Part shown: positions 1-64,000 of the stretch, one piece after another | How the letters are laid out: the number at the start of each line of letters is the position of its first letter | Position numbering within the stretch: position 1 is the stretch's first letter | Assembly (NCBI GenBank): GCA_964544475.1 | Contig: CAZJBS010000009.1 | Coordinates: forward strand, 11,639-75,638 | Direction: 5' to 3' | Length of the DNA: 64,000 nt | From: an uncultured Bacteroidota bacterium | Lineage (GTDB): Bacteria; CLD3; SB21 | The notes under the pieces: model-generated | Seen by the model: the letters and a program-made list of their open reading frames with translations, nothing else | Database searches by the model: none | Told to the model about the DNA's origin: nothing | Translations under genes and position numbers: made by a program

Positions 1-135
1 GTGATTGGGGAAAGAGAAGCCGCGGGCAATACGGTGTCCGTCCGGCGGCACGGCAAGGGAGACCAGGGTGCCATGCCAACGGAGGCATTCATCAAGATGA
101 TTACAGACCAGATCCATTCAAAAGTCACCGATTAA
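1..135 (+). CDS. thrS: Threonine--tRNA ligase, 3' end (partial)
   Basis: Frame 1 reads VIGEREAAGNTVSVRRHGKGDQGAM...* (TAA 133-135). This is the typical ThrRS anticodon-binding C-terminus, in the canonical position upstream of infC. Confidence 0.9.
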   Translation: MIGEREAAGNTVSVRRHGKGDQGAMPTEAFIKMITDQIHSKVTD

Positions 136-156
136 CCTAATCAAGGAGACCCAGCC

Positions 157-669
157 ATCGCCAAAGAAGACAAAATACGGATCAACGAGGATATTCGGAC
201 AGCGAAGGTCCGGCTTATCCGGGAGAATGGTGAGCAAGTGGGCATTGTGAGCATCGAACAGGCTTTGCAGATGGCCCGCGCCGACAGTTTGGACCTTTTG
301 GAAATCGTTCCGAACGCGGAGCCACCGGTCTGCAAAATCATCGACTATGGCAAATACCGTTACGAACTGCAGAAAAAGGAGAAGGATCAACGTAAGAAGA
401 CGCACACCGGAGAGCTCAAGGAACTGCGTTTTCGTCCTTCCACCGACGATCACGATTACCAGTTCAAACTCAAACATGCGGTCAATTTCTTAAAAGATGG
501 TTACAAAGTAAAAACCGTCGTTGTTTACAAGGGCCGGGAGATTGCGAATCGCGAGTTCGGGATGGAACTGGCGCAGCGCCTGGTCAACGACCTCGAATCC
601 GTCGGGAAACTGGACAGTCCGATGAAATTCGAAGGCCGGCATATGGTCATGATTTTTGTAAAAAAATAA
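157..669 (+). CDS. infC: Translation initiation factor IF-3 (non-canonical ATC start)
   Basis: IF-3 motifs (RINEDIR...VRLI, PPVCKIIDYGKYRYE, KELRFRP). The ORF extends in frame upstream of the 238 call to ATC at 157, which has SD AAGGAG at 143-148. Confidence 0.95.
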   Translation: MAKEDKIRINEDIRTAKVRLIRENGEQVGIVSIEQALQMARADSLDLLEIVPNAEPPVCKIIDYGKYRYELQKKEKDQRKKTHTGELKELRFRPSTDDHDYQFKLKHAVNFLKDGYKVKTVVVYKGREIANREFGMELAQRLVNDLESVGKLDSPMKFEGRHMVMIFVKK

Positions 670-687
670 GCCACAAGGAGGATTCTC

Positions 688-885
688 ATGCCTAAGATGA
701 AGACCAACAGCGGAGCCAAGAAGCGTATCCAAGTGACCGGAAGCGGTCGCCTGCTCCGCAAGAAATCAACCGCCCGGCATAACCTGGGTCACAAATCCAA
801 CAAACGGAAGAGGCACTTGGCGGGCAAACACGCCGTGGATAAGTCCGACGCCGGTCGCATGCTGCATTTGCTGGCGATGAAGTAA
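688..885 (+). CDS. rpmI: 50S ribosomal protein L35
   Basis: MPKMKTNSGAKKRI...HNLGHKSNKRKR; operon context. Confidence 0.97.
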   Translation: MPKMKTNSGAKKRIQVTGSGRLLRKKSTARHNLGHKSNKRKRHLAGKHAVDKSDAGRMLHLLAMK

Positions 886-930
886 CCCGTTGGGATGAAA
901 GAAATACATCAATGATATAAGGAGACAACC

Positions 931-1281
931 ATGCCTCGTGCAACAAACAACCCGGCATCGAAGGCCCGGCGTAAGAAGGTATTCAACAAGGCCAAGGGCT
1001 TTTTCGGCAAACGGAAGAACGTCCTTCGGACAGCCATTGAGACCGTCGAGAAGGGGATGACGTATGCGACCCGCGACCGGCGCGTCAAAAAGCGCGACAT
1101 CCGATCTCTCTGGATCGTCCGTATCAATGCGGCCGTTCGGGAACAAGGAATGAGCTATTCCCGTTTTATCAGCGCTCTGAAGAAGAATCATATTGATATC
1201 AACCGAAAAGTACTGGCCGACATGGCGATGAATGATCAGGCCGCCTTCGGCAAGCTCATCGAGATCGCAAAAAAATCGTAA
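931..1281 (+). CDS. rplT: 50S ribosomal protein L20
   Basis: MPRATNNPASKARRKK...RSLWIVRINAAVR...INRKVLADMA. Confidence 0.97.
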   Translation: MPRATNNPASKARRKKVFNKAKGFFGKRKNVLRTAIETVEKGMTYATRDRRVKKRDIRSLWIVRINAAVREQGMSYSRFISALKKNHIDINRKVLADMAMNDQAAFGKLIEIAKKS

Positions 1282-1337
1282 CGAGCGGCCGCGCACGCAT
1301 GTTTATGGCGTGTGATGCTTCACAGACGGGTTTGTTC

Positions 1338-1382
1338 AAGAAGCCTTGGCAGAAATCATATTGCTTTAGGCTTCTTTTTTTT
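1338..1382 (+). terminator. Probable intrinsic terminator after rplT
   Basis: AAGAAGCCT...AGGCTTCTT 9 bp stem with a long loop, followed by a T run. Confidence 0.55.
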
Positions 1383-1411
1383 CTAATATTTTCCCAACGA
1401 CATGAAGGGTA

Positions 1412-2428
1412 GTGATGCCTGTTGATCTCGACATCGTGCGCCGGGAATTCACCGAAGAGGTGAACCGGGACGGCATTTCGCGGAACGTTCTTGAAGCGCT
1501 CCACACAAAGTATTTGGGGCGTCGCGGCTTGATCAGCCAGGCGACGGAGATGCTTCGCAGTGTCTCGAAAGATGAAAAACCGCTGTACGGCAAGCGCCTG
1601 AACGAGGTCAAATCGTTCATTGAGGAGCGCCTGGATGTCATTAAGCAGCGTATTCTGGAGGAAGAGGATAAAGCCGGCGCGGAGTTTGATGTGACTCTGC
1701 CCGAGAGACGCCAATTTGAGGGCCACTCCCATCCACTCACCCAGGTGCTGGACCAGATCAAGACGATTTTCTACAGCATGGGATTTTCAGTCGCCGATGG
1801 CCCGGAAGTCGAACTGGATCGCTACAATTTCGAAGCGGTCAACATACCGAAAGACCATCCGGCCAGGGACATGCAAGATACGTTTTTCATCAGCGAATCT
1901 GTCGTTCTTCGGACCCACACAACCCCGGTACAAGCCCGAATCATGGAGAGCCGAAAACCACCGATTCGCATTATCTGTCCGGGGCGCGTCTATCGCAAGG
2001 ATACGCCGGACGCCACGCATTTGCCGGTTTTCAATCAAGTGGAAGGCCTCGCCGTTGATGAAAACATCAGTTTTGCCGACCTGAAGGGGACCCTGCAAAC
2101 GTTTGTGCATCGGATGTTCGGAAAGGACATCGCCACACGGTTCCGCCCGTCTTATTTCTCATTTACCGAACCAAGCGCCGAAGTGGATATGAGCTGTATT
2201 TTTTGCCACGGTACGGGTTGCCGCGTATGCAAACAGTCAGGCTGGATCGAGATCATGGGTGCCGGTATGGTGCACCCTTCTCTTTTCGATCATGCGGGCT
2301 ATGAAAAAGACCGGTACACGGGATATGCATTCGGCATGGGCGTCGACCGGATCGCCATGTTGGTGTATCAGGTGAGCGATCTTCGGATGTTTTTGGAAAA
2401 CGATATCCGTTTTCTGGAGCAATTCTGA
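1412..2428 (+). CDS. pheS: Phenylalanine--tRNA ligase alpha subunit
   Basis: HPARDMQDTF, VLRTHTTPVQ, RFRPSYFSFTEPS, GYAFGMGVDRIAML; carries the CxxC...CxxC insertion. Confidence 0.97.
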   Translation: MMPVDLDIVRREFTEEVNRDGISRNVLEALHTKYLGRRGLISQATEMLRSVSKDEKPLYGKRLNEVKSFIEERLDVIKQRILEEEDKAGAEFDVTLPERRQFEGHSHPLTQVLDQIKTIFYSMGFSVADGPEVELDRYNFEAVNIPKDHPARDMQDTFFISESVVLRTHTTPVQARIMESRKPPIRIICPGRVYRKDTPDATHLPVFNQVEGLAVDENISFADLKGTLQTFVHRMFGKDIATRFRPSYFSFTEPSAEVDMSCIFCHGTGCRVCKQSGWIEIMGAGMVHPSLFDHAGYEKDRYTGYAFGMGVDRIAMLVYQVSDLRMFLENDIRFLEQF

Positions 2429-2444
2429 GTGTGAAAGGCGGAAC

Positions 2445-2642
2445 ATGTTACTAAGGTATGTGCTGAGCGCCATTTTGTTGTATGGAGCTTTTCAGCTGTT
2501 GGTGCGGATGGCGAGATTTATTGGACGCAGCCGGAATGCCGGGCATGAAACGTCCCAAGCCCGTCGTGACGCGGCCAGGGAAGTCAAACCGGCGGCCTAC
2601 GATGTGGAACAGGTACAGGACGCCAAGTTCCGGGACGCCTGA
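2445..2642 (+). CDS. Small hypothetical membrane-anchored protein
   Basis: Hydrophobic N-terminus and charged tail; fills the gap between pheS and ridA. Confidence 0.5.
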
Positions 2643-2700
2643 ACCATCCCGGGCCAGTCGAAGGGCAGGTTCCAATCATTCCTATCGGAGAAGTAGTGAT

Positions 2701-3090
2701 ATGAGCAAAAGTGCCGTAAAAACGCCGTTGGCGCCGCTTCCCATTGGTCCTTACAGCCAGGGCATCGTGGCCGCCGGGAAAATGCTGTTCACGTCCGGGC
2801 AGATCCCCATCAATCCCCACACTGGAAAAATAGAAACGGATGACATCCGCCAGCAGACGCGCATCGTTTTGGACAATCTCAATGCGATCCTGCAAACGGC
2901 GGGATCACGCCTGGACCACGTGGTCAAGACCACCGTTTTCCTCAAGAGTATGAATGACTTTGGAGCCATGAATGAGGTTTATGCGGAGTATTTTTCGCAG
3001 AATCCACCGGCACGATCCACGGTTGAAGTGGCAAGGCTGCCTAAGGATGTCTTGGTCGAAATCGACTGCATGGCGATAGTTCCCGAATAG
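2701..3090 (+). CDS. ridA: RidA/YjgF family reactive-intermediate deaminase
   Basis: [38 protein letters not shown]. Start set at ATG 2701. Confidence 0.92.
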
Positions 3091-3098
3091 GGGCACCC

Positions 3099-4040
3099 AT
3101 GACTGTTCCGTACCTATTCATCGTAAATCCAGTTTCCAACCGCGGCAAATCGTCACGGGTTCTTTCCCGCATCGAACGGTATCTGGCATCGCAGCAGATG
3201 GTTCATCATTATGCCACGACGACCGGACCAGGTCATGCGGTGACTATCGCGAGAGAAAAAGCCTTCGATTATGATGTCTTGGTGGCCGTGGGTGGTGATG
3301 GCACGGTGCACGAGGTGGCGAATGGTTTGATGCAGGCGCGTTTGTCCAATCACGAAGTGAAAACGCCCGCCGGCCTGGGCATCGTACCCATCGGATCGGG
3401 CAATGATTTCGTAAAGATGATAGGACGGTATCGGAACGTTGACGATGCGATCGCCTGTCTCAAGACGCACCGATTAATGCCATTGGACATCGGCGAGCTT
3501 ACGGTGGATGGCCGGATCACGGTCTTTTTCACCAACAACGTCGGAATTGGCTTTGATGCTTTTGTGAATGCCGAGAGTCTCAAGATCAAAGTCGTCAAAG
3601 GAGTATTGATGTATCTTGCGGCGGCTCTCAAATCGATCTTTCAATACGACCATCCCTTTGTGGAATGGGAATCGGACGGGGTACGCCATTCGGACAAAAT
3701 CCTTCTGATCAATGCCGGCAATGGCCGATGTTCGGGCGGCGGTTTTTATTTGACACCCGACGCGGAAATCAATGACGGGCGACTGGATATCTGCGTCATT
3801 CGTTCGCTGACCAAACGCGGTATCCTGATGAAATTGCCCAGGACGTTCAGCGGCGCCCACCGGGATTTGGAAGACGTCAGGCTGTTTCGAACAGCCGATT
3901 TGCAGATCCGGTCGTCCAACGACCTGCCCATTCATGCCGATGGCGAAGTGATATCGCTCAAGGCCCGTGAGGTTCGCCTACGAATTCTGCCTTCGGCTCT
4001 TCGTGTGCTGGCCCCGGTCTCCAATGGAGAAAAAGTATGA
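3099..4040 (+). CDS. Diacylglycerol kinase family lipid kinase (YegS/BmrU-like)
   Basis: VNPVS, VGGDGTVHEVANG, PIGSGNDF, GNGRCSGGG, HADGE motifs. Confidence 0.9.
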   Translation: MTVPYLFIVNPVSNRGKSSRVLSRIERYLASQQMVHHYATTTGPGHAVTIAREKAFDYDVLVAVGGDGTVHEVANGLMQARLSNHEVKTPAGLGIVPIGSGNDFVKMIGRYRNVDDAIACLKTHRLMPLDIGELTVDGRITVFFTNNVGIGFDAFVNAESLKIKVVKGVLMYLAAALKSIFQYDHPFVEWESDGVRHSDKILLINAGNGRCSGGGFYLTPDAEINDGRLDICVIRSLTKRGILMKLPRTFSGAHRDLEDVRLFRTADLQIRSSNDLPIHADGEVISLKAREVRLRILPSALRVLAPVSNGEKV

Positions 4041-5740
4041 CCGGCGAGGCCCTCCCTTCCAAGTCTGAATTTGGCACCGGTCCCGTGGATCGCGAAGTCG
4101 AAATCATCGAATACGAATTGTCGCCGAAGGTGACCGAGAAGCGTTCCAAGAAGACCGAACTGGACATATCCCTGGAACAGCTCTTCATCGAAAATCTCTC
4201 GATGAGCGACGACGTCAAGACGGAGGAGAGATTCCGCAAAGAACTGAAACGCAAAAGGATCGACGAGCAATCGAGAGCGCTGACGGTGATCGGTGAGGCC
4301 GGCGACGCGGACGATGGCGTAACCCATTACGCGACGACCTTTCTGCATAATCTCGCCGACCAATTGGTTCAGGATACGCATTCGACGGAGAGGCAGCGGA
4401 CGGCCGAGGGCAAGAACGCGGAATTGCTAAATCGGTGCTGGAATGTGCGGGACTGCCCCGATCATTCGTGCATATCCTATCAGGCCGTCAATCCTCGGTG
4501 CTGGTATGTGGCCGGCGAAAACTGCGGTTGCCGAACCCATCTTGGCATTCCGTCGTGCATGGATTGCATGGTATTCCAAATGGCCACCACCGATCCGTTG
4601 GTGCGAATTCGGGAGACGGTTTATTATGTGCTGGGCATGGTCCGAACGCGCAACGATCGCGTCCGGTCTCTGGATCGGGAAATCGTCGATCTCAAGAAAC
4701 GATTGGATCAATTGCGTTATCTCAGAAAACAGGAGCCCATTACCGAGTTGGATTCGGGCCGGTTTGAGGAACAACTTGTCGATGAATTGGTCAGTTTTTC
4801 ACGCCAGACGCAGAAGCTCGAATCTCCAAAGGACCAGGCGATATTCGATCAGCAGAAGATACTGACGGAACAACTGGGAAGCGCCTACCTTCAACTGCAG
4901 TCGCTCACGGCCGAATTGGAAAAAACTAATCGTGACCTCGAGCAGAAAGTGGCCGAACGAACGGAAGAATTGCGAAAGAGCAACGTCGCCCTGCGCGAAG
5001 CGATCAAGAAAACACAGGATGCCGATCGCCTGAAATCGGAATTCATCGCCAATGTGAGCCACGAACTTCGAACCCCTCTCAACTCCATTATCGGTTTTTC
5101 CAAAGTATTGCTCAGCGGCATCGACGGCGAGGTCAATGATACGCAACGCATCGATTTGACAGCCATTTATAACAGCGGCCGTCACCTGCTGGAAATCATC
5201 AACAGCATCCTGGATCTGTCGAAAATTGAAGCCGGTAAGATGGAATTGAACTTGTCGACTTTCGATATTGTACCGCTCATTGACGAAATCGTCACGGCCA
5301 GTCAGACGCTTGTGATGGGCAAGAAAGTCAAAGTGGAATCCAAGATTGTGGGCAGTATTCCTTTGATTGAGGCCGATGCGACGAAAATTCGGCAGATCAT
5401 TTTTAACCTCGTTTCGAATGCCGCCAAGTTTACGGACGAAGGCATGATCTTGATTCATGCGAGCGTGGAGGAACATGGTCTGAGAATAGCCGTGGCCGAC
5501 ACAGGTATGGGCATTGACAAAGAGGAAGTCCAACTTGTGTTTGAACGGTTTCGACAGTTGGATGGATCGAGTACGCGAAAGGCCGGCGGAACCGGCCTCG
5601 GGCTGAGCATTGCCAAGAAGTTTTCAGAAATGCACGGTGGAGACATCACCGTAGAAAGCAAGATCGGCAAAGGATCCACGTTTATCATTACCCTCCCTCT
5701 TTCACAAAAAGGGCGCCTGCAGCCGGCGGCGACGACATGA
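4037..5740 (+). CDS. Cytoplasmic sensor histidine kinase with N-terminal Cys-rich (two-CW-like) domain
   Basis: H-box FIANVSHELRTPLNSIIGF, N-box FNLVSNAAKF, G1 DTGMGI, G2 GGTGLGLSI. No TM segment; 8-Cys cluster at ~4436-4576. Confidence 0.92.
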   Translation: MTGEALPSKSEFGTGPVDREVEIIEYELSPKVTEKRSKKTELDISLEQLFIENLSMSDDVKTEERFRKELKRKRIDEQSRALTVIGEAGDADDGVTHYATTFLHNLADQLVQDTHSTERQRTAEGKNAELLNRCWNVRDCPDHSCISYQAVNPRCWYVAGENCGCRTHLGIPSCMDCMVFQMATTDPLVRIRETVYYVLGMVRTRNDRVRSLDREIVDLKKRLDQLRYLRKQEPITELDSGRFEEQLVDELVSFSRQTQKLESPKDQAIFDQQKILTEQLGSAYLQLQSLTAELEKTNRDLEQKVAERTEELRKSNVALREAIKKTQDADRLKSEFIANVSHELRTPLNSIIGFSKVLLSGIDGEVNDTQRIDLTAIYNSGRHLLEIINSILDLSKIEAGKMELNLSTFDIVPLIDEIVTASQTLVMGKKVKVESKIVGSIPLIEADATKIRQIIFNLVSNAAKFTDEGMILIHASVEEHGLRIAVADTGMGIDKEEVQLVFERFRQLDGSSTRKAGGTGLGLSIAKKFSEMHGGDITVESKIGKGSTFIITLPLSQKGRLQPAATT

Positions 5741-5744
5741 TGTC

Positions 5745-6893
5745 ATGAATTCCGGAAAACGAAAAGTTCTCTACGTAGAAGACAACGAGATGAACCGGCT
5801 TCTCGTCCGGCGGCTTCTGGAGGCAAGGGGGTTTGAAGTTATCGAGGCCGGAGACGGCATCAGCGGTGTGCGCCTCGCGGAGGAAATGGAACCGGATCTG
5901 ATCCTCATGGACATCAACCTGCCTCTTCTGGACGGCCATGCGGCAACGACGCGCATCAAGAGCATCAAGCGGCTTTCCCATATCCCCATCATCGCCGTAA
6001 CGGCGAACGCCATGGAGGGAGACCGTGAGCGATCCCTGGTGGCCGGTTGCGACGGTTATATCAAGAAACCGCTGGATGTGGAGACGTTTCCAAAACAGGT
6101 CGAGGATTTTTTCGCCGGTATTCGTGAAGAAATCGAAAGCACGCAGCATCAGTTGTATTCAAGAGAATACAACGAGAAACTCGTGTATACGCTGCAGAAA
6201 CATATCGAGGAACTGGAACTCAAGGGGAGACTGATTGAACAACAATCGAAGGAAATGGAGGAGGCGTACCTCGGAATCATCATGTCCTTCCTTCGTGCGG
6301 TTGAAGAAAAACACGCCTATACGGCAGGTCATTCGGCGCGCGTTCGAGCCTACTGTCTGAAGATTGGCGAAAAGCTGGCTCTCAGTTTCGAAGATATCGA
6401 GAGATTATCCCAAGGCGCATTGCTTCACGATATCGGAAAGCTGGTGATTGAGATTTCCAGCCTGAAGAATACCAGTGACCTTAGCGAGGAAGAATGGCGT
6501 GAAATGAAGCGGCATCCTGAGGTTGGCTACAATATCCTGAAGCCGATCAAGTTTCTGGCCGGCGTCATCAACATGGTGCACCAGCATCACGAACGGTGGG
6601 ATGGGCTGGGCTATCCCCAGGGCCTGAAGGGGGAAGGCATTGACTTTCTGGCCAGTATCGTGTCCGTGGCTGACAGTTACGATGCGATGTCCACGAATCG
6701 AGGTTACAACAAAGTCCTGACGACGGAGGAAGCCAAGGCTGAGTTCCGTAAGTGTTCGGGCACTCATTTCAATCCGGTCGTGGTGAAAGCCTTTGTGAGC
6801 GTCCTGGAGGATATCGAAGAGCGCATGAAACAAAGGGCGGCTTCCCGGGGCACCAAGATGGATCTCAAACCGGATATGTCCCTTTGGACCTGA
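5745..6893 (+). CDS. Response regulator with HD-GYP phosphodiesterase domain
   Basis: REC domain (VEDN, LMDINLP, TANA, KKP) plus HDIGK...HHERWDGLGYPQGLKGE. Confidence 0.92.
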   Translation: MNSGKRKVLYVEDNEMNRLLVRRLLEARGFEVIEAGDGISGVRLAEEMEPDLILMDINLPLLDGHAATTRIKSIKRLSHIPIIAVTANAMEGDRERSLVAGCDGYIKKPLDVETFPKQVEDFFAGIREEIESTQHQLYSREYNEKLVYTLQKHIEELELKGRLIEQQSKEMEEAYLGIIMSFLRAVEEKHAYTAGHSARVRAYCLKIGEKLALSFEDIERLSQGALLHDIGKLVIEISSLKNTSDLSEEEWREMKRHPEVGYNILKPIKFLAGVINMVHQHHERWDGLGYPQGLKGEGIDFLASIVSVADSYDAMSTNRGYNKVLTTEEAKAEFRKCSGTHFNPVVVKAFVSVLEDIEERMKQRAASRGTKMDLKPDMSLWT

Positions 6894-6910
6894 CCGGCCT
6901 TAGAATTCAT

Positions 6911-6939
6911 TTGACTTTTTTCGAAAACTATTTTAGGTT
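6911..6939 (+). promoter_or_regulatory. Sigma70-type promoter for the exbB-exbD-tonB operon
   Basis: TTGACT-N17-TAGGTT, ~90 bp upstream of exbB. Confidence 0.5.
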
Positions 6940-7028
6940 TGCATCACTTGCCCAAGCAAGCACTTCCTAACGACCTTGGCAAATCAAAGTTAATCCCATT
7001 TTGAGTGTTCACCAAAGGAGTTTGAATC

Positions 7029-7655
7029 ATGGAAAAGTCACTGATCGATTACTACTGGGATGGCGGCGGCTTCATGCACCCGATTCTCGCGGCGATGATT
7101 ATCGGGCTGGCTGTGTGCATTGAGCGCTTTATTACCCTGTCCAGATCCGGTGTGAACACGAGAAAATTCCTCGTCAAGATCAAGGCGGCTTTGGATGAAG
7201 GCGGCGTGCAACGCGCGGTCGAGGTTTGCGCCAACCAGCGCGGCTCGGTCGCTTCTATTTTCCACGCCGGTCTGATGCGCGCCGAAAAGGGTGTCGATCA
7301 GGTCGAAAAAGCGATCGTTAATGCCGGTGCCATTGAAATGGCCTTCCTGGACCGGGGCATGGTCTGGATTGCCTTCTTCATCGCCATTGCGCCGATGCTG
7401 GGATTCACCGGCACCGTGCAGGGCATGATTTTGGCCTTTGACGCCATTGCCAAAGCCAACGATATTTCCCCGGCCATCGTGGCGACGGGTATCTCAGTGG
7501 CCCTGCTCACCACACTTTTCGGCCTGATTGTGGCGATGATCCTTCAGTTTTTCTACAATTACTTCACCGCCAAGATCAATCGGTTGATTGTCGATATGGA
7601 AGAGAGCTCGGCGTCACTTGTGGAAGCCATCGTTGAAATGGAGCAGAGACGATAA
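7029..7655 (+). CDS. exbB: MotA/TolQ/ExbB proton channel family protein
   Basis: APMLGFTGTVQGMI and GISVALLTTLFGL TM motifs. Confidence 0.9.
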   Translation: MEKSLIDYYWDGGGFMHPILAAMIIGLAVCIERFITLSRSGVNTRKFLVKIKAALDEGGVQRAVEVCANQRGSVASIFHAGLMRAEKGVDQVEKAIVNAGAIEMAFLDRGMVWIAFFIAIAPMLGFTGTVQGMILAFDAIAKANDISPAIVATGISVALLTTLFGLIVAMILQFFYNYFTAKINRLIVDMEESSASLVEAIVEMEQRR

Positions 7656-7676
7656 TTACCGAAAGTAGCAACCACC

Positions 7677-8081
7677 ATGCTTGTTGAAAAACGAAAAACA
7701 GCTTCCGCCGAAATTCCGACGTCCTCGCTTGCCGACATGGCTTTCCTGTTGCTGATTTTCTTCCTCGTGGTGACGACCATCGGGAGCGACAAGGGCATTG
7801 ACCTCGTTTTGCCGCCGGAAGGTGACGTGAAGGAAATTCCGAAAACGAATATTCTGAATATTCTGATCAACGATAATGGCGACATTCTGATTGATGAGGA
7901 GCCCCGATTTCTCAATCAGGTCAAAGACATCGTCAAAGAGCGTCTGGCAAGGAATCCGGACAAGCTGATCGTTTCGGTCAAGACCACCAGGTTAACGCCG
8001 TACAAGGTCTTCATTTCAGTGATGGATCAGTTGAAACAGGCGGAGGCCAAGAAGATATCACTGGCTGAACCGGAGAAATAG
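7677..8081 (+). CDS. exbD: ExbD/TolR biopolymer transport protein
   Basis: IPTSSLADMAFLLLIFFLVVT. Confidence 0.88.
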   Translation: MLVEKRKTASAEIPTSSLADMAFLLLIFFLVVTTIGSDKGIDLVLPPEGDVKEIPKTNILNILINDNGDILIDEEPRFLNQVKDIVKERLARNPDKLIVSVKTTRLTPYKVFISVMDQLKQAEAKKISLAEPEK

Positions 8082-8093
8082 GGCAGTACACTT

Positions 8094-8516
8094 ATGAAAT
8101 TCCACAAAAAGAAAAGAAGCGTAGCGGTCATTCCCAGCGCATCGATGTCGGACATCGTGTTCACGCTGTTGTTGTTTTTCATGGTGACAACCGTGATCAA
8201 GAAGTTCACGGGTTTGCCGGTCGAAGTGCCGGAGGCCTATCGCATAGAGAAACTGGCGACCAAAACGCACACATCCTACATTTGGGTTGACGATACGGAA
8301 ACGGTTTCCTTTGACGACTATCCCATCCGGACGATGGACGAAGTCTACACGATTGCGCGTGAGAAAATTGAAAAAGACGTACAGTTGCTGGTTTTCCTTC
8401 GTGTGGACCGCAATGCAAAAATGGGCATTCTCAATGATGTCCAACAGGAACTCCGAAAAGCAGGCGCCTTGCGGATTTTCTACGGAACGAAATCCAAAGC
8501 GACGCCTGATTACTAG
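8094..8516 (+). CDS. exbD: ExbD/TolR biopolymer transport protein (second copy)
   Basis: IPSASMSDIVFTLLLFFMVTT...LRVDRNAKMG. Confidence 0.88.
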   Translation: MKFHKKKRSVAVIPSASMSDIVFTLLLFFMVTTVIKKFTGLPVEVPEAYRIEKLATKTHTSYIWVDDTETVSFDDYPIRTMDEVYTIAREKIEKDVQLLVFLRVDRNAKMGILNDVQQELRKAGALRIFYGTKSKATPDY

Positions 8517-8563
8517 TCACCGGAAGGCGTGCCAAGAAGCCGAATCGGCGGGAAGAGAGTACT

Positions 8564-9208
8564 ATGAAAACAACAGAACTGAAAACGCAGTACAAGAAGG
8601 TGTTTGAGCTTTCTTTGATAATCTCACTTTTTCTTGTGACTGTCATGTTCAAGTTTTTCGTGTGGTCAGCGTCGGATAGCGACCTCAATAAGCCGACGAT
8701 TCAGTTTGAAGTCTCCAAGGTTGATTTGACCAAACAAATCAAACGTCCGCCGCCGCCACAAAGGCCGGTTGTGCCCATTGCGTCGGAACAAGAGAACCTT
8801 CTTGGGGATGAAACAATCGACGATACGGACATTGATCTGGAAGACATTCCTCCTCCACCACCTCCACCTCCTAAAAAGGATACGGGGGACGATGAAGCGG
8901 ACGTTTTTGTGGCGTACGATTCACCGCCCCAATTGGTTGGCGGTTATGACTTCATTCGCAAGAACTTGAAGTATCCTGAATTGGCCAGACAGGCCGGCAT
9001 CGAAGGCAAGGCCCACATCAAGGCTATTATTGATGAAAAGGGCAATGTCGTGCGTGTTGAAGTGCTGAAAGAGGACGGCAATGTCGGGTTTGGTCAAGCT
9101 GCCGCGGATGTTGTCAAGAAGGCAAAATTTCAGCCGGCCATGCAGCGTGACAAACCAGTCAAGGTTTCGATCACCATTCCAATCACCTTCCGACTAAAAG
9201 GGGGATGA
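8564..9208 (+). CDS. tonB: Energy transducer TonB
   Basis: N-terminal TM, poly-Pro linker, TonB_C domain (KYPELARQAGIEGK...FQPAMQRDKPV). Confidence 0.9.
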   Translation: MKTTELKTQYKKVFELSLIISLFLVTVMFKFFVWSASDSDLNKPTIQFEVSKVDLTKQIKRPPPPQRPVVPIASEQENLLGDETIDDTDIDLEDIPPPPPPPPKKDTGDDEADVFVAYDSPPQLVGGYDFIRKNLKYPELARQAGIEGKAHIKAIIDEKGNVVRVEVLKEDGNVGFGQAAADVVKKAKFQPAMQRDKPVKVSITIPITFRLKGG

Positions 9209-9238
9209 ACGATCCCAACTCAAAAGTATATTCCTCTG

Positions 9239-9267
9239 AAACGCCCGCAATTTGTTGCGGGCGTTTT
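9239..9267 (+). terminator. Intrinsic terminator-like hairpin between the two tonB genes
   Basis: AAACGCCCGCAA-TTTG-TTGCGGGCGTTT, perfect 12 bp stem. Confidence 0.7.
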
Positions 9268-9319
9268 GCGTTATATGGGTAACCATTGGCAGTGCCAAAA
9301 AAAAACCCGGAGGTAAGTC

Positions 9320-9958
9320 ATGGACCATCCGCAAGTGAGACTTAATTATCGTCAGATCTTGGAGTTATCTCTTATTCTTGCCATGGCAGTACCGGTTGTG
9401 GCCTTCAGGCTGGTGCGTTTTGAAGAGGGCAAATCGTTGAGCCCAGCTGATGGACTGATCCTTGAGGTTGCTGACATACCTCAGACGATTCAGAGGATGC
9501 AACAGCCATTGCATCGGAAGCCCTTTGTGCCCATTGCGGCAGGTTCCGAGTCCGTCCTTGAAGATAATTCTGCGGAAGAAGTGTTCAACGATGAATCGGC
9601 CTTGCTGAATGTGCCGGAACCGCCACGGCCCGACATTAATACCAACGAGGAGTCCGTGCCGTTTGTGTGGTATAGTGAGCCACCGCGAATCATAGGAGGT
9701 GCGGAGTTCATAACGAAGCATTTGAAGTATCCTGAAATGGCCCGCCTGGCTAACATGGAAGGTTCCGCCCTTATTCTGGTAACCGTTGACGAAGAAGGAA
9801 AGGTGGCTCTTGTCCGGGTCGGAAAGGAAGATGGTAACGTTGGGTTCGGTCAGGCGGCCATGGAAGTCATTAGGAAGTGTCGGTTCACACCTGCCATGCA
9901 ACGCGATAAGCCGGTCAGAGTAGAAGTCGGCATTAATGTCGTCTTCAGATTGAAGTAG
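9320..9958 (+). CDS. tonB: Energy transducer TonB paralog
   Basis: N-terminal TM and TonB_C domain (KYPEMARLANMEGS...FTPAMQRDKPV); SD GGAGG upstream. Confidence 0.85.
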   Translation: MDHPQVRLNYRQILELSLILAMAVPVVAFRLVRFEEGKSLSPADGLILEVADIPQTIQRMQQPLHRKPFVPIAAGSESVLEDNSAEEVFNDESALLNVPEPPRPDINTNEESVPFVWYSEPPRIIGGAEFITKHLKYPEMARLANMEGSALILVTVDEEGKVALVRVGKEDGNVGFGQAAMEVIRKCRFTPAMQRDKPVRVEVGINVVFRLK

Positions 9959-10042
9959 AAAAACAAAAGCGGCGACGGTTCTCGCGTTGGCGGAACAACA
10001 ATTGGAGATAGTCGGGAATCTTCAATCAACGACGGTTGAAAC

Positions 10043-10074
10043 AAAAAAGCCTCAACAGTTGGTTTCGTGAGGCT
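10043..10074 (-). terminator. Intrinsic terminator of tRNA-Ile2
   Basis: Minus strand AGCCTCA...TGAGGCT stem followed by a T run, directly after the tRNA 3' end. Confidence 0.75.
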
Positions 10075-10076
10075 GA

Positions 10077-10152
10077 TGGTGGGCCCTCAGGGATTTGAAC
10101 CCCGGACCAAAGGATTATGAGTCCTCTGCTCTAACCGCTGAGCTAAGGGCCC
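10077..10152 (-). tRNA. tRNA-Ile2 (CAT anticodon, lysidine type)
   Basis: GGGCCCTTAGCTCAGCGGTTAGAGCAGAGGACTCATAATCCTTTGGTCCGGGGTTCAAATCCCTGAGGGCCCACCA. Cloverleaf with anticodon CAT; body resembles ileX-type tRNA rather than Met/fMet; CCA encoded. Confidence 0.9.
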
Positions 10153-10163
10153 GAACGTCGGCC

Positions 10164-10192
10164 ATGATATGAAAAAAAGTGAACACTGGCAA
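10164..10192 (-). promoter_or_regulatory. Sigma70-type promoter of tRNA-Ile2
   Basis: TTGCCA-N17-TATCAT ending 12 nt before the tRNA 5' end. Confidence 0.7.
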
Positions 10193-10202
10193 TAGAAAAT
10201 AC

Positions 10203-10424
10203 TCACGGCAACCGGTCGGCCATAGGGCAAACCCGCAGGACGGGCAGAGTGAAAAACTTTTGTCCAAGGATTTCGACCGTCTTTCCGCAACGGCATGAGT
10301 AAGGATCTGCGATTTCGAAACACCCCAGATCAAAATCCTTGCAAAACAATTCGATGGGTTCGTAACGGATTTCCTCTTGTTGATCGTGATGTGATGTCCT
10401 GGGTGCGGGCGGAGGCACGGTCAC
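10203..10424 (-). CDS. Possible small Cys-rich hypothetical protein
   Basis: GTG start overlaps the stop of the upstream HD gene (GTGA); 73 aa with 5 Cys; family not recognised. Confidence 0.3.
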   Translation of the reverse strand: MTVPPPAPRTSHHDQQEEIRYEPIELFCKDFDLGCFEIADPYSCRCGKTVEILGQKFFTLPVLRVCPMADRLP

Positions 10425-11077
10425 TTTCTCCGACCCCTCAAGTGAGTCATTTCATACTTCATTTCTCGCAGAACATATGGACTGACGTCTTCCGCGATCG
10501 CCGTGTATCTCTTTTCCGTTTCCGCCAGATAACGCTTCACTTTGGCCTTGTTTTGGCTGAATCGCAGTGAACGCAGATTATCCAGGCGGTCACAGACTTT
10601 CACGAGTTTTATTTCGTCGCTGGCGTTGACTATGTTCTCATAATAGACCCGTTTGTGGTTCTCGATACGGGGATCCTTCGACAGCACCTTGACCATCAGG
10701 GCAATTTCATCGTTGAAATTGTTTTTCAATTCGCGAGTTGTGATGTTGCAGTCTTCGATCACATCATGGAGAAGAGCAGTGCATACGAGTTTGGATTCCA
10801 TGTTGGAGAGTTCATGCAACAGGACGCACGCGACACGGATTGGATGTGCGATGTATGGCGCGCCTTCGTCGCGTTTCTGGCCGTCGTGGGCGAGGCGGGC
10901 AAAATCCAGCGCTTTCAGGATCAGAAAACGGTCGGATTTGACATATTTATACCGACTGACGTACTCGTGGAACTTATTTTCCAGATAACCCATGTCGGAA
11001 AAGCGCTCGAACAAGTCCTTTTCACGTCGACTTTGATGGGATGCGACGGTGCGTGTTTTCCTGGATTTGGTATTCAA
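10421..11077 (-). CDS. Standalone RelA/SpoT-type HD hydrolase (small alarmone hydrolase, Mesh1-like)
   Basis: RDEGAPYIAHPIRVA, ALLHDVIED, VKVCDRLDNLR; no synthetase domain. True start may be ATG 10993. Confidence 0.85.
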   Translation of the reverse strand: MNTKSRKTRTVASHQSRREKDLFERFSDMGYLENKFHEYVSRYKYVKSDRFLILKALDFARLAHDGQKRDEGAPYIAHPIRVACVLLHELSNMESKLVCTALLHDVIEDCNITTRELKNNFNDEIALMVKVLSKDPRIENHKRVYYENIVNASDEIKLVKVCDRLDNLRSLRFSQNKAKVKRYLAETEKRYTAIAEDVSPYVLREMKYEMTHLRGRRK

Positions 11078-11110
11078 GATGAGTCCTGGATACGGGGATA
11101 AAATCCCCGG

Positions 11111-11506
11111 TTACAATTGGGATACGGGCCGGCGACCGCCAAAACCATCAGTCAATCCGTGCCAGAATGTGATGTCGGGTTCACCGGCTTTCCAGCAGAG
11201 ATACACTTCTTCATCATTGAGCCGGATATGTGGAAAGTCCACCAGCCCTTCCTGAATGCTCTTCAGAAGAATTCCTTCTTTCTCAAAGTACCTGATAAGC
11301 TCAACGAGATCTTCCAGTTCTTCGGGATGGTACTTGGAGCCATTCGGTCCCATGCCGCCCAGATATTCGTGTTTGAAAATATCGTAGTTGAAGACATCCA
11401 GCTTGGATTTCAAAGAAAGGAGCCGTTCCATTTTCGATTTCACTTCCGGCAGAACCATTCTCGCTTCTTCCAGTGTGAAGTGGCGGTTGTGCAAATAATG
11501 AGGCAT
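11111..11506 (-). CDS. DUF2203 family protein
   Basis: FTLEEARMVLP...GLVDFP...EVYLCWKAGEPDITFWHGLTDGFGGRRP. Start set at ATG 11506. Confidence 0.85.
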   Translation of the reverse strand: MPHYLHNRHFTLEEARMVLPEVKSKMERLLSLKSKLDVFNYDIFKHEYLGGMGPNGSKYHPEELEDLVELIRYFEKEGILLKSIQEGLVDFPHIRLNDEEVYLCWKAGEPDITFWHGLTDGFGGRRPVSQL

Positions 11507-11518
11507 AGGTGAGGATGA

Positions 11519-12262
11519 TTGAAGAGACTCCCCAATGTATGGCATCGGTTCCAAGAAAATCAAGTCCTTTTTGGGCGGACACATTCCCCCATTCCGGAAA
11601 TGGGCATGCGCAGGGAATTCATCATGCCATTTGTATATGCGTACAAGTCCCTCTATATTGGGTTCATGATCCCATCGTGGTTACGCCAGTGGTTCGTGAG
11701 ATGGTTCGGGATACCGGCGATCGAGCTTTGGTTCCGTTCGTTACGCCTTCAGTCCGAGATTCCCGTTATTCCAACTCCCGCCATTATTGGTTTCTGGCAT
11801 GAGGACATCTTCGCGGCGCTGGCGTTCTTGAAATTCCGTGGAATGATGCAAGCCTGTCAGGCGCTTGTAAGCCCCAGCACGGACGGAGATCTGCTCTGTC
11901 TGTTGCTTACCCGACTTGGCGCACGGTGTACAAGGGGTTCCAGCCACGAAATGGCTGGCCGTGCGATGAGGGATCTGCTTGATCGGATTCGTGAAGGCCG
12001 AATCGTATTGATAACACCCGATGGACCTACGGGCCCGCCACGTGTGATGAAACCCGGAATGGAGGCGCTTTCGCGAAGGTCCGGCGCACCAATCGTGTTT
12101 CTTACGTTCGAATACGATTCCTATTGGAAACTTGGCAGTTGGGATTCGGCTCGCATTCCCAAACTCTGTTCACGCTGTCGAATCAAGGCTAAGGAATTGG
12201 CTGACGATGACCGGGGCACGACAATCTCCGGACCAATGGCGGTGCCTGACCATGGTCATTAA
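11519..12262 (+). CDS. DUF374 / lysophospholipid acyltransferase-like protein
   Basis: FWHE, VSPSTDGD, RGSS, ITPDGPTGP motifs; adjacent to lpxK; true start probably downstream. Confidence 0.8.
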   Translation: MKRLPNVWHRFQENQVLFGRTHSPIPEMGMRREFIMPFVYAYKSLYIGFMIPSWLRQWFVRWFGIPAIELWFRSLRLQSEIPVIPTPAIIGFWHEDIFAALAFLKFRGMMQACQALVSPSTDGDLLCLLLTRLGARCTRGSSHEMAGRAMRDLLDRIREGRIVLITPDGPTGPPRVMKPGMEALSRRSGAPIVFLTFEYDSYWKLGSWDSARIPKLCSRCRIKAKELADDDRGTTISGPMAVPDHGH

Positions 12263-13376
12263 GCCGGTGGTCGAATGGGAGGGCGGCTTCGTGAAGTGGC
12301 TAGCGGGAGCCTTGCTCATGCCCCTCAGTGCCATGGCGTTGCTTTTCTTTTCAATACGCAATTGGATGTCCTTGCGAACTCCGGCTCGCCGAGGGTTGTA
12401 TCGTGCTACTTTGATCGGTATTGGCAGTTTGTCGATCGGAGGCAGCGGTAAAACACCCTTAGCCATGTGGACGTGCGTGATGTTGTGCCAGCGTGGTTTG
12501 AACGTGGCGTATGTGAGCAGCGGATATGGCCGCCGTGGTAGAGGGTTGTGTCTTGTCAGCGATGGCCAAACGCTGAAGGTTGACATACGTTCTGCAGGAG
12601 ACGAGGCATTCATGGTGGCCCAGGAGTTTATTTCCCGCGGCTGTCGCATACCGGTCGTTGTCGACAAGATCCGGGAACGCGCCGTCGAATATCTGTGTCA
12701 AAATCACTCCATCGACGTCGTGGTCCTGGATGATACCTTTCAATACCGACGAATCCGCAAGGACCTTAATGTGCTGGTTCAAGACACTTACGAGCGGGAG
12801 TATCCGGCTTATGGCTTGCCGGTCGGCCGGCTTCGCGACACATGGCGTGCTTTGCAGGAGGCGGATATCGTCATCGTGAGCAAGCGGATCACGCATATTC
12901 CCTCCCGGCCACCATCCCGTCCGGGCGAAAGGCACGTGATTGGATGTCGATACACACCGGTTCAGTTGCAACGCTTGGACACTTCTGAGGTTCGTCCGAT
13001 GACAGACCTCTCCAACCGGCAGATTGTCGCATTCGCTGCCCTGGGACATCATCGGGCTTTTCGCCGCACAATGGAGAATTTTCTCGCCCTTTACAATTCG
13101 CGTCTAATCCGTTATATTGAATTTCAAGACCACCATTGGTATTCGCAACGAGACATAACCAGACTGGTCCGGTTGGCTAGACCAGGACAGATTCTGCTGA
13201 CGACTCCAAAAGATGCCGTGAAGTTGCTTCCGGCGTGGATTAACAAATATGCCGAACGCTTTTACGTCATCCGAAGTGAGATTGAATTCTTGCCGGAAAC
13301 AGAGAACGAGGTAGTTGAAAAAATGATGCAAGCGATCAAGAGAAAGCCCGGGATCGAGCCGGGAGGAACCACATGA
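12252..13376 (+). CDS. lpxK: Tetraacyldisaccharide 4'-kinase
   Basis: GSLSIGGSGKTP, SSGYGR, GDE, LDDTFQY, LPVGRLRD, FQDHHWY, TTPKDAVK. Start set at ATG 12252. Confidence 0.9.
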   Translation: MVIKPVVEWEGGFVKWLAGALLMPLSAMALLFFSIRNWMSLRTPARRGLYRATLIGIGSLSIGGSGKTPLAMWTCVMLCQRGLNVAYVSSGYGRRGRGLCLVSDGQTLKVDIRSAGDEAFMVAQEFISRGCRIPVVVDKIRERAVEYLCQNHSIDVVVLDDTFQYRRIRKDLNVLVQDTYEREYPAYGLPVGRLRDTWRALQEADIVIVSKRITHIPSRPPSRPGERHVIGCRYTPVQLQRLDTSEVRPMTDLSNRQIVAFAALGHHRAFRRTMENFLALYNSRLIRYIEFQDHHWYSQRDITRLVRLARPGQILLTTPKDAVKLLPAWINKYAERFYVIRSEIEFLPETENEVVEKMMQAIKRKPGIEPGGTT

Positions 13377-14782
13377 CCGAAAATCCGGAAGAAAAGTGCA
13401 AAATTCTGGTCGTTGATGACGACAAGAATATTCTTCGTTTGATTCGTATTCATCTTGAAAAAGAAGACTACCGCATCTACCAGGCCACGGATGGCAACGA
13501 ATGTTTTGAAATCCTCGAGCGGGAATTACCGGATGTCGTGCTGTTGGATCTTCGAATTCCGGGCATGGATGGCATGGCCGTCATGGAGCGCATCCGGAAG
13601 TTCTATACGAATATTCCCATTGTCATGATGAGCGCCCACGGTACGATTGAGACGGCGGTTGAATCCATGAAAATAGGGGCGTACGATTTCGTGACGAAGC
13701 CGTTCGATTCGAACCGCCTGAAAGTGACCATCCGCAACGCCTTGGTGGTGCGTTCCCTGTCTCAGGAACTCGAGCGCCTGAAAATGGAGCTCTACCAGGT
13801 CCATGATTTTGGAAGCATCATCGGTCGCAGCGGGAAGATGCAGGAGATTTACCGCGCGTTGGACAAGGTGACGGCAAGCAGCAACGTGACCATCTTGATC
13901 ATGGGCGAAAGCGGCACCGGCAAGGAGTTGGTCGCGCGCGAGATCCACCAGCGAACCCCGTCCAGAACAAAGAAATCGTTTGTGGCCGTCAATTGTGCGG
14001 CACTGCCTGAAAGCCTGCTGGAAAGCGAGCTGTTTGGTCATGAAAAAGGGGCGTTCACCGGTGCAACCGAGCGTCGCATTGGAAAATTTGAGCTGGCCAA
14101 CGGCGGTACGATCTTTCTGGATGAAATTGGTGAAATGAGTCCTGCGACTCAGGCGAAGCTGATCCGGGTCATTCAGGAAAGAGAATTCATGCGAATCGGG
14201 GGCAATGATGTCATCCATGTCGATGTGAGAATTGTGTCGGCCACGAATCGGAATCTTGAAGAGGCGGTGAAGAATTCATTATTTCGGGAGGATCTGTATT
14301 ACCGCTTGAGTGTGTTTCCCGTAGTGATGCCGTCGTTGAGGGACCGGAAGGAAGATATCCCTCTGCTGGTTGCCCATTTTCTTGAGAAATTCAAGAAACG
14401 TGAAAAGAAAGGCAATCTGACCGGTATTGCCAGAGATGCTCTGGAAGTTCTCATGAATTACCATTGGCCGGGCAATGTGCGCGAGTTGGAAAATACACTG
14501 GAGCGGGCGGTTGTGCTGGCTTCGCGGGATGAAATTGTTTTGGACGATCTTCCGCAGGCCATTCGCACGCTGGGCATGACAAAACTCAGCGGAGGGCAGG
14601 AGGGTTACATTGACCTGTCTGGAACTCTGGACGAAATCGTTGAGAGAGTTGAGGAAAAAGTTATTCGCAAGACTTTTGCCGAGTGTGAAGGTAACATTTC
14701 TGAGGTGGCCCGTCGCCTGAATGTTGGTCGAGCCACCCTCTACAGGAAGGCGGAGAAGTTCCAACTTCCCATCAAGGACTGA
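13373..14782 (+). CDS. Sigma54-dependent Fis-family response regulator (NtrC/AtoC type)
   Basis: REC domain, [34 protein letters not shown]-terminal HTH. Confidence 0.95.
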
Positions 14783-14785
14783 CCG

Positions 14786-15607
14786 ATGGCTCATCCGGTG
14801 AGAGATCCTGTTGTCGCGGGTCTTTTTTACGATCGTTTACCAGGGAAACTGTCCGAAACGCTGGAATCATACGTGCAAGCGCATCCGTCGCTGCCCGCCG
14901 GAACGAACATTTTTGGATTGGTAGTCCCTCACGCCGGGTATGTTTATTCCGGACATGTTGCAGGTCAGGCGTACGCTCATGTGAAGGGCCGGCATTTCGA
15001 CACGGTGGTGGTGATTGCTCCAAGTCACCGGGACTATTTTCAGGGGGCGTCACTATATCGTGGAGATTACCGAACGCCATTGGGAATCGTGACGACCGAC
15101 CAGGATGTTGTGGAACGCCTGTTGGCGTCGGGTTTTCCATTCAAGGCAACCGAACTTGGCCATCGCGAGGAGCACTCACTCGAAGTGCAACTGCCTTTCT
15201 TGCAGCATGTTTTGGGGGACTTCAAGTTGGTTCCGATGGTCATGGGGATTCAGGAATGGGATACGTGTGTGGCCGTGGCGCAGCATCTGGTAGAAGCGCT
15301 CTCCGGCCGAAGAGCCCTCATAGTGGCGAGCAGCGATTTGTCGCATTACCATACCGACGCGGAGGCGCGACGACTGGATGGGGTTGTTGTCAGGGACATC
15401 GAGGCGTTGGATGAGCAGAAATTACAGGACGATATTCGATCTCGTCAATGTGAAGCATGCGGAGCAGGTCCGATCATGGCGGCCATGATGGCGACGAAAG
15501 GTCTGGGCGCCAGGCATGCCCGCGTTGTAGCCTATCATACTTCGGGAGAGGTCAACCACGAATGGGATGAAGTAGTGGGCTATTTATCCGGACTGTTCTA
15601 CGAATAA
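14786..15607 (+). CDS. amrB: AmmeMemoRadiSam system protein B (Memo family)
   Basis: VAGLFY, PHAGYVYSG, PSH, EHSLEVQLPFLQ, ASSDLSHY, CGAGP. Confidence 0.92.
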   Translation: MAHPVRDPVVAGLFYDRLPGKLSETLESYVQAHPSLPAGTNIFGLVVPHAGYVYSGHVAGQAYAHVKGRHFDTVVVIAPSHRDYFQGASLYRGDYRTPLGIVTTDQDVVERLLASGFPFKATELGHREEHSLEVQLPFLQHVLGDFKLVPMVMGIQEWDTCVAVAQHLVEALSGRRALIVASSDLSHYHTDAEARRLDGVVVRDIEALDEQKLQDDIRSRQCEACGAGPIMAAMMATKGLGARHARVVAYHTSGEVNHEWDEVVGYLSGLFYE

Positions 15608-15647
15608 CATTGTCTCAACACGACCCACCACATAATCGAGGACACGG

Positions 15648-16130
15648 ATGATGGAAACTCTGGTTCCGGCTTTCTTGGTTTTGCATATTTTCGGAATGTT
15701 ACTGTGGTTTGGCACGCTGCTGGTGCAGTATGTCTTTTTGTCGGAAATGCTTGCCTCAGATAATATTGGGACCATCCGGTATTCCATGGACCTGATTCAT
15801 CGAACGAATCGAACATTCGTCAACGTTGGGTTGGCGATTTCCATTCTCACCGGTGCGCTCATTATCGCGGCCCATGGGATGGAATGGTTCCGCCCAAGGA
15901 TGTTCATCCATCTCAAAATTACGCTCGGATTGGTGGCGGCCGGCCTCAGTCATATTGGCATGGCGCGGATCAGAAAAATGATTCCGGTCATTCATGCCGA
16001 GCTTTTGACGGACGTCGCCAAGCAGCAGTTTGGGCAAGCGATTTCCACGTGGCGAACAACGCTGACAGTCACCGTGGCGATTCTGGCAACCATGGTCATC
16101 CTGGCCATCTTCAAGTTTGGCACACCTTAG
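15648..16130 (+). CDS. Four-helix membrane protein, CopD/HemJ/DUF2269-like
   Basis: LVLHIFGMLLWFG in TM1 and FIHLKITL in TM3 resemble CopD/UPF0093-fold motifs. Confidence 0.6.
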   Translation: MMETLVPAFLVLHIFGMLLWFGTLLVQYVFLSEMLASDNIGTIRYSMDLIHRTNRTFVNVGLAISILTGALIIAAHGMEWFRPRMFIHLKITLGLVAAGLSHIGMARIRKMIPVIHAELLTDVAKQQFGQAISTWRTTLTVTVAILATMVILAIFKFGTP

Positions 16131-16191
16131 CTTGCGACTTTCGACCACATCGATTCACGCTTGGTAGACAAACATTCCCAAGGAGCATCAT

Positions 16192-17892
16192 ATGAAATCA
16201 TGGTTCCCGTGTCTGACCCTCGTGTGGTTGGCCGCCGGCTCTCTGGTGGCCCAGAAACTTCAAACCGAAATCACATCGGTTACGGTCTATGGTGACAGGG
16301 CCTCCGTCACACGTACAGGCGAAGCCAGTTTACTGGCGGGCGATTATGAATTGGTCGTAAAAGACCTTCCGGTTTCTCTCCAGGATCAGTCATTGAGAGT
16401 CAGCGGCCTTGGGTCGGCGGCTGCAAAAATCACCGACATCAAGATCGAAACCGACTACATCGATACCATTCCAAAGAACAAGCTTTCAGAATTGAAGGAT
16501 CAATTGTCCGCTCTCGTGCAGGAGGAGCGGATCTATGCGGACCGTCAGGCCTTGCTGGCCAAAGAAAAGGAACTGCTGGACCAGATCAAAGCCAATGCCG
16601 TCAGTCAGAATTCAAGCGCGAAGGACGCGCCAAAGGTCCCGATTGAGGATTGGACTAAGTTATACTTGTTTTATGATGCCAATTTCGAAAAGATCAATGA
16701 CGAAATCCGCACACTCGAAAAAAAGAAGAATGACCTGTCAGTCCGGAAAACAAGCTTGCAGGGGCAGATCAATCAGCTGTCGGGATATGGCAAGCTGACC
16801 AAAAAGAAAGTCGTGCTAAGCGTGACGGCGACCCGTGCCGGCAGCATGAAGTTTGACATCACGTACGTGATCAATGGCGCCCGCTGGTACCCGGTCTACG
16901 ATGTGCGTGTATCCGATGAGGACAAGTCGGTGGAACTGGTCTACTACGCCATGATTGCTCAGAGTACAGGCGAAGACTGGAAAGGCGTGAACCTTTCGAT
17001 TTCGACGGCACGCCCGGATGTTTCCGGTTCGATCCCTCAGTTGAGTAGCTGGTATCTTCATGTGTATGAAGGGTACCGGGATGGCCTGGGAGAACTGTCA
17101 GCCATGTCTTCCGGTGCTGGTGGCGGGGCATACAAGAGAGCCGCGAAAATGGCCAAGGACGATTACATGGCCGGCGAAGAACTGGAAGTATCCCGTGAAG
17201 AGAAAGCGCTGGACATCGATGTGGCAACCGTCGAAACGAAAGGGACTGCGGTGGTGTTCAATGTACCAAAAAAATCGACCATTCCATCCGATAAAGCAGA
17301 CCACAAAGTCACGATTTCGGTCGAGCCCCTGAAGGCGGATTTTGAGTATGCCAGCGTTCCAAAGGTCGCTGAATTGGCCTACCTGAAAGGACGGGTTGAG
17401 AATACGACCGACGTGCCTTTTCTTGCCGGAAACGCCAATATATTCTTCGGGACGAATTTTGTTGGATCGTCCTTTCTCAATACGGTCATGCCGACAGAAA
17501 AATTTGACGTGTCGCTTGGCGTCGACGATGGTATTAAGATAAAACGCCAACAAATCCGGGACTACAAGGCGGAAAAGGGGGTCTTTTCGAAAAATACAAA
17601 GAAAACTTTCGAGTATAAAATCACCGTTGAAAGCTTCAAAAAGACCCAGGACACGATTACCATTCAGGAACAGTTTCCTGTGTCGCAGGACGAACGGATC
17701 AAGGTTGAGGCCATTGTGCCTGAGTTCAAAGATAAGGATCAGAATTATGCGGCCCACCCCAACGGTGTCATCGTTAGGAAGGACAATGGCCTGATCGAAT
17801 GGCGCCTGCGTATCGTCCCAAAGCAGAAGATTGAGCTTCGGCTGAAATACACGGTTGAGTATCCAAAAGAGTTGCAGATCGAAGGCTTGTGA
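16192..17892 (+). CDS. DUF4140/DUF4139 (mucoidy inhibitor MuiA-like) exported protein
   Basis: Signal peptide; ITSVTVYGDRASVTR; WYPVYDVRV; QSTGEDW...LSTARP; ITIQEQFPVSQDERIKV. Confidence 0.9.
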   Translation: MKSWFPCLTLVWLAAGSLVAQKLQTEITSVTVYGDRASVTRTGEASLLAGDYELVVKDLPVSLQDQSLRVSGLGSAAAKITDIKIETDYIDTIPKNKLSELKDQLSALVQEERIYADRQALLAKEKELLDQIKANAVSQNSSAKDAPKVPIEDWTKLYLFYDANFEKINDEIRTLEKKKNDLSVRKTSLQGQINQLSGYGKLTKKKVVLSVTATRAGSMKFDITYVINGARWYPVYDVRVSDEDKSVELVYYAMIAQSTGEDWKGVNLSISTARPDVSGSIPQLSSWYLHVYEGYRDGLGELSAMSSGAGGGAYKRAAKMAKDDYMAGEELEVSREEKALDIDVATVETKGTAVVFNVPKKSTIPSDKADHKVTISVEPLKADFEYASVPKVAELAYLKGRVENTTDVPFLAGNANIFFGTNFVGSSFLNTVMPTEKFDVSLGVDDGIKIKRQQIRDYKAEKGVFSKNTKKTFEYKITVESFKKTQDTITIQEQFPVSQDERIKVEAIVPEFKDKDQNYAAHPNGVIVRKDNGLIEWRLRIVPKQKIELRLKYTVEYPKELQIEGL

Positions 17893-17920
17893 CCGATGAG
17901 AAAGCGGCGAATCTCGTCCC

Positions 17921-17946
17921 AAAGCCCCGTCAAAGCGGGGCTTTTT
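17921..17946 (+). terminator. Intrinsic terminator
   Basis: AAAGCCCCG-TCAAAG-CGGGGCTTT followed by Ts. Confidence 0.8.
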
Positions 17947-18002
17947 TGTTGATTTTCTTTAACTAATTGGATATTATTTTTACTTAAAAGCGTGCCAAGA
18001 TC

Positions 18003-18368
18003 ATGATGCGCTCCAAAGCCAAATTCTATTGGAGTGATGCGTTGTATGATGCCAGGGCAAAGGAATGGCTGAGTCTGATGGAAGAGTCCGGGTCGGGCCA
18101 ATTGTACCGATGCCGGGCCTGCCAGGCCTTTATCCGGTTCTCAATGGACGACACGAAGCGTTCCGGACGCTGGGAGCGTGTCCGGCCCTTTGACCACTTT
18201 CAACTGGTCAATCGTTTCTCGGCAGCTTTGATGGCAATGGATCACCTGAACATTGTATCCGGCGCCAAGAAAAACAGGACGTTGTTTCAATGTGCGATTT
18301 GCACGTCGTACTGGTGGAAAGCCGATGATGGCTGGACGAAGGCCGACGACCGATTGATCGATTCATAA
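18003..18368 (+). CDS. Hypothetical protein with two CxxC motifs
   Basis: LYRCRACQAF and LFQCAICTSY; lies directly upstream of moxR. Confidence 0.65.
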   Translation: MMRSKAKFYWSDALYDARAKEWLSLMEESGSGQLYRCRACQAFIRFSMDDTKRSGRWERVRPFDHFQLVNRFSAALMAMDHLNIVSGAKKNRTLFQCAICTSYWWKADDGWTKADDRLIDS

Positions 18369-18381
18369 CAGAAAGACCAGT

Positions 18382-19404
18382 ATGCAGGACCATGCACTCC
18401 ACCTGAGAACCGCCGGCAAGGAGGACGATCTCGAATTCGTCCGCACTTTGAATCAAACACGCGCCGCGATCGAAACTGAGCTGGCCAAGGTGATCGTTGG
18501 ACAAAAGGCCATAATTGACGAGTTGCTGATCGCGCTTTTCTCGAGAGGCCATTGCCTCCTGGTTGGTATTCCGGGGTTGGCCAAAACACTGCTGATCAAT
18601 ACGCTTTCCAATGTCCTGGATCTTAAATTTGGAAGAATTCAGTTCACACCGGATCTCATGCCCAGCGATATCGTCGGCACAGAGGTCATTGAAGAGAATA
18701 TATCCACCGGCCAGAAACAGTTTCGTTTTGTCCGTGGGCCGATCTTCGCCAACATGGTTTTGGCCGACGAAATAAACCGCACGCCCCCGAAGACGCAGTC
18801 GGCGCTTCTGGAGGCCATGCAGGAGCACAAGGTGACCGCGTCGGGCGCCACGTACACGATGGCCGAGCCTTTTTTTGTATTGGCCACCCAGAATCCAATT
18901 GAACAAGAGGGCACCTATCCCTTGCCCGAAGCGCAATTGGATCGTTTCATGTTCAATATCTGGATCGACTATCCATCATCGGATGAAGAAGTGCGGATAG
19001 TAAGATCCACGACGAGTTCGTACGAGTATGAGCTCAGGAAAGTCCTCAACGCGGAACAGATCATACTGTTTCAAAATCTGGTCCGGCGCGTTCCGGTTGC
19101 CGATCCGGTGATCCAGTATGCCGTTAACCTCGTCAGTATGACACGTCCACAATCGGCCACGGCTCCCGGTTTTGTCAAGGACTGGATCACATGGGGAGCC
19201 GGCCCACGGGCATCACAGTATTTGATTCTTGGCGCAAAAGCCAGGGCAATCCTGGACGGTCGGTTCACGCCTGACGTGGATGACGTCAAAGCGGTTGTTC
19301 GGCCTGTGCTCAGGCACCGTCTGATCACGAATTTTAATGCCGAAGCGGACGGCATCTCAACCCTTCATGTCATCGAGCGGCTCCTTGCCGAGAAATCATC
19401 GTGA
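18382..19404 (+). CDS. moxR: MoxR family AAA+ ATPase
   Basis: GIPGLAKT, RIQFTPDLMPSD, LADEINRTPPKTQSALLEAM, QNPIEQEGTYPLPEAQLDRF. Confidence 0.95.
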   Translation: MQDHALHLRTAGKEDDLEFVRTLNQTRAAIETELAKVIVGQKAIIDELLIALFSRGHCLLVGIPGLAKTLLINTLSNVLDLKFGRIQFTPDLMPSDIVGTEVIEENISTGQKQFRFVRGPIFANMVLADEINRTPPKTQSALLEAMQEHKVTASGATYTMAEPFFVLATQNPIEQEGTYPLPEAQLDRFMFNIWIDYPSSDEEVRIVRSTTSSYEYELRKVLNAEQIILFQNLVRRVPVADPVIQYAVNLVSMTRPQSATAPGFVKDWITWGAGPRASQYLILGAKARAILDGRFTPDVDDVKAVVRPVLRHRLITNFNAEADGISTLHVIERLLAEKSS

Positions 19405-19697
19405 ATTCTGGCGAGCACAAAGCGACCTTGATGTCTTTGCTGGAGAGCCGCTTCGGTTTGAAGAACGCGGAGGCGCGACTGTTGGCCGACCACATGGTCA
19501 CAGTGGGCGAAGATATTCTGAATGGAAAGCCGGCTGAGAAAATCCAGGCGGAAATTCGTTTGTTTCTGGATGAATATCGACAGGACATCTCAATTCTGGA
19601 GCATCGTCGAATGAACAGAATGAAGAACGATGGCAAGAAGCACAAAAAGAAGACCCAATTGGACATATTCAATACTGTCAAAGCATCGCAAGGTTGA
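19401..19697 (+). CDS. Hypothetical protein
   Basis: GTG start overlaps the moxR stop; ends 3 nt before cca; helical with a basic C-terminus. Confidence 0.6.
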   Translation: MNSGEHKATLMSLLESRFGLKNAEARLLADHMVTVGEDILNGKPAEKIQAEIRLFLDEYRQDISILEHRRMNRMKNDGKKHKKKTQLDIFNTVKASQG

Positions 19698-19700
19698 CCG

Positions 19701-21119
19701 GTGGAATCGCTCATTCGAGAAATAGGCCGGATTGCAGATCAGGAGGGGCTTGAAGCTTTTGTGGTTGGCGGCTTTGTCCGGGATCAATTGCTGAATCGAC
19801 CGGTCAAGGATTTTGATGTGATGGTTATTGGTGACGGTGTCGCCTTTGCTGAAAAAGTTGCGGAGGCTTTTTCGGTCGCCCCACCGGTCGTTTACCGGCA
19901 TTTCGGCACCGCCATGGTTTCAATGGGTAGTACCTATGATCAGCTCGTCGTTGAATTTGTGGGTGCCCGAAAAGAGAGCTACCGCAGGCCATCGCGAAAA
20001 CCTGACGTGGAATCGGCCGATCTGCCAAGCGATTTGGCGCGACGGGATTTCACGATCAATGCATTGGCGATGAGCATCAATTCGAAGACATACGGCTTAA
20101 TCACGGATCAATTCGGTGGCCGTGAGGACCTTGCAAAGAAAATTCTGCGGACACCGCTGGATCCCGACTCGACATTTTCGGACGATCCCCTGCGCATGAT
20201 GCGGGCCGTTCGCTTCGCCGCGCAGTTGGAGTTTGCTATTGACGGACCGACGTTCGAAGGCTTGCGGCGAAACGTCTCAAGGATCGGTATCGTGTCTCAG
20301 GAGCGTATCACCGATGAATTTCTGAAGATCATGTCATCGTCCAAACCGTCGATCGGACTGGAATTGTTGAAGGAAAGCGGTCTTCTTGATATTGTTTTGC
20401 CCGAAGTCGGGGCGCTGAATGGCGTCGAACAACAGCAGGGCTTTCTTCACAAAGACGTGTTCAAACACACGCTGCGCGTGGTTGACAACATGGCTGAATC
20501 CAGCGACGATGTGCGGATGCGGCTGGCCGCTCTGATGCACGATATTGGCAAACCGCGGACCAAACGTTTCATTGATGGCGTGGGATGGACTTTCCACGGT
20601 CACGAGGACGTTGGCTCCCGCATGGTCAAGGGCATAGGACGGAAAATGAAATGGCCCGTTGACATGACTGAGTATGTCTCGAAATTGGTACGTCTTCATA
20701 TGCGACCGATTCAACTGGTGCATGATGGCGTGACAGACAGCGCCATCCGCCGGCTGATTTTTGACAGCGGGGACGACGTGGATGAGCTGCTGCGCCTGTG
20801 CCGGGCGGACATCACCTCGGGTAACAAAGAGCGTGTTAAGAGACACTTGCAGAATTTTGAGCGAGTCCTTGAACGGGTGCGGGATGTCGAAGCCAAGGAC
20901 CGGTTGCGAGCCTTCCAGCCGCCGATTCGGGGCGAAGAAATCATGACGCTGTTTGGATTGTCGCCAGGTAAGAAAGTTGGGGCGTTGAAAAAACTCATTG
21001 AAGAGGCAATCCTTGAGGGCCTTATACCCAATGAGCATGACGCGGCGTACCGCTATTTGATGGATCACAAAGATGAAGTTCTAAACAATGATTGCCTGGA
21101 ATCGAGCGTCAAATCCTGA
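19701..21119 (+). CDS. cca: CCA tRNA nucleotidyltransferase / poly(A) polymerase family protein with HD domain
   Basis: VGGFVRD, DFDV, DLARRDFTINA, DDPLRMMRAVRF; HD region HKDVFKHT...MHDIGKP. Confidence 0.9.
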   Translation: MESLIREIGRIADQEGLEAFVVGGFVRDQLLNRPVKDFDVMVIGDGVAFAEKVAEAFSVAPPVVYRHFGTAMVSMGSTYDQLVVEFVGARKESYRRPSRKPDVESADLPSDLARRDFTINALAMSINSKTYGLITDQFGGREDLAKKILRTPLDPDSTFSDDPLRMMRAVRFAAQLEFAIDGPTFEGLRRNVSRIGIVSQERITDEFLKIMSSSKPSIGLELLKESGLLDIVLPEVGALNGVEQQQGFLHKDVFKHTLRVVDNMAESSDDVRMRLAALMHDIGKPRTKRFIDGVGWTFHGHEDVGSRMVKGIGRKMKWPVDMTEYVSKLVRLHMRPIQLVHDGVTDSAIRRLIFDSGDDVDELLRLCRADITSGNKERVKRHLQNFERVLERVRDVEAKDRLRAFQPPIRGEEIMTLFGLSPGKKVGALKKLIEEAILEGLIPNEHDAAYRYLMDHKDEVLNNDCLESSVKS

Positions 21120-21144
21120 CTTCTGTGGTTTGGGATGTCGCACA

Positions 21145-21639
21145 ATGTTCCGGTTGATCCTGTGGACAGGTTGTATGTCAATTTTGAGTCTCACCGCTGC
21201 GTGCCGTTCCAGAAAGCCCATTCCAGCCGAGGACCGCTGGGCCCAGGGTTTCCATGGTATTCCGTGGGGAAGCCCGGTGGCGGCCGTGGACAGTTTGCTC
21301 GGTGTTGACACGTCGTGGACCCGTGCAGGCATGATCGCGACACGGCCGGATCACGGAACCACGCACGTTCTGCGCCAGGGCCACCGGGAATATTACATTG
21401 ATTTCAACGCTTCAGGCCAACTCGCGGCTGTCAGTTACCTTTCCAACAAGGACAAATTGCCTGACGTGGTCGAACGGACATACCGGTTCTACGGAGAGCC
21501 GGACCGGCTGGATAGCCAGTCTTCTTTTACGAACCGTGAATGGACAGCCGGAAACGATACGTTTCAAATCGAATTGCAGATCCTGGAGACAGAAAACATG
21601 TTCTCATTCTTTGTACGCAACACGACGCTGCGCAGGTGA
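21145..21639 (+). CDS. Hypothetical lipoprotein
   Basis: From ATG 21145: MFRLILWTGCMSILSLTAAC, lipobox-like; precedes cheW by 2 nt. Confidence 0.6.
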   Translation: MFRLILWTGCMSILSLTAACRSRKPIPAEDRWAQGFHGIPWGSPVAAVDSLLGVDTSWTRAGMIATRPDHGTTHVLRQGHREYYIDFNASGQLAAVSYLSNKDKLPDVVERTYRFYGEPDRLDSQSSFTNREWTAGNDTFQIELQILETENMFSFFVRNTTLRR

Positions 21640-21641
21640 CC

Positions 21642-22169
21642 ATGGCAGACGACAAGCGGCTTTCATCCGAGGAGATACTTGAGGAAATTCGCCAACGCCG
21701 CTCGGAGGCGATCATCGAGGTCGACGAACAAACCCGACAGTTTGTCATCGCCAGTGTCGGAAGTGATCTCCTTGGCCTTCCGGGTTCGTTGATCATGGAA
21801 ATTCTCCCCAATTCGGGCATCACGTTTGTACCGGGCGTGCCTGATCATTTTCTTGGCGTCATCAATGTCCGTGGCGATCTGCAATCGGTCGTGGACGTCG
21901 CAAGGGTTCTCGGACTCTCCAGGTTTCCCAACCCGAAAATGGAGCGCATTCTGATCACGGAAGTTGCCGGCGTCTCGTCCGGCCTGTTGGTCGATTACGT
22001 GCAGGACATCGTGGATATTCCGGTCAGCAAGATTTCCGACTCGATCCGACACATGGAGAAGGCCCGTTCAAACTATTTTGTTGGTGAATTTGATTTCAAG
22101 TCGGAACCGGTCGTCTTGCTGAATGTTGCGAGACTATTTGAGGATTTGGTTGGGAAGCGGACAGAATAA
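21642..22169 (+). CDS. cheW: Chemotaxis coupling protein CheW
   Basis: ITFVPGVPDHFLGVINVRGDLQSVVDV, GLLVDYVQDIV. Start set at ATG 21642. Confidence 0.88.
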   Translation: MADDKRLSSEEILEEIRQRRSEAIIEVDEQTRQFVIASVGSDLLGLPGSLIMEILPNSGITFVPGVPDHFLGVINVRGDLQSVVDVARVLGLSRFPNPKMERILITEVAGVSSGLLVDYVQDIVDIPVSKISDSIRHMEKARSNYFVGEFDFKSEPVVLLNVARLFEDLVGKRTE

Positions 22170-22172
22170 GCG

Positions 22173-22547
22173 ATGCAGGACTTTGAGATACTCATTTTTC
22201 GGCTGGGTGACACGTATTTCGGAATCCGGGTTGACCAGGTTCAATCCATGACCGCCGGGATAACGGATACCGGGCGATCCATTGGGACGATGCTGGGTTG
22301 TCCGGATCAGATTGACGGTGACGACATGCATACGATTTTTCTGGTTGGTGGCGACCAGCGACCGATACGCATAGGAGGAATATCTGGCATGTATCGCGTA
22401 CCATTTTCGCAGGTTCGACCAATCCCAGCCTTGATTCAAAGTCATTTGGTGTCCCCACTGATCTGGGCGGCCGTTCTATGGTCCGCTGACCGTCAGGACA
22501 CGTTGGTTTTCCTGCTGGACTTCCTTAGAGATGGTGTGTTGGTATGA
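22173..22547 (+). CDS. Shortened CheW-like protein
   Basis: ILIFRLGDTYFGIRVDQVQSM start and LVFLLD end resemble CheW; the PxxxxGVINxRG hairpin is absent. Confidence 0.6.
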   Translation: MQDFEILIFRLGDTYFGIRVDQVQSMTAGITDTGRSIGTMLGCPDQIDGDDMHTIFLVGGDQRPIRIGGISGMYRVPFSQVRPIPALIQSHLVSPLIWAAVLWSADRQDTLVFLLDFLRDGVLV

Positions 22548-23662
22548 GAATGCCTGTACGAATCATGCTCATTGGCGGAATTCTTTTCGGTCTTGAATTC
22601 ATCATATTCTTGATTGGGATATGGATGGAATGGCCGGCCGTTTTGCAAGTGACCATTGCATTCATCGGGCTGCTGTTATGCGTGAGTGTGTTTCTGATCG
22701 CCGTTCATCGCATCCATGCCCCGATACAGCAGTTCGTTATGACGGCCGGGAGTGCCCGCCAAGAGATGGCGGACTATGACAACCTTACGCCTGTCGAAGT
22801 GCGTGAGTTCAGCCGACTACTTGCGGAGGAGGCGACGCTGAATGCCAGACGTCTTCAGGAAATGAAAATGGAAATGGACCGTCTCGCATCAATTCGTGCT
22901 ATCAACCAGCGGCATTGGCGGCGATATCAGACCTGGTCCCAACAAAGTCGTGATGGATTGGAAGTTGCATCCGCACGTCAACATGAAGCGAATCTGGCAG
23001 GCGCCGAACTGAGTGAACGTATTCAGCAATTACAGATCCGGGTCGACCGCGTAAAGGCCATGCGGGACGAACTGCAGGCGATGCTCTCAGACGCCGGGCG
23101 GCATCTGTCGGAAATCAGGGAAAGTCAGGACAGGAGGGTTCAGAGAGCTCAGCAACTTCTGAGGCGATTTGACGATATTCGTGACGTGATGAAGAGAATT
23201 CACTCAATAACCGATCAAACCAAGATAATTTCATTCAATGCAGGAATTGAGGCTTCATCCACAGTGGATGTGGGGAAGCGCTTTTCCATTGTCGCGGCAG
23301 ACATGCGCAAGTTGGCCCAGAACATCGGAGATGCCTATCAGGAAATCAAGGAGACTGTCGTTGAAATGCGTATGGAACTGGAAAATCTCACGGCAGGAGC
23401 GCGTGAAGGTGTCGAACATGCGGACAAAACAAGGGAATGTCTTAAGTCCGCTGAAATTCACACCGGGGGAGTCGGCGAAATCATGGCGGGGTGGACCAAT
23501 GACATCGGTGCAATGCAGGCGATCGGGGATCAAATCCGTCATCTGATGATAGAGACGATGTCGCAATTGAAAGCCTATGAAAGTGCAGAACAAGAGATCA
23601 GAAATACCCTGCAGGCCATGCCGCCTGAGACGGAGTCCACAGCATCTATCCACTTAACCTAG
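22544..23662 (+). CDS. Atypical methyl-accepting chemotaxis protein (two adjacent TMs, no periplasmic domain)
   Basis: Signalling tip DQTKIISFNAGIEASSTVDVGKRFSIVAADMRKLAQ. Confidence 0.75.
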   Translation: MRMPVRIMLIGGILFGLEFIIFLIGIWMEWPAVLQVTIAFIGLLLCVSVFLIAVHRIHAPIQQFVMTAGSARQEMADYDNLTPVEVREFSRLLAEEATLNARRLQEMKMEMDRLASIRAINQRHWRRYQTWSQQSRDGLEVASARQHEANLAGAELSERIQQLQIRVDRVKAMRDELQAMLSDAGRHLSEIRESQDRRVQRAQQLLRRFDDIRDVMKRIHSITDQTKIISFNAGIEASSTVDVGKRFSIVAADMRKLAQNIGDAYQEIKETVVEMRMELENLTAGAREGVEHADKTRECLKSAEIHTGGVGEIMAGWTNDIGAMQAIGDQIRHLMIETMSQLKAYESAEQEIRNTLQAMPPETESTASIHLT

Positions 23663-23671
23663 GTTGACGCC

Positions 23672-25369
23672 ATGAGATTCGGTCTAAAGTTGTTTTATGT
23701 TTTTATGGGATTTTCCATTGTAATCGGTCTCTTGTTTGCACTGGCCCTGTATGCTTTCGTATTCAGCAAAGCCGAAGCCGATCTCAAAGGGGAAATACAA
23801 AGCCACGCATACTCCCTGGCCGTAACCATGAGCCACTTTATCGATGCCGAAAAGCACGCCGCCATCCTGACCAGGGAAGATGAGAAGAGCAGCGGATATC
23901 GTGAAATTCAAGCCGTGCTCCGTACGTTCCGGGATAGCAATCGGAACGACAAAATCTATGTCAAATATGCTTACACCAAAGTGCTGGTCGGTTCGGATTC
24001 CATGGCCTATATCGTGGATGCGCAGGAAGATGACGGTTCCATTGCGTCCATCGATCCGATCACCGGGGACACGACGTTCAACTTCACACCCGTCGGTATG
24101 CGTTCAGAAATCAAGTGGCAGCAGAATTTCAAGGAAGCTTCCGTCAGCGATTTTTATACGGACTCGTGGGGCACATGGATTACGGGCGCTTCACCGATTG
24201 TGAATTCGTCTGGCCGTGTCGTGGCATTTTGCTATGTGGATGTGGATGGCATGAGAATTCGCTATGAGCTTTCCCACCTCCGTGATCGTATTTTTATTGT
24301 ATCGGGTTTGGCGCTATTGATTCTCATTGCGCTGTCGGCGGCTGTCAGTTTCTATATGGCCAATTATATCAATCGTCCATTGCAGTTGCTTCATGACGGA
24401 ATCATGCGCATTCGGGAGGGGAATTTTGATCAGTCAGTGAACATCAAGACGGGCGACGAGTTCCAGGAGCTTGGCGAAGCTTTTAACAAGATGACGGTTA
24501 ACATGCGCTCCATGGCAACGCAGTTGTCCAAAGGGTCAACGCAGATTGCGGAGAGTTCAAACGAGGTGCTGTCGATTTCACAGGAACAAGCGACCACATC
24601 GGGCCAACAATCCATATCGGTCACGGAAACGACGGCCACGATGGAAGAACTCTCCTCCACGTCTCGTTATATTGCAGAGAATTCGGAGTCGGTCGTCAAG
24701 ATTGCCGCCGAGACTCACGAGATTTCACAAAAAGCATTCGACTTGTCTCAGGTCGCCAAGGAAAAAATGGAGGAAATCCGCCGCAAGAGCGAACAGGATT
24801 CGACGGAGATCGGTGAACTCGGGCGAAAGATGCAAAAAATCACGGAAGTCATGGAAATCATCAACGACATCACGGAACAGACAAAGCTGATCTCCTTCAA
24901 CGCCGCATTGGAAGCGACAGGCGCTGGCGAATCCGGGAAACGTTTTTCCGTGGTGGCTGCGGAGATTCGTCGATTGGCGGAAAACGTGGCTGAATCGACC
25001 GACGAGATCAAGGGCACGGTCACGGAAATCCGGGTTGCCATGGAGGCGCTGGTCAAGTCGTCCCGGGAGAATGCCAATATCGTGCGCGAGGGCGTGGATA
25101 CCTTCAACAAGGTCTCCACCGTGCTCGAAAACATTCTGGTTGCGGCGCAGAACACGACAGAAGCGGCGAAACAGATTTCATTGTCGACGCAGCAACAAAG
25201 AACGGCGAGCGAACAAGTCGTGACGACATTGAAAGAAATATCGGAGGGGGCGAAGCATTTTGTAAAATCGAGTAACCAGGCGGCGACGATCGCTTCGGAC
25301 TTGAACGCCTTGTCCGAAGAACTGAAAAAGACGCTTGCGGAGTTTCGAATGGATGCGTCCAAGGTATGA
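23672..25369 (+). CDS. Methyl-accepting chemotaxis protein (TM-periplasmic sensor-TM-HAMP-MA)
   Basis: HAMP domain (RPLQLL...GDEFQELGEAFNKM); tip EQTKLISFNAALEATGAGESGKRFSVVAAEIRRLAE; TMEELS methylation-type site. Confidence 0.93.
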   Translation: MRFGLKLFYVFMGFSIVIGLLFALALYAFVFSKAEADLKGEIQSHAYSLAVTMSHFIDAEKHAAILTREDEKSSGYREIQAVLRTFRDSNRNDKIYVKYAYTKVLVGSDSMAYIVDAQEDDGSIASIDPITGDTTFNFTPVGMRSEIKWQQNFKEASVSDFYTDSWGTWITGASPIVNSSGRVVAFCYVDVDGMRIRYELSHLRDRIFIVSGLALLILIALSAAVSFYMANYINRPLQLLHDGIMRIREGNFDQSVNIKTGDEFQELGEAFNKMTVNMRSMATQLSKGSTQIAESSNEVLSISQEQATTSGQQSISVTETTATMEELSSTSRYIAENSESVVKIAAETHEISQKAFDLSQVAKEKMEEIRRKSEQDSTEIGELGRKMQKITEVMEIINDITEQTKLISFNAALEATGAGESGKRFSVVAAEIRRLAENVAESTDEIKGTVTEIRVAMEALVKSSRENANIVREGVDTFNKVSTVLENILVAAQNTTEAAKQISLSTQQQRTASEQVVTTLKEISEGAKHFVKSSNQAATIASDLNALSEELKKTLAEFRMDASKV

Positions 25370-25370
25370 A

Positions 25371-26072
25371 ATGAAGCTGGTTTTGTTTGATATTGATGGG
25401 ACGTTATTGATTTGCGGGAAGGCCCCCAGAATGGCCATCACGTCTGCGATGGAACGGGTTTTTGGAACGAGTGGCCGGGCCTTGAACCATTCCTTCTCCG
25501 GAAAGACCGACCCACAAATTATTACCGAACTGATGACGATGGAAGGCCGGGGAGCGGAAGAGATTGCCGAAGGCATGCCCAGGGTCGTCCGTCACTACGT
25601 GGAGGAGTTGGACAGGACTCTGCAACCTGCCGAGATCCGGCGGCTCAATGGCGTGACGGAGCTTTTGGCGGCCCTGCGAATTCGCACGGATGTGCATCTT
25701 GGAATCCTGACTGGCAATGTTGAAGAAGGCGCTCGGATCAAGTTGGACCGTGCCGGGCTGGCCGAGATTTTCTTCAATAACGGGTCCACCGTGGGCGCCT
25801 TTGGCAGCGATGCCATCCATCGCAGCGAATTGCCGGCCGTCGCGGTGCAACGTGCAAGGCATGTCTTGAATCATGAGTTTCGATCGAAAGATATTATCAT
25901 CATCGGCGACAGCCCAAATGATATCCTGTGTGGCAAGAGTCTAAACGTTCGCTCGGTGGCCGTCGCCACAGGTTGGCATTCCATGGAAGAACTAAAGGCC
26001 TGCGAACCTGACTTCGCCTTCGCTACGCTGGCCGGCACACAGGAGATTGTGAATGCCATCGTCAGCAACTGA
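25371..26072 (+). CDS. HAD-superfamily hydrolase
   Basis: LFDIDGTL, LTGN, IGDSPND. Start set at ATG 25371. Confidence 0.88.
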   Translation: MKLVLFDIDGTLLICGKAPRMAITSAMERVFGTSGRALNHSFSGKTDPQIITELMTMEGRGAEEIAEGMPRVVRHYVEELDRTLQPAEIRRLNGVTELLAALRIRTDVHLGILTGNVEEGARIKLDRAGLAEIFFNNGSTVGAFGSDAIHRSELPAVAVQRARHVLNHEFRSKDIIIIGDSPNDILCGKSLNVRSVAVATGWHSMEELKACEPDFAFATLAGTQEIVNAIVSN

Positions 26073-26081
26073 TGAAAGTCA

Positions 26082-26576
26082 TTGGAAAGAAAGCCGGGAA
26101 AGCCTATTATGGCACGAGACATGATGAAGAAGAACGTAAAAAGGTTTGCAAAGAAACCAGACTTCAAATTGGTTCTTGATGGTCGTGATTCGATTCGTCC
26201 GGATTTGTTGGAAACCTTTGAAAATGAATATGCCGGACGGCGAACGAGCGTTACCATTGAAACGGATGAATTTACGGCGGTATGTCCGTGGTCGGGCCTG
26301 CCGGATTTTGGAGAAATTACCGTCCAGTATGTTCCTGGGAGGAAGATCATCGAATTGCGCTCTTTCAAGTACTATCTTTTCAGTTACCGGACAGTTGGTA
26401 TCTACCAGGAGCATCTCACCCAGCGTCTTTTACAGGATCTTGTCGCCTGTTGTGATCCTGTGGAAATGACCGTTGTGGTCGACTACAACGTTCGGGGAGG
26501 CGTTCATACGACGACGACAGCGTCATACACCAATGTACGCCAGGCTAGGCCGTCGAAAGGAGGGCATCGACGGTGA
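26082..26576 (+). CDS. queF: NADPH-dependent preQ0 reductase (unimodular QueF)
   Basis: EFTAVCPWSGLPDF (catalytic Cys and Asp), IELRSFKYYL, RGG. Confidence 0.88.
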   Translation: MERKPGKPIMARDMMKKNVKRFAKKPDFKLVLDGRDSIRPDLLETFENEYAGRRTSVTIETDEFTAVCPWSGLPDFGEITVQYVPGRKIIELRSFKYYLFSYRTVGIYQEHLTQRLLQDLVACCDPVEMTVVVDYNVRGGVHTTTTASYTNVRQARPSKGGHRR

Positions 26577-27601
26577 GACCGGATGCTTCACGTAATGGCG
26601 GCCCCTGGAGGCCATCCGGCAAGATTCTCATTGTAGATGACAATGAGGAAATGGTTCATTTGTTGGGCGAATTCCTGCAGGATGCCGGTTATGTCGTTTT
26701 CAAGGCCTTCCACGGAAGTGAAGCCGTCGAAAAAGTGGAACAGGAAAACCCCGACTTGATTCTGCTTGATGCCATGATGCCGAGCATGTCTGGCTTTGAA
26801 GTGACGGAACGGCTGAAAGGTCAGGAGCGCACGCGACTCATACCGATTATCATGTTGACGGGACTGTCGGATGTGAGCGACAAAATCAAGGGTATCGAAG
26901 CCGGCGTGGATGACTTTGTCGTAAAGCCATTCAATCGTCTTGAGCTCCTCACTCGTGTGAAGTCCTTGCTTCGCGTCAAGACCTATACAGATGAACTTGA
27001 GAATGCAGAGACGGTCATCTTCAGTCTGGCGCTCGCCGTTGAAGCCAAGGATTCATATACCGAAGGTCATTGTAACCGTCTGTCCTATTACGGGGCCAAG
27101 TTGGCGGAGCGAATCAGCCTGCCAGGCGAAGTGGTCAAGGCCGTGCGGCGTGGCGGCATATTGCATGACATCGGCAAGATCGCCATTCACGATGGAATTC
27201 TTCTCAAGCAGGGCCCGCTGACGCCAGAAGAATTTGACGTTATCAAACAGCACCCCGTCATCGGAGAGAGAATTTGCAAACCGCTGAAATCTTTGAGCCA
27301 TGTGTTGCCGATTATCCGCAGCCATCAGGAGAGATGGAACGGGGGAGGCTATCCCGATGGCCTTCGCGGCGAAGACATACCCATTTCGGCGAGAGTCATC
27401 ATGACGGTGGATCTGTATGATGCCCTGACCACGCATCGGCCCTACCGCGAAGCCCTACCCGACGATGAAGCCATCCGGATCATGCGCGAGGAAACCAACG
27501 CCGGGCTTTGGGATCCTTACTTGATTGATGAATTTCTCCAGATGGTAAGCTCTCCAGAATTTGAAAAACCGCGCGAAACAAAAAGCCCGAGGTATCAATG
27601 A
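26573..27601 (+). CDS. Response regulator with HD-GYP domain (RpfG-like)
   Basis: REC domain (VDDN, LLDAMMP, KP) plus HDIGK...HQERWNGGGYPDGLRGE. Confidence 0.92.
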   Translation: MRPDASRNGGPWRPSGKILIVDDNEEMVHLLGEFLQDAGYVVFKAFHGSEAVEKVEQENPDLILLDAMMPSMSGFEVTERLKGQERTRLIPIIMLTGLSDVSDKIKGIEAGVDDFVVKPFNRLELLTRVKSLLRVKTYTDELENAETVIFSLALAVEAKDSYTEGHCNRLSYYGAKLAERISLPGEVVKAVRRGGILHDIGKIAIHDGILLKQGPLTPEEFDVIKQHPVIGERICKPLKSLSHVLPIIRSHQERWNGGGYPDGLRGEDIPISARVIMTVDLYDALTTHRPYREALPDDEAIRIMREETNAGLWDPYLIDEFLQMVSSPEFEKPRETKSPRYQ

Positions 27602-28296
27602 AAAGCCGTTCGCCAAAAGGCCATTCCGGTGACAGTGAAATGTTCGACAAATCCTACCGGAAAGAAGAGCCTTGGAGGCTGTTTCGCATTCTTGCGGAAT
27701 TTGTGGAGGGCATGGAAGAAATGGAGAAGGTTGGGCCGGCGGTGTCCATTTTTGGTTCCGCACGCACGAAGCGGGGTTCGGCCAACTACCGCCTGGCAGA
27801 ACAACTGGGCGGGTTGCTTGTCCGCGCGGGCTACGCGGTGATAACGGGAGGCGGGCCCGGCATCATGGAAGCCGCCAATCGCGGAGCGAAAATGGCCGCA
27901 GGCAAGTCGGTCGGCCTGAGCATTGACCTGCCTTTTGAAGCCAAAGCCAACGAATACCTGACGCATGAACTCTGGTTTAACTATTTCTTTGTTCGGAAGG
28001 TCATGTTTGTCAAGTACGCCGCGGGATTCATCGTACTGCCTGGCGGATTGGGCACGCTGGATGAATTCTACGAGGCCATCACGCTTATACAGACACAGAA
28101 GATCAAGCCATTTCCCATTGTCCTCGTCGGAAGGCGTTATTGGAAGGGTTTGGTTGAATGGATGAAAAACGTCATGCTGGCCGAAGGAAACATCAATCGT
28201 GAAGATTTGGACCTGTTTTTCGTCACCGATGATCCCGGGGAGGCCATACGATTTATCAAACGATTTTACCGAAAGAACAGCCGCAAAAGACGCTAA
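27598..28296 (+). CDS. LOG family (TIGR00730) nucleotide monophosphate nucleosidase-like protein
   Basis: VSIFGSAR, ITGGGPGIMEAANRGA, YFFVRKVMFVK, PGGLGTLDE. Confidence 0.92.
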   Translation: MKSRSPKGHSGDSEMFDKSYRKEEPWRLFRILAEFVEGMEEMEKVGPAVSIFGSARTKRGSANYRLAEQLGGLLVRAGYAVITGGGPGIMEAANRGAKMAAGKSVGLSIDLPFEAKANEYLTHELWFNYFFVRKVMFVKYAAGFIVLPGGLGTLDEFYEAITLIQTQKIKPFPIVLVGRRYWKGLVEWMKNVMLAEGNINREDLDLFFVTDDPGEAIRFIKRFYRKNSRKRR

Positions 28297-28315
28297 GCGG
28301 CCCGCCATAGCCCGC

Positions 28316-29548
28316 ATGTTTTCCTCTCCGCCAAATAGTTCTCGCCTTCTGCTGTTGATCTTCGTGACCGCCCTGATTGACATGATTGGCTTTGGCATCA
28401 TCATTCCTATTCTTCCTTTTTTTGCCGAGCACTATGGGGCGGACGCACTGACGATCGGATTTCTCACGGCGGTCTTCTTGATGATTCAGTTTTTTTCCGC
28501 TCCGGCCTGGGGTAATCTGTCCGACCGTCTGGGGCGACGTCCGGTTCTTTTGACCTGTATTTTTGCGACGGCGGCGTCCTACGTGGTTTTCGGAATGGCG
28601 GAATCCCTTGCAGTACTCTTCCTGGCCAGGATCATGGGCGGCCTATTTGCGGGCAAATACTCTACCATTCAAGCCTACATCGCCGACGTCACGTCGCCGA
28701 AAGATCGTTCCAAGGGCATGGGCCTGTTTGGAGCCGCCTTTGGCCTCGGATTCATACTTGGTCCTGTACTTGGCGGCTTATTGGGACGTTGGGGTTATGC
28801 CGCCCCGCTTTTTTTTGCCGCGGCTCTGACGACACTGAATGGTGTCGCGGTATTCTACTTGTTACCGGAGTCACTCTCCCCGGAGGCCAAAGGCCGGATC
28901 CGGCGTCAGAAGGACATGTCATCAACGAAAGCATATACCCTCCGGTCCATCATGACCGATCAAACTGTCAGCCATTCGATATTGATTTCCGCAGTTTTCA
29001 ACGGGGCCTTTTCGATGCTTTATGCCACATTTGCCCTTTTTAATGAACGGGAATTTGGGTTCCACACGACAGAGACTGGCTACATTTTCGCCTATATCGG
29101 AGTTGTTGGCGCTGTAGTGCAGGGTGGCATGATCGGCCGGTTGAGCCGGAAGTTCGGTGAGGAGACGCTTGTCAAGACCGGACTGGTCATCATGACGGCG
29201 GGTATGTTTATGCTGTCACTGGCGGACACCGTGGAGAGACTGATTGCGGCGGGCACTTTGGTGGCCGCAGGGAGCGGCTTGTTGACGCCGGCGTTGTCCG
29301 GCTTGGTATCCCGAAGAACGCCGGACTTCCGGCAAGGCCGCGTGCTGGGTGTGATGCAATCCGCAGGTAATCTTGGTCGGATGGCGGGCATGATTGGTGG
29401 AGGGTATGTTTTTGACTCCGTCAGCCTATGGTCTCCATTCTGGATCTCGGGAATAATACTAACTTTGGCTACTGCGTATTCCATGCGAATGATCCATTCG
29501 GTCAATGCAACGGATTCACTGCCATTTGCAGGAGAAGTTCATGAGTGA
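28316..29548 (+). CDS. MFS transporter, TetA/DHA1-like
   Basis: [12 protein letters not shown] motif [29 protein letters not shown]. Start set at ATG 28316. Confidence 0.92.
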
Positions 29549-31136
29549 AACAAAAAAGAAATCACAGCGTCGAGAATCTTTCGAAACCGATTCGAACATC
29601 ACCATTCCGGCCTTCCTGGATTCGTACGCCTCGGACGATAAGAAGCACTTGGGCCATCCTGGCGAATACCCTTTCACCCGGGGAGTTCAGAATACGATGT
29701 ATCGTGGGAGGTTCTGGACGATGAGGCAATATGCCGGCTTCGGTAATGCTGAGGAATCGAACAAACGCTACAAATACCTTCTTTCGCAGGGGACGATGGG
29801 ACTTTCCGTGGCATTTGATCTGCCCACGCAAATCGGCTATGATTGTGACCATCCGCTCGCCGACGGCGAAGTCGGCAAGGTTGGCGTTTCCATTTCTTCC
29901 CTGGAGGACATGGAGACCTTGTTTGATGGTATTCCATTAGGCAAAATATCGACGTCCATGACGATCAACGCCACGGCCGCCATCTTGTTGAGTCTGTATG
30001 TGGCCGTCGCGCGCAAGCGGGGCATTGCGTTGAATCAGCTTGCCGGCACAATCCAAAATGATGTACTCAAAGAGTATGTGGCACGGGGAACCTACATTTA
30101 TCCGCCGAAACCCTCCATGCGCATCATTACAGATATCTTCAGCTATTGCGCAAGGAACCTGCCGAAATGGAACATGATCTCAATCAGTGGATACCACATT
30201 CGGGAAGCAGGATCAACCGCTGTTCAGGAACTGGCCTTCACTTTTTCGAACGGTATCGCGTATGTGAAAGCCGCTTTGGATGCCGGCCTGGACGTCGACG
30301 ACTTTGCCTCCCGTCTCAGTTTTTTTTTCAACGCCCACAGTCATTTCTTTGAAGAGGTGGCAAAATTCAGGGCCGCGAGGCGCATTTGGGCGCGGATCAT
30401 GAAGGAGAGGTTCCAGGCCAAGGATCCGAAAAGCATGATGCTGCGTTTTCACACGCAGACCGGTGGGTCCACGTTAACCGCCCAGCAGCCCTACAACAAT
30501 ATTCCACGCGTTACGCTTCAGGCCCTGGCCGCCGTTCTGGGAGGTACACAGAGTCTGCACACGAATTCCTTTGATGAAGCCCTCGCGCTGCCAACAGAGA
30601 AATCAGCGGAAATCGCGCTCAGGACACAACAGGTGGTGGCATTCGAGAGCGGCGTGGCCGACACAATCGACCCTTTGGCGGGAAGCTATTATGTGGAATA
30701 TCTCACCGATACGATTGAGAAATTGGCCTTTGAGTATATTGACAGGGTCGAAGCCATGGGTGGCTCGATTGCGGCCATAGAAAAGGGATTCTTTCAATCG
30801 GAAATCGCCGACGCCAGCTACCGGTACCAAAAAGCAATTGAGAAGAAGGACAAGATCATTGTGGGGCTCAATGACTTCAAGTCCGACCACGAAACGCCGA
30901 TGGAAATCCTGCGCCTGGATCCCTTGCTGGAGGAGCGTCAGAAAGCCAAAATAGCCAGGCTTCGCCGGCAGCGAAATGAAGCCGCGGTAGCCGAGAAACT
31001 TGCTGCTTTACGAAAAGCGGCATTGGGTTCCGACAATCTTCTTCCATACATTCTGGATAGCGTGGAGGTTTATGCCACGTTGGGCGAAATCGCCGATGTG
31101 ATGCGGGGTGCGTTCGGTGAGTATCGATCTTCCTGA
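29541..31136 (+). CDS. Methylmalonyl-CoA mutase family, substrate-binding subunit (no cobalamin-binding domain)
   Basis: [59 protein letters not shown]; ends without DxHxxG. Confidence 0.93.
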
Positions 31137-31200
31137 AAAAAAACCCAGGGTGAGGGTAGCCCTGGGTTTGTAGAAGAGGTTGTTTCCAACCTCTCTTGGG
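31137..31200 (-). ncRNA. Candidate ~65 nt small RNA (two hairpins, own promoter and terminator)
   Basis: Minus strand CCCAAGAGAGGTTG-GAAA-CAACCTCTTCTAC-AAACCCAGGG-CTACCCTCA-CCCTGGGTTT-TTTT, downstream of TTGCCA-N17-TATATT. Confidence 0.55.
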
Positions 31201-31206
31201 GGATCA

Positions 31207-31235
31207 AATATAACATCGAATTCCGACGTTGGCAA
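31207..31235 (-). promoter_or_regulatory. Sigma70-type promoter pointing into a non-coding region
   Basis: TTGCCA (31235-31230)-N17-TATATT (31212-31207); same -35 hexamer as the tRNA-Ile2 promoter. Confidence 0.6.
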
Positions 31236-31286
31236 GAAGATCGTCATCTTCTGTCGCTTCCGGTTTTTTTTTGACGCCGACACGCG

Positions 31287-31310
31287 TATTTCAGCTAAGA
31301 TGCTGAAATA
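31287..31310. promoter_or_regulatory. Palindromic operator candidate between divergent promoters
   Basis: TATTTCAGC-TAAGAT-GCTGAAATA, perfect 9 bp inverted repeat. Confidence 0.45.
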
Positions 31311-31312
31311 TT

Positions 31313-31341
31313 TTGCTTTTTCTAACTTGTTGCCGTATATT
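31313..31341 (+). promoter_or_regulatory. Sigma70-type promoter of recJ
   Basis: TTGCTT-N17-TATATT in an AT-rich region upstream of recJ. Confidence 0.6.
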
Positions 31342-31434
31342 AATAATGTATTGGTTACTTTGGATTTATGGGGGCTTATTCTTCACAAGATTTTGATAAT
31401 AAACTACTTATGATAAACAAATTAACCACAATCT

Positions 31435-33162
31435 ATGCTCGAACAGCAATGGGTGCTGAACAATCATCATGACAAGGAGCGAGTACATAGTCTAGCCAAT
31501 CAAATCAATGTCCCAGAATTAATCGCTAATATCCTGTTTAATCGTGGGATAATGACTTTCGATGACGCGAAGAACTTTTTTCGTGCCGAAAGTGCTCCTC
31601 TCCATGATCCTTTTCTGATGCACAATATGGACCTCGCCGTTGATCGCGTAATCAAGGCGATCACCAACCGCGAGGCCATCATGATTTACGGTGACTATGA
31701 CGTAGACGGTACTACCAGTACGTCTATGTTGTATCTTTTTCTCAAAGAGATACATCGTGGCTCCCTGACTTACTATATTCCTGACCGGGTCAAAGAAGGC
31801 TATGGCTTGTCGCCGTACGGCATCAATGCGGCGAATGCGCTGGGCGTAAAGCTGCTGATCGCTGTGGATTGCGGCATCACGGCCATCAATCAGGTCGACC
31901 TTGCCAACCAATATGGCATTGATATTATCATCTGTGATCACCACCATCCTGGTGACATTCTCCCGAGGGCAGCGGCCATTTTGAATCCAAAGCAGGAGGC
32001 TTGCAGTTACCCTTTCAAGGAGCTTTGCGGCGTGGGCGTGGCCTTCAAGCTGGCCCAGGGGATTACGGAAACTCTCAAAATCGACCGGAATATTCTGATG
32101 CAGCACCTGGATCTGGTGGCCATTGGCAGCGCCGCGGATATTGTGCCTTTGATTGGTGAGAACCGGACGCTGGTGAAGAACGGACTCAAACTGGTGACCG
32201 ATGCCGGCAAAGTTGGCATTCGGCAACTGATTAAGAACGCGAATATTTTTGGCAAACCCATTTCCACCGCCCAAATCGTATTCTCTCTGGCGCCCCGAAT
32301 CAATGCTGTCGGCCGTCTTGGAGACGCCAATCGCGCCGTCAAATTGCTGATCTGCAAGTCAGAAACCGAAGCGGTCGAATATGCCAGCGTTCTGGAATCT
32401 GAAAATCGCAATCGGCGCGATCTCAACGAGGTGATGTTTCTCGAGGCGTGCGAAATTGTGGACAGCGAGTTCGATTTTGAGAAAGACAAGGTCATCGTCG
32501 TGTACAAGAAAGGCTGGCACCAGGGGGTCATTGGGATTGTGGCCAGCAAACTTGTCGAACGGTACTATCGCCCCGCCATTGTCATTGCGGAGGCGGATGA
32601 CAAGGGTAAGGGGTCGGCCAGAAGCGTCGAAAATTTCGATGTATTCCAGGCGTTGAAATCGTGCGAGGACCTCATGGTGGGGTACGGAGGTCACAAATAC
32701 GCCGCCGGCCTGACCATCGAATTGCAAAAAGTTCCTGAACTCAGAAAACGTCTCAACGCCTATGCCGCGATCAATCTCCCGCCGGAAGACCTGGTACCAA
32801 AAATCCAGATCGATTCTGAAATACGTCTGGATGAAATTGATCAACGCTTGATTACGCTTCTCAATCTTTTCAAGCCTTTCGGGCCGTCCAATATGCGTCC
32901 GGTCTTTCTTTCCTCCAATCTGCAAATTGTCGGATATCCGCAGTTGATGAATGAGCGACATATTCGCCTTAAGGTTCGCCAGAATGGTACCGTGCTGGAT
33001 GCGGTGGGCTTCAACCTCGGCCATCACTATAACGCCATCGGCGTTGGTGACAAGCTGGTGGATCTGGTTTATCAGATTGACGAAAATACCTGGATGGGCC
33101 GCACGACCATTCAGTTGAAGATCAAAGATCTTAAGATACACAGCAACGGCAATTCCAGGTAA
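31435..33162 (+). CDS. recJ: Single-stranded-DNA-specific exonuclease RecJ
   Basis: YGDYDVDG, IPDRVKEGYG, VDCG, CDHH, APRINAVGRL, GSARS, GGHKYAAG. Confidence 0.97.
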   Translation: MLEQQWVLNNHHDKERVHSLANQINVPELIANILFNRGIMTFDDAKNFFRAESAPLHDPFLMHNMDLAVDRVIKAITNREAIMIYGDYDVDGTTSTSMLYLFLKEIHRGSLTYYIPDRVKEGYGLSPYGINAANALGVKLLIAVDCGITAINQVDLANQYGIDIIICDHHHPGDILPRAAAILNPKQEACSYPFKELCGVGVAFKLAQGITETLKIDRNILMQHLDLVAIGSAADIVPLIGENRTLVKNGLKLVTDAGKVGIRQLIKNANIFGKPISTAQIVFSLAPRINAVGRLGDANRAVKLLICKSETEAVEYASVLESENRNRRDLNEVMFLEACEIVDSEFDFEKDKVIVVYKKGWHQGVIGIVASKLVERYYRPAIVIAEADDKGKGSARSVENFDVFQALKSCEDLMVGYGGHKYAAGLTIELQKVPELRKRLNAYAAINLPPEDLVPKIQIDSEIRLDEIDQRLITLLNLFKPFGPSNMRPVFLSSNLQIVGYPQLMNERHIRLKVRQNGTVLDAVGFNLGHHYNAIGVGDKLVDLVYQIDENTWMGRTTIQLKIKDLKIHSNGNSR

Positions 33163-33171
33163 GAGGCCCCT

Positions 33172-33759
33172 TTGTTTCGCGCGGTTTTTCTCGACAGAGA
33201 CGGTACGATCAACGTCGAGAAAAACTATGTCCATCGTGTTGAGGATTTCGAGTTCATTGATGGGGCGATCGAGGGCATAGCCCTTCTCAACCAACATGGG
33301 TTCAAGGTTGTCGTAGTGTCAAATCAGTCCGGTATCGCGCGAGGATTCTACACACCCAACGACGTCCACGTTCTGCATGACCACATCCAGAGGGAACTCA
33401 GGAAACACGATGCCCTCATCGACGCTTTCTACTATTGTCCACATCACCCGGAAGCGGCGATTGACATGTATCGGCTGAACTGTGATTGCCGAAAACCCAA
33501 TCCAGGTATGGTTCTTCGCGCCGAAAAAAAATTAGATTTGGATTTGAAAAGCTCCTATATTGTTGGGGATCTGGTTGCCGATATTGAATTGGGTCTTCGA
33601 TTGGGAATATACGCGGTCCTGGTGAAAACTGGGCACGGCGAGGATGCTTTGAAAACGTTGCAGGACACCAACCAGCCACCCGATGCCGTCGCGGACAACC
33701 TTCTCGGGGCGGTTCGTCATATTGTCCGGCGTACGTCCAGCCGTTTATCCAACATATAA
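33172..33759 (+). CDS. gmhB: D-glycero-D-manno-heptose 1,7-bisphosphate phosphatase
   Basis: FLDRDGTIN, SNQSGIARG, CPHHP...CDCRKPNPGM, VGD. Confidence 0.9.
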   Translation: MFRAVFLDRDGTINVEKNYVHRVEDFEFIDGAIEGIALLNQHGFKVVVVSNQSGIARGFYTPNDVHVLHDHIQRELRKHDALIDAFYYCPHHPEAAIDMYRLNCDCRKPNPGMVLRAEKKLDLDLKSSYIVGDLVADIELGLRLGIYAVLVKTGHGEDALKTLQDTNQPPDAVADNLLGAVRHIVRRTSSRLSNI

Positions 33760-33773
33760 CCTGTGGTGAGATC

Positions 33774-34934
33774 GTGGAATTTTCATTTGCTGAACGACTG
33801 AACCATGTGACCGCTTCGGCCACCGTTAGTTTGGCCGAAAAGGCCAGGGCCCTAAAAGAAGCCGGTGAAGATGTCATAGACCTGACCATTGGCGAGCCTG
33901 ATTTCCCGACTCCGCCACATGTCATCGCTGCCGCCTATCGTGCCATGACTCAGGGAGAAACCAAATACACGAATTCCAGAGGCATTCCGGAACTGCGCCA
34001 GGCGATTTCGGAGAAGTTGGAACAGGATTACCAACTCCGGTATTCACCCGTTCATGAGATTCTGGTTACACCGGGCGGCAAGCAGGGCATTTTCTATTCG
34101 GTTCTTGCTTTTGTGAATCCTGGCGATGAGGTTCTTTGCCTCGAGCCATGCTGGGTGGGTTACGAGAGTTGCATTTCCGTTGTGGGTGGCCGATATGTCG
34201 GCGTAGCGACAAGGGCGGAGGATGGATATGCTGTACACGAGCAGGCGATTCGCGAAAAACTTTCCCCTCGTACGCGTATGATGATCATCAATAGTCCGAG
34301 CAATCCAACCGGAAAAGTGCTCACGCTGGATGAACTGAGGATGATTGCTTCCATCTGCATCGAGCGGAATCTCATCCTCTTATCGGACGACATTTATGAG
34401 AAAATCATTTTTGATGAACATGTTTTTCAGACGGCGGCCGGACTGCCGAAGATGCGCGAACGGACGATCGTATTGAACGGGTTTTCAAAAGCCTATTCGA
34501 TGACCGGCTGGCGGTTGGCATATCTGGCGGCCGACAAGAAGATCATCGGCGAGATGAATAAATTGCAGCAGTTGTCGGCGACGTGCCCATCGTCGATCAG
34601 CCAATGGGGAGGTGTCGAAGCCCTGACCGGTCTGCAACACAGTGTTAAGCGAATGACGCAGGCCTACCAGACGCGGCGAGACATTGTCTTCAAGGGCTTC
34701 AATACCAGGAAGTTTTCGTGCTTCAAGGCTGAAGGGGCGTTTTATGGCTTTGTGAATGTCAGCAAGCTTGGAATGACGTCTCAGGAAGCGTGTGCGTTTT
34801 TGCTGGAGCGTTGCAAAATTGTCACGGTTCCGGGAGACGCTTTTGGATCAGCCGGTGAAGGGTTTGTTCGGATATCATTCGGCACTTCAGACAAGAATCT
34901 GAAGAAAGCGATTAATAATCTTGAGAATATCTAG
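33774..34934 (+). CDS. PLP-dependent class I/II (aspartate-type) aminotransferase
   Basis: GEPDFPTP, NSPSNPTG, SDDIY, GFSKAYSMTGWR, VPGDAFG. Confidence 0.93.
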   Translation: MEFSFAERLNHVTASATVSLAEKARALKEAGEDVIDLTIGEPDFPTPPHVIAAAYRAMTQGETKYTNSRGIPELRQAISEKLEQDYQLRYSPVHEILVTPGGKQGIFYSVLAFVNPGDEVLCLEPCWVGYESCISVVGGRYVGVATRAEDGYAVHEQAIREKLSPRTRMMIINSPSNPTGKVLTLDELRMIASICIERNLILLSDDIYEKIIFDEHVFQTAAGLPKMRERTIVLNGFSKAYSMTGWRLAYLAADKKIIGEMNKLQQLSATCPSSISQWGGVEALTGLQHSVKRMTQAYQTRRDIVFKGFNTRKFSCFKAEGAFYGFVNVSKLGMTSQEACAFLLERCKIVTVPGDAFGSAGEGFVRISFGTSDKNLKKAINNLENI

Positions 34935-34949
34935 AAGATACGTTATCTT
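34921..34949 (+). promoter_or_regulatory. Sigma70-type promoter of tRNA-Pro
   Basis: TTGAGA-N17-TATCTT ending 11 nt before the tRNA. Confidence 0.6.
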
Positions 34950-34959
34950 TCACCGTTTT

Positions 34960-35034
34960 CGGAATGTGGCGCAGCCCGGATAGCGCACTCCCTTGGGGTG
35001 GGAGGGGTCGGAGGTTCAAATCCTCTCATTCCGA
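34960..35034 (+). tRNA. tRNA-Pro (GGG)
   Basis: CGGAATG...CATTCCG acceptor stem; CTCCC-TTGGGGT-GGGAG anticodon arm; GGTTCAAATCC T-loop; CCA not encoded (3' end ACAG). Confidence 0.93.
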
Positions 35035-35037
35035 CAG

Positions 35038-35062
35038 AAGGCCGTCCAGCGATGGCCTTTTC
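35038..35062 (+). terminator. Terminator after tRNA-Pro
   Basis: AAGGCCGTC-CAGC-GATGGCCTT followed by a T-rich tail. Confidence 0.6.
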
Positions 35063-35082
35063 TTATTTCAGGAATGCCGGGT

Positions 35083-36168
35083 TCATCCGTCGCCAAAACT
35101 GGTTCCTACAGCCCTCGCGCCCAGCAGGAGCCGGTTATCGGGTTGGACCAGTTTTTGATGTCCAATGGCCGTCTCGATGGGCACTCGAGCGATCTGTCCC
35201 CTTTGATAAGCCACCATCTTTCCCCAGTCGTTTTCCATCACGCATCGGGCCGCCTCGACCCCGAACATCGTCGCCAGATTTCGATCGTACGACGTCGGCG
35301 AACCGCCGCGTTGCAGGTGTCCAAGGATAGTCACACGAATTTCATTTTCGACAAGCGGTTCGAGTTCCTTGGCCAGGTATTGTCCTATGCCCCCAAGACG
35401 GGTTACTTCGGGCGCGCCCTCGACCGTCTTTGCAACGACTTGTTTGCCGAGCGAGTTGCTGGCACCTTCGGCAACGACAATGATCGTATTACCCTCGCCT
35501 CGACGGCTTCTCAAGCGGCAAACCTCCGCGATTTTCTCTGTCTGATAAGGGATTTCAGGCAAAAGAATGACATCCGCACCACCGGCTACGCCGCCATGCA
35601 GAGCAATCCAACCGGCGTTGCGGCCCATGACCTCGAGGATCATCACTCGGTGGTGACTGCGCGCTGTAGTATGCAGACGATCCAGGGCTTCCGCCACAAT
35701 GGCCACGGCGGTGTCAAAACCAAACGTGATGTCCGTTGCCATCAGGTCATTGTCAATCGTCTTTGGAATACCGATCAATGGCAAGCCGCGCACATGAAAT
35801 TTGTAGGCAATAGCTTGTGTGCCATCACCACCGATGCACAACAACCCATCCAGACCGATCTCCCTCGCGTAGGCGAGCACCTGATCTGTCAGATCGACAT
35901 GGGATTTTGTCGAGGCTTGATAGAAGTGGCAGGGGTCGGCACGGTTGGATGTGCCGAGAATGGTGCCACCCTGTTGCATGATGCCGCTGAGATCAGTGAA
36001 GTTCAGTTTTCGAATACGCTTTTCAATCAAGCCGGCGAACCCGTCCCGAATGCCGATGACTTCATAATTCCCAGATCGAAGCAGGCACTTGCCGGCCGCC
36101 CGAATAACTGCATTCAGACCCGGGCAGTCGCCGCCACCTGTCAAGATTCCAACTCGTCGTGGTGTCAT
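35083..36168 (-). CDS. pfkA: 6-phosphofructokinase (PfkA family)
   Basis: LTGGGDCPGLNA, GGTILGTS, IGGDGT, IPKTIDND, EVMGRNAGW, LGHLQRGG. Start set at ATG 36168 with SD GGAGG. Confidence 0.95.
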   Translation of the reverse strand: MTPRRVGILTGGGDCPGLNAVIRAAGKCLLRSGNYEVIGIRDGFAGLIEKRIRKLNFTDLSGIMQQGGTILGTSNRADPCHFYQASTKSHVDLTDQVLAYAREIGLDGLLCIGGDGTQAIAYKFHVRGLPLIGIPKTIDNDLMATDITFGFDTAVAIVAEALDRLHTTARSHHRVMILEVMGRNAGWIALHGGVAGGADVILLPEIPYQTEKIAEVCRLRSRRGEGNTIIVVAEGASNSLGKQVVAKTVEGAPEVTRLGGIGQYLAKELEPLVENEIRVTILGHLQRGGSPTSYDRNLATMFGVEAARCVMENDWGKMVAYQRGQIARVPIETAIGHQKLVQPDNRLLLGARAVGTSFGDG

Positions 36169-36268
36169 ATGACCTCCCATGGTAACCTTGAAAGGTACAT
36201 CTTCAGAAACACAAATACATCGCAAATTTTTCATGGGAGAAGTCGCCGGCGGTTTGTATATTACCGCC

Positions 36269-37810
36269 ATGAAGCGAATTGTAACACCAGAAGAAATGCA
36301 GGCTATTGATCGCATAACGATCAACGAGCGTGGGGTTCCTGGCGAAACGTTAATGGAGCGTGCGGGCCAGGCGGTTCTGGATTGGATGCTCAAGGAGGTT
36401 CCCGAGGTCCTTCATCAGAAAATCACGATCCTCTGCGGCAAGGGCAACAATGGTGGAGACGGGCTTGTCGTCGCAAGATTGCTGACAGCCAGGGGCACCA
36501 TACCCGAAGTCTTTCTGTTTGCCCAGGAAAGCAGTCTGACCGGCGATGCTCTGGCGAATTACCGGAAACTCGTGCTTTGCGGCGTTCGACCAACGCCTAT
36601 TGAAAATGCCTCCGCTATTCCATCGGATCGACCGGACGTGGTCGTGGATGCGTTATTGGGAACCGGGACCAAGGGGGCGTTGGAAGGAGACCTGCTGGAT
36701 CTGGTGAAGACGATCAACTCGTGGAAATCCGAAGGCACGTACGTCGTTGCCGTCGATATCCCGTCCGGTCTCAACGGTGAGAGCGGGGAAGCGGATGAGG
36801 CGGTTATGGCCGATCTCACGGTAACGATCGGACTGCCAAAGCGGGGATTACTTCTTGGTGAAGGAAAGCATTTCTGCGGAAAAATGCGGGTCGCTGATAT
36901 CGGATTTCCGAGGGATCTGACGGACGGCGGCGATCTTCATTGGATTGAGCCGAAAGACGTGGGCGATCTCTTTCCCAGACGTTATCATCAGGGACACAAG
37001 TATGACTTTGGACGTCTGCTAATTGTGGCGGGTTCCCGCGGCATGACCGGTGCTGCCGTGCTCTGTGCGAAGGCGGCTATTCGTTGTGGTGTTGGCATGG
37101 TGCGTGTGGCCATGCCGGCCAGTTGCGTTCACGTGATCGAACACGCCGTGCCGGAGGTTTTGACCGTCGCCATGCCCGAGACGGCTTCGGGCTCCATATC
37201 CAAACAGGCCCACGAACACCTGAAGGAAACGTTGGCGTGGTGCGAAGTGCTGGCGATCGGTCCTGGCCTATCCCGGCATCCGGATACCATACAGGCTGTA
37301 CAGGCCATCTTGAGGGATTTCAAGAGTCCGTCGATCGTGGATGCGGATGCGTTGTATGCCTTGTCGCAGGATTCGGAGTTGCTGGAACGAAGGGGACGCC
37401 CGACCATAGTGACACCTCATGTCGGCGAGTTCTGCAGCATGTCTGGCTTTTCAAAAAAAGACATCTTGTCCGATCGCGTATCAACCTCCAGGGCTTTTGC
37501 CCGCCGTGCCCGCCTCACCGTTCTCTTAAAAGGATCACCAACGATAATCACAGAATCGTCCGGGCGGGCGTACGTGACCCGCACCGGCAACCCTGGTATG
37601 GCAACGGCCGGCAGCGGAGATGTTCTGACCGGCATGGTCGCCGCCATGGCGGCACAACGGTTGACGATCGAGCAGGCGGGCTATTGCGGAGCTCTATTGC
37701 ACGGTCTTGCCGGCGATTTGGCGCGAGCCCGGTTCACGGAACCCGGCGTCACGGCAGGCACGATTGCAGACTACATTCCGATGGCTTTCCGGGAAACCGG
37801 CGTATGGTGA
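36269..37810 (+). CDS. nnr: Bifunctional NAD(P)H-hydrate epimerase/dehydratase
   Basis: GKGNNGGDG, DALLGTG, VDIPSG, HKYDFG, TPHVGE, GNPGMATAGSGDVLTG. Start set at ATG 36269. Confidence 0.95.
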   Translation: MKRIVTPEEMQAIDRITINERGVPGETLMERAGQAVLDWMLKEVPEVLHQKITILCGKGNNGGDGLVVARLLTARGTIPEVFLFAQESSLTGDALANYRKLVLCGVRPTPIENASAIPSDRPDVVVDALLGTGTKGALEGDLLDLVKTINSWKSEGTYVVAVDIPSGLNGESGEADEAVMADLTVTIGLPKRGLLLGEGKHFCGKMRVADIGFPRDLTDGGDLHWIEPKDVGDLFPRRYHQGHKYDFGRLLIVAGSRGMTGAAVLCAKAAIRCGVGMVRVAMPASCVHVIEHAVPEVLTVAMPETASGSISKQAHEHLKETLAWCEVLAIGPGLSRHPDTIQAVQAILRDFKSPSIVDADALYALSQDSELLERRGRPTIVTPHVGEFCSMSGFSKKDILSDRVSTSRAFARRARLTVLLKGSPTIITESSGRAYVTRTGNPGMATAGSGDVLTGMVAAMAAQRLTIEQAGYCGALLHGLAGDLARARFTEPGVTAGTIADYIPMAFRETGVW

Positions 37811-38586
37811 AAGCTACCATGTTTCGAATGGGCCTGGTGGCCGTACTCATAACTGCCGGATGGTTGGTCTACGGACGTGTGGCTGATTTCGTTATTCGGA
37901 AGGAAATCGACCGCGAGAATGAAGAAACTCTGAGAGATGCTATTTCCAAAAAGGACTCATCGGTCGCCCATGTCGCGATTTCCACCGGCCAAGCCTCAAT
38001 CAACCAGACATTGCCTGAAACAGCCTATTTGAACGTTCCGTTCTTTTGCCAGTCCCCCTTTCCTACGGAAGCAAGTTGGCATTTTCATCACGCCAGTTGT
38101 GAAGAGGCGGCCGCTCTTCAGGCCGTGTACTATCAGAAGGGCATGGATTCCGTTGATTTGAACGAAGTTGATAAAACGTTGCGGAACATGGTAGCGTGGC
38201 AGGAAAAGCACTTCCGCGTTCACAAAGACATTCATGCGGACAGCCTCAAGTTGCATTTGATGGGATTTTTCGACTATGAGGAGAATGAGATCGTCATTCT
38301 GCGTGACGCGACGATTGAGGACATCAAGAAATGGGTGGCCGATGGCTATCCGGTTATTGCGCCAACCTACGGTCGACTGCTGCGAAATCCCTACTACCAG
38401 AGGCCCGGTCCTGAGTATCACATGGTGACTGTCATCGGATACACCAGGGACCGCATCATAACCAATGATGTGGGCACAAAACGCGGTAAGGATTTTTCAT
38501 ATGAAGTAGATGTTTTCCGGAAATCGATGGAACGCGAGGGCGGGGATTGCATCGTGATTGCGAAGAAGCGAGATCGTGTCCCGTAG
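37804..38586 (+). CDS. C39-like cysteine peptidase family exported protein
   Basis: From ATG 37804: N-terminal TM; LNVPFFCQ...ASCEEAA (Cys), YHMVTVIGY (His), ITNDVG (Asp). The longer 37084 ORF only overlaps nnr. Confidence 0.75.
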   Translation: MVKATMFRMGLVAVLITAGWLVYGRVADFVIRKEIDRENEETLRDAISKKDSSVAHVAISTGQASINQTLPETAYLNVPFFCQSPFPTEASWHFHHASCEEAAALQAVYYQKGMDSVDLNEVDKTLRNMVAWQEKHFRVHKDIHADSLKLHLMGFFDYEENEIVILRDATIEDIKKWVADGYPVIAPTYGRLLRNPYYQRPGPEYHMVTVIGYTRDRIITNDVGTKRGKDFSYEVDVFRKSMEREGGDCIVIAKKRDRVP

Positions 38587-38597
38587 TCTTGTGTCGT

Positions 38598-39992
38598 TTA
38601 CGAACGGCCTTTTCTGTTCCACCAATAGTAAACCGGAATACCGGTAGCCACCAACCCAAGTCCCAGTCCCGAATTGCGCATATCGCCAACGAAAATGTAG
38701 GCTATGAATCCCAGTGACAGCGCGACATAAAAAAGCGGTACCATGGGATAACCCCAGGTGCGATAGGGTCTATCCATGTCAGGTTTCGTGTAGCGAAGGA
38801 TAAAGAGTCCGACGACCGTCAGCACATTGAACAACAGAGAGGCAAACGTCGTGTACGTCAGAAGATCGCTATACGTACCGCTGAGGGTGAGAAGAGACGC
38901 CCATGTCGCCTGCAACACCAGAGCGGCGACCGGCGTTTGAAACCTTCGGTGGAGATGTCCGATGCCATCAAAAAACAAACGGTCTTTGGCCATGGCGTAG
39001 TAGACTCTTGCGCCAGACAAGATCAAGCCATTGTTGCATCCAAACGTTGACACGAGGATGGCCAGGGCGATCAGCGTGACGCCAATCGGTCCCAAAATGG
39101 CTTGGGCCGCCGCTGCGGCGATGCGATTGTCGGGGACCGATGCCATGATATCGACGGGCACGACATAGACATACGCGGCGGTGGTGGCGGTGTAAACCAA
39201 CGCCGTCACACCAGTACCAACGATGAGAGCCAGGGGCAATGTCCGGTGCGGCATCCGGACTTCCTCAGCCACAAACGTGACGGAATTCCACGCATCGTAC
39301 GCAAAAAAAGCCTTCGACATGGCGACGGCAAACGCCGCGAGAAAGCCCATTTGCAGGGACTCATTGACCTGGGGCGTCAGTACTGGCGTAAAATGAGTCC
39401 AGGAACCATCTCCGATCAGAAAGGCCAGGATCACGAGCATGGTCAACGCGCCGACTTTGGTGACGGTGAAGAAATTCTGCACCATAGCGCCAAGGCGAAC
39501 GCCGAGAATATTTATGATTGTCAGCAGCCAAATACTGCCTATGCCGACCACCTGGGCCGAATTGACGCTCAGAAACCCATGGGTCCAGAGAACGTTCTTT
39601 TCTGAAAGGGCGGGTAGAAACACACCAAGATACTTGGCGAAAGCCACCGCCACCGCCGCAATGAAGCCGGTTTGAATGACCAGCAGCACCGTCCATCCAT
39701 AGAGAAATCCCAACAGCGGTGTATAGCTCTCGCGAAGATAAACATACTGTCCTCCCGCCCTGGGCATCGCCGCAGCCAATTCGCCATAGCTCAGACCTCC
39801 CAGCACGGTGAACGCACCCCCAAAGAGCCACATTAAGACAATCATGCCGGGTGTCTGTATGTATCCGGCCATGAGCGATGGCGCAATAAAAATGCCCGAT
39901 CCGATCATCGACCCGATAATAATCGTCGATGCATCAAACAGCCCGAGACCTTTCCGGAATGTCTCCGCCGTGGGTTGGTTCACGTCACTCAT
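38598..39992 (-). CDS. APC-family amino acid permease
   Basis: GSMIGSGIFIAP, YGELAAAMPRAGGQYVYL, FFAYDAW, RPYRTWGYP. Start set at ATG 39992. Confidence 0.93.
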   Translation of the reverse strand: MSDVNQPTAETFRKGLGLFDASTIIIGSMIGSGIFIAPSLMAGYIQTPGMIVLMWLFGGAFTVLGGLSYGELAAAMPRAGGQYVYLRESYTPLLGFLYGWTVLLVIQTGFIAAVAVAFAKYLGVFLPALSEKNVLWTHGFLSVNSAQVVGIGSIWLLTIINILGVRLGAMVQNFFTVTKVGALTMLVILAFLIGDGSWTHFTPVLTPQVNESLQMGFLAAFAVAMSKAFFAYDAWNSVTFVAEEVRMPHRTLPLALIVGTGVTALVYTATTAAYVYVVPVDIMASVPDNRIAAAAAQAILGPIGVTLIALAILVSTFGCNNGLILSGARVYYAMAKDRLFFDGIGHLHRRFQTPVAALVLQATWASLLTLSGTYSDLLTYTTFASLLFNVLTVVGLFILRYTKPDMDRPYRTWGYPMVPLFYVALSLGFIAYIFVGDMRNSGLGLGLVATGIPVYYWWNRKGRS

Positions 39993-41410
39993 TCTCCAAA
40001 TGGATATTTGACCAGGCCCTTGTCCCACCGGCCCAGGTAGTCATCCGTTTCCTTGCGGACAAGATTGGCGAGGAACACCAGCCCAATCAAATTGGGAATG
40101 GCCATTACAGCATTGCCAATATCACCAAGATTCCAAACGATATTGAGGTATCGGCCTTGAAGGACGGCTCCAAAGAAAACGAACAGGCAGAAAATGAGCC
40201 GATATGGTTTGACGGATTTCTGGCCAAACAAAAAGCGAGCGCCTTGTTCGCCGTAATAGGACCATCCGATCAAGGTGGTGAAGCCGAAAAGGAAACTGCT
40301 GATGCTCACCATGTATCCGCCCCATTCGGATCCCAGGTGTACCGCAAATGCCGTTTTAGTCAGTTCCGTGCTCGTCAGGCCCGTCTGACCGGGATGCAAA
40401 TTGGAAGACAAAATCACAAAAGAGGTCATACTGCAAACGATGATTGTATCGATGAATGTACCCATCATGGCCACAAGGCCCTGGGCAGCGCACTCATTGC
40501 CTTTGGCGGCGGCTGCGGGAATGGAACACGAGCCGATGCCGGATTCGTTGGATAACGTACCGCGTGAGATACCGAAGCGCATGGCCTCTTTGACGGTGTG
40601 ACCGGCCACACCACCGGCGATGGCTTCGCCGGAGAAGGCTGCTTGAAAAACCACCAGGAAGACCTCCGGAATGATGGCGTAATTGGCAAATATGACAAAC
40701 AACGAAGCCGTGATATAGACGACAATCATAAAAGGCACCAGTTTGTCAGACACTTCGGCAATGCGCGTCACGCCGCCAATCAACACGATCCCGCACAGAA
40801 TAGCCATACCGATACCACTGATGAAAAAACTGATACCAAAGTCGCTGTTGAGAGCGAGCGCCATCGAATTGGACTGGGCCATGTTGCCGCTGCCAAAAGT
40901 CGCCATCAGGATAACCGCAATGCCAAACCAAAGCGCGAGACCGCGACCGAGGTGCCTGTTGGAAAGACCCTCCTGCAGGTAGTACATCGCACCGCCACTG
41001 AATGTGCCGTCGGGCATTTTCTTCCGAAATTTCAGGCCCAGCAAAGCCTCCGCATATTTGGTGGACATGCCGAAAACGGCGGTCATCCACATCCAAAACG
41101 GCGCGCCAGGCCCGCCACTGGCAATGGCCGTGGCCACTCCGGCGATATTGCCATTGCCAACCGTGGCCGCGAGGGCGGTCATCAGAGCCTGATAAGGTGT
41201 AATGTCTCCCTGTCGGCCGGCAGATTCTTCTTTGGAACGCCCCATTACGGTGAACCGGATGGCCAGTGGCAGGCGACGAAGTTGAATAAAACGTGTCTTG
41301 AAAGTCATGTAGACGCCGGTAGCGCCAAGCATCAAGATCACCAGAGGCCACCAGATATGGTCTGCCATGAGCGTTGTGATGGCCAATACCTGATCAAGAA
41401 ATTCAGTCAT
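39989..41410 (-). CDS. AGCS-family alanine/glycine:cation symporter
   Basis: ALAATVGNGNIAGVATAI, GGPGAPFWMW, GISRGTLSNESGIGS, FIDTIIVC. Confidence 0.95.
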   Translation of the reverse strand: MTEFLDQVLAITTLMADHIWWPLVILMLGATGVYMTFKTRFIQLRRLPLAIRFTVMGRSKEESAGRQGDITPYQALMTALAATVGNGNIAGVATAIASGGPGAPFWMWMTAVFGMSTKYAEALLGLKFRKKMPDGTFSGGAMYYLQEGLSNRHLGRGLALWFGIAVILMATFGSGNMAQSNSMALALNSDFGISFFISGIGMAILCGIVLIGGVTRIAEVSDKLVPFMIVVYITASLFVIFANYAIIPEVFLVVFQAAFSGEAIAGGVAGHTVKEAMRFGISRGTLSNESGIGSCSIPAAAAKGNECAAQGLVAMMGTFIDTIIVCSMTSFVILSSNLHPGQTGLTSTELTKTAFAVHLGSEWGGYMVSISSFLFGFTTLIGWSYYGEQGARFLFGQKSVKPYRLIFCLFVFFGAVLQGRYLNIVWNLGDIGNAVMAIPNLIGLVFLANLVRKETDDYLGRWDKGLVKYPFGE

Positions 41411-41428
41411 CGCGGATCTCCGGTTGTT

Positions 41429-42808
41429 CTAGAATACCTGAATGCCAACAAATTTCTGAAGGACCGTTATTACAAACACCGTTCCGATAATGGCGGGATC
41501 AACGTAAAGAATCATGATGTTCAGGAATTTCTGGATGAATGATCCATGATAATTCGGATACCCTTGTGCCAATTCATCCGAGAGATTTTTTGTCTTCCAG
41601 CGATACGCGGTGAAAATGGAAATAAGGAATCCACCCAGTGGCAGGAATGTATCGCTGAAGATATCCGCCACGACCGTCAGAAAATCATGAGTGCTTCCTC
41701 CATACGAGATGAATTCAGTACACCATGCCACGGCACCGGTTGACAGCATGCTTGGAAGACCGATGGCGAAAATGATGGCCGCGAGTATCCATACTGCGTG
41801 CTTTCGTGGCCACTTCTTCTCATCAACCATATACGCAACCGGTACTTCCAATAATGATATCGTGGATGTCAACGCTGCAAAGCACAGGAGCAGGAAAAAG
41901 GAAGCTCCGATGAATCTTCCCATCACCGGGCCCATGTGCTCAAAGACGCCGGGCAGTGTGACGAAAACGAGACCCGGACCCGCCGACGGTGGCAGGTTTT
42001 GAAAGTAAACAAACGGAAATATCATAAGTCCCGCCAGGAAGGCCACGGCCGTATCAGAAAGGGTTACGATAGCGGCGGATGAAACGATGTTTTCATCCTT
42101 GCTAAGGTATGAGCCGTAGGTTATCAACGCCCCCATGCCAAGTGACAGCGAAAAGAAGGCCTGGGCAAGAGCTGAGTATACGGTTTCGGCAGTGACCAGA
42201 TCGAAATTGGGAACGAGGTAGAAAGACACGCCTGCGATGGCGTTGGGGAGCGTCATGGCGTAAACGATGAGCAGAACTAAAATGACGACCAGCGCCGGCA
42301 TCATGATCTTCGACCACTTTTCGATGCCCTTTTGAACGCCGCCAACCACAATAAGGGCGGTGGCCAACATGAAGGTCATGGAATAGAACAGGTTGTCCAA
42401 GAAATCCACCGTATAGCCGACGAAGTCCTTGGCCACGTCGAAATCGCCGGTCACCATGTGAAGAAAGTACCCGAATGCCCATCCGGCGACGACATTGTAG
42501 AAGGACAGGATCATGAAGCCGCATAGCACACCGAGGAGGCCCACCAACCCCCAGCGTTTTCCCGACAAAGAAACGAAGGCGCTGTAAGGGCTCAACTGGG
42601 TATGCCGCCCGATGGCAATCTCGCTGACCATGATTGGAAAACACAACACGAACGCGCAGATGACATAGATGACGACGAAGGCGGCGCCCCCATTGGCGCC
42701 GGTCTCATACGGAAATCTCCAGATATTTCCAAGGCCGATGGCCGATCCGGCGGCGGCGGCGACGAAGCCGATCCTGTTGGAGAAATTACCCCGTAATGGA
42801 TTGCTCAT
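41429..42808 (-). CDS. NSS-family sodium-dependent transporter
   Basis: AAGSAIGLGNIWRFPY, QAFFSLSLGMG, GPGLVFVTLP, ALTSTISLLE. Start set at ATG 42808 with SD GGAGG. Confidence 0.95.
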   Translation of the reverse strand: MSNPLRGNFSNRIGFVAAAAGSAIGLGNIWRFPYETGANGGAAFVVIYVICAFVLCFPIMVSEIAIGRHTQLSPYSAFVSLSGKRWGLVGLLGVLCGFMILSFYNVVAGWAFGYFLHMVTGDFDVAKDFVGYTVDFLDNLFYSMTFMLATALIVVGGVQKGIEKWSKIMMPALVVILVLLIVYAMTLPNAIAGVSFYLVPNFDLVTAETVYSALAQAFFSLSLGMGALITYGSYLSKDENIVSSAAIVTLSDTAVAFLAGLMIFPFVYFQNLPPSAGPGLVFVTLPGVFEHMGPVMGRFIGASFFLLLCFAALTSTISLLEVPVAYMVDEKKWPRKHAVWILAAIIFAIGLPSMLSTGAVAWCTEFISYGGSTHDFLTVVADIFSDTFLPLGGFLISIFTAYRWKTKNLSDELAQGYPNYHGSFIQKFLNIMILYVDPAIIGTVFVITVLQKFVGIQVF

Positions 42809-42991
42809 ACTTCCTCCGACATGGTTGTGTATGTGCGCGGTGTGACTTGGCTGCAAATCGTGCTGCGATTTCGCGGCAAAGACGCAACCACTGATGGACT
42901 TTCATGTGCAAGAGAACGGAAGGCCGGCGTCGGTCATAGACAGGTTGGATGCGCCAGGCCATATGATATGTCACAACCGAAGTGACGGGGT

Positions 42992-43020
42992 AGGATAACC
43001 ATTGGGAATAACTAAAGCAA
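42992..43020 (-). promoter_or_regulatory. Sigma70-type promoter for the transporter operon
   Basis: TTGCTT-N17-TATCCT, implying a ~175 nt 5' leader. Confidence 0.5.
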
Positions 43021-43563
43021 CACGATTATTAGTCTGGATAAAAGCGGGACGACATGGAGACGACCGGACGGTCCGTGGATCTTGGCTCGTAGTGTCATAT
43101 TTTCACATCTTCGCTATCGGGATGCCCTTCGAAAAGAAGAAAGTCCAGCCACAATCACACGTTGGTTGTTGGTCTGTAGGCTCACCTCGTATCGATCACC
43201 GCGGTTACTTTGGCGGACCAGCGAACGAATGTTAAGTTGATCAAATGTGCTGCCATCCACGGAAGGCAGCCGGATAATTTTCGACAAACCCCTCCACTGA
43301 ATCTTTGTCCGCTCAATAGGTTATGAACTCTCCTTGAACATGTGAACCACGTTCGCTATGCGAGATGCCAGGCAGTAATTGCACGACGCGATTGAGGTTC
43401 CTTGAAGAAATGTAGGGCGATATCAAATTCTCCAAAGTTCAAATCAGAGGACGACGGTTCATGGGGATCAAACGTCTTCATGCCAACGGCGGCGGGTGAA
43501 TGGTCCTGTCTTGCCACCTTTCGCAATACTGTATATTCCGCATCCTGACGTCGAACGCTGGCC

Positions 43564-45021
43564 CTATAGGCCCGAAAGAAGTTTTGTTGCCTTGGTTCTT
43601 ACAAAAGCATAATTCAGGCCGGGCAGACCGTTGAAATAAGCGGCTCGTCGGCCATATTCCTTGGCCCGTCCTTTGTCGCCCTTGGCCAGGCAAGCCATGG
43701 CCAGGCGGTACATATCGTACGGATTCTGACGGTTGGATTGTTCAAGTTCGAGAATGGCTTTGTCAAAGGCCTTTTCAGCAAACGCGATTGATCCTTCCAG
43801 TTGATGCGCTTGCCTGATTAAAAACAGATTCTGCCTGGCTTCAGCGCCACGACGAAATTCCACTGATTCCGCCTTCGCCTTTGAGAGGTCGTTCATCCCG
43901 AGAGCCACCATCGCCACATTGTAATGATGCGCAAGGTGGGTGTTCTTTTTTATGTCTTCCGAAAGTGTGGAAGCATCGGTCATTTCCACGATCTTGTCGT
44001 AGTTGACCAGCGCATCGCTCCATTGGCCCATTTCTTGTAGGATGATGGCCTTGAAGAAAAGATCTCCGGTCATAGCCGCCACGTCATTGGTTTTTTCTCC
44101 AAGGGCATATTGTTTGTCCAATGCCTTGAGGGCCAGGTCCAGTTTTCCGTCGTCCGCATACAGGACCGTTTGGGTAAACATGGCCGCCCGGCGCTCGCCA
44201 TCGGTGCGGGCCAGTTCCAGGGCCGTGGCGAGTTGAGCACGTCCACTGTCATGAAGGCCTTTGTACATGAAATTGGCAGCGATGGCCGAATGGGAGGCGG
44301 CAAAGTAAGGGTCAATCGCCAGTGCTTTCCGATACTGCGTGATCGATTCATCAAAACGCCCCATCTTCATCAACAATTCACCATATGAATCATAGGGGTT
44401 CGGATCATTGGGGATCAATTCCGTGTATTTCTTGAATACTTTTTCGGCTTCCTCGTAATTCTCTGCCTGGCGGTATGCGTAGCCCAGGATGTTGTAGGCC
44501 GGGGAAAAGCCGGGCGACAGCGCAATGCACGATTTGTAATGCTCAATCGCCCTCACATAATCCTGCTGGCCGAAATAGTATCCACCCATATTCAAATGAG
44601 CGCGCTCATCTTTAGGATACTGCGCAACCAATTTGCCAAGCAGATCTTTCTGCAGAGGGGCGTTGCCATTCGCGCCTGCCTCCGTTGCCAAAATCAGCAG
44701 GCGTTCGCCATCCGAAGCTTTGTCGGCAAAGGCTACGGCTTGGTTCAGGAAATTAAAGAAATCCGAACCCGTGAACGAAGAATTGGCACGCCCTAAGTAA
44801 GCGCTGGCAAACCCAGGATCCAGAGCAATGGCACGGTCATAATGTTCGATTGAATTTGTAATCAGGAGTTTTTCCGTCAAATCGCGTGCGATCAGGAACT
44901 CCTTTCGTGCGTCTTCCGATTTTGTCGTGACCGGGATCTTGCCATCGTCGGCCGCTTTCCTGGCGCAGCCAACCAAGCCTGTGAAAATAACAAACAGGGC
45001 CAGAAACCATTGACGAATCAT
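43564..45021 (-). CDS. Tetratricopeptide-repeat lipoprotein
   Basis: Lipobox-like LVGC; repeated TPR units (AYNILGYAY, PNPYDSYGELLMKMG, YRKALAIDP). Confidence 0.88.
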   Translation of the reverse strand: MIRQWFLALFVIFTGLVGCARKAADDGKIPVTTKSEDARKEFLIARDLTEKLLITNSIEHYDRAIALDPGFASAYLGRANSSFTGSDFFNFLNQAVAFADKASDGERLLILATEAGANGNAPLQKDLLGKLVAQYPKDERAHLNMGGYYFGQQDYVRAIEHYKSCIALSPGFSPAYNILGYAYRQAENYEEAEKVFKKYTELIPNDPNPYDSYGELLMKMGRFDESITQYRKALAIDPYFAASHSAIAANFMYKGLHDSGRAQLATALELARTDGERRAAMFTQTVLYADDGKLDLALKALDKQYALGEKTNDVAAMTGDLFFKAIILQEMGQWSDALVNYDKIVEMTDASTLSEDIKKNTHLAHHYNVAMVALGMNDLSKAKAESVEFRRGAEARQNLFLIRQAHQLEGSIAFAEKAFDKAILELEQSNRQNPYDMYRLAMACLAKGDKGRAKEYGRRAAYFNGLPGLNYAFVRTKATKLLSGL

Positions 45022-45170
45022 TTTTGGATCTCCATGTTTCGGTCGTCAGTTACATCCTGTGAGTTGGAACGGTCTTTCATACGCAAGAAGACCATTGGTG
45101 GTTTCGCAGGGCGTCGCCGTTACGTGCATATCGAAATTCCGTTGCCGTGTCGAAATTTCGAAGGTGCCGG

Positions 45171-45533
45171 CTATTTCGTGAACGTCAGAAGCAGCTTGAC
45201 GAATTTGCCCGGTTCGCCGCCCAATGTGATAGTGGCATGATAAGGTTGCAGCGCCTCGCCAACCTGGGGATTTAATGGCGGGAATTCCGATTCAGTAGTA
45301 AAGGCCGTGAAGCCCATCAGGTATCCCGTACTACTCATATTAAGGGAAACCTGCATGGGTTGGCTCGCCAGTTGATTGACGTAATTGATTGCGTAATTCA
45401 GGACCTTGACCAGCGGTTTATAGTCGTCGACTTCAAGCCGGCAATCAAACTCCAGAGCCAGATTGATTTCCATTTCCTTTTTCTCTTTGATCATCAGGAT
45501 GAGATCACGCAGATCGACTGTTTCAGTGGCCAT
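45171..45533 (-). CDS. Hypothetical protein resembling a degenerate HATPase_c domain
   Basis: Protein-like 120 aa ORF; N-box-like KVLNYAINY and terminal HATITLGGEPGKFVKLLLTF; no DxGxG or GxGLGL. Confidence 0.6.
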   Translation of the reverse strand: MATETVDLRDLILMIKEKKEMEINLALEFDCRLEVDDYKPLVKVLNYAINYVNQLASQPMQVSLNMSSTGYLMGFTAFTTESEFPPLNPQVGEALQPYHATITLGGEPGKFVKLLLTFTK

Positions 45534-45731
45534 GAGCGTCCTTCACTTGGTAAACATTACTTACTCACAATTACAAATAATTATCGAGGGAAACAAGGAG
45601 AAATCTATCGAGGATTCTGCATCAAGTTGATCAGCCAATCTGGTTCTTCAGCGGAAGGAAAGACATTGGCGTATGGTGACGTCGCTCATCCACGTATTGC
45701 GCAGCAAGATGGCCATCCAGGAAAGGAGTGA

Positions 45732-46730
45732 GTGACGTGCAAACACCTATCCAGCAAAGCCCTTGCTTTTGACCAAACTGGCGTGGAAATTGTTGGTGTG
45801 TTTGACGTACCTGAAATAACCGCAGGGATCAAAAGCGCAGCCATCAGATTAGGGTTCCACAAAGTGGGCGTGGCAAAAGCTGGGCGCGCCAGGACAGCCG
45901 GACTTTTGGAAGAATGGCTTGGCAGGGGCTATCATGGATCCATGGCTTGGATGAACAATGATCAAAGACCAGATCCGAGGACGTGGGTGCCCAATGCCAA
46001 ATCGGTTATTGCCGTCGCCCTCAACTACTACACCCCACATCGTCATCAACCCGGAACCGGTAAAATATCAAGGTATGCATGGGGTGACGACTATCACGAT
46101 GTCATGAAACAAAAGCTGGATGAACTGTGGCACTACGTCCGATCTGTTCTGCCGGATGTACAAGGGAAGCGCTGTGTTGACACCGCACCGGTCATGGACA
46201 AATATTGGGCGGTTGAGGCCGGAATCGGATGGCAAGGCAAGCACTCCAACGTGATCACGCGCGAGATGGGTTCGTGGATTTTTCTTGGCGAGGTCATCAT
46301 AGATCACGAATTGGAGTATGACAAACCGATTGGCGATTTCTGTGGAACTTGTCATCGCTGTATCGATGCGTGCCCCACAGACGCCATAGTGCAGCCATAT
46401 GTCGTTGATTCCAGAAAATGCATATCCTATATGACGATAGAGTCGAAAGAGCAGAGTCTGTCGCCGGAGCAAGCGAAATCGTTTGATAATTGGATATACG
46501 GGTGTGACATATGCCAGGATGTTTGTCCCTGGAATACGAAATATTCACAAGAAACTGATATTAAAGAATTTATGCCGCGATTTGAAAACATCGATCAAAC
46601 CTTGGAAAGCCTCAGCAAGCTTGATGAAGCGTCCTTTCAGTCACGTTTTCGTCGAAGCGCTGTAAAAAGAACAAAATGGAAGGGTCTTATTCGGAATGTA
46701 GTGGCACTCATCACGGCACGGCAAATCTGA
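45732..46730 (+). CDS. queG: Epoxyqueuosine reductase
   Basis: SRYAWGDDYH, VDTAPV, GWQGK, FLGE, CGTCHRCIDACPT, CISY, GCDICQDVCPWN. Start uncertain. Confidence 0.95.
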   Translation: MTCKHLSSKALAFDQTGVEIVGVFDVPEITAGIKSAAIRLGFHKVGVAKAGRARTAGLLEEWLGRGYHGSMAWMNNDQRPDPRTWVPNAKSVIAVALNYYTPHRHQPGTGKISRYAWGDDYHDVMKQKLDELWHYVRSVLPDVQGKRCVDTAPVMDKYWAVEAGIGWQGKHSNVITREMGSWIFLGEVIIDHELEYDKPIGDFCGTCHRCIDACPTDAIVQPYVVDSRKCISYMTIESKEQSLSPEQAKSFDNWIYGCDICQDVCPWNTKYSQETDIKEFMPRFENIDQTLESLSKLDEASFQSRFRRSAVKRTKWKGLIRNVVALITARQI

Positions 46731-46890
46731 ATGGACTGCTCTCCAGGCGAAACTGCTAAGACATTGCTTGACTTTTAGAAAAATATGTGTGAATTTCATT
46801 TTGTAAAAATTGACATTCAGACGGGCTGTTTCCGGAGAAGTCCACACCTTTTTGGCACCATCCACATTGATCAAGTTTAGAGGAGGCATT

Positions 46891-47487
46891 ATGGCGAAGA
46901 AGGCGAAGAAGGCAAAGAAAACGACCAAGAAACCAACCAAAAAGACGACGAAGAAGGCCGCAAGAAAGCCGGCAAAAAGAATGGCCAGAGCGACCGGCAA
47001 AAAGAAGGCAGGTTCGAAGGCCAGTGTAGCTGCGAAACTGGATCCGCAGGCTCTCATGGCGCGAGTGCAGGGCCGTGTCGAGGGCTTCATGAAGAAACTG
47101 TACAAATCCAATTACGAGAAAACCGATGACGGCAGGTTTCTCGTTTACCAGGGGTCAACCATTGTTCAGACGGTCATACGTCCGTGGCACGCCAACGATG
47201 TCGTCGTAGAATCGTTTGCCTATGTCGTGCAGGATTCCAAGTTGACCGAAGATGTGCTCAAGTTCCTGCTACGAGAGAATGCTGTAATCCATTTCGGCGC
47301 CTTCGGCCTGGGCTTTGACGGCACGATTACCTTTGCCCATTCGTTGGCCGGTGCCAACCTTGATGAAAACGAATTCAATGCCTCCATAAAATCCGTCGCC
47401 AGAATTGCCGACTACTATGACAACAAGATCGTCGAGATGGCCGGCGGCATGACCGCACGGGAGGCCATGAAAAAAGGCCTTTTCTAA
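46891..47487 (+). CDS. Histone-H1-like basic tail fused to a YbjN/CesT-like chaperone domain
   Basis: ATG 46891 with SD GGAGG; 20 of the first 40 aa are K/R; C-terminal FLLRENAVIHFGAFGL...FAHSL...VARIADYYD is YbjN-like. Confidence 0.75.
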   Translation: MAKKAKKAKKTTKKPTKKTTKKAARKPAKRMARATGKKKAGSKASVAAKLDPQALMARVQGRVEGFMKKLYKSNYEKTDDGRFLVYQGSTIVQTVIRPWHANDVVVESFAYVVQDSKLTEDVLKFLLRENAVIHFGAFGLGFDGTITFAHSLAGANLDENEFNASIKSVARIADYYDNKIVEMAGGMTAREAMKKGLF

Positions 47488-47510
47488 CAAACGGAAAACG
47501 GAATGGTATG

Positions 47511-47543
47511 AACCAGCGGAACTTCTGTTTCGCTGGTTTTTTG
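47511..47543 (+). terminator. Intrinsic terminator
   Basis: AACCAGCGGAAC-TTCT-GTTTCGCTGGTT followed by a T run. Confidence 0.8.
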
Positions 47544-47565
47544 TTTTGTCTTTCGAAAGCATTTC

Positions 47566-48072
47566 ATGAATCTCTGGTTTCGTGTTTTGAGGGTGTTTCT
47601 GAAATCATTCAGATGTCCGCCCATTGAGGTTTTTGGAGAAAGCCGTTTATCTTTCCGTGTGTGGCCGACGGATCTTGACATCAATCTCCACATGAACAAC
47701 GGTCGATACCTGACCCTGATGGACCTGGGCCGCACCCATTTCATGTCGCAATTGCGTTTGTTGTGGAAATTACCTCTTCGCAAGTGGTACCCGGTGGTAG
47801 GGTCCGTACAAATCGAATTCATGCGGTCGCTTGATCCGTTCCGGAAATTTGATATTGTGACGAGACTGCTCACATGGGATGAGAAGTGGTTTTATTTGGA
47901 ACAGCGCTTTGAATCGAATGGTAGGACGATGGCCCGTGCGGTCTTGAAGGCCTTGTTCCTCGGATCCGGGGGACGCATTGGTCCGGAGGAGATCATCCGC
48001 CTGGTCATGGACGAGATACCTGAAAAACCACAACGGCCAACGGTGTTCGATACGGTAGAAGCCAAAGTTTGA
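47566..48072 (+). CDS. Thioesterase superfamily (hotdog-fold) protein
   Basis: RVWPTDLDINLHMNNGRYLTLMDLGR. Confidence 0.88.
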   Translation: MNLWFRVLRVFLKSFRCPPIEVFGESRLSFRVWPTDLDINLHMNNGRYLTLMDLGRTHFMSQLRLLWKLPLRKWYPVVGSVQIEFMRSLDPFRKFDIVTRLLTWDEKWFYLEQRFESNGRTMARAVLKALFLGSGGRIGPEEIIRLVMDEIPEKPQRPTVFDTVEAKV

Positions 48073-48108
48073 ATTATTCCGCCCCGGCAGAAATCGATTC
48101 TGACCGGA

Positions 48109-48729
48109 TCAGTTCATGACGCCATGCGCCGCGAGTTGTTCGCGCAGCTGATCGGGGCCGAGGTAGTGGATGGCATGCAGTCCGCAACGGCGGGCGGCCT
48201 CGACGTTTTGAAGACGATCGTCGATGAACAGGCATTCGTCCGGTCGCCGTTGGGTGATGCTCAAAGCGGCGCCGTAGATGTCGGAATTCGGCTTCATGGT
48301 GTTGAGATAGCAGGACGAAAAAAAAGCCTGAAAGTGTTTCTTGAGTTCAAAACGCTGTATGCGGTATTCATTGAGTTCACGGGATTCATTATTCAGCGTG
48401 GCCAGAAGGCACAGCGCCTTGGCCGACAGTTCCTTGAGAACTTCGAATCCCGGCAGCGCCTGAGATTGTTCAAACATCTTTTGTTTGAATTCCTGAACAG
48501 AGAAATGACGGCTGTAACCAAAAAGCGTCATTTCAAGATATTGATCCAGTGAACAACGTCCGACTTCAAAGGAGGCGGCCACCTCCCGGTGACGATCACC
48601 GAATTCATCCAGTTCCTTCTTGGATGCGATGCCAAACTCGGCGAGCACTTTCACACGTTGATCGCGATCCCAGGCGTTGGTGAGTATGACCCCGCCCAGA
48701 TCCCAAAAAATAGCCGTGATCTTTTTCAT
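48109..48729 (-). CDS. HAD-family phosphatase
   Basis: FWDLGGVIL, LNN, KP, FIDDRLQNVEAA. Confidence 0.88.
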   Translation of the reverse strand: MKKITAIFWDLGGVILTNAWDRDQRVKVLAEFGIASKKELDEFGDRHREVAASFEVGRCSLDQYLEMTLFGYSRHFSVQEFKQKMFEQSQALPGFEVLKELSAKALCLLATLNNESRELNEYRIQRFELKKHFQAFFSSCYLNTMKPNSDIYGAALSITQRRPDECLFIDDRLQNVEAARRCGLHAIHYLGPDQLREQLAAHGVMN

Positions 48730-48894
48730 AGGCTGTCCTTTGTTGAATACAAGAATGTGTGATGAATCAGGGGACTTGAATCCACAGACTCCTGGATAAT
48801 AACGTTTGAAGTCACCAACATCAAGCGCCTCACGATAGTTGATTATGTTCGGTCGAACATGTATTTTGCCGGGACGTTTTCCAGGGAGCAGCGA

Positions 48895-49518
48895 ATGGCA
48901 CGGGTGATAGGACTGACGGGGGGTATCGGGTGCGGCAAAACAGAAGTCGCTCGGTTGATGTCTTCATGGGGTGCTGTGGTCCTGAATGCCGATGACCTCG
49001 GACGTAAGATCGTCGAAACCGATGCGGGTGTCCTCGCATCGTTGAGGGAAGCTTTTGGTGACCGATTCTTTGATGCGACTGGCGCCTTGCGGCGAACAGA
49101 ACTCGGCGACTACGTGTTTGCGGATGAGAGTCGCAAGAGCTTGCTGAATACCATAGTCCATCCTCCGCTGTGGCAGCGGCTCCGGGACGAAATGAGCAAC
49201 GCGGTGGCTCAGGGTGCGCCACTGGTGGTCGTCGATGCGGCGCTGATTTATGAGACAGGGTTGGACGTCGAGTTGGAGACGATCGTCGTCGTTGTGGCTT
49301 CCCTGGATCATCGCCTGGAACGCCTCCGACGTCGTGACGGCCTGACCGATGAACAGATCTTGATTAGAATACGGTCGCAAATGCCCGTTGAAGAAAAGGC
49401 CGGGCGGGCGGAGTACGTTATTACAAACAATGGCACACGGGAGGAACTCGCACGCGATGTCCGCCGGATATTTGATTTACTGACGAAAACGAAACTCCAA
49501 ACAGGAAAAACCCGATGA
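48895..49518 (+). CDS. coaE: Dephospho-CoA kinase
   Basis: IGLTGGIGCGKT, LNTIVHP, DAALIYE, RIRSQMP. Start set at ATG 48895. Confidence 0.93.
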   Translation: MARVIGLTGGIGCGKTEVARLMSSWGAVVLNADDLGRKIVETDAGVLASLREAFGDRFFDATGALRRTELGDYVFADESRKSLLNTIVHPPLWQRLRDEMSNAVAQGAPLVVVDAALIYETGLDVELETIVVVVASLDHRLERLRRRDGLTDEQILIRIRSQMPVEEKAGRAEYVITNNGTREELARDVRRIFDLLTKTKLQTGKTR

Positions 49519-50486
49519 AGGCAGGCATACTACTGATGAACCTCGGGGGGCCGGATTCCCTGGAAGCTGTGAGACCGTTTCTGTACAACTTGTTCTCGGA
49601 TCCGGACATTATCCGGCTACCGGCCGGGGTGCTATACCAAAAACCATTGGCGGCACTAATTGCGAAGTTCCGAAGCCCGCGCATCGTAGAGCAATACAGG
49701 CAGATCGGCGGAAAGTCGCCGATTCTGGATTTGACAGCGGCCCAGGCGCGGATGCTCGAGGATCGGCTGCGGGCGCATGCGGAGGCTCGGGTGTATGTCG
49801 GCATGAGCTATTGGAAGCCGTTTGTGGCGGAGACCATGGCCCAAATGAAAGCCGACGGTGTGCAGCACGTGGTGACCCTGCCGTTGTATCCGCACTATTC
49901 CGTTTCGACAACGATGGCGAGCGACAATGGTTTTTCCAAAGCCGCCCGAAAACAAAAAATCGTGTTCGAAAAAATTACGCGCCTGGGTTCGTGGTACGAA
50001 GAGGTTTCGTTTCTTCAAGCATGGGCCGACCATATCAATGCGTCGGTTTCAGAGTATTTGCGAAGCCATGATCACCTCGAAAACCTGACAATCCTGTTCA
50101 GCGCCCATGGGATTCCTGTTCGTTATGTCAAAAATGGGGATCCGTATCCGCGCGAAGTTGCCGATTGCGTCGAGCGTATCATGACTCGTGTTGCCCCAAA
50201 AGTCCGGTACCGATTGAGTTTTCAAAGCAAGGTTGGACCGGTCCGGTGGCTGGAGCCCTACACGTTTGATGCGATCAAGGACATTGGAAAAGCAGAGAAC
50301 CAGGATATTCGGGTTGTCCCCATCAGTTTTGTGTCGGACCACATTGAGACCTTGTTTGAAATTGATGTGGAGTACGGGGAAGTGGCCCGCCATGCCGGGA
50401 TCCGCAGTTTTGCACGTGTGCCATCCCTCAACACATCGCCCGCCTTCATCGATGCGTTGGCCGCCATTTGTCTGCGCGTCCTCTAA
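49515..50486 (+). CDS. hemH: Ferrochelatase
   Basis: LLMNLGGPDS, IGGKSP, PLYPHYS, FSAHGIP, FQSKVGP..WLEP, FVSDHIETL. Confidence 0.96.
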   Translation: MKAGILLMNLGGPDSLEAVRPFLYNLFSDPDIIRLPAGVLYQKPLAALIAKFRSPRIVEQYRQIGGKSPILDLTAAQARMLEDRLRAHAEARVYVGMSYWKPFVAETMAQMKADGVQHVVTLPLYPHYSVSTTMASDNGFSKAARKQKIVFEKITRLGSWYEEVSFLQAWADHINASVSEYLRSHDHLENLTILFSAHGIPVRYVKNGDPYPREVADCVERIMTRVAPKVRYRLSFQSKVGPVRWLEPYTFDAIKDIGKAENQDIRVVPISFVSDHIETLFEIDVEYGEVARHAGIRSFARVPSLNTSPAFIDALAAICLRVL

Positions 50487-50517
50487 TCCATCTAAACCTT
50501 AACCTACGGAGCGCTTC

Positions 50518-51825
50518 ATGGAACGACTTATTGGACTGGTTGGTTTGGTTGTCATTCTCGGCATGGCCTTCTTGGCGTCCAACAACAGACGTCAAATTAA
50601 TTGGCGTCTTGTCGGCATGGGCCTTCTCATCCAGACCGTGTTTGCCGTGGCCATCATCAAAGGCAAACAGCTCGGGGTGCCGTACAATATTTTTTCACTG
50701 GCGTTCGAAAAGGTGGGGGAACTGTTCGTCCTTATCCTCGGATTTACGACGGAAGGAGCCAGATTCGTTTTCGGCAATCTGGCCTTGAGCCCCGGAAACG
50801 ACGGTACGATGGGATTCTTCTTTGTTTTCCAGGTACTGCCCACAATTATTTTCTTTTCGTCTCTGATGTCTGTACTGTACTACCTTGGTGTAATGCAGAA
50901 AGTTGTGCAAGGCATGGCGTGGGTGATGGCAAAACTCATGGGAACCAGCGGAGCGGAGTCCCTCTCCAATACGGCCAACATTTTTGTCGGCCAAACGGAG
51001 GCGCCGCTCATGATTCGTCCGTTCATCAAAACGATGACTCGGTCTGAACTGCTTACGATCATGGTGGGGGGCATGGCGACGATTGCCGGAGGCGTGATGG
51101 CGGCGTATGTGCAGATGTTGGGCAGTTCGTTTGCCGCTGTCCACCACCTCGAGATCCAACAGGCGCAGGTGCTTTTTGCAACGCAATTGCTTGGTGCAAG
51201 CATCATGGCGGCGCCGGCGGGGCTGGCGATTTCAAAGATTCTGTTTCCAGAAACGGAAGTGCCGGTCACCAAGGGCAGCGTAAAGATCAATGTGGAGAAG
51301 AACGCATCCAATGTGATCGAGGCGGCGGCGGGAGGGGCCTCCGATGGCCTCCAACTTGCCATGAATGTCGCAGGAATGCTTCTCGCCTTTATCGCACTCA
51401 TCGCACTATTCAATTGGCTTATCGGGCAGGCGGGCGGCCTGGTTGGTGTCGAGGGTCTGTCCCTGCAGGTGATCCTCGGATATGCGTTCGCCCCGGTGGC
51501 TTTTCTCACAGGTGTGCCATGGGGAGAAGCGACGGCCGTCGGAGGCTTGCTCGGGACGAAGATCATCCTGAATGAATTTGTGGCCTACTCCGATATGGCC
51601 GGCTTGATGAGTACCGGCGTGCTGGTCTCTGAAAGAGCCATCATGATCAGTACGTTTGCCCTGTGCGGTTTTGCCAATTTTTCGTCCATCGCCATTCAAA
51701 TCGGCGGCATTTCGCCGTTGGCCCCGGAACGCCGCAAAGACATCGCTGCGCTTGGTGTGCGGGCCGTATTTGGGGGAGTTTTGGCGACCCTCATGACCGG
51801 TACGATTGCCGGCATCATCCTGTAA
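50518..51825 (+). CDS. nupC: CNT-family nucleoside:cation symporter
   Basis: FQVLPTIIFFS, NIFVGQTEAP, GMATIAGG, NEFVAY, LCGFANFSSIAI. Confidence 0.93.
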   Translation: MERLIGLVGLVVILGMAFLASNNRRQINWRLVGMGLLIQTVFAVAIIKGKQLGVPYNIFSLAFEKVGELFVLILGFTTEGARFVFGNLALSPGNDGTMGFFFVFQVLPTIIFFSSLMSVLYYLGVMQKVVQGMAWVMAKLMGTSGAESLSNTANIFVGQTEAPLMIRPFIKTMTRSELLTIMVGGMATIAGGVMAAYVQMLGSSFAAVHHLEIQQAQVLFATQLLGASIMAAPAGLAISKILFPETEVPVTKGSVKINVEKNASNVIEAAAGGASDGLQLAMNVAGMLLAFIALIALFNWLIGQAGGLVGVEGLSLQVILGYAFAPVAFLTGVPWGEATAVGGLLGTKIILNEFVAYSDMAGLMSTGVLVSERAIMISTFALCGFANFSSIAIQIGGISPLAPERRKDIAALGVRAVFGGVLATLMTGTIAGIIL

Positions 51826-51828
51826 CCA

Positions 51829-53847
51829 ATGACATGGCTGCGCAGACACGGAACCGTCCTTTTCGTCATCGGACTCTTGCTGCTTCTGGTGGCAGGGGCC
51901 CCTCCGGTTGTGCGATACTTGATGCGCGGATATGTTCTCCGGCAATTTGAAAACCTTGAATCCCGAACGGGACAGCGCATCACATACCGTTCTCTCTCCT
52001 TTCCTTCCCTGAGTGAAATACGACTGACCGGCTTTCGGATGCATGAGAATGGGAACCCCAACGGTGCGACGCTGCAAGTCGACTCCGCAAGGTTGGAGTT
52101 GTTTGTTCTTGGATTTTTCACCGGTCGCTATTTGAAGTCGATTCAGATGGACACGGTGAGCGTCCACCTGCAACGGAACAGGGACTCCACAGACAATTTT
52201 AGTGCCGTATGGCATCTCTTGCGTGGATCGTCTGTCGCCGCCGTGGACGGTCAACGCGAAAACCTCAACGATCGCATTACCGGTCTGCTGGATCGCCCAC
52301 TTCCGTCCGTCCATGTCAATGCGCTCAACCTGACATTCAACGATCGCTTGAAACGACGCCGCGTGGTTTTGAGCCATTTTGCCATCCACGTCCACCAGCA
52401 AAGGAATCAGGACACACAGTTTGAGCTGAATGGTCTGGTCGACCAGCCTTCCGGCAAAGGCTCTGCCGTCGTGTCCGGGTTCTTCGGGCATGCGGAGCAT
52501 CGTCTTAAATTGAACGGATTTTTTGACCATGATTTTCGTGTGCCGCTGCTGAGCGAATGGCTCGGTCTGGATGTGTCCCTTGGTAATTTTGATCTGGACA
52601 TTCTCAACGTGGAGGCCGGACCCGGGCGGGATCATGTCCGGGCGGACCTGCATGTCGGCCAACTGAGCATCGCTTCCGAAGCGATATCCGGTAAACGTTT
52701 GACGGGCGTGGACTTTCGGGTCGGAACGAATGCGGAACTTGCGGGGGACAGCCTGATCATCCATTCGGCTGATTTTACTCTGGGCCGGATTGCGGTGGAA
52801 TGTTCCGGTTCGATCGCCAGAACCCTCACGAAGCCCCGTATTAATTTCCAGCTGAAACTTCCGATGATTGCGGTACACGATTTTCTGCTGTCGTTGCCCA
52901 ATGTCTTTGTCAATCGTATTGGAACGGCCAGAGTAGATGGGTCCTTTGAGTTTGTGTGCGACCTCATCGTCGACTGGGAACGACCGGACTCGGTCCTGTT
53001 CAATCCAAAATTGACCGTGTCGCCGGACTTTCGCGTGCGCAGCCTGGGGGACTCCATAAGGTTGAACCTGTTACTGGACACATTCACTTACATCGGCGCA
53101 AGAGTGGAACAGCCGGACACGTCGTTCGTGGTTGGCCCTGTGAATCCGTACTTCGTACCTTATGACAGCATTCCGGCGGTCCTGATCCAGTCTGTCATTC
53201 TCAGCGAGGACGGCTCATTTTTCAAAAACAACGGTTTCAACATCCTGCAAATAGAGAAATCCATCGCCCACAATATCAAGACCGGAAAATTTGCGCGGGG
53301 CGCCAGTACCATCTCAATGCAGTTCACCAAGAATCTCTTCTTGAGCAGGGAAAAAACGCTGGCGAGAAAATTCCAGGAGGTTCTTATCACATGGTTGATC
53401 AACCACGAGGGCTTGCTTGACGCGAGGAAAAACAAGGAACGGCACAAAAAACGGCTCCTCGAGATTTATTTGAATATCATCGAATGGGGACCGGATGTTT
53501 ATGGTATTGGAAGAGCCTCGGAGTTCTACTTTCAAAAAAAGCCACGTGAGCTGTCCGTCAGTGAGGCCGTTTTCCTGGCCACGATCATTCCGAATCCACG
53601 GAAATACGACCGTTATTTCGACCACGGTATGCCGAAAAGATCTCATGTGAATTACATGAACCTGATCAAGAAACTCCTGTACCGGCATGACATACTGTCC
53701 CGAGACTCCTTTGATCTGGCGTCTCAGGAACCGCTGAACATTTTGCAGCCTGCCAGCGACTGGATTGAAGGCTACACGTCGTATGGCGCTGACGTGGACA
53801 GTTCTATGGAGTACGAACATTCCATTCTGGATCCCATCAAACCTTAG
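51829..53847 (+). CDS. Monofunctional peptidoglycan transglycosylase with a long N-terminal extension
   Basis: C-terminal GT51 motifs SED, RGASTISMQFTKNLFL, RKFQE, EIYLNIIEWG; no transpeptidase motifs. Confidence 0.88.
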   Translation: MTWLRRHGTVLFVIGLLLLLVAGAPPVVRYLMRGYVLRQFENLESRTGQRITYRSLSFPSLSEIRLTGFRMHENGNPNGATLQVDSARLELFVLGFFTGRYLKSIQMDTVSVHLQRNRDSTDNFSAVWHLLRGSSVAAVDGQRENLNDRITGLLDRPLPSVHVNALNLTFNDRLKRRRVVLSHFAIHVHQQRNQDTQFELNGLVDQPSGKGSAVVSGFFGHAEHRLKLNGFFDHDFRVPLLSEWLGLDVSLGNFDLDILNVEAGPGRDHVRADLHVGQLSIASEAISGKRLTGVDFRVGTNAELAGDSLIIHSADFTLGRIAVECSGSIARTLTKPRINFQLKLPMIAVHDFLLSLPNVFVNRIGTARVDGSFEFVCDLIVDWERPDSVLFNPKLTVSPDFRVRSLGDSIRLNLLLDTFTYIGARVEQPDTSFVVGPVNPYFVPYDSIPAVLIQSVILSEDGSFFKNNGFNILQIEKSIAHNIKTGKFARGASTISMQFTKNLFLSREKTLARKFQEVLITWLINHEGLLDARKNKERHKKRLLEIYLNIIEWGPDVYGIGRASEFYFQKKPRELSVSEAVFLATIIPNPRKYDRYFDHGMPKRSHVNYMNLIKKLLYRHDILSRDSFDLASQEPLNILQPASDWIEGYTSYGADVDSSMEYEHSILDPIKP

Positions 53848-53854
53848 GAGCGGC

Positions 53855-54823
53855 ATGAAACTTGTGGACATAAGGCGGCGCGTCGTCTTCAATCATATCG
53901 GCCAGATCAAATGGCAGTGGCGCGCCGGCATCTTCTTTGTGTTGTATCTGGCCGGCCATGTGGCGGTTGTGTCGTTGGTTCAAACGTGGCAACAATTGAC
54001 CGGAACACCCGCGACAATCAAAGACCTGCCGTATGTCGCAGAATACGCGCTGCGGGCAGTTCTTCTTCTGCTACTGTCGTGGGGTTGCCTCCATACGCTT
54101 GACAAGAGACGTTTCGGCAGTCTGGGTCTCAGCTTTCACGTTTCCTGGAAAAAGGAGTTCGCATTCGGTCTGGCGGCCGGTTCGATCATTCCTGCGTCGA
54201 TCTGGATATTGCTGTGGAGCATCGGTGTTGTGGAAGTTCATGTCAGGGCATTGGATGTGGCAGGGGCCATCGGCGGCTTCGTGCTTAATGTCTTGTGGTG
54301 GTTGGGCGCGGCGGTTTATTACGAACTGTTATTCCGCGGCTACATACTGCAGAGTATGTCGGAGGGTCTTGGCAAGATCGCCGGAACGATTTTTGTTTCA
54401 TTTTGGTATGGAGCCGTCCAGATACAATTTGGGCCGGGCGGCATTATGGCCGCGGTAAATTATGGCATGGCGGGAATCATGTTTTCGGTCATATATTTCA
54501 GAACCGTATCCCTGTGGGCGCCTCTGGGACTGCATTTCGCATGGAATTTTGTTCAAGCATACGTCTTGGGCTCTCCGGTGACCGGAATGTCGGGCGGCAG
54601 TTCGGTGCTGGTGACATCCGTTCAAGGAGCACATTGGTTTGGGGGGAGTTCCTTTGGCATCGATAGTGGTGTGGCCGGTGCGCTGGTGATTGCCGTATTT
54701 CTGTACTATGTAACCCAGTCACGACAGCTGGTTGTCACGGACGAAATGCGCAAAATCAAATATGAAGCATTGACCACGCCGTTCGTCGAAGTGGCAAGAC
54801 CAGGAAACGGTACATCAAGATAA
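53855..54823 (+). CDS. CPBP (Abi/CAAX) family intramembrane metalloprotease-like protein
   Basis: YELLFRGY, SLWAPLGLHFAWNF; multiple TMs. Start set at ATG 53855. Confidence 0.82.
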   Translation: MKLVDIRRRVVFNHIGQIKWQWRAGIFFVLYLAGHVAVVSLVQTWQQLTGTPATIKDLPYVAEYALRAVLLLLLSWGCLHTLDKRRFGSLGLSFHVSWKKEFAFGLAAGSIIPASIWILLWSIGVVEVHVRALDVAGAIGGFVLNVLWWLGAAVYYELLFRGYILQSMSEGLGKIAGTIFVSFWYGAVQIQFGPGGIMAAVNYGMAGIMFSVIYFRTVSLWAPLGLHFAWNFVQAYVLGSPVTGMSGGSSVLVTSVQGAHWFGGSSFGIDSGVAGALVIAVFLYYVTQSRQLVVTDEMRKIKYEALTTPFVEVARPGNGTSR

Positions 54824-54889
54824 CCGGCGCAGATTTGGAAATAACGGTCAAAATGAGTACTATGGACGGTAACTGATCATCGAAATTCT

Positions 54890-55390
54890 ATGAAAGCGCT
54901 TTTCCCAATCCTCATTCTCACAGCCTGTTCAATGAGCCCGAAGGCAGTGACTGACCAGCTCCATGAATTTGACGGAAGTCATGACACCATTGTCGTGGGG
55001 AGTGGGTCGACGTCTTTGGACGGTATGGCGAACCAGCAAAGTGGCGAGCGGGATGCCGCCGTACCGACTCACAAAAGAGCCGGGCAGGACACATCAAAGG
55101 CCATCGCCAATTTTGTTTCCGTACAGCGTGCGGGTGACGTTTTTGTTTACCTTGACGGCCGCCGTTTGCGAGGGCAGGCGGTCGTGCCGGATCAACCGAC
55201 GGCTGAAAAACTCGCGTTTGCCTTACAGGAAGGCCGGGATCGTGAGTCGATGATGATGAGGATGAGAGTGGCCTGTTCGGGCGGATTCGAAGTGTGTTTG
55301 GATGGAATCGCTTACTTGTATTACGAGGAGAAAGACCAACACGGCCACTGTTCAGGTTCGTGGTACGTGACAGAGGCTTCATGCAAATGA
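54890..55390 (+). CDS. Hypothetical lipoprotein
   Basis: MKALFPILILTAC lipobox-like signal. Confidence 0.6.
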   Translation: MKALFPILILTACSMSPKAVTDQLHEFDGSHDTIVVGSGSTSLDGMANQQSGERDAAVPTHKRAGQDTSKAIANFVSVQRAGDVFVYLDGRRLRGQAVVPDQPTAEKLAFALQEGRDRESMMMRMRVACSGGFEVCLDGIAYLYYEEKDQHGHCSGSWYVTEASCK

Positions 55391-55426
55391 CCATATGTGA
55401 CGCAATCGCAATTCGGAGAGATCATC

Positions 55427-56815
55427 ATGAAACACCGCATTGAATCCGACAGCATGGGGGAAGTTCAGGTTCCTGAAAACAAGTACTATGGCGCGCAGAC
55501 CGCCAGATCCTTGATGAATTTCAAAATTGGCGGGGACCGTTTTCCCAGAGAATTGATTCGGGCACTGGGCATTTTGAAAAAAGCGGCGGCCATCACCAAT
55601 CAAGAACTTGGCACACTGCCAGCCGACAAAGCCAGAGTGATCATTCAGGCTGCCGATGAAGTGATTGAAGGGAAATTGGATGAGCACTTTCCATTGGTGG
55701 TTTGGCAAACGGGGAGCGGTACCCAAACCAACATGAATGCCAACGAAGTGATTTCAAACCGCGCGATCGAACTGGCCGGTGGTGTCATAGGAAGCAAGAA
55801 ACCGGTTCACCCCAATGATGATGTCAACAAAGCCCAATCTTCCAATGACACGTTTCCAACCGCCATGCACATTGCCGCGGCCGAGCAATTCAGGCATCAT
55901 CTGATACCGAAAGTGACCAGGTTGAAAAAGACGCTGAAGGAGAAATCCGAAAAATTCCAATCCACCATCAAAATCGGTCGCACCCATCTGATGGATGCCG
56001 TGCCGCTCACGCTTGGGCAGGAATTCTCAGGATATGTGCAACAACTGGAAAACGATCTCAAACGCATTGAGTTTGCGCTTGACGGCCTGTATGATCTGGC
56101 CTTGGGCGGAACCGCCGTTGGAACCGGGCTGAACACGCACCGGGATTTTGCGGTCAAAGCGGCAGAAAAGATCGGCTCCATTACCGGCATGCCATTCCGC
56201 AGCGCGCCCAACAAGTTTGAAGCGCTTGCCGCCCATGACGCCATCGTTTTTGCCAGCGGGGCTGTCAAAACGCTTGCCGCATCCCTCATGAAGATTGCCA
56301 ACGATGTGCGATGGCTCGCATCCGGTCCTCGATGCGGAATTGGAGAGTTGTCAATTCCTGACAATGAGCCGGGCAGTTCCATAATGCCTGGCAAAGTGAA
56401 TCCCACGCAGTCCGAGGCCATGACGATGGTCTGTGCCCAGGTCATGGGCAATGACGTCGCCGTTAATATCGGAGGCTTGTCGGGCAACTTTGAGTTGAAT
56501 GTCTTCAAGCCGCTCATGATCTTTAACCTGCTCAATTCGATACGACTTCTGGGCGATGCCTGTGACTCCTTCAATGATCATTGTGCCGTCGGAATTGAAG
56601 CCAATGACGGTGTCATCCGCAGACATCTCAGTAATTCGCTCATGCTGGTGACGGCCTTGAATCCCCACATCGGTTATGACCAGGCCGCCAAAGTGGCCAA
56701 GAAAGCCTTCCACGACAACTCCACACTGCGGGAAGCTGCCATTGCGCTCGGTGTGCTGACGGGAGAGAAATTTGATGAAATCGTCCGTCCTGAAAAAATG
56801 ATCGGTCCCACTTGA
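55427..56815 (+). CDS. fumC: Class II fumarate hydratase
   Basis: [39 protein letters not shown]. Start set at ATG 55427. Confidence 0.97.
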
Positions 56816-56840
56816 TTCATGACCAGAAGTGACCTTTCTG

Positions 56841-56870
56841 AGCGGCGGCCTTCGTGCCGCCGCTTGTATT
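56841..56870 (+). terminator. GC-rich hairpin after fumC, probable terminator
   Basis: AGCGGCGGC-CTTCGT-GCCGCCGCT with a weak T tail. Confidence 0.45.
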
Positions 56871-57039
56871 TCCTGCCTTCTTTCAAATACCGCGGACGAG
56901 GGCACATTTTTTGTGAATTATGGAACTTAATTCATTTTTGGGGCGTTTAATGAGAGCAAGTTGACACCTTGTTCTTTGAAAATATTGAATTTACGAGCGA
57001 GAGAGATACTCTACATTTAGATCAGAAAGAAAGAGGAAG

Positions 57040-57897
57040 ATGGCACGAATCAAGATGCGGATTAACAGCCGCGAGGACCAGTCGATCGAAAGGTACTTGG
57101 AGGAAATTAACAAAGTTCCACTATTGAAGCCGGACGAGGAAATCGATCTGGCCAAAAGAATCAAGAAGAACGACAAGGAAGCTCTCAAGAAACTCGTTGA
57201 AGCCAATCTGCGATTTGTGGTCAGTGTCGCCAAGGACTATCAGAACCAGGGCCTGCCATTGAGCGACCTCATCAACGAAGGCAACCTCGGTCTCATGAAG
57301 GCCGCGGAACGGTTCGATGAAACCCGTGGTTTCAAGTTCATTTCTTACGCCGTGTGGTGGATCCGGCAGTCCATCCTTCAGGCCATAGCAGAGCATTCCC
57401 GTATCGTCCGGCTCCCGCTCAACCGCGTGGGCATGCTGAACAAAATCGGCAAGGCTTATAACGAGCTCGAGCAGGAATTCGAACGTGAGCCGAGCACCGA
57501 GGAAATTGCCACCGAACTCGAGATCAAAGATTATGACGTTTCGGATGCTTTACGAATCTCAAAACGTCATTTGTCCCTGGATGCACCTCTGCAGGAAGAC
57601 GAAAAGAGTGTCCTGATGGACACCGTACCGGACAAGGTCAACCCCTTGCCGGACGATATGCTGATGTCGGAGTCCTTGCGCAAGGATATCGAGAATACGC
57701 TGGCATCGCTTAGTGAGCGGGAGGCGAAGATCATCAAGTTGTATTTCGGATTGGGCATCGAACGATCGCTGACGTTGGAGGAGATCGGGGAGGAATTCCA
57801 ACTGACGCGCGAGCGGGTCCGGCAAATCAAGGAGAAGGCGATCAACCGCCTGCGGCATAAGTCCCGCAGCAAAGCCCTCCGTGCATATTTGGGCTAA
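57040..57897 (+). CDS. rpoD: RNA polymerase sigma factor, short RpoD/SigA type lacking region 1.1
   Basis: [49 protein letters not shown]; 285 aa. Confidence 0.9.
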
Positions 57898-57948
57898 TGA
57901 CTAGAAGCAGCCTGCGCCGCGCGTGCAGGCTGTTACTTTTGGAGAACC

Positions 57949-59286
57949 ATGGCTACGGCTGATGTGCTACAGAGAGAGACCCTCTTCTTTGAAAGGGGGC
58001 GCGAATATGTCGAGGAGTGGGAAGAAAAATATCTGGCGCCCTATGCCTGCCGATCCAGGGACCGTCACACCACGCGACTCAACACGGAAATGCACGATGC
58101 GCACCGCACGGCCTTTCAACGGGACCGCGACCGGATCATCTATTCCAATTCGTTCCGGAACCTGAGCGACAAACGGCAGGTCCTTGTCGAGCAAAACAGC
58201 GAGCACAACCGAAGCCGGCTCACCCACACGGTCGAAGTGGTTCAAGTATCCAAAACGATCTGCAAGGCCATGGGCCTCAACGAAGACCTGGCCGAAGCCA
58301 TTGCTCTGGGTCACGATATCGGTCATCCGCCCTTCGGCCATACCGGCGAATGCGTGCTGGACAGGATTCTCAATGGCGAAGATGATGTGGAAGGCACTCT
58401 GGAACGCCGGGATGTCGGAGGCTTCAAACACAACTACCAGAGCCTGCGGGTTGTCGATATCATCGAAAAGAAATATGGCTACGATGGTCTTAATCTCACC
58501 GCGGTGGTTCGAGAGGGTATTCTAAAGCACACAAGCACCCGGTGTGAACGGTATTCGTATCCGGACATGAATCTGGATCAACTCCACGCGGAATTCCTGA
58601 TGCCGCTGACTCTGGAGGGGCAGGTGGCGGCCATAGCGGACGAAATCGCCCAAAGAACATTTGACCTCGAAGACGCACTCAAAGCCCATTACATCGATCT
58701 CCGGGACATACGGGAGTTGAAGCTCGTTCAGGATGTTGAGGCCATGTGCGGTTTGTCCGCTCTCCTGCCTGACCATCCCGATGAATACATCAACACGCTG
58801 ATCAGCAGTCTCGTGCGCATACTTGTCAATGATGTCATTCAGAACACCATCCGGCGGGTGGAGGAATTCTGTTCACGGAAACAGCGTCGGACGGATTTTG
58901 ACGAATGGCTTGTCATTTTCAGTCTTGATGTCAATCGAAAGCAGAATGAATTGGACTCGTTCCTGCAACGGGAGTTGGGCAATAACTTTGACATGAACCG
59001 GGTCAACAAGAAGAGCGAAAAGGTCATCCGCAAACTCTTCAAGGCCTATTACACGAATCCGTTGCAGATGAGTGACAAGTTCCTAGAAAAGTATACACAT
59101 CGCGCGGTTGGTCCTGATTTTCGACTTCGAAAAGTGGCTCAGAAAGCGGTCACCGAAAGAATCAGGTCGTTCCAGCAGGATCCGTTGTACGTTCGGCACA
59201 TCGTGGACTATATCGGCAGTATGACGGACAGTTATGCGGTTCAGGAATACAAGGCGATTTACATACCTGAAATTACGAGGTTATAA
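57949..59286 (+). CDS. dgt: dNTP triphosphohydrolase (dGTPase family)
   Basis: FQRDRDRI, RSRLTHTVEV, HDIGHPPFGH.GE, HNYQSLR, DYIGSMTD. Confidence 0.9.
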   Translation: MATADVLQRETLFFERGREYVEEWEEKYLAPYACRSRDRHTTRLNTEMHDAHRTAFQRDRDRIIYSNSFRNLSDKRQVLVEQNSEHNRSRLTHTVEVVQVSKTICKAMGLNEDLAEAIALGHDIGHPPFGHTGECVLDRILNGEDDVEGTLERRDVGGFKHNYQSLRVVDIIEKKYGYDGLNLTAVVREGILKHTSTRCERYSYPDMNLDQLHAEFLMPLTLEGQVAAIADEIAQRTFDLEDALKAHYIDLRDIRELKLVQDVEAMCGLSALLPDHPDEYINTLISSLVRILVNDVIQNTIRRVEEFCSRKQRRTDFDEWLVIFSLDVNRKQNELDSFLQRELGNNFDMNRVNKKSEKVIRKLFKAYYTNPLQMSDKFLEKYTHRAVGPDFRLRKVAQKAVTERIRSFQQDPLYVRHIVDYIGSMTDSYAVQEYKAIYIPEITRL

Positions 59287-59301
59287 CCAGGAGGCTGGGT
59301 T

Positions 59302-59493
59302 ATGGATGCGGGATTTCCAAAGTGTTTGAAGTGCGAACGCGGCGTTTTGGTGCCTTTGTCGGACTACGGCAGAGACGGCGCCAGCATTCATTACAAAGCG
59401 TGGGTTTGCACCAATCCCGACTGCGGCTTCAACCTTCGGATTGACAATGGCGAACTGGGCATGGGAAAGAAGCTGGCTCATACCGAGCGCTGA
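59302..59493 (+). CDS. Small zinc-ribbon protein
   Basis: SD AGGAGG; CLKC...WVCTNPDC; 63 aa. Confidence 0.75.
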   Translation: MDAGFPKCLKCERGVLVPLSDYGRDGASIHYKAWVCTNPDCGFNLRIDNGELGMGKKLAHTER

Positions 59494-59514
59494 GATGTCT
59501 CTTCGCACAACATT

Positions 59515-60456
59515 ATGAAGATTCTCAAGAGTTATCGGACATTCGTTTTTTCCGTTTTCGTAGCCTTTTTCCTGTGGTTTTATGTAAAGTCATCATCCCG
59601 TTTTCAGCAGACCATCTCCATTCCCTTGCAGGTTGTCAATGTCAAAGAGGGTTTTGGTGTTGTGTCGGCATTGCCATCTGAAGTGCCTGTAATCTTTGAA
59701 GGAGACGGACGCACGCTATTGGGGCTGAAGTATGTCTACGATATTCGGTTTCAACTGGACATGGCCCAGATCAAAGAGGACCAGGCGATTGTTCTAGGGG
59801 AGCGCCTGGAAAGCGTCATCCTACCGGCCAATGTACCGGCCAGAGTCATGGCCGTCACGTCTCATGACACCATCCGCGTGAGGTATGAACGCTTGGTTGA
59901 AAAGAAGATACCCATACGACCTCAGATTGAAGTTTCATGCGCCCCGGGCTATGTCGCGGTCGGTTCGTTCAGAGTAAGGCCGGACTCGTTGCTGGTTTCC
60001 TGCCCGGTCAGCTTCGCCGATAGCATTTCGGGACTCCCGACCGAAAAACTTGTCTTGGATGAACTCAGCCAAGACAGATCGGTCACAGTAGCCCTTGGTG
60101 TCAAGCCATCATCCCGGGTCCGCTTTGTTGAAACCGAAGTGGCGATCGACGTGGACATTCAGCCGCTGGGCGAGATGGTTATGGATAACCTGCCTGTGCG
60201 GCTTGTCAATGTGCCCGAGGGCATGCGCGTTGTCGTCCAGCCGTCCACGTATTCCATTCGAATTCGTGGCGGAATAGACTTTCTTTCAACGCTGTCACGT
60301 GACAGCATTCAGGTTATTATTGACTACGAGGCCGAACAAAAACTGAATCGAATTGTACCCATGGTCGATGTCAGGGCTCCGTCGGATATTCGATGGAGTC
60401 AGATTACGCCGTCCCGTTTCAACCTGGTGCTCGTGGACGAAACGCCTCTGCCGTGA
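59515..60456 (+). CDS. YbbR/CdaR-like membrane-anchored protein
   Basis: N-terminal TM (FLWFYV) followed by repeated YbbR-like beta modules (PLQVVN, PIRPQI, PDSLLVSCP, PVRLVNVP). Confidence 0.82.
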   Translation: MKILKSYRTFVFSVFVAFFLWFYVKSSSRFQQTISIPLQVVNVKEGFGVVSALPSEVPVIFEGDGRTLLGLKYVYDIRFQLDMAQIKEDQAIVLGERLESVILPANVPARVMAVTSHDTIRVRYERLVEKKIPIRPQIEVSCAPGYVAVGSFRVRPDSLLVSCPVSFADSISGLPTEKLVLDELSQDRSVTVALGVKPSSRVRFVETEVAIDVDIQPLGEMVMDNLPVRLVNVPEGMRVVVQPSTYSIRIRGGIDFLSTLSRDSIQVIIDYEAEQKLNRIVPMVDVRAPSDIRWSQITPSRFNLVLVDETPLP

Positions 60457-60457
60457 T

Positions 60458-61480
60458 ATGACGATCCTCGGCATAGAGACCTCTTGTGATGACACTTCGG
60501 TGGCCGTATTGTCGGACTCATCAGTGTTGTCCAACCTGGTTTCTTCGCAAGTTGGCGGCCATCATTTCGGTGGCATTGTGCCGGAACTTGCCGCCAGAGC
60601 TCACCAAGCCAATCTCCTGCCTGTGGTTCGCGTTGCATTGGCAGAATCCGGGGTGACGAAAAGGCAGATTGACCTTGTCTGCGTCACCAGTGGTCCCGGG
60701 CTGATCGGGAGTTTGATGGTGGGGGTTCAATTTGCCAAGGGACTTGCCTATTCGATCGGCGCGCCGTTGATAGGCGTTCACCACATGGAAGCCCATTTTC
60801 TGGCCGCTTTCATCGGGGACCATCGGGTGGAATTTCCATTCATCGCCCTGATCGTATCCGGCGGCCACACCCTTCTGGTGAAAGCCGAGGCTCTCGGCGA
60901 CTATGCTGTGTTGGGTGAAACCAGGGATGATGCAGCCGGGGAGTGTTTTGACAAAGTGGCCCGCTTCATCGGTCTGGAGCCCCAACCCGGAAGCCTGATG
61001 GCCGGGCCCGTCATCGATCGGCTGGCCGCATCAGGTGACCGGCAGTTTGTCAATTTTCCGCGACCCATGTTGCGTTCGGATGACCTGAATTTCAGCTTCA
61101 GCGGACTTAAGACAGCCGTGATCAACTGCGTGAATCAAGAACCCAGGGCCACCCGATCTGAGGAATACGTGCGCCACATCTGTGCATCATTCCAGGAAGC
61201 CGTCGTGGATGTTTTGACGGAGAAGGCGATGAAGGCCTGCCGTCAGTATGGGATACCGCGGCTGGTTTTGTGCGGTGGAGTGGCCGCCAATTCAAGACTT
61301 AGGGAACGCATGCAGAACATGGCCAAGGATTCCGACTTCGTTTTGGTCATCCCACCAAGGCATTTTTGTACGGACAATGCCGCCATGATCGCATGGACGG
61401 GATGGCTGTACCATAGGAGTGGGCAGGAGTCACCGTCGGTGGTACCACAGGCTTCACTGGCGCTTGGTCAGCAAAAATAA
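60458..61480 (+). CDS. tsaD: tRNA N6-adenosine threonylcarbamoyltransferase TsaD
   Basis: ILGIETSCDDT, GGIVPE, HHMEAH, VSGGHT, DDAAGECFDK, SFSGLKT, GGVAAN, TDNAAMI. Start set at ATG 60458. Confidence 0.97.
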   Translation: MTILGIETSCDDTSVAVLSDSSVLSNLVSSQVGGHHFGGIVPELAARAHQANLLPVVRVALAESGVTKRQIDLVCVTSGPGLIGSLMVGVQFAKGLAYSIGAPLIGVHHMEAHFLAAFIGDHRVEFPFIALIVSGGHTLLVKAEALGDYAVLGETRDDAAGECFDKVARFIGLEPQPGSLMAGPVIDRLAASGDRQFVNFPRPMLRSDDLNFSFSGLKTAVINCVNQEPRATRSEEYVRHICASFQEAVVDVLTEKAMKACRQYGIPRLVLCGGVAANSRLRERMQNMAKDSDFVLVIPPRHFCTDNAAMIAWTGWLYHRSGQESPSVVPQASLALGQQK

Positions 61481-61555
61481 GTCTTGCGTTGCCGTGGCCT
61501 TTCTTCTAACTTAGCCCAAGTTATTGCAAATTTTACTGTTGATACTTCATCAGAG

Positions 61556-63637
61556 GTGACATTGTTCAGAAAAGTTCTTGTATTATGTCTGATGGCTCTG
61601 TTGGGTTGCGAATCCCCCAAGGCGCCGACCTTTTTCACCCGCCTGACCATCCCATTCAGCAAAGACATGTTCGACATTTATGACCTTCGCGACGAGATCG
61701 AAGGTAGCAAGGATTCCATTCGGCTGGTCATTCTAAATGATTCGGTCTTAATTGACATCAGCCGGGCTGTGGACCCCGTCAAAGTGGAGGACAATCTCTC
61801 GGCCGATCCGACGTCGGACTCGACGGAAGGCAGTGTCAACAATGATTTGACGTTTCTCGAGGAGATATCCCAGGACATGTCATTGGGGACGCTTGCGCCA
61901 CCAGCCATACGCAATCTCCATGGTCAGACGGTGCCCATTCCACCGTTCAGTTTTGCCGATGCTTCCGTGGCGATTGGTTTCGATTCTCTGGTGTCCGCGG
62001 GTGCCGTGTCCGGCACGATCACCGCCACGGTTACCAATGGGATACCAGTGACGTTTGATTCGCTCGTCTATCGGTTGGTGGATCTAAATGGACCGGACAC
62101 GATCGCGAGTTTCACCTTTCTGGAATTGGATCCCAATGAGACTCAGAGCCGGTCCTTCACCATTCCATATGATCCGGAATCGCCGGTGAATGTCAATAGT
62201 CCGATCCATGTCTATGCCTCAGGCCATTCGACCGGGTCGAATGGCACACCGGTATTCGTGGACACATCGGATGGGATTCACATGCGAATGGGTTTTGATT
62301 TGATTTGCCGCAATATTACAGGGCTGATTCAACCCCAGGTCCTTGTCCGAACGGATTCGGTCAAGTCGACAAGCAACTCCCTGATTGACTCGGCGAGAAT
62401 ATCCCAGGGGCAGATCACGTTCCAGGTCCGTAATAATGACTTTCCCGTCGGGGCGACGATTGACTACGTATCTCCGGATTTCATAGCCGGAAATGGGGCC
62501 AGTCTGTCAGGAACCATTGCCATTCCATCGGTTCCGGGTGATACAACGCCTCGCTACACCATCGTTTTGGATGGATACACCCTGCGTCCATCCAGGCCGG
62601 CCACCATTGGCAATCAGTATTTCTATTTTTCTTATGTCCTGTCGAGCGAAGGATCATCCGTTCCGATCACTATTCAAAACAATCAGGGCGTTGTAGTGAC
62701 GTCCACGATCGACACGATGAAGTTCGATTGGATATCGGGGACGCTCGCGGAGGAGACCATCGATATTTCACCACGATCCGAGGCCATCAGTATCGAGGAC
62801 ATTGACAGCATCACCCTGACGGCGGCTTACCTTGAAATTATTGCCGAACATAACATTCAATTTCCGATAGCCCTCGATCTGAACATCCTTGGCAAGAAAT
62901 CATCGACCCAGCAGCAGCGGACCGTCCATGTGGTGGGCGATTTTCAACGCTATACAGGGCCTCTCGGCGGCTCCCGCCGGGACACGATCAGGACGGGAAG
63001 CGCCCAATCTGACGAAATCGCCCAGCTATTCAACATCCTTCCGGATTCCATCACCGCGTCCGGATCCGCCGTCATTGGCGATGCGCTGCAAAGCGGAACG
63101 GTAACCCGAAATGATTCGATCAAAGTGACCTTGTCCATCAGGGCCCCGATGGTCTTTTCACTTCCCAATGATTCGACGCGCAATATCATCCGGCCGAAGC
63201 CAAGAAAGATGGACCTGAGCGATCGCGTCCAGGAACTTCTGGCGGACAATGTCGAAAGCGTCAATATGACCGGCCACATTGAGAACCATTTTCCGGTCGG
63301 CGTCGAAGTGCAGTTTTTTATCGACACCGTGGCCCGATCCGATTCGGCGTTTTATGATTCTGCGGTTTTTGTCTATCCGCAAATACCCTTGCGTATCAGC
63401 AAAGCGACGACGCATCCTGTGTCCGGATTGGTTACGGCCCCGACCATCAAAGAGTTGGATTTGCCGTTGGATCAATCGGAATACGAATGGTTGTTCAACT
63501 CACGGGCTGAGAAGTACCGAGGGTTGCGGATTCGTCTCCTTGGCACCGGGGGTACCGTGAAAGTTTCTTCCCGGGATCATGTGAAGATCAATACGGATTT
63601 TGAAGTGGAACTCAAAGTGGACGAGAATCTCCCATGA
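61556..63637 (+). CDS. Large beta-rich hypothetical lipoprotein
   Basis: From GTG 61556: lipobox-like LLGC; Ser/Thr/Asp-rich beta-strand pattern; stop overlaps the next start (ATGA). Confidence 0.75.
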   Translation: MTLFRKVLVLCLMALLGCESPKAPTFFTRLTIPFSKDMFDIYDLRDEIEGSKDSIRLVILNDSVLIDISRAVDPVKVEDNLSADPTSDSTEGSVNNDLTFLEEISQDMSLGTLAPPAIRNLHGQTVPIPPFSFADASVAIGFDSLVSAGAVSGTITATVTNGIPVTFDSLVYRLVDLNGPDTIASFTFLELDPNETQSRSFTIPYDPESPVNVNSPIHVYASGHSTGSNGTPVFVDTSDGIHMRMGFDLICRNITGLIQPQVLVRTDSVKSTSNSLIDSARISQGQITFQVRNNDFPVGATIDYVSPDFIAGNGASLSGTIAIPSVPGDTTPRYTIVLDGYTLRPSRPATIGNQYFYFSYVLSSEGSSVPITIQNNQGVVVTSTIDTMKFDWISGTLAEETIDISPRSEAISIEDIDSITLTAAYLEIIAEHNIQFPIALDLNILGKKSSTQQQRTVHVVGDFQRYTGPLGGSRRDTIRTGSAQSDEIAQLFNILPDSITASGSAVIGDALQSGTVTRNDSIKVTLSIRAPMVFSLPNDSTRNIIRPKPRKMDLSDRVQELLADNVESVNMTGHIENHFPVGVEVQFFIDTVARSDSAFYDSAVFVYPQIPLRISKATTHPVSGLVTAPTIKELDLPLDQSEYEWLFNSRAEKYRGLRIRLLGTGGTVKVSSRDHVKINTDFEVELKVDENLP

Positions 63638-64000
63638 TCATGCATCAACTTCTGAGACCATGGCTTCTCTTCATGACCCTGGTCCTGGCCATTACAAATC
63701 GTTCGATGGCCGGAGGTGATTCGGATACCAGGGCTGTCGGGTTGGCGCGTTCCGGAATGGCGCTTTCGGACCACACGGAGGCTTTCTATTGGAATCCGGC
63801 CAATCTTGGATTCAATAATCCTGCAAAGAAAAAGCCTCTGGTCGTAGACATTTTTTCTTTCGGGTTCCGAATGGCCAACAATGTGATTGGCATTTCAGAG
63901 TATAACAAGTACAATGGTAAGACTTGGACTAGAAATGACAAGCAAGATATTCTGAAGCTGTTCGGGTCGGACGACCACCTTGACTTGAGCATGGAGGGCG
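63634..64000 (+). CDS. Probable outer-membrane protein, DUF5723-like (5' partial)
   Basis: Not in the ORF track because it runs off the window end: MIMHQLLRPWLLFMTLVLA...RAVGLARSGMA...EAFYWNPANLG. Confidence 0.7.
   Translation, partial: MIMHQLLRPWLLFMTLVLAITNRSMAGGDSDTRAVGLARSGMALSDHTEAFYWNPANLGFNNPAKKKPLVVDIFSFGFRMANNVIGISEYNKYNGKTWTRNDKQDILKLFGSDDHLDLSMEG

Follow-up and report, generated by a model that had tools for sequence, protein, structure and literature searches.

Between the gene for the large subunit of methylmalonyl-CoA mutase and recJ in an uncultured sludge bacterium lies a spacer of 298 nt, whose minus strand carries a candidate unit of about 65 nt with a promoter-like site, two hairpins and a run of U. 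Both flanking protein genes, mutase and recJ, are read in the same direction, from the plus strand. The question is what this unit does there. It was initially annotated as a candidate small RNA gene. Alternatively, no discrete RNA may be made from it at all: the hairpins would then be 3′-UTR and terminator structure of the mutase, hairpin 2 would serve as a bidirectional terminator or insulator, and the promoter would be a chance match. A further alternative is that the unit is an inert remnant, left by a segment that was duplicated or mobile. It might come from the 3′ end of a minus-strand gene since lost, or be a small insertion between mutase and recJ, and the parts of it that resemble a promoter and a terminator would be relics.

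The mutase–recJ spacer

The window, which is the whole stretch of DNA analysed (64 kb), matches contigs of sludge and bioreactor metagenomes. The features of the locus are collected in Table 1. A scan of the spacer for open reading frames found no credible one, in agreement with the initial annotation of the unit, and a small protein or toxin gene is thereby ruled out. The longest open reading frame of the mutase starts inside the preceding MFS transporter gene, with an overlap of 44 nt (29505–29548). Since the homologues of the mutase, which are 520–536 aa long, align from about residue 10–20, the true start may be further downstream.

Table 1. Features of the mutase–recJ locus, in window coordinates
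Feature	Position	Strand	Remarks
Methylmalonyl-CoA mutase large-subunit gene	29505–31136	+	PF01642; convergent with the unit; TGA stop at 31134–31136
Left arm of inverted repeat around the unit	31125–31135	.	11 bp, 10/11 matches
U8 run of minus-strand intrinsic terminator	31136–31143	-	A8 run on the plus strand
Hairpin 2, AAACCCAGGG-CUACCCUCA-CCCUGGGUUU (putative terminator stem)	31141–31169	-	10 bp, 6 GC pairs
Linker UCUAC between the hairpins	31170–31174	-	
Hairpin 1, AGAGGUUG-GAAA-CAACCUCU	31175–31194	-	8 bp; GNRA-type loop, minus strand only
Predicted transcription start (about 31200) and 5′ end	31196–31202	-	Predicted from the spacing to the -10
Candidate extended -10, TGtTATATT	31207–31215	-	-10 hexamer at 31212–31207; 17 nt from the -35
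Candidate -35 hexamer, TTGCCA	31230–31235	-	Same hexamer as in the tRNA(CAU) promoter at 10192
Right arm of inverted repeat	31233–31243	.	Overlaps the -35 by 3 nt
Terminator-like hairpin followed by UUUUGCUUUUU	31286–31321	+	10 bp, −13.4 kcal/mol, z = −4.2; likely 3′ end of mutase mRNA
Putative recJ promoter, TTGCTT-N17-TATATT	31313–31341	+	Conserved in relatives
recJ	31435–33162	+	

Candidate promoter and predicted start site

The candidate promoter, TTGCCA-N17-(TG)TATATT, scores 10/12 at the level of sequence. It lies where the initial annotation had put it, and its -35 hexamer is indeed the same as that of a tRNA promoter in the window; the gap between the -10 and hairpin 1, given there as about 7 nt, is in fact 12 nt. 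A promoter census over 128 kb of strand returned 15 sites of at least 10/12, one of them the tRNA(CAU) promoter, and just two of the 15 have a TG before the -10. By our own arithmetic, chance would put a site of at least 10/12 into the 100 nt upstream of a given terminator, on the strand of that terminator, in about 1% of cases. A correctly placed promoter of this quality, with an extended -10, argues against the reading as mutase 3′-UTR structure with a chance promoter match, and so does the finding that no strong minus-strand promoter was seen further upstream of it.

If this sigma-70-type promoter (TTGCCA-N17-TGnTATATT) is active, it would start transcription near 31200. The sequence around this position includes CCCCC at 31202–31198 of the minus strand, which is unpaired in the computed folds.

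The tRNA that shares the -35 hexamer (10077–10152, minus strand) has the anticodon CAU and is called as tRNA-Met by ARAGORN. Its promoter, TTGCCA-N17-TATCAT, ends 11 nt 5′ of the mature tRNA end. We take this tRNA to resemble E. coli ileX (tRNA-Ile2) closely, which makes its earlier label plausible. Just upstream of the candidate promoter of the unit is a homopolymer, T9 at 31264–31272, which is T10 in a co-occurring strain (X25–X28, X35, X39, X46).

Hairpins and terminators

From a start near 31200, a 64-nt RNA is predicted. Its 5′ end would be short and rich in C, followed by a hairpin with a GAAA loop and by the terminator hairpin, and the RNA would end in the U8 at 31143–31136. For the fold of the 64-mer into the two hairpins, the energy is −29.7 kcal/mol. 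Shuffled sequences average −15.9 kcal/mol (z = −5.15), and of 200 not one is as stable. The loop of hairpin 2, CUACCCUCA, is 9 nt long (31159–31151). Three U of the U8 run belong to the stem of hairpin 2, and the last U overlaps the A of the mutase TGA. The two hairpins and the U run are thus all present as initially annotated, and hairpin 2, with a 10-bp stem and U8, has the make-up of a terminator in the minus orientation, as far as its sequence can tell.

The whole window was scanned for canonical terminators, for which the stem had to be 6 bp or longer with no fewer than 4 GC pairs, and the 8 nt behind it had to include 6 T or more. Nine sites in the 64 kb answer to this definition. Of the six that are intergenic, five are co-oriented with a gene or tRNA, and four of these lie 9–29 nt past the stop codon or tRNA end. 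It follows that this genome uses textbook terminators, normally on the strand of the gene that they serve. Hairpin 2, which has the longest T run, is the single orphan among the six, with no minus-strand gene upstream of it. The minus-strand architecture of promoter, hairpins and terminator is real and statistically unusual, and it is unlikely to have arisen by chance.

The position of hairpin 2, which begins 5 nt past the mutase stop codon and therefore near the spacing of 9–29 nt typical of the genome, is what would be expected if it belonged to the mutase transcript. In that case, it might end or pause mutase transcription and stop antisense transcription from the recJ promoter region from entering the mutase. 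In E. coli, terminators that act in both directions are widespread where transcription units oppose each other, according to the passage of PMC13500782 that cites Ju et al. 2019, which adds to the plausibility of such a role. Against it stands the tail of hairpin 2 on the plus strand, UUUGUAGA, which has only 4 U in 8, whereas the co-oriented terminators of the window that were checked have at least 6.

Because hairpin 2 with the tail UUUGUAGA is weak and is followed by a stronger terminator at 31286–31321, read-through from the mutase is probable. The terminator that abuts the mutase stop would probably act on both strands, as a strong terminator of the small RNA and a weak one of the mutase, and mutase transcripts would probably run on to the plus-strand terminator. 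The T-rich tail of the latter overlaps the -35 of the recJ promoter. In L083, a relative with the same gene order (see below), a weaker hairpin, GCAATTC/GAATTGC, is found at the equivalent place, before the same TTTGCTTTTT.

The unit is surrounded by an inverted repeat with the arms CGATCTTCCTG and CAAGAAGATCG, which match at 10 of 11 positions and would be in keeping with an inserted segment. The GAAGAT motif of this repeat also forms a small hairpin at 31235–31252. An invertible segment between the two arms was considered and ruled out, since its inversion would remove the mutase stop codon, which is sited where the homologues end.

The recJ upstream region

The 120-nt region before recJ is far better conserved between the window and two relatives than the remainder of the spacer (window 31313–31434; L083 5670–5794; L085 6330–6453). 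Within it, a leader of about 90 nt has the invariant blocks ATTGGT, a GGGTTTA-like block, GATAATAAACTA and ATGATAAACAAATTA; this leader has no match in Rfam. In the real metatranscriptomes recJ is covered at a depth of 32–63. The furthest-upstream RNA contigs of recJ begin at 31345, 31360 (adaptor-bounded) and 31364, and those of other runs begin at 31408–31457. Since the furthest contigs begin at 31345–31364, the starts fit the promoter at 31313–31341 and a leader of about 90 nt. The conserved region upstream of recJ may be a regulatory leader.

A second copy in the same genome

Contigs assembled from four DNA runs were aligned to 31100–31300 of the window at 80% likeness. In each of the four (X1, X2, X4 and X5), a second contig was found that matches 31138–31167 exactly, over 30 nt, and nothing else. 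The match consists of hairpin 2 including its loop. The depths of the second and the expected contig correspond, at 120/123, 4.7/6.5, 9.1/9.1 and 14.9/15.1 in the four runs. In X1, this second copy is located at positions 26000–26029 of a contig of 37,072 nt, outside the window.

About 90 nt of copy 2 can be read, including flanks of 30 nt. In the minus orientation it runs ...AGGTT-CCCC-AACCTCT GGGCTACGATAGAG [ACCCAGGGCTACCCTCACCCTGGGTTTTTT] ATTTTCATAATTTTC... and contains, in the same relative position as hairpin 1 of the window copy, a hairpin-1-like element. This element has the same stem letters as copy 1, AGGTT/AACCT followed by CT, with the loop CCCC in place of GAAA. The linker to the exact match is longer than in the window copy, can be aligned with it and still contains CTAC. 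The tail of copy 2 is U6AU4, and 3′ of the U run the two loci are unrelated. A similarity that ends after the U run is what a transcription unit in the minus orientation should show where it stops, and the two copies fit the pattern expected of paralogous small transcription units that end there. A plus-strand terminator does not easily account for them: when copy 2 is read in the plus direction, a U tract is altogether missing, as against the U6AU4 in the other direction, which counts against hairpins that serve only the mutase transcript.

Copy 2 varies between strains. It was not detected in X25, X46 and X39, runs with a strain that is about 99.5% identical and has T10 at 31264–31272. Because of this variability, the identity over 30 nt may reflect a recent duplication and not selection on the loop, and the presence of copy 2 in X1, X2, X4 and X5 and its absence from the other three runs would suit the remnant of a duplicated or mobile segment. 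Such a remnant gives no reason for the intact hairpin, loop and U run of both copies when their flanks differ. Neither a search that allowed 3 mismatches nor short-word BLAST revealed a further copy in the 64 kb of the window. A REP- or MITE-like family is ruled out by the presence of only two copies in the genome and by the lack of convincing element ends or a target duplication, and the low copy number also tells against a mobile remnant of this type.

Known families and relatives

When the unit was compared with Rfam 15, no family reached its gathering score, and only two tRNAs reached the threshold in the window. A comparison at permissive thresholds brought up nothing specific either. The best match below threshold was NsiR1 (RF02399), with 18.9 bits against a cut-off of 39 (E = 0.33 in a search of 601 nt). 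IsrM scored 17.8 bits against 376. Both alignments lie mainly over the generic terminator hairpin and the U tail. The Betaproteobacteria toxic sRNA and Hrs1 also stayed below their gathering scores. That the unit could not initially be assigned to a known family is consistent with these searches.

Relatives were compared via the mutase, for which 80 genome loci and 120 protein clusters were taken. The closest mutases in species-representative genomes are 72–78% identical and come from metagenome-assembled genomes labelled “Bacteroidota bacterium” or “bacterium”; the DNA downstream of them is not syntenic. In a collection of 5.8 billion proteins, the cluster of the window mutase itself (99%) is followed by one at 80% (P0002) and then by clusters at 77% or less.

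Two loci have a gene order that permits a direct comparison of the spacer. L083, with a mutase of 80% identity, keeps the order QueF, response regulator, LOG-like, MFS, mutase, recJ, hydrolase and aminotransferase. Its mutase–recJ spacer measures 198 nt, compared with 298 nt in the window, and the missing part is the unit. At this place, L083 has nothing that aligns with the unit or resembles a promoter or terminator, and its sequence does not fold significantly. In L085, which is also syntenic and has a mutase of 76% identity, the unit is absent and the spacer is occupied by a ydjM-like gene. A remnant of ydjM is ruled out as the origin of the unit, which has no similarity to the ydjM of L085.

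The absence from both L083 and L085 shows the unit to be specific to the lineage of the window, and the structural conservation in relatives that the initial annotation had looked to the mutase–recJ intergenic region for is not seen there. This absence suits hairpins without an RNA of their own. It suits equally a small insertion, since the unit is found only in the species of the window and the spacer of L083 is shorter by just this part; the spacer of L085 offers no source for such a remnant, and neither a transposase nor a gene fragment is found in the spacer of the window.

Searches of wider collections gave no further homologue. The exact 23-mer of hairpin 2 has no match in JGI metagenome contigs and none in viral contigs. 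A degenerate pattern, made from the loop and the T run with the stem left free, gave 58 matches, which is the number expected by chance, and none of them has a stem longer than 4 bp. Copy 2 within the same genome is the only homologue found.

Strain variation and RNA data

In strain L082, 13 of 5220 positions are changed relative to the window; three of the changes fall within 31193–31253, and two of these inside the 100-nt unit. The change C>T at 31193 turns the second pair of hairpin 1 into A·C in a minus-strand RNA and into G·U in a plus-strand RNA. Pairing is thus kept only in plus-strand RNA, as would be expected if the hairpin were part of the mutase transcript. The change at 31224 falls in the promoter spacer, and that at 31253 lies outside the unit. 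The promoter hexamers and hairpin 2 are unchanged. SNP density is higher in the spacer than in the flanking genes, which is compatible with an inert remnant. From these small numbers, there is no sign of strong constraint on the unit.

The available RNA data are unstranded Logan contigs. Several runs that are labelled metatranscriptomic consist of long contigs with a flat depth, of 4.5–35 kb across genes and spacers alike in X25–X28 and of 1.7–5 kb in X46. Because they behave like DNA, these runs are unfit as evidence for expression. Elsewhere, the unit is covered patchily by unstranded contigs, at a depth of 2–5 in four runs, and has zero depth in six others, and three runs in which recJ reaches a depth of 32–54 have zero coverage of the unit.

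The contigs that cover the unit extend over 31125–31275 (X33), 31138–31301 (X35), 31156–31379 (X29) and 31169–31319 (X34). All four run past the predicted 5′ end of the 64-nt RNA and therefore do not represent it; mutase 3′ UTR, a longer minus-strand RNA or DNA background are possible sources. The continuation of the contigs upstream of the proposed start site, to 31275, 31301, 31319 and 31379, fits longer transcripts on either strand and favours hairpins that belong to such transcripts. The ends of two contigs coincide with terminator tails on opposite strands and pull in opposite directions. The X35 contig ends at 31138, inside the U run, and the mutase 3′ end has zero depth in this sequencing run, which counts towards a minus-strand RNA. 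The X34 contig ends at 31319, within the T tail of the plus-strand terminator at 31286–31321, as would be expected of a mutase transcript that includes the hairpins. No discrete species of about 65 nt is seen among the unstranded contigs of low depth. Libraries of this kind usually lose RNAs of about 65 nt, and the unstranded RNA data neither support nor refute a small RNA.

Nature of the unit

The best explanation is a lineage-specific, independently transcribed small RNA gene of about 60–65 nt on the minus strand, which would share a bidirectional terminator with the mutase. This is put forward tentatively, as a reading that may well be right but falls somewhat short of probable. The initial view of the unit as a small RNA is strengthened by the promoter, the structure, the terminator and copy 2. 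The absence of the unit from the relatives and from the metagenome and viral scans speaks against it, as do the broken minus-strand pair of hairpin 1 in L082 and RNA contigs that are unstranded, of low depth and longer than the predicted RNA.

That there is no discrete RNA, and that the hairpins are structure at the 3′ end of the mutase transcript next to a chance promoter match, is the main alternative, a serious possibility, if a rather doubtful one. The asymmetry of the tails of hairpin 2, the placing of the promoter and the make-up of copy 2 weigh against it; the closeness to the mutase stop, the extent of the RNA contigs, the G·U pair in L082 and the absence of the unit from relatives weigh in its favour. 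An origin as an inert leftover of duplicated or mobile DNA is improbable.

Possible modes of action

If mutase transcripts do read through to the terminator at 31286–31321, a small RNA from the unit would be perfectly antisense to the mutase 3′ UTR and could act in cis on the mutase mRNA. It could also act in trans, through two stretches that are predicted to be unpaired, CCCCC at the 5′ end and ACCCUCA in the loop of hairpin 2.

The initial annotation had pointed to the latter as an anti-Shine-Dalgarno-like loop, an idea that the 64-kb window does not bear out through any excess of complementary sites. With at most one mismatch allowed, TGAGGGTAG occurs at 4 sites, compared with 6.7 expected. 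Prediction of targets with the loop as seed, which had been suggested as a check, gave no signal above shuffled seeds in the window: duplex energies against its 57 start regions were no better than theirs. By a rough count, a Shine-Dalgarno-like motif precedes under half of the crude gene calls. Action in trans via the C-rich patches is possible but unsupported.

A more far-reaching proposal sees the unit and copy 2 as the first two representatives of a family of paralogous regulatory RNAs, each about 65 nt long, in an uncultured FCB-group bacterium from wastewater. In this family, the invariant loop CUACCCUCA and a second C-rich patch would pair with G-rich sites in mRNAs, and the window copy would act in addition as a cis-antisense RNA on the mutase 3′ UTR. 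In this full form the proposal is unlikely.

To our knowledge, post-transcriptional regulation in uncultured FCB-group bacteria of sludge and bioreactors is essentially uncharted. If it is a small RNA gene, the unit would be one of very few described for these bacteria. It would also make a simple, testable case of regulation between convergent units, in which an RNA antisense to the 3′ UTR of an enzyme of the propionate/succinate pathway shares its terminator with the gene of that enzyme. Small RNA candidates that are restricted to one species and recognized by promoter, hairpin and terminator are common, and most have no known function; no general concept is changed by this unit.

Comparison with known systems

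Hairpin 2 has several features of the bidirectional intrinsic terminators described by Ju et al. 2019, as they are represented in the passage of PMC13500782 that cites this work. It is GC-rich and lies between an A run and a T run, and it would stand at the junction between a gene and an opposing unit. Compared with the terminators in that account, two things are different. The flanking protein genes point in the same direction, and there is an opposing unit only if the small RNA is real. Moreover, the asymmetry of hairpin 2, with A8 on one side and T3 on the other, favours the strand that has no gene.

NsiR1 (RF02399) and the unit have in common a small hairpin, a linker and a terminator hairpin with a U tail, in a total of about 60 nt. 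NsiR1, however, is a cyanobacterial family, and the match of the unit to it, at 18.9 of the required 39 bits, comes from the generic terminator.

Among small RNAs with several copies, the pair formed by the unit and copy 2 resembles OmrA/OmrB and Qrr1–5, in which one functional end is identical and the rest has diverged. Here the identical end is the terminator hairpin with its loop, in a comparison that extends over the roughly 90 nt of copy 2. Unlike those RNAs, copy 2 is missing from a near-identical strain, and there is no conservation across species.

The RsaE/RoxS-type C-rich small RNAs of Firmicutes are similar to the unit in their short size (about 65–110 nt), own promoter, two hairpins and intrinsic terminator. 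There is no match in sequence or structure between them, and RsaE, which is in Rfam, is absent even from the matches below threshold. The unit comes from another phylum, a metagenome-assembled genome of the FCB group, and its C-rich motif is placed in the terminator loop. What the two would share is the use of unpaired C-rich motifs: the CCCCC and ACCCUCA of the unit, like the CCCC in loop 1 of its second copy, might base-pair with ribosome-binding sites that are rich in G. RoxS is discussed in PMC8216469.
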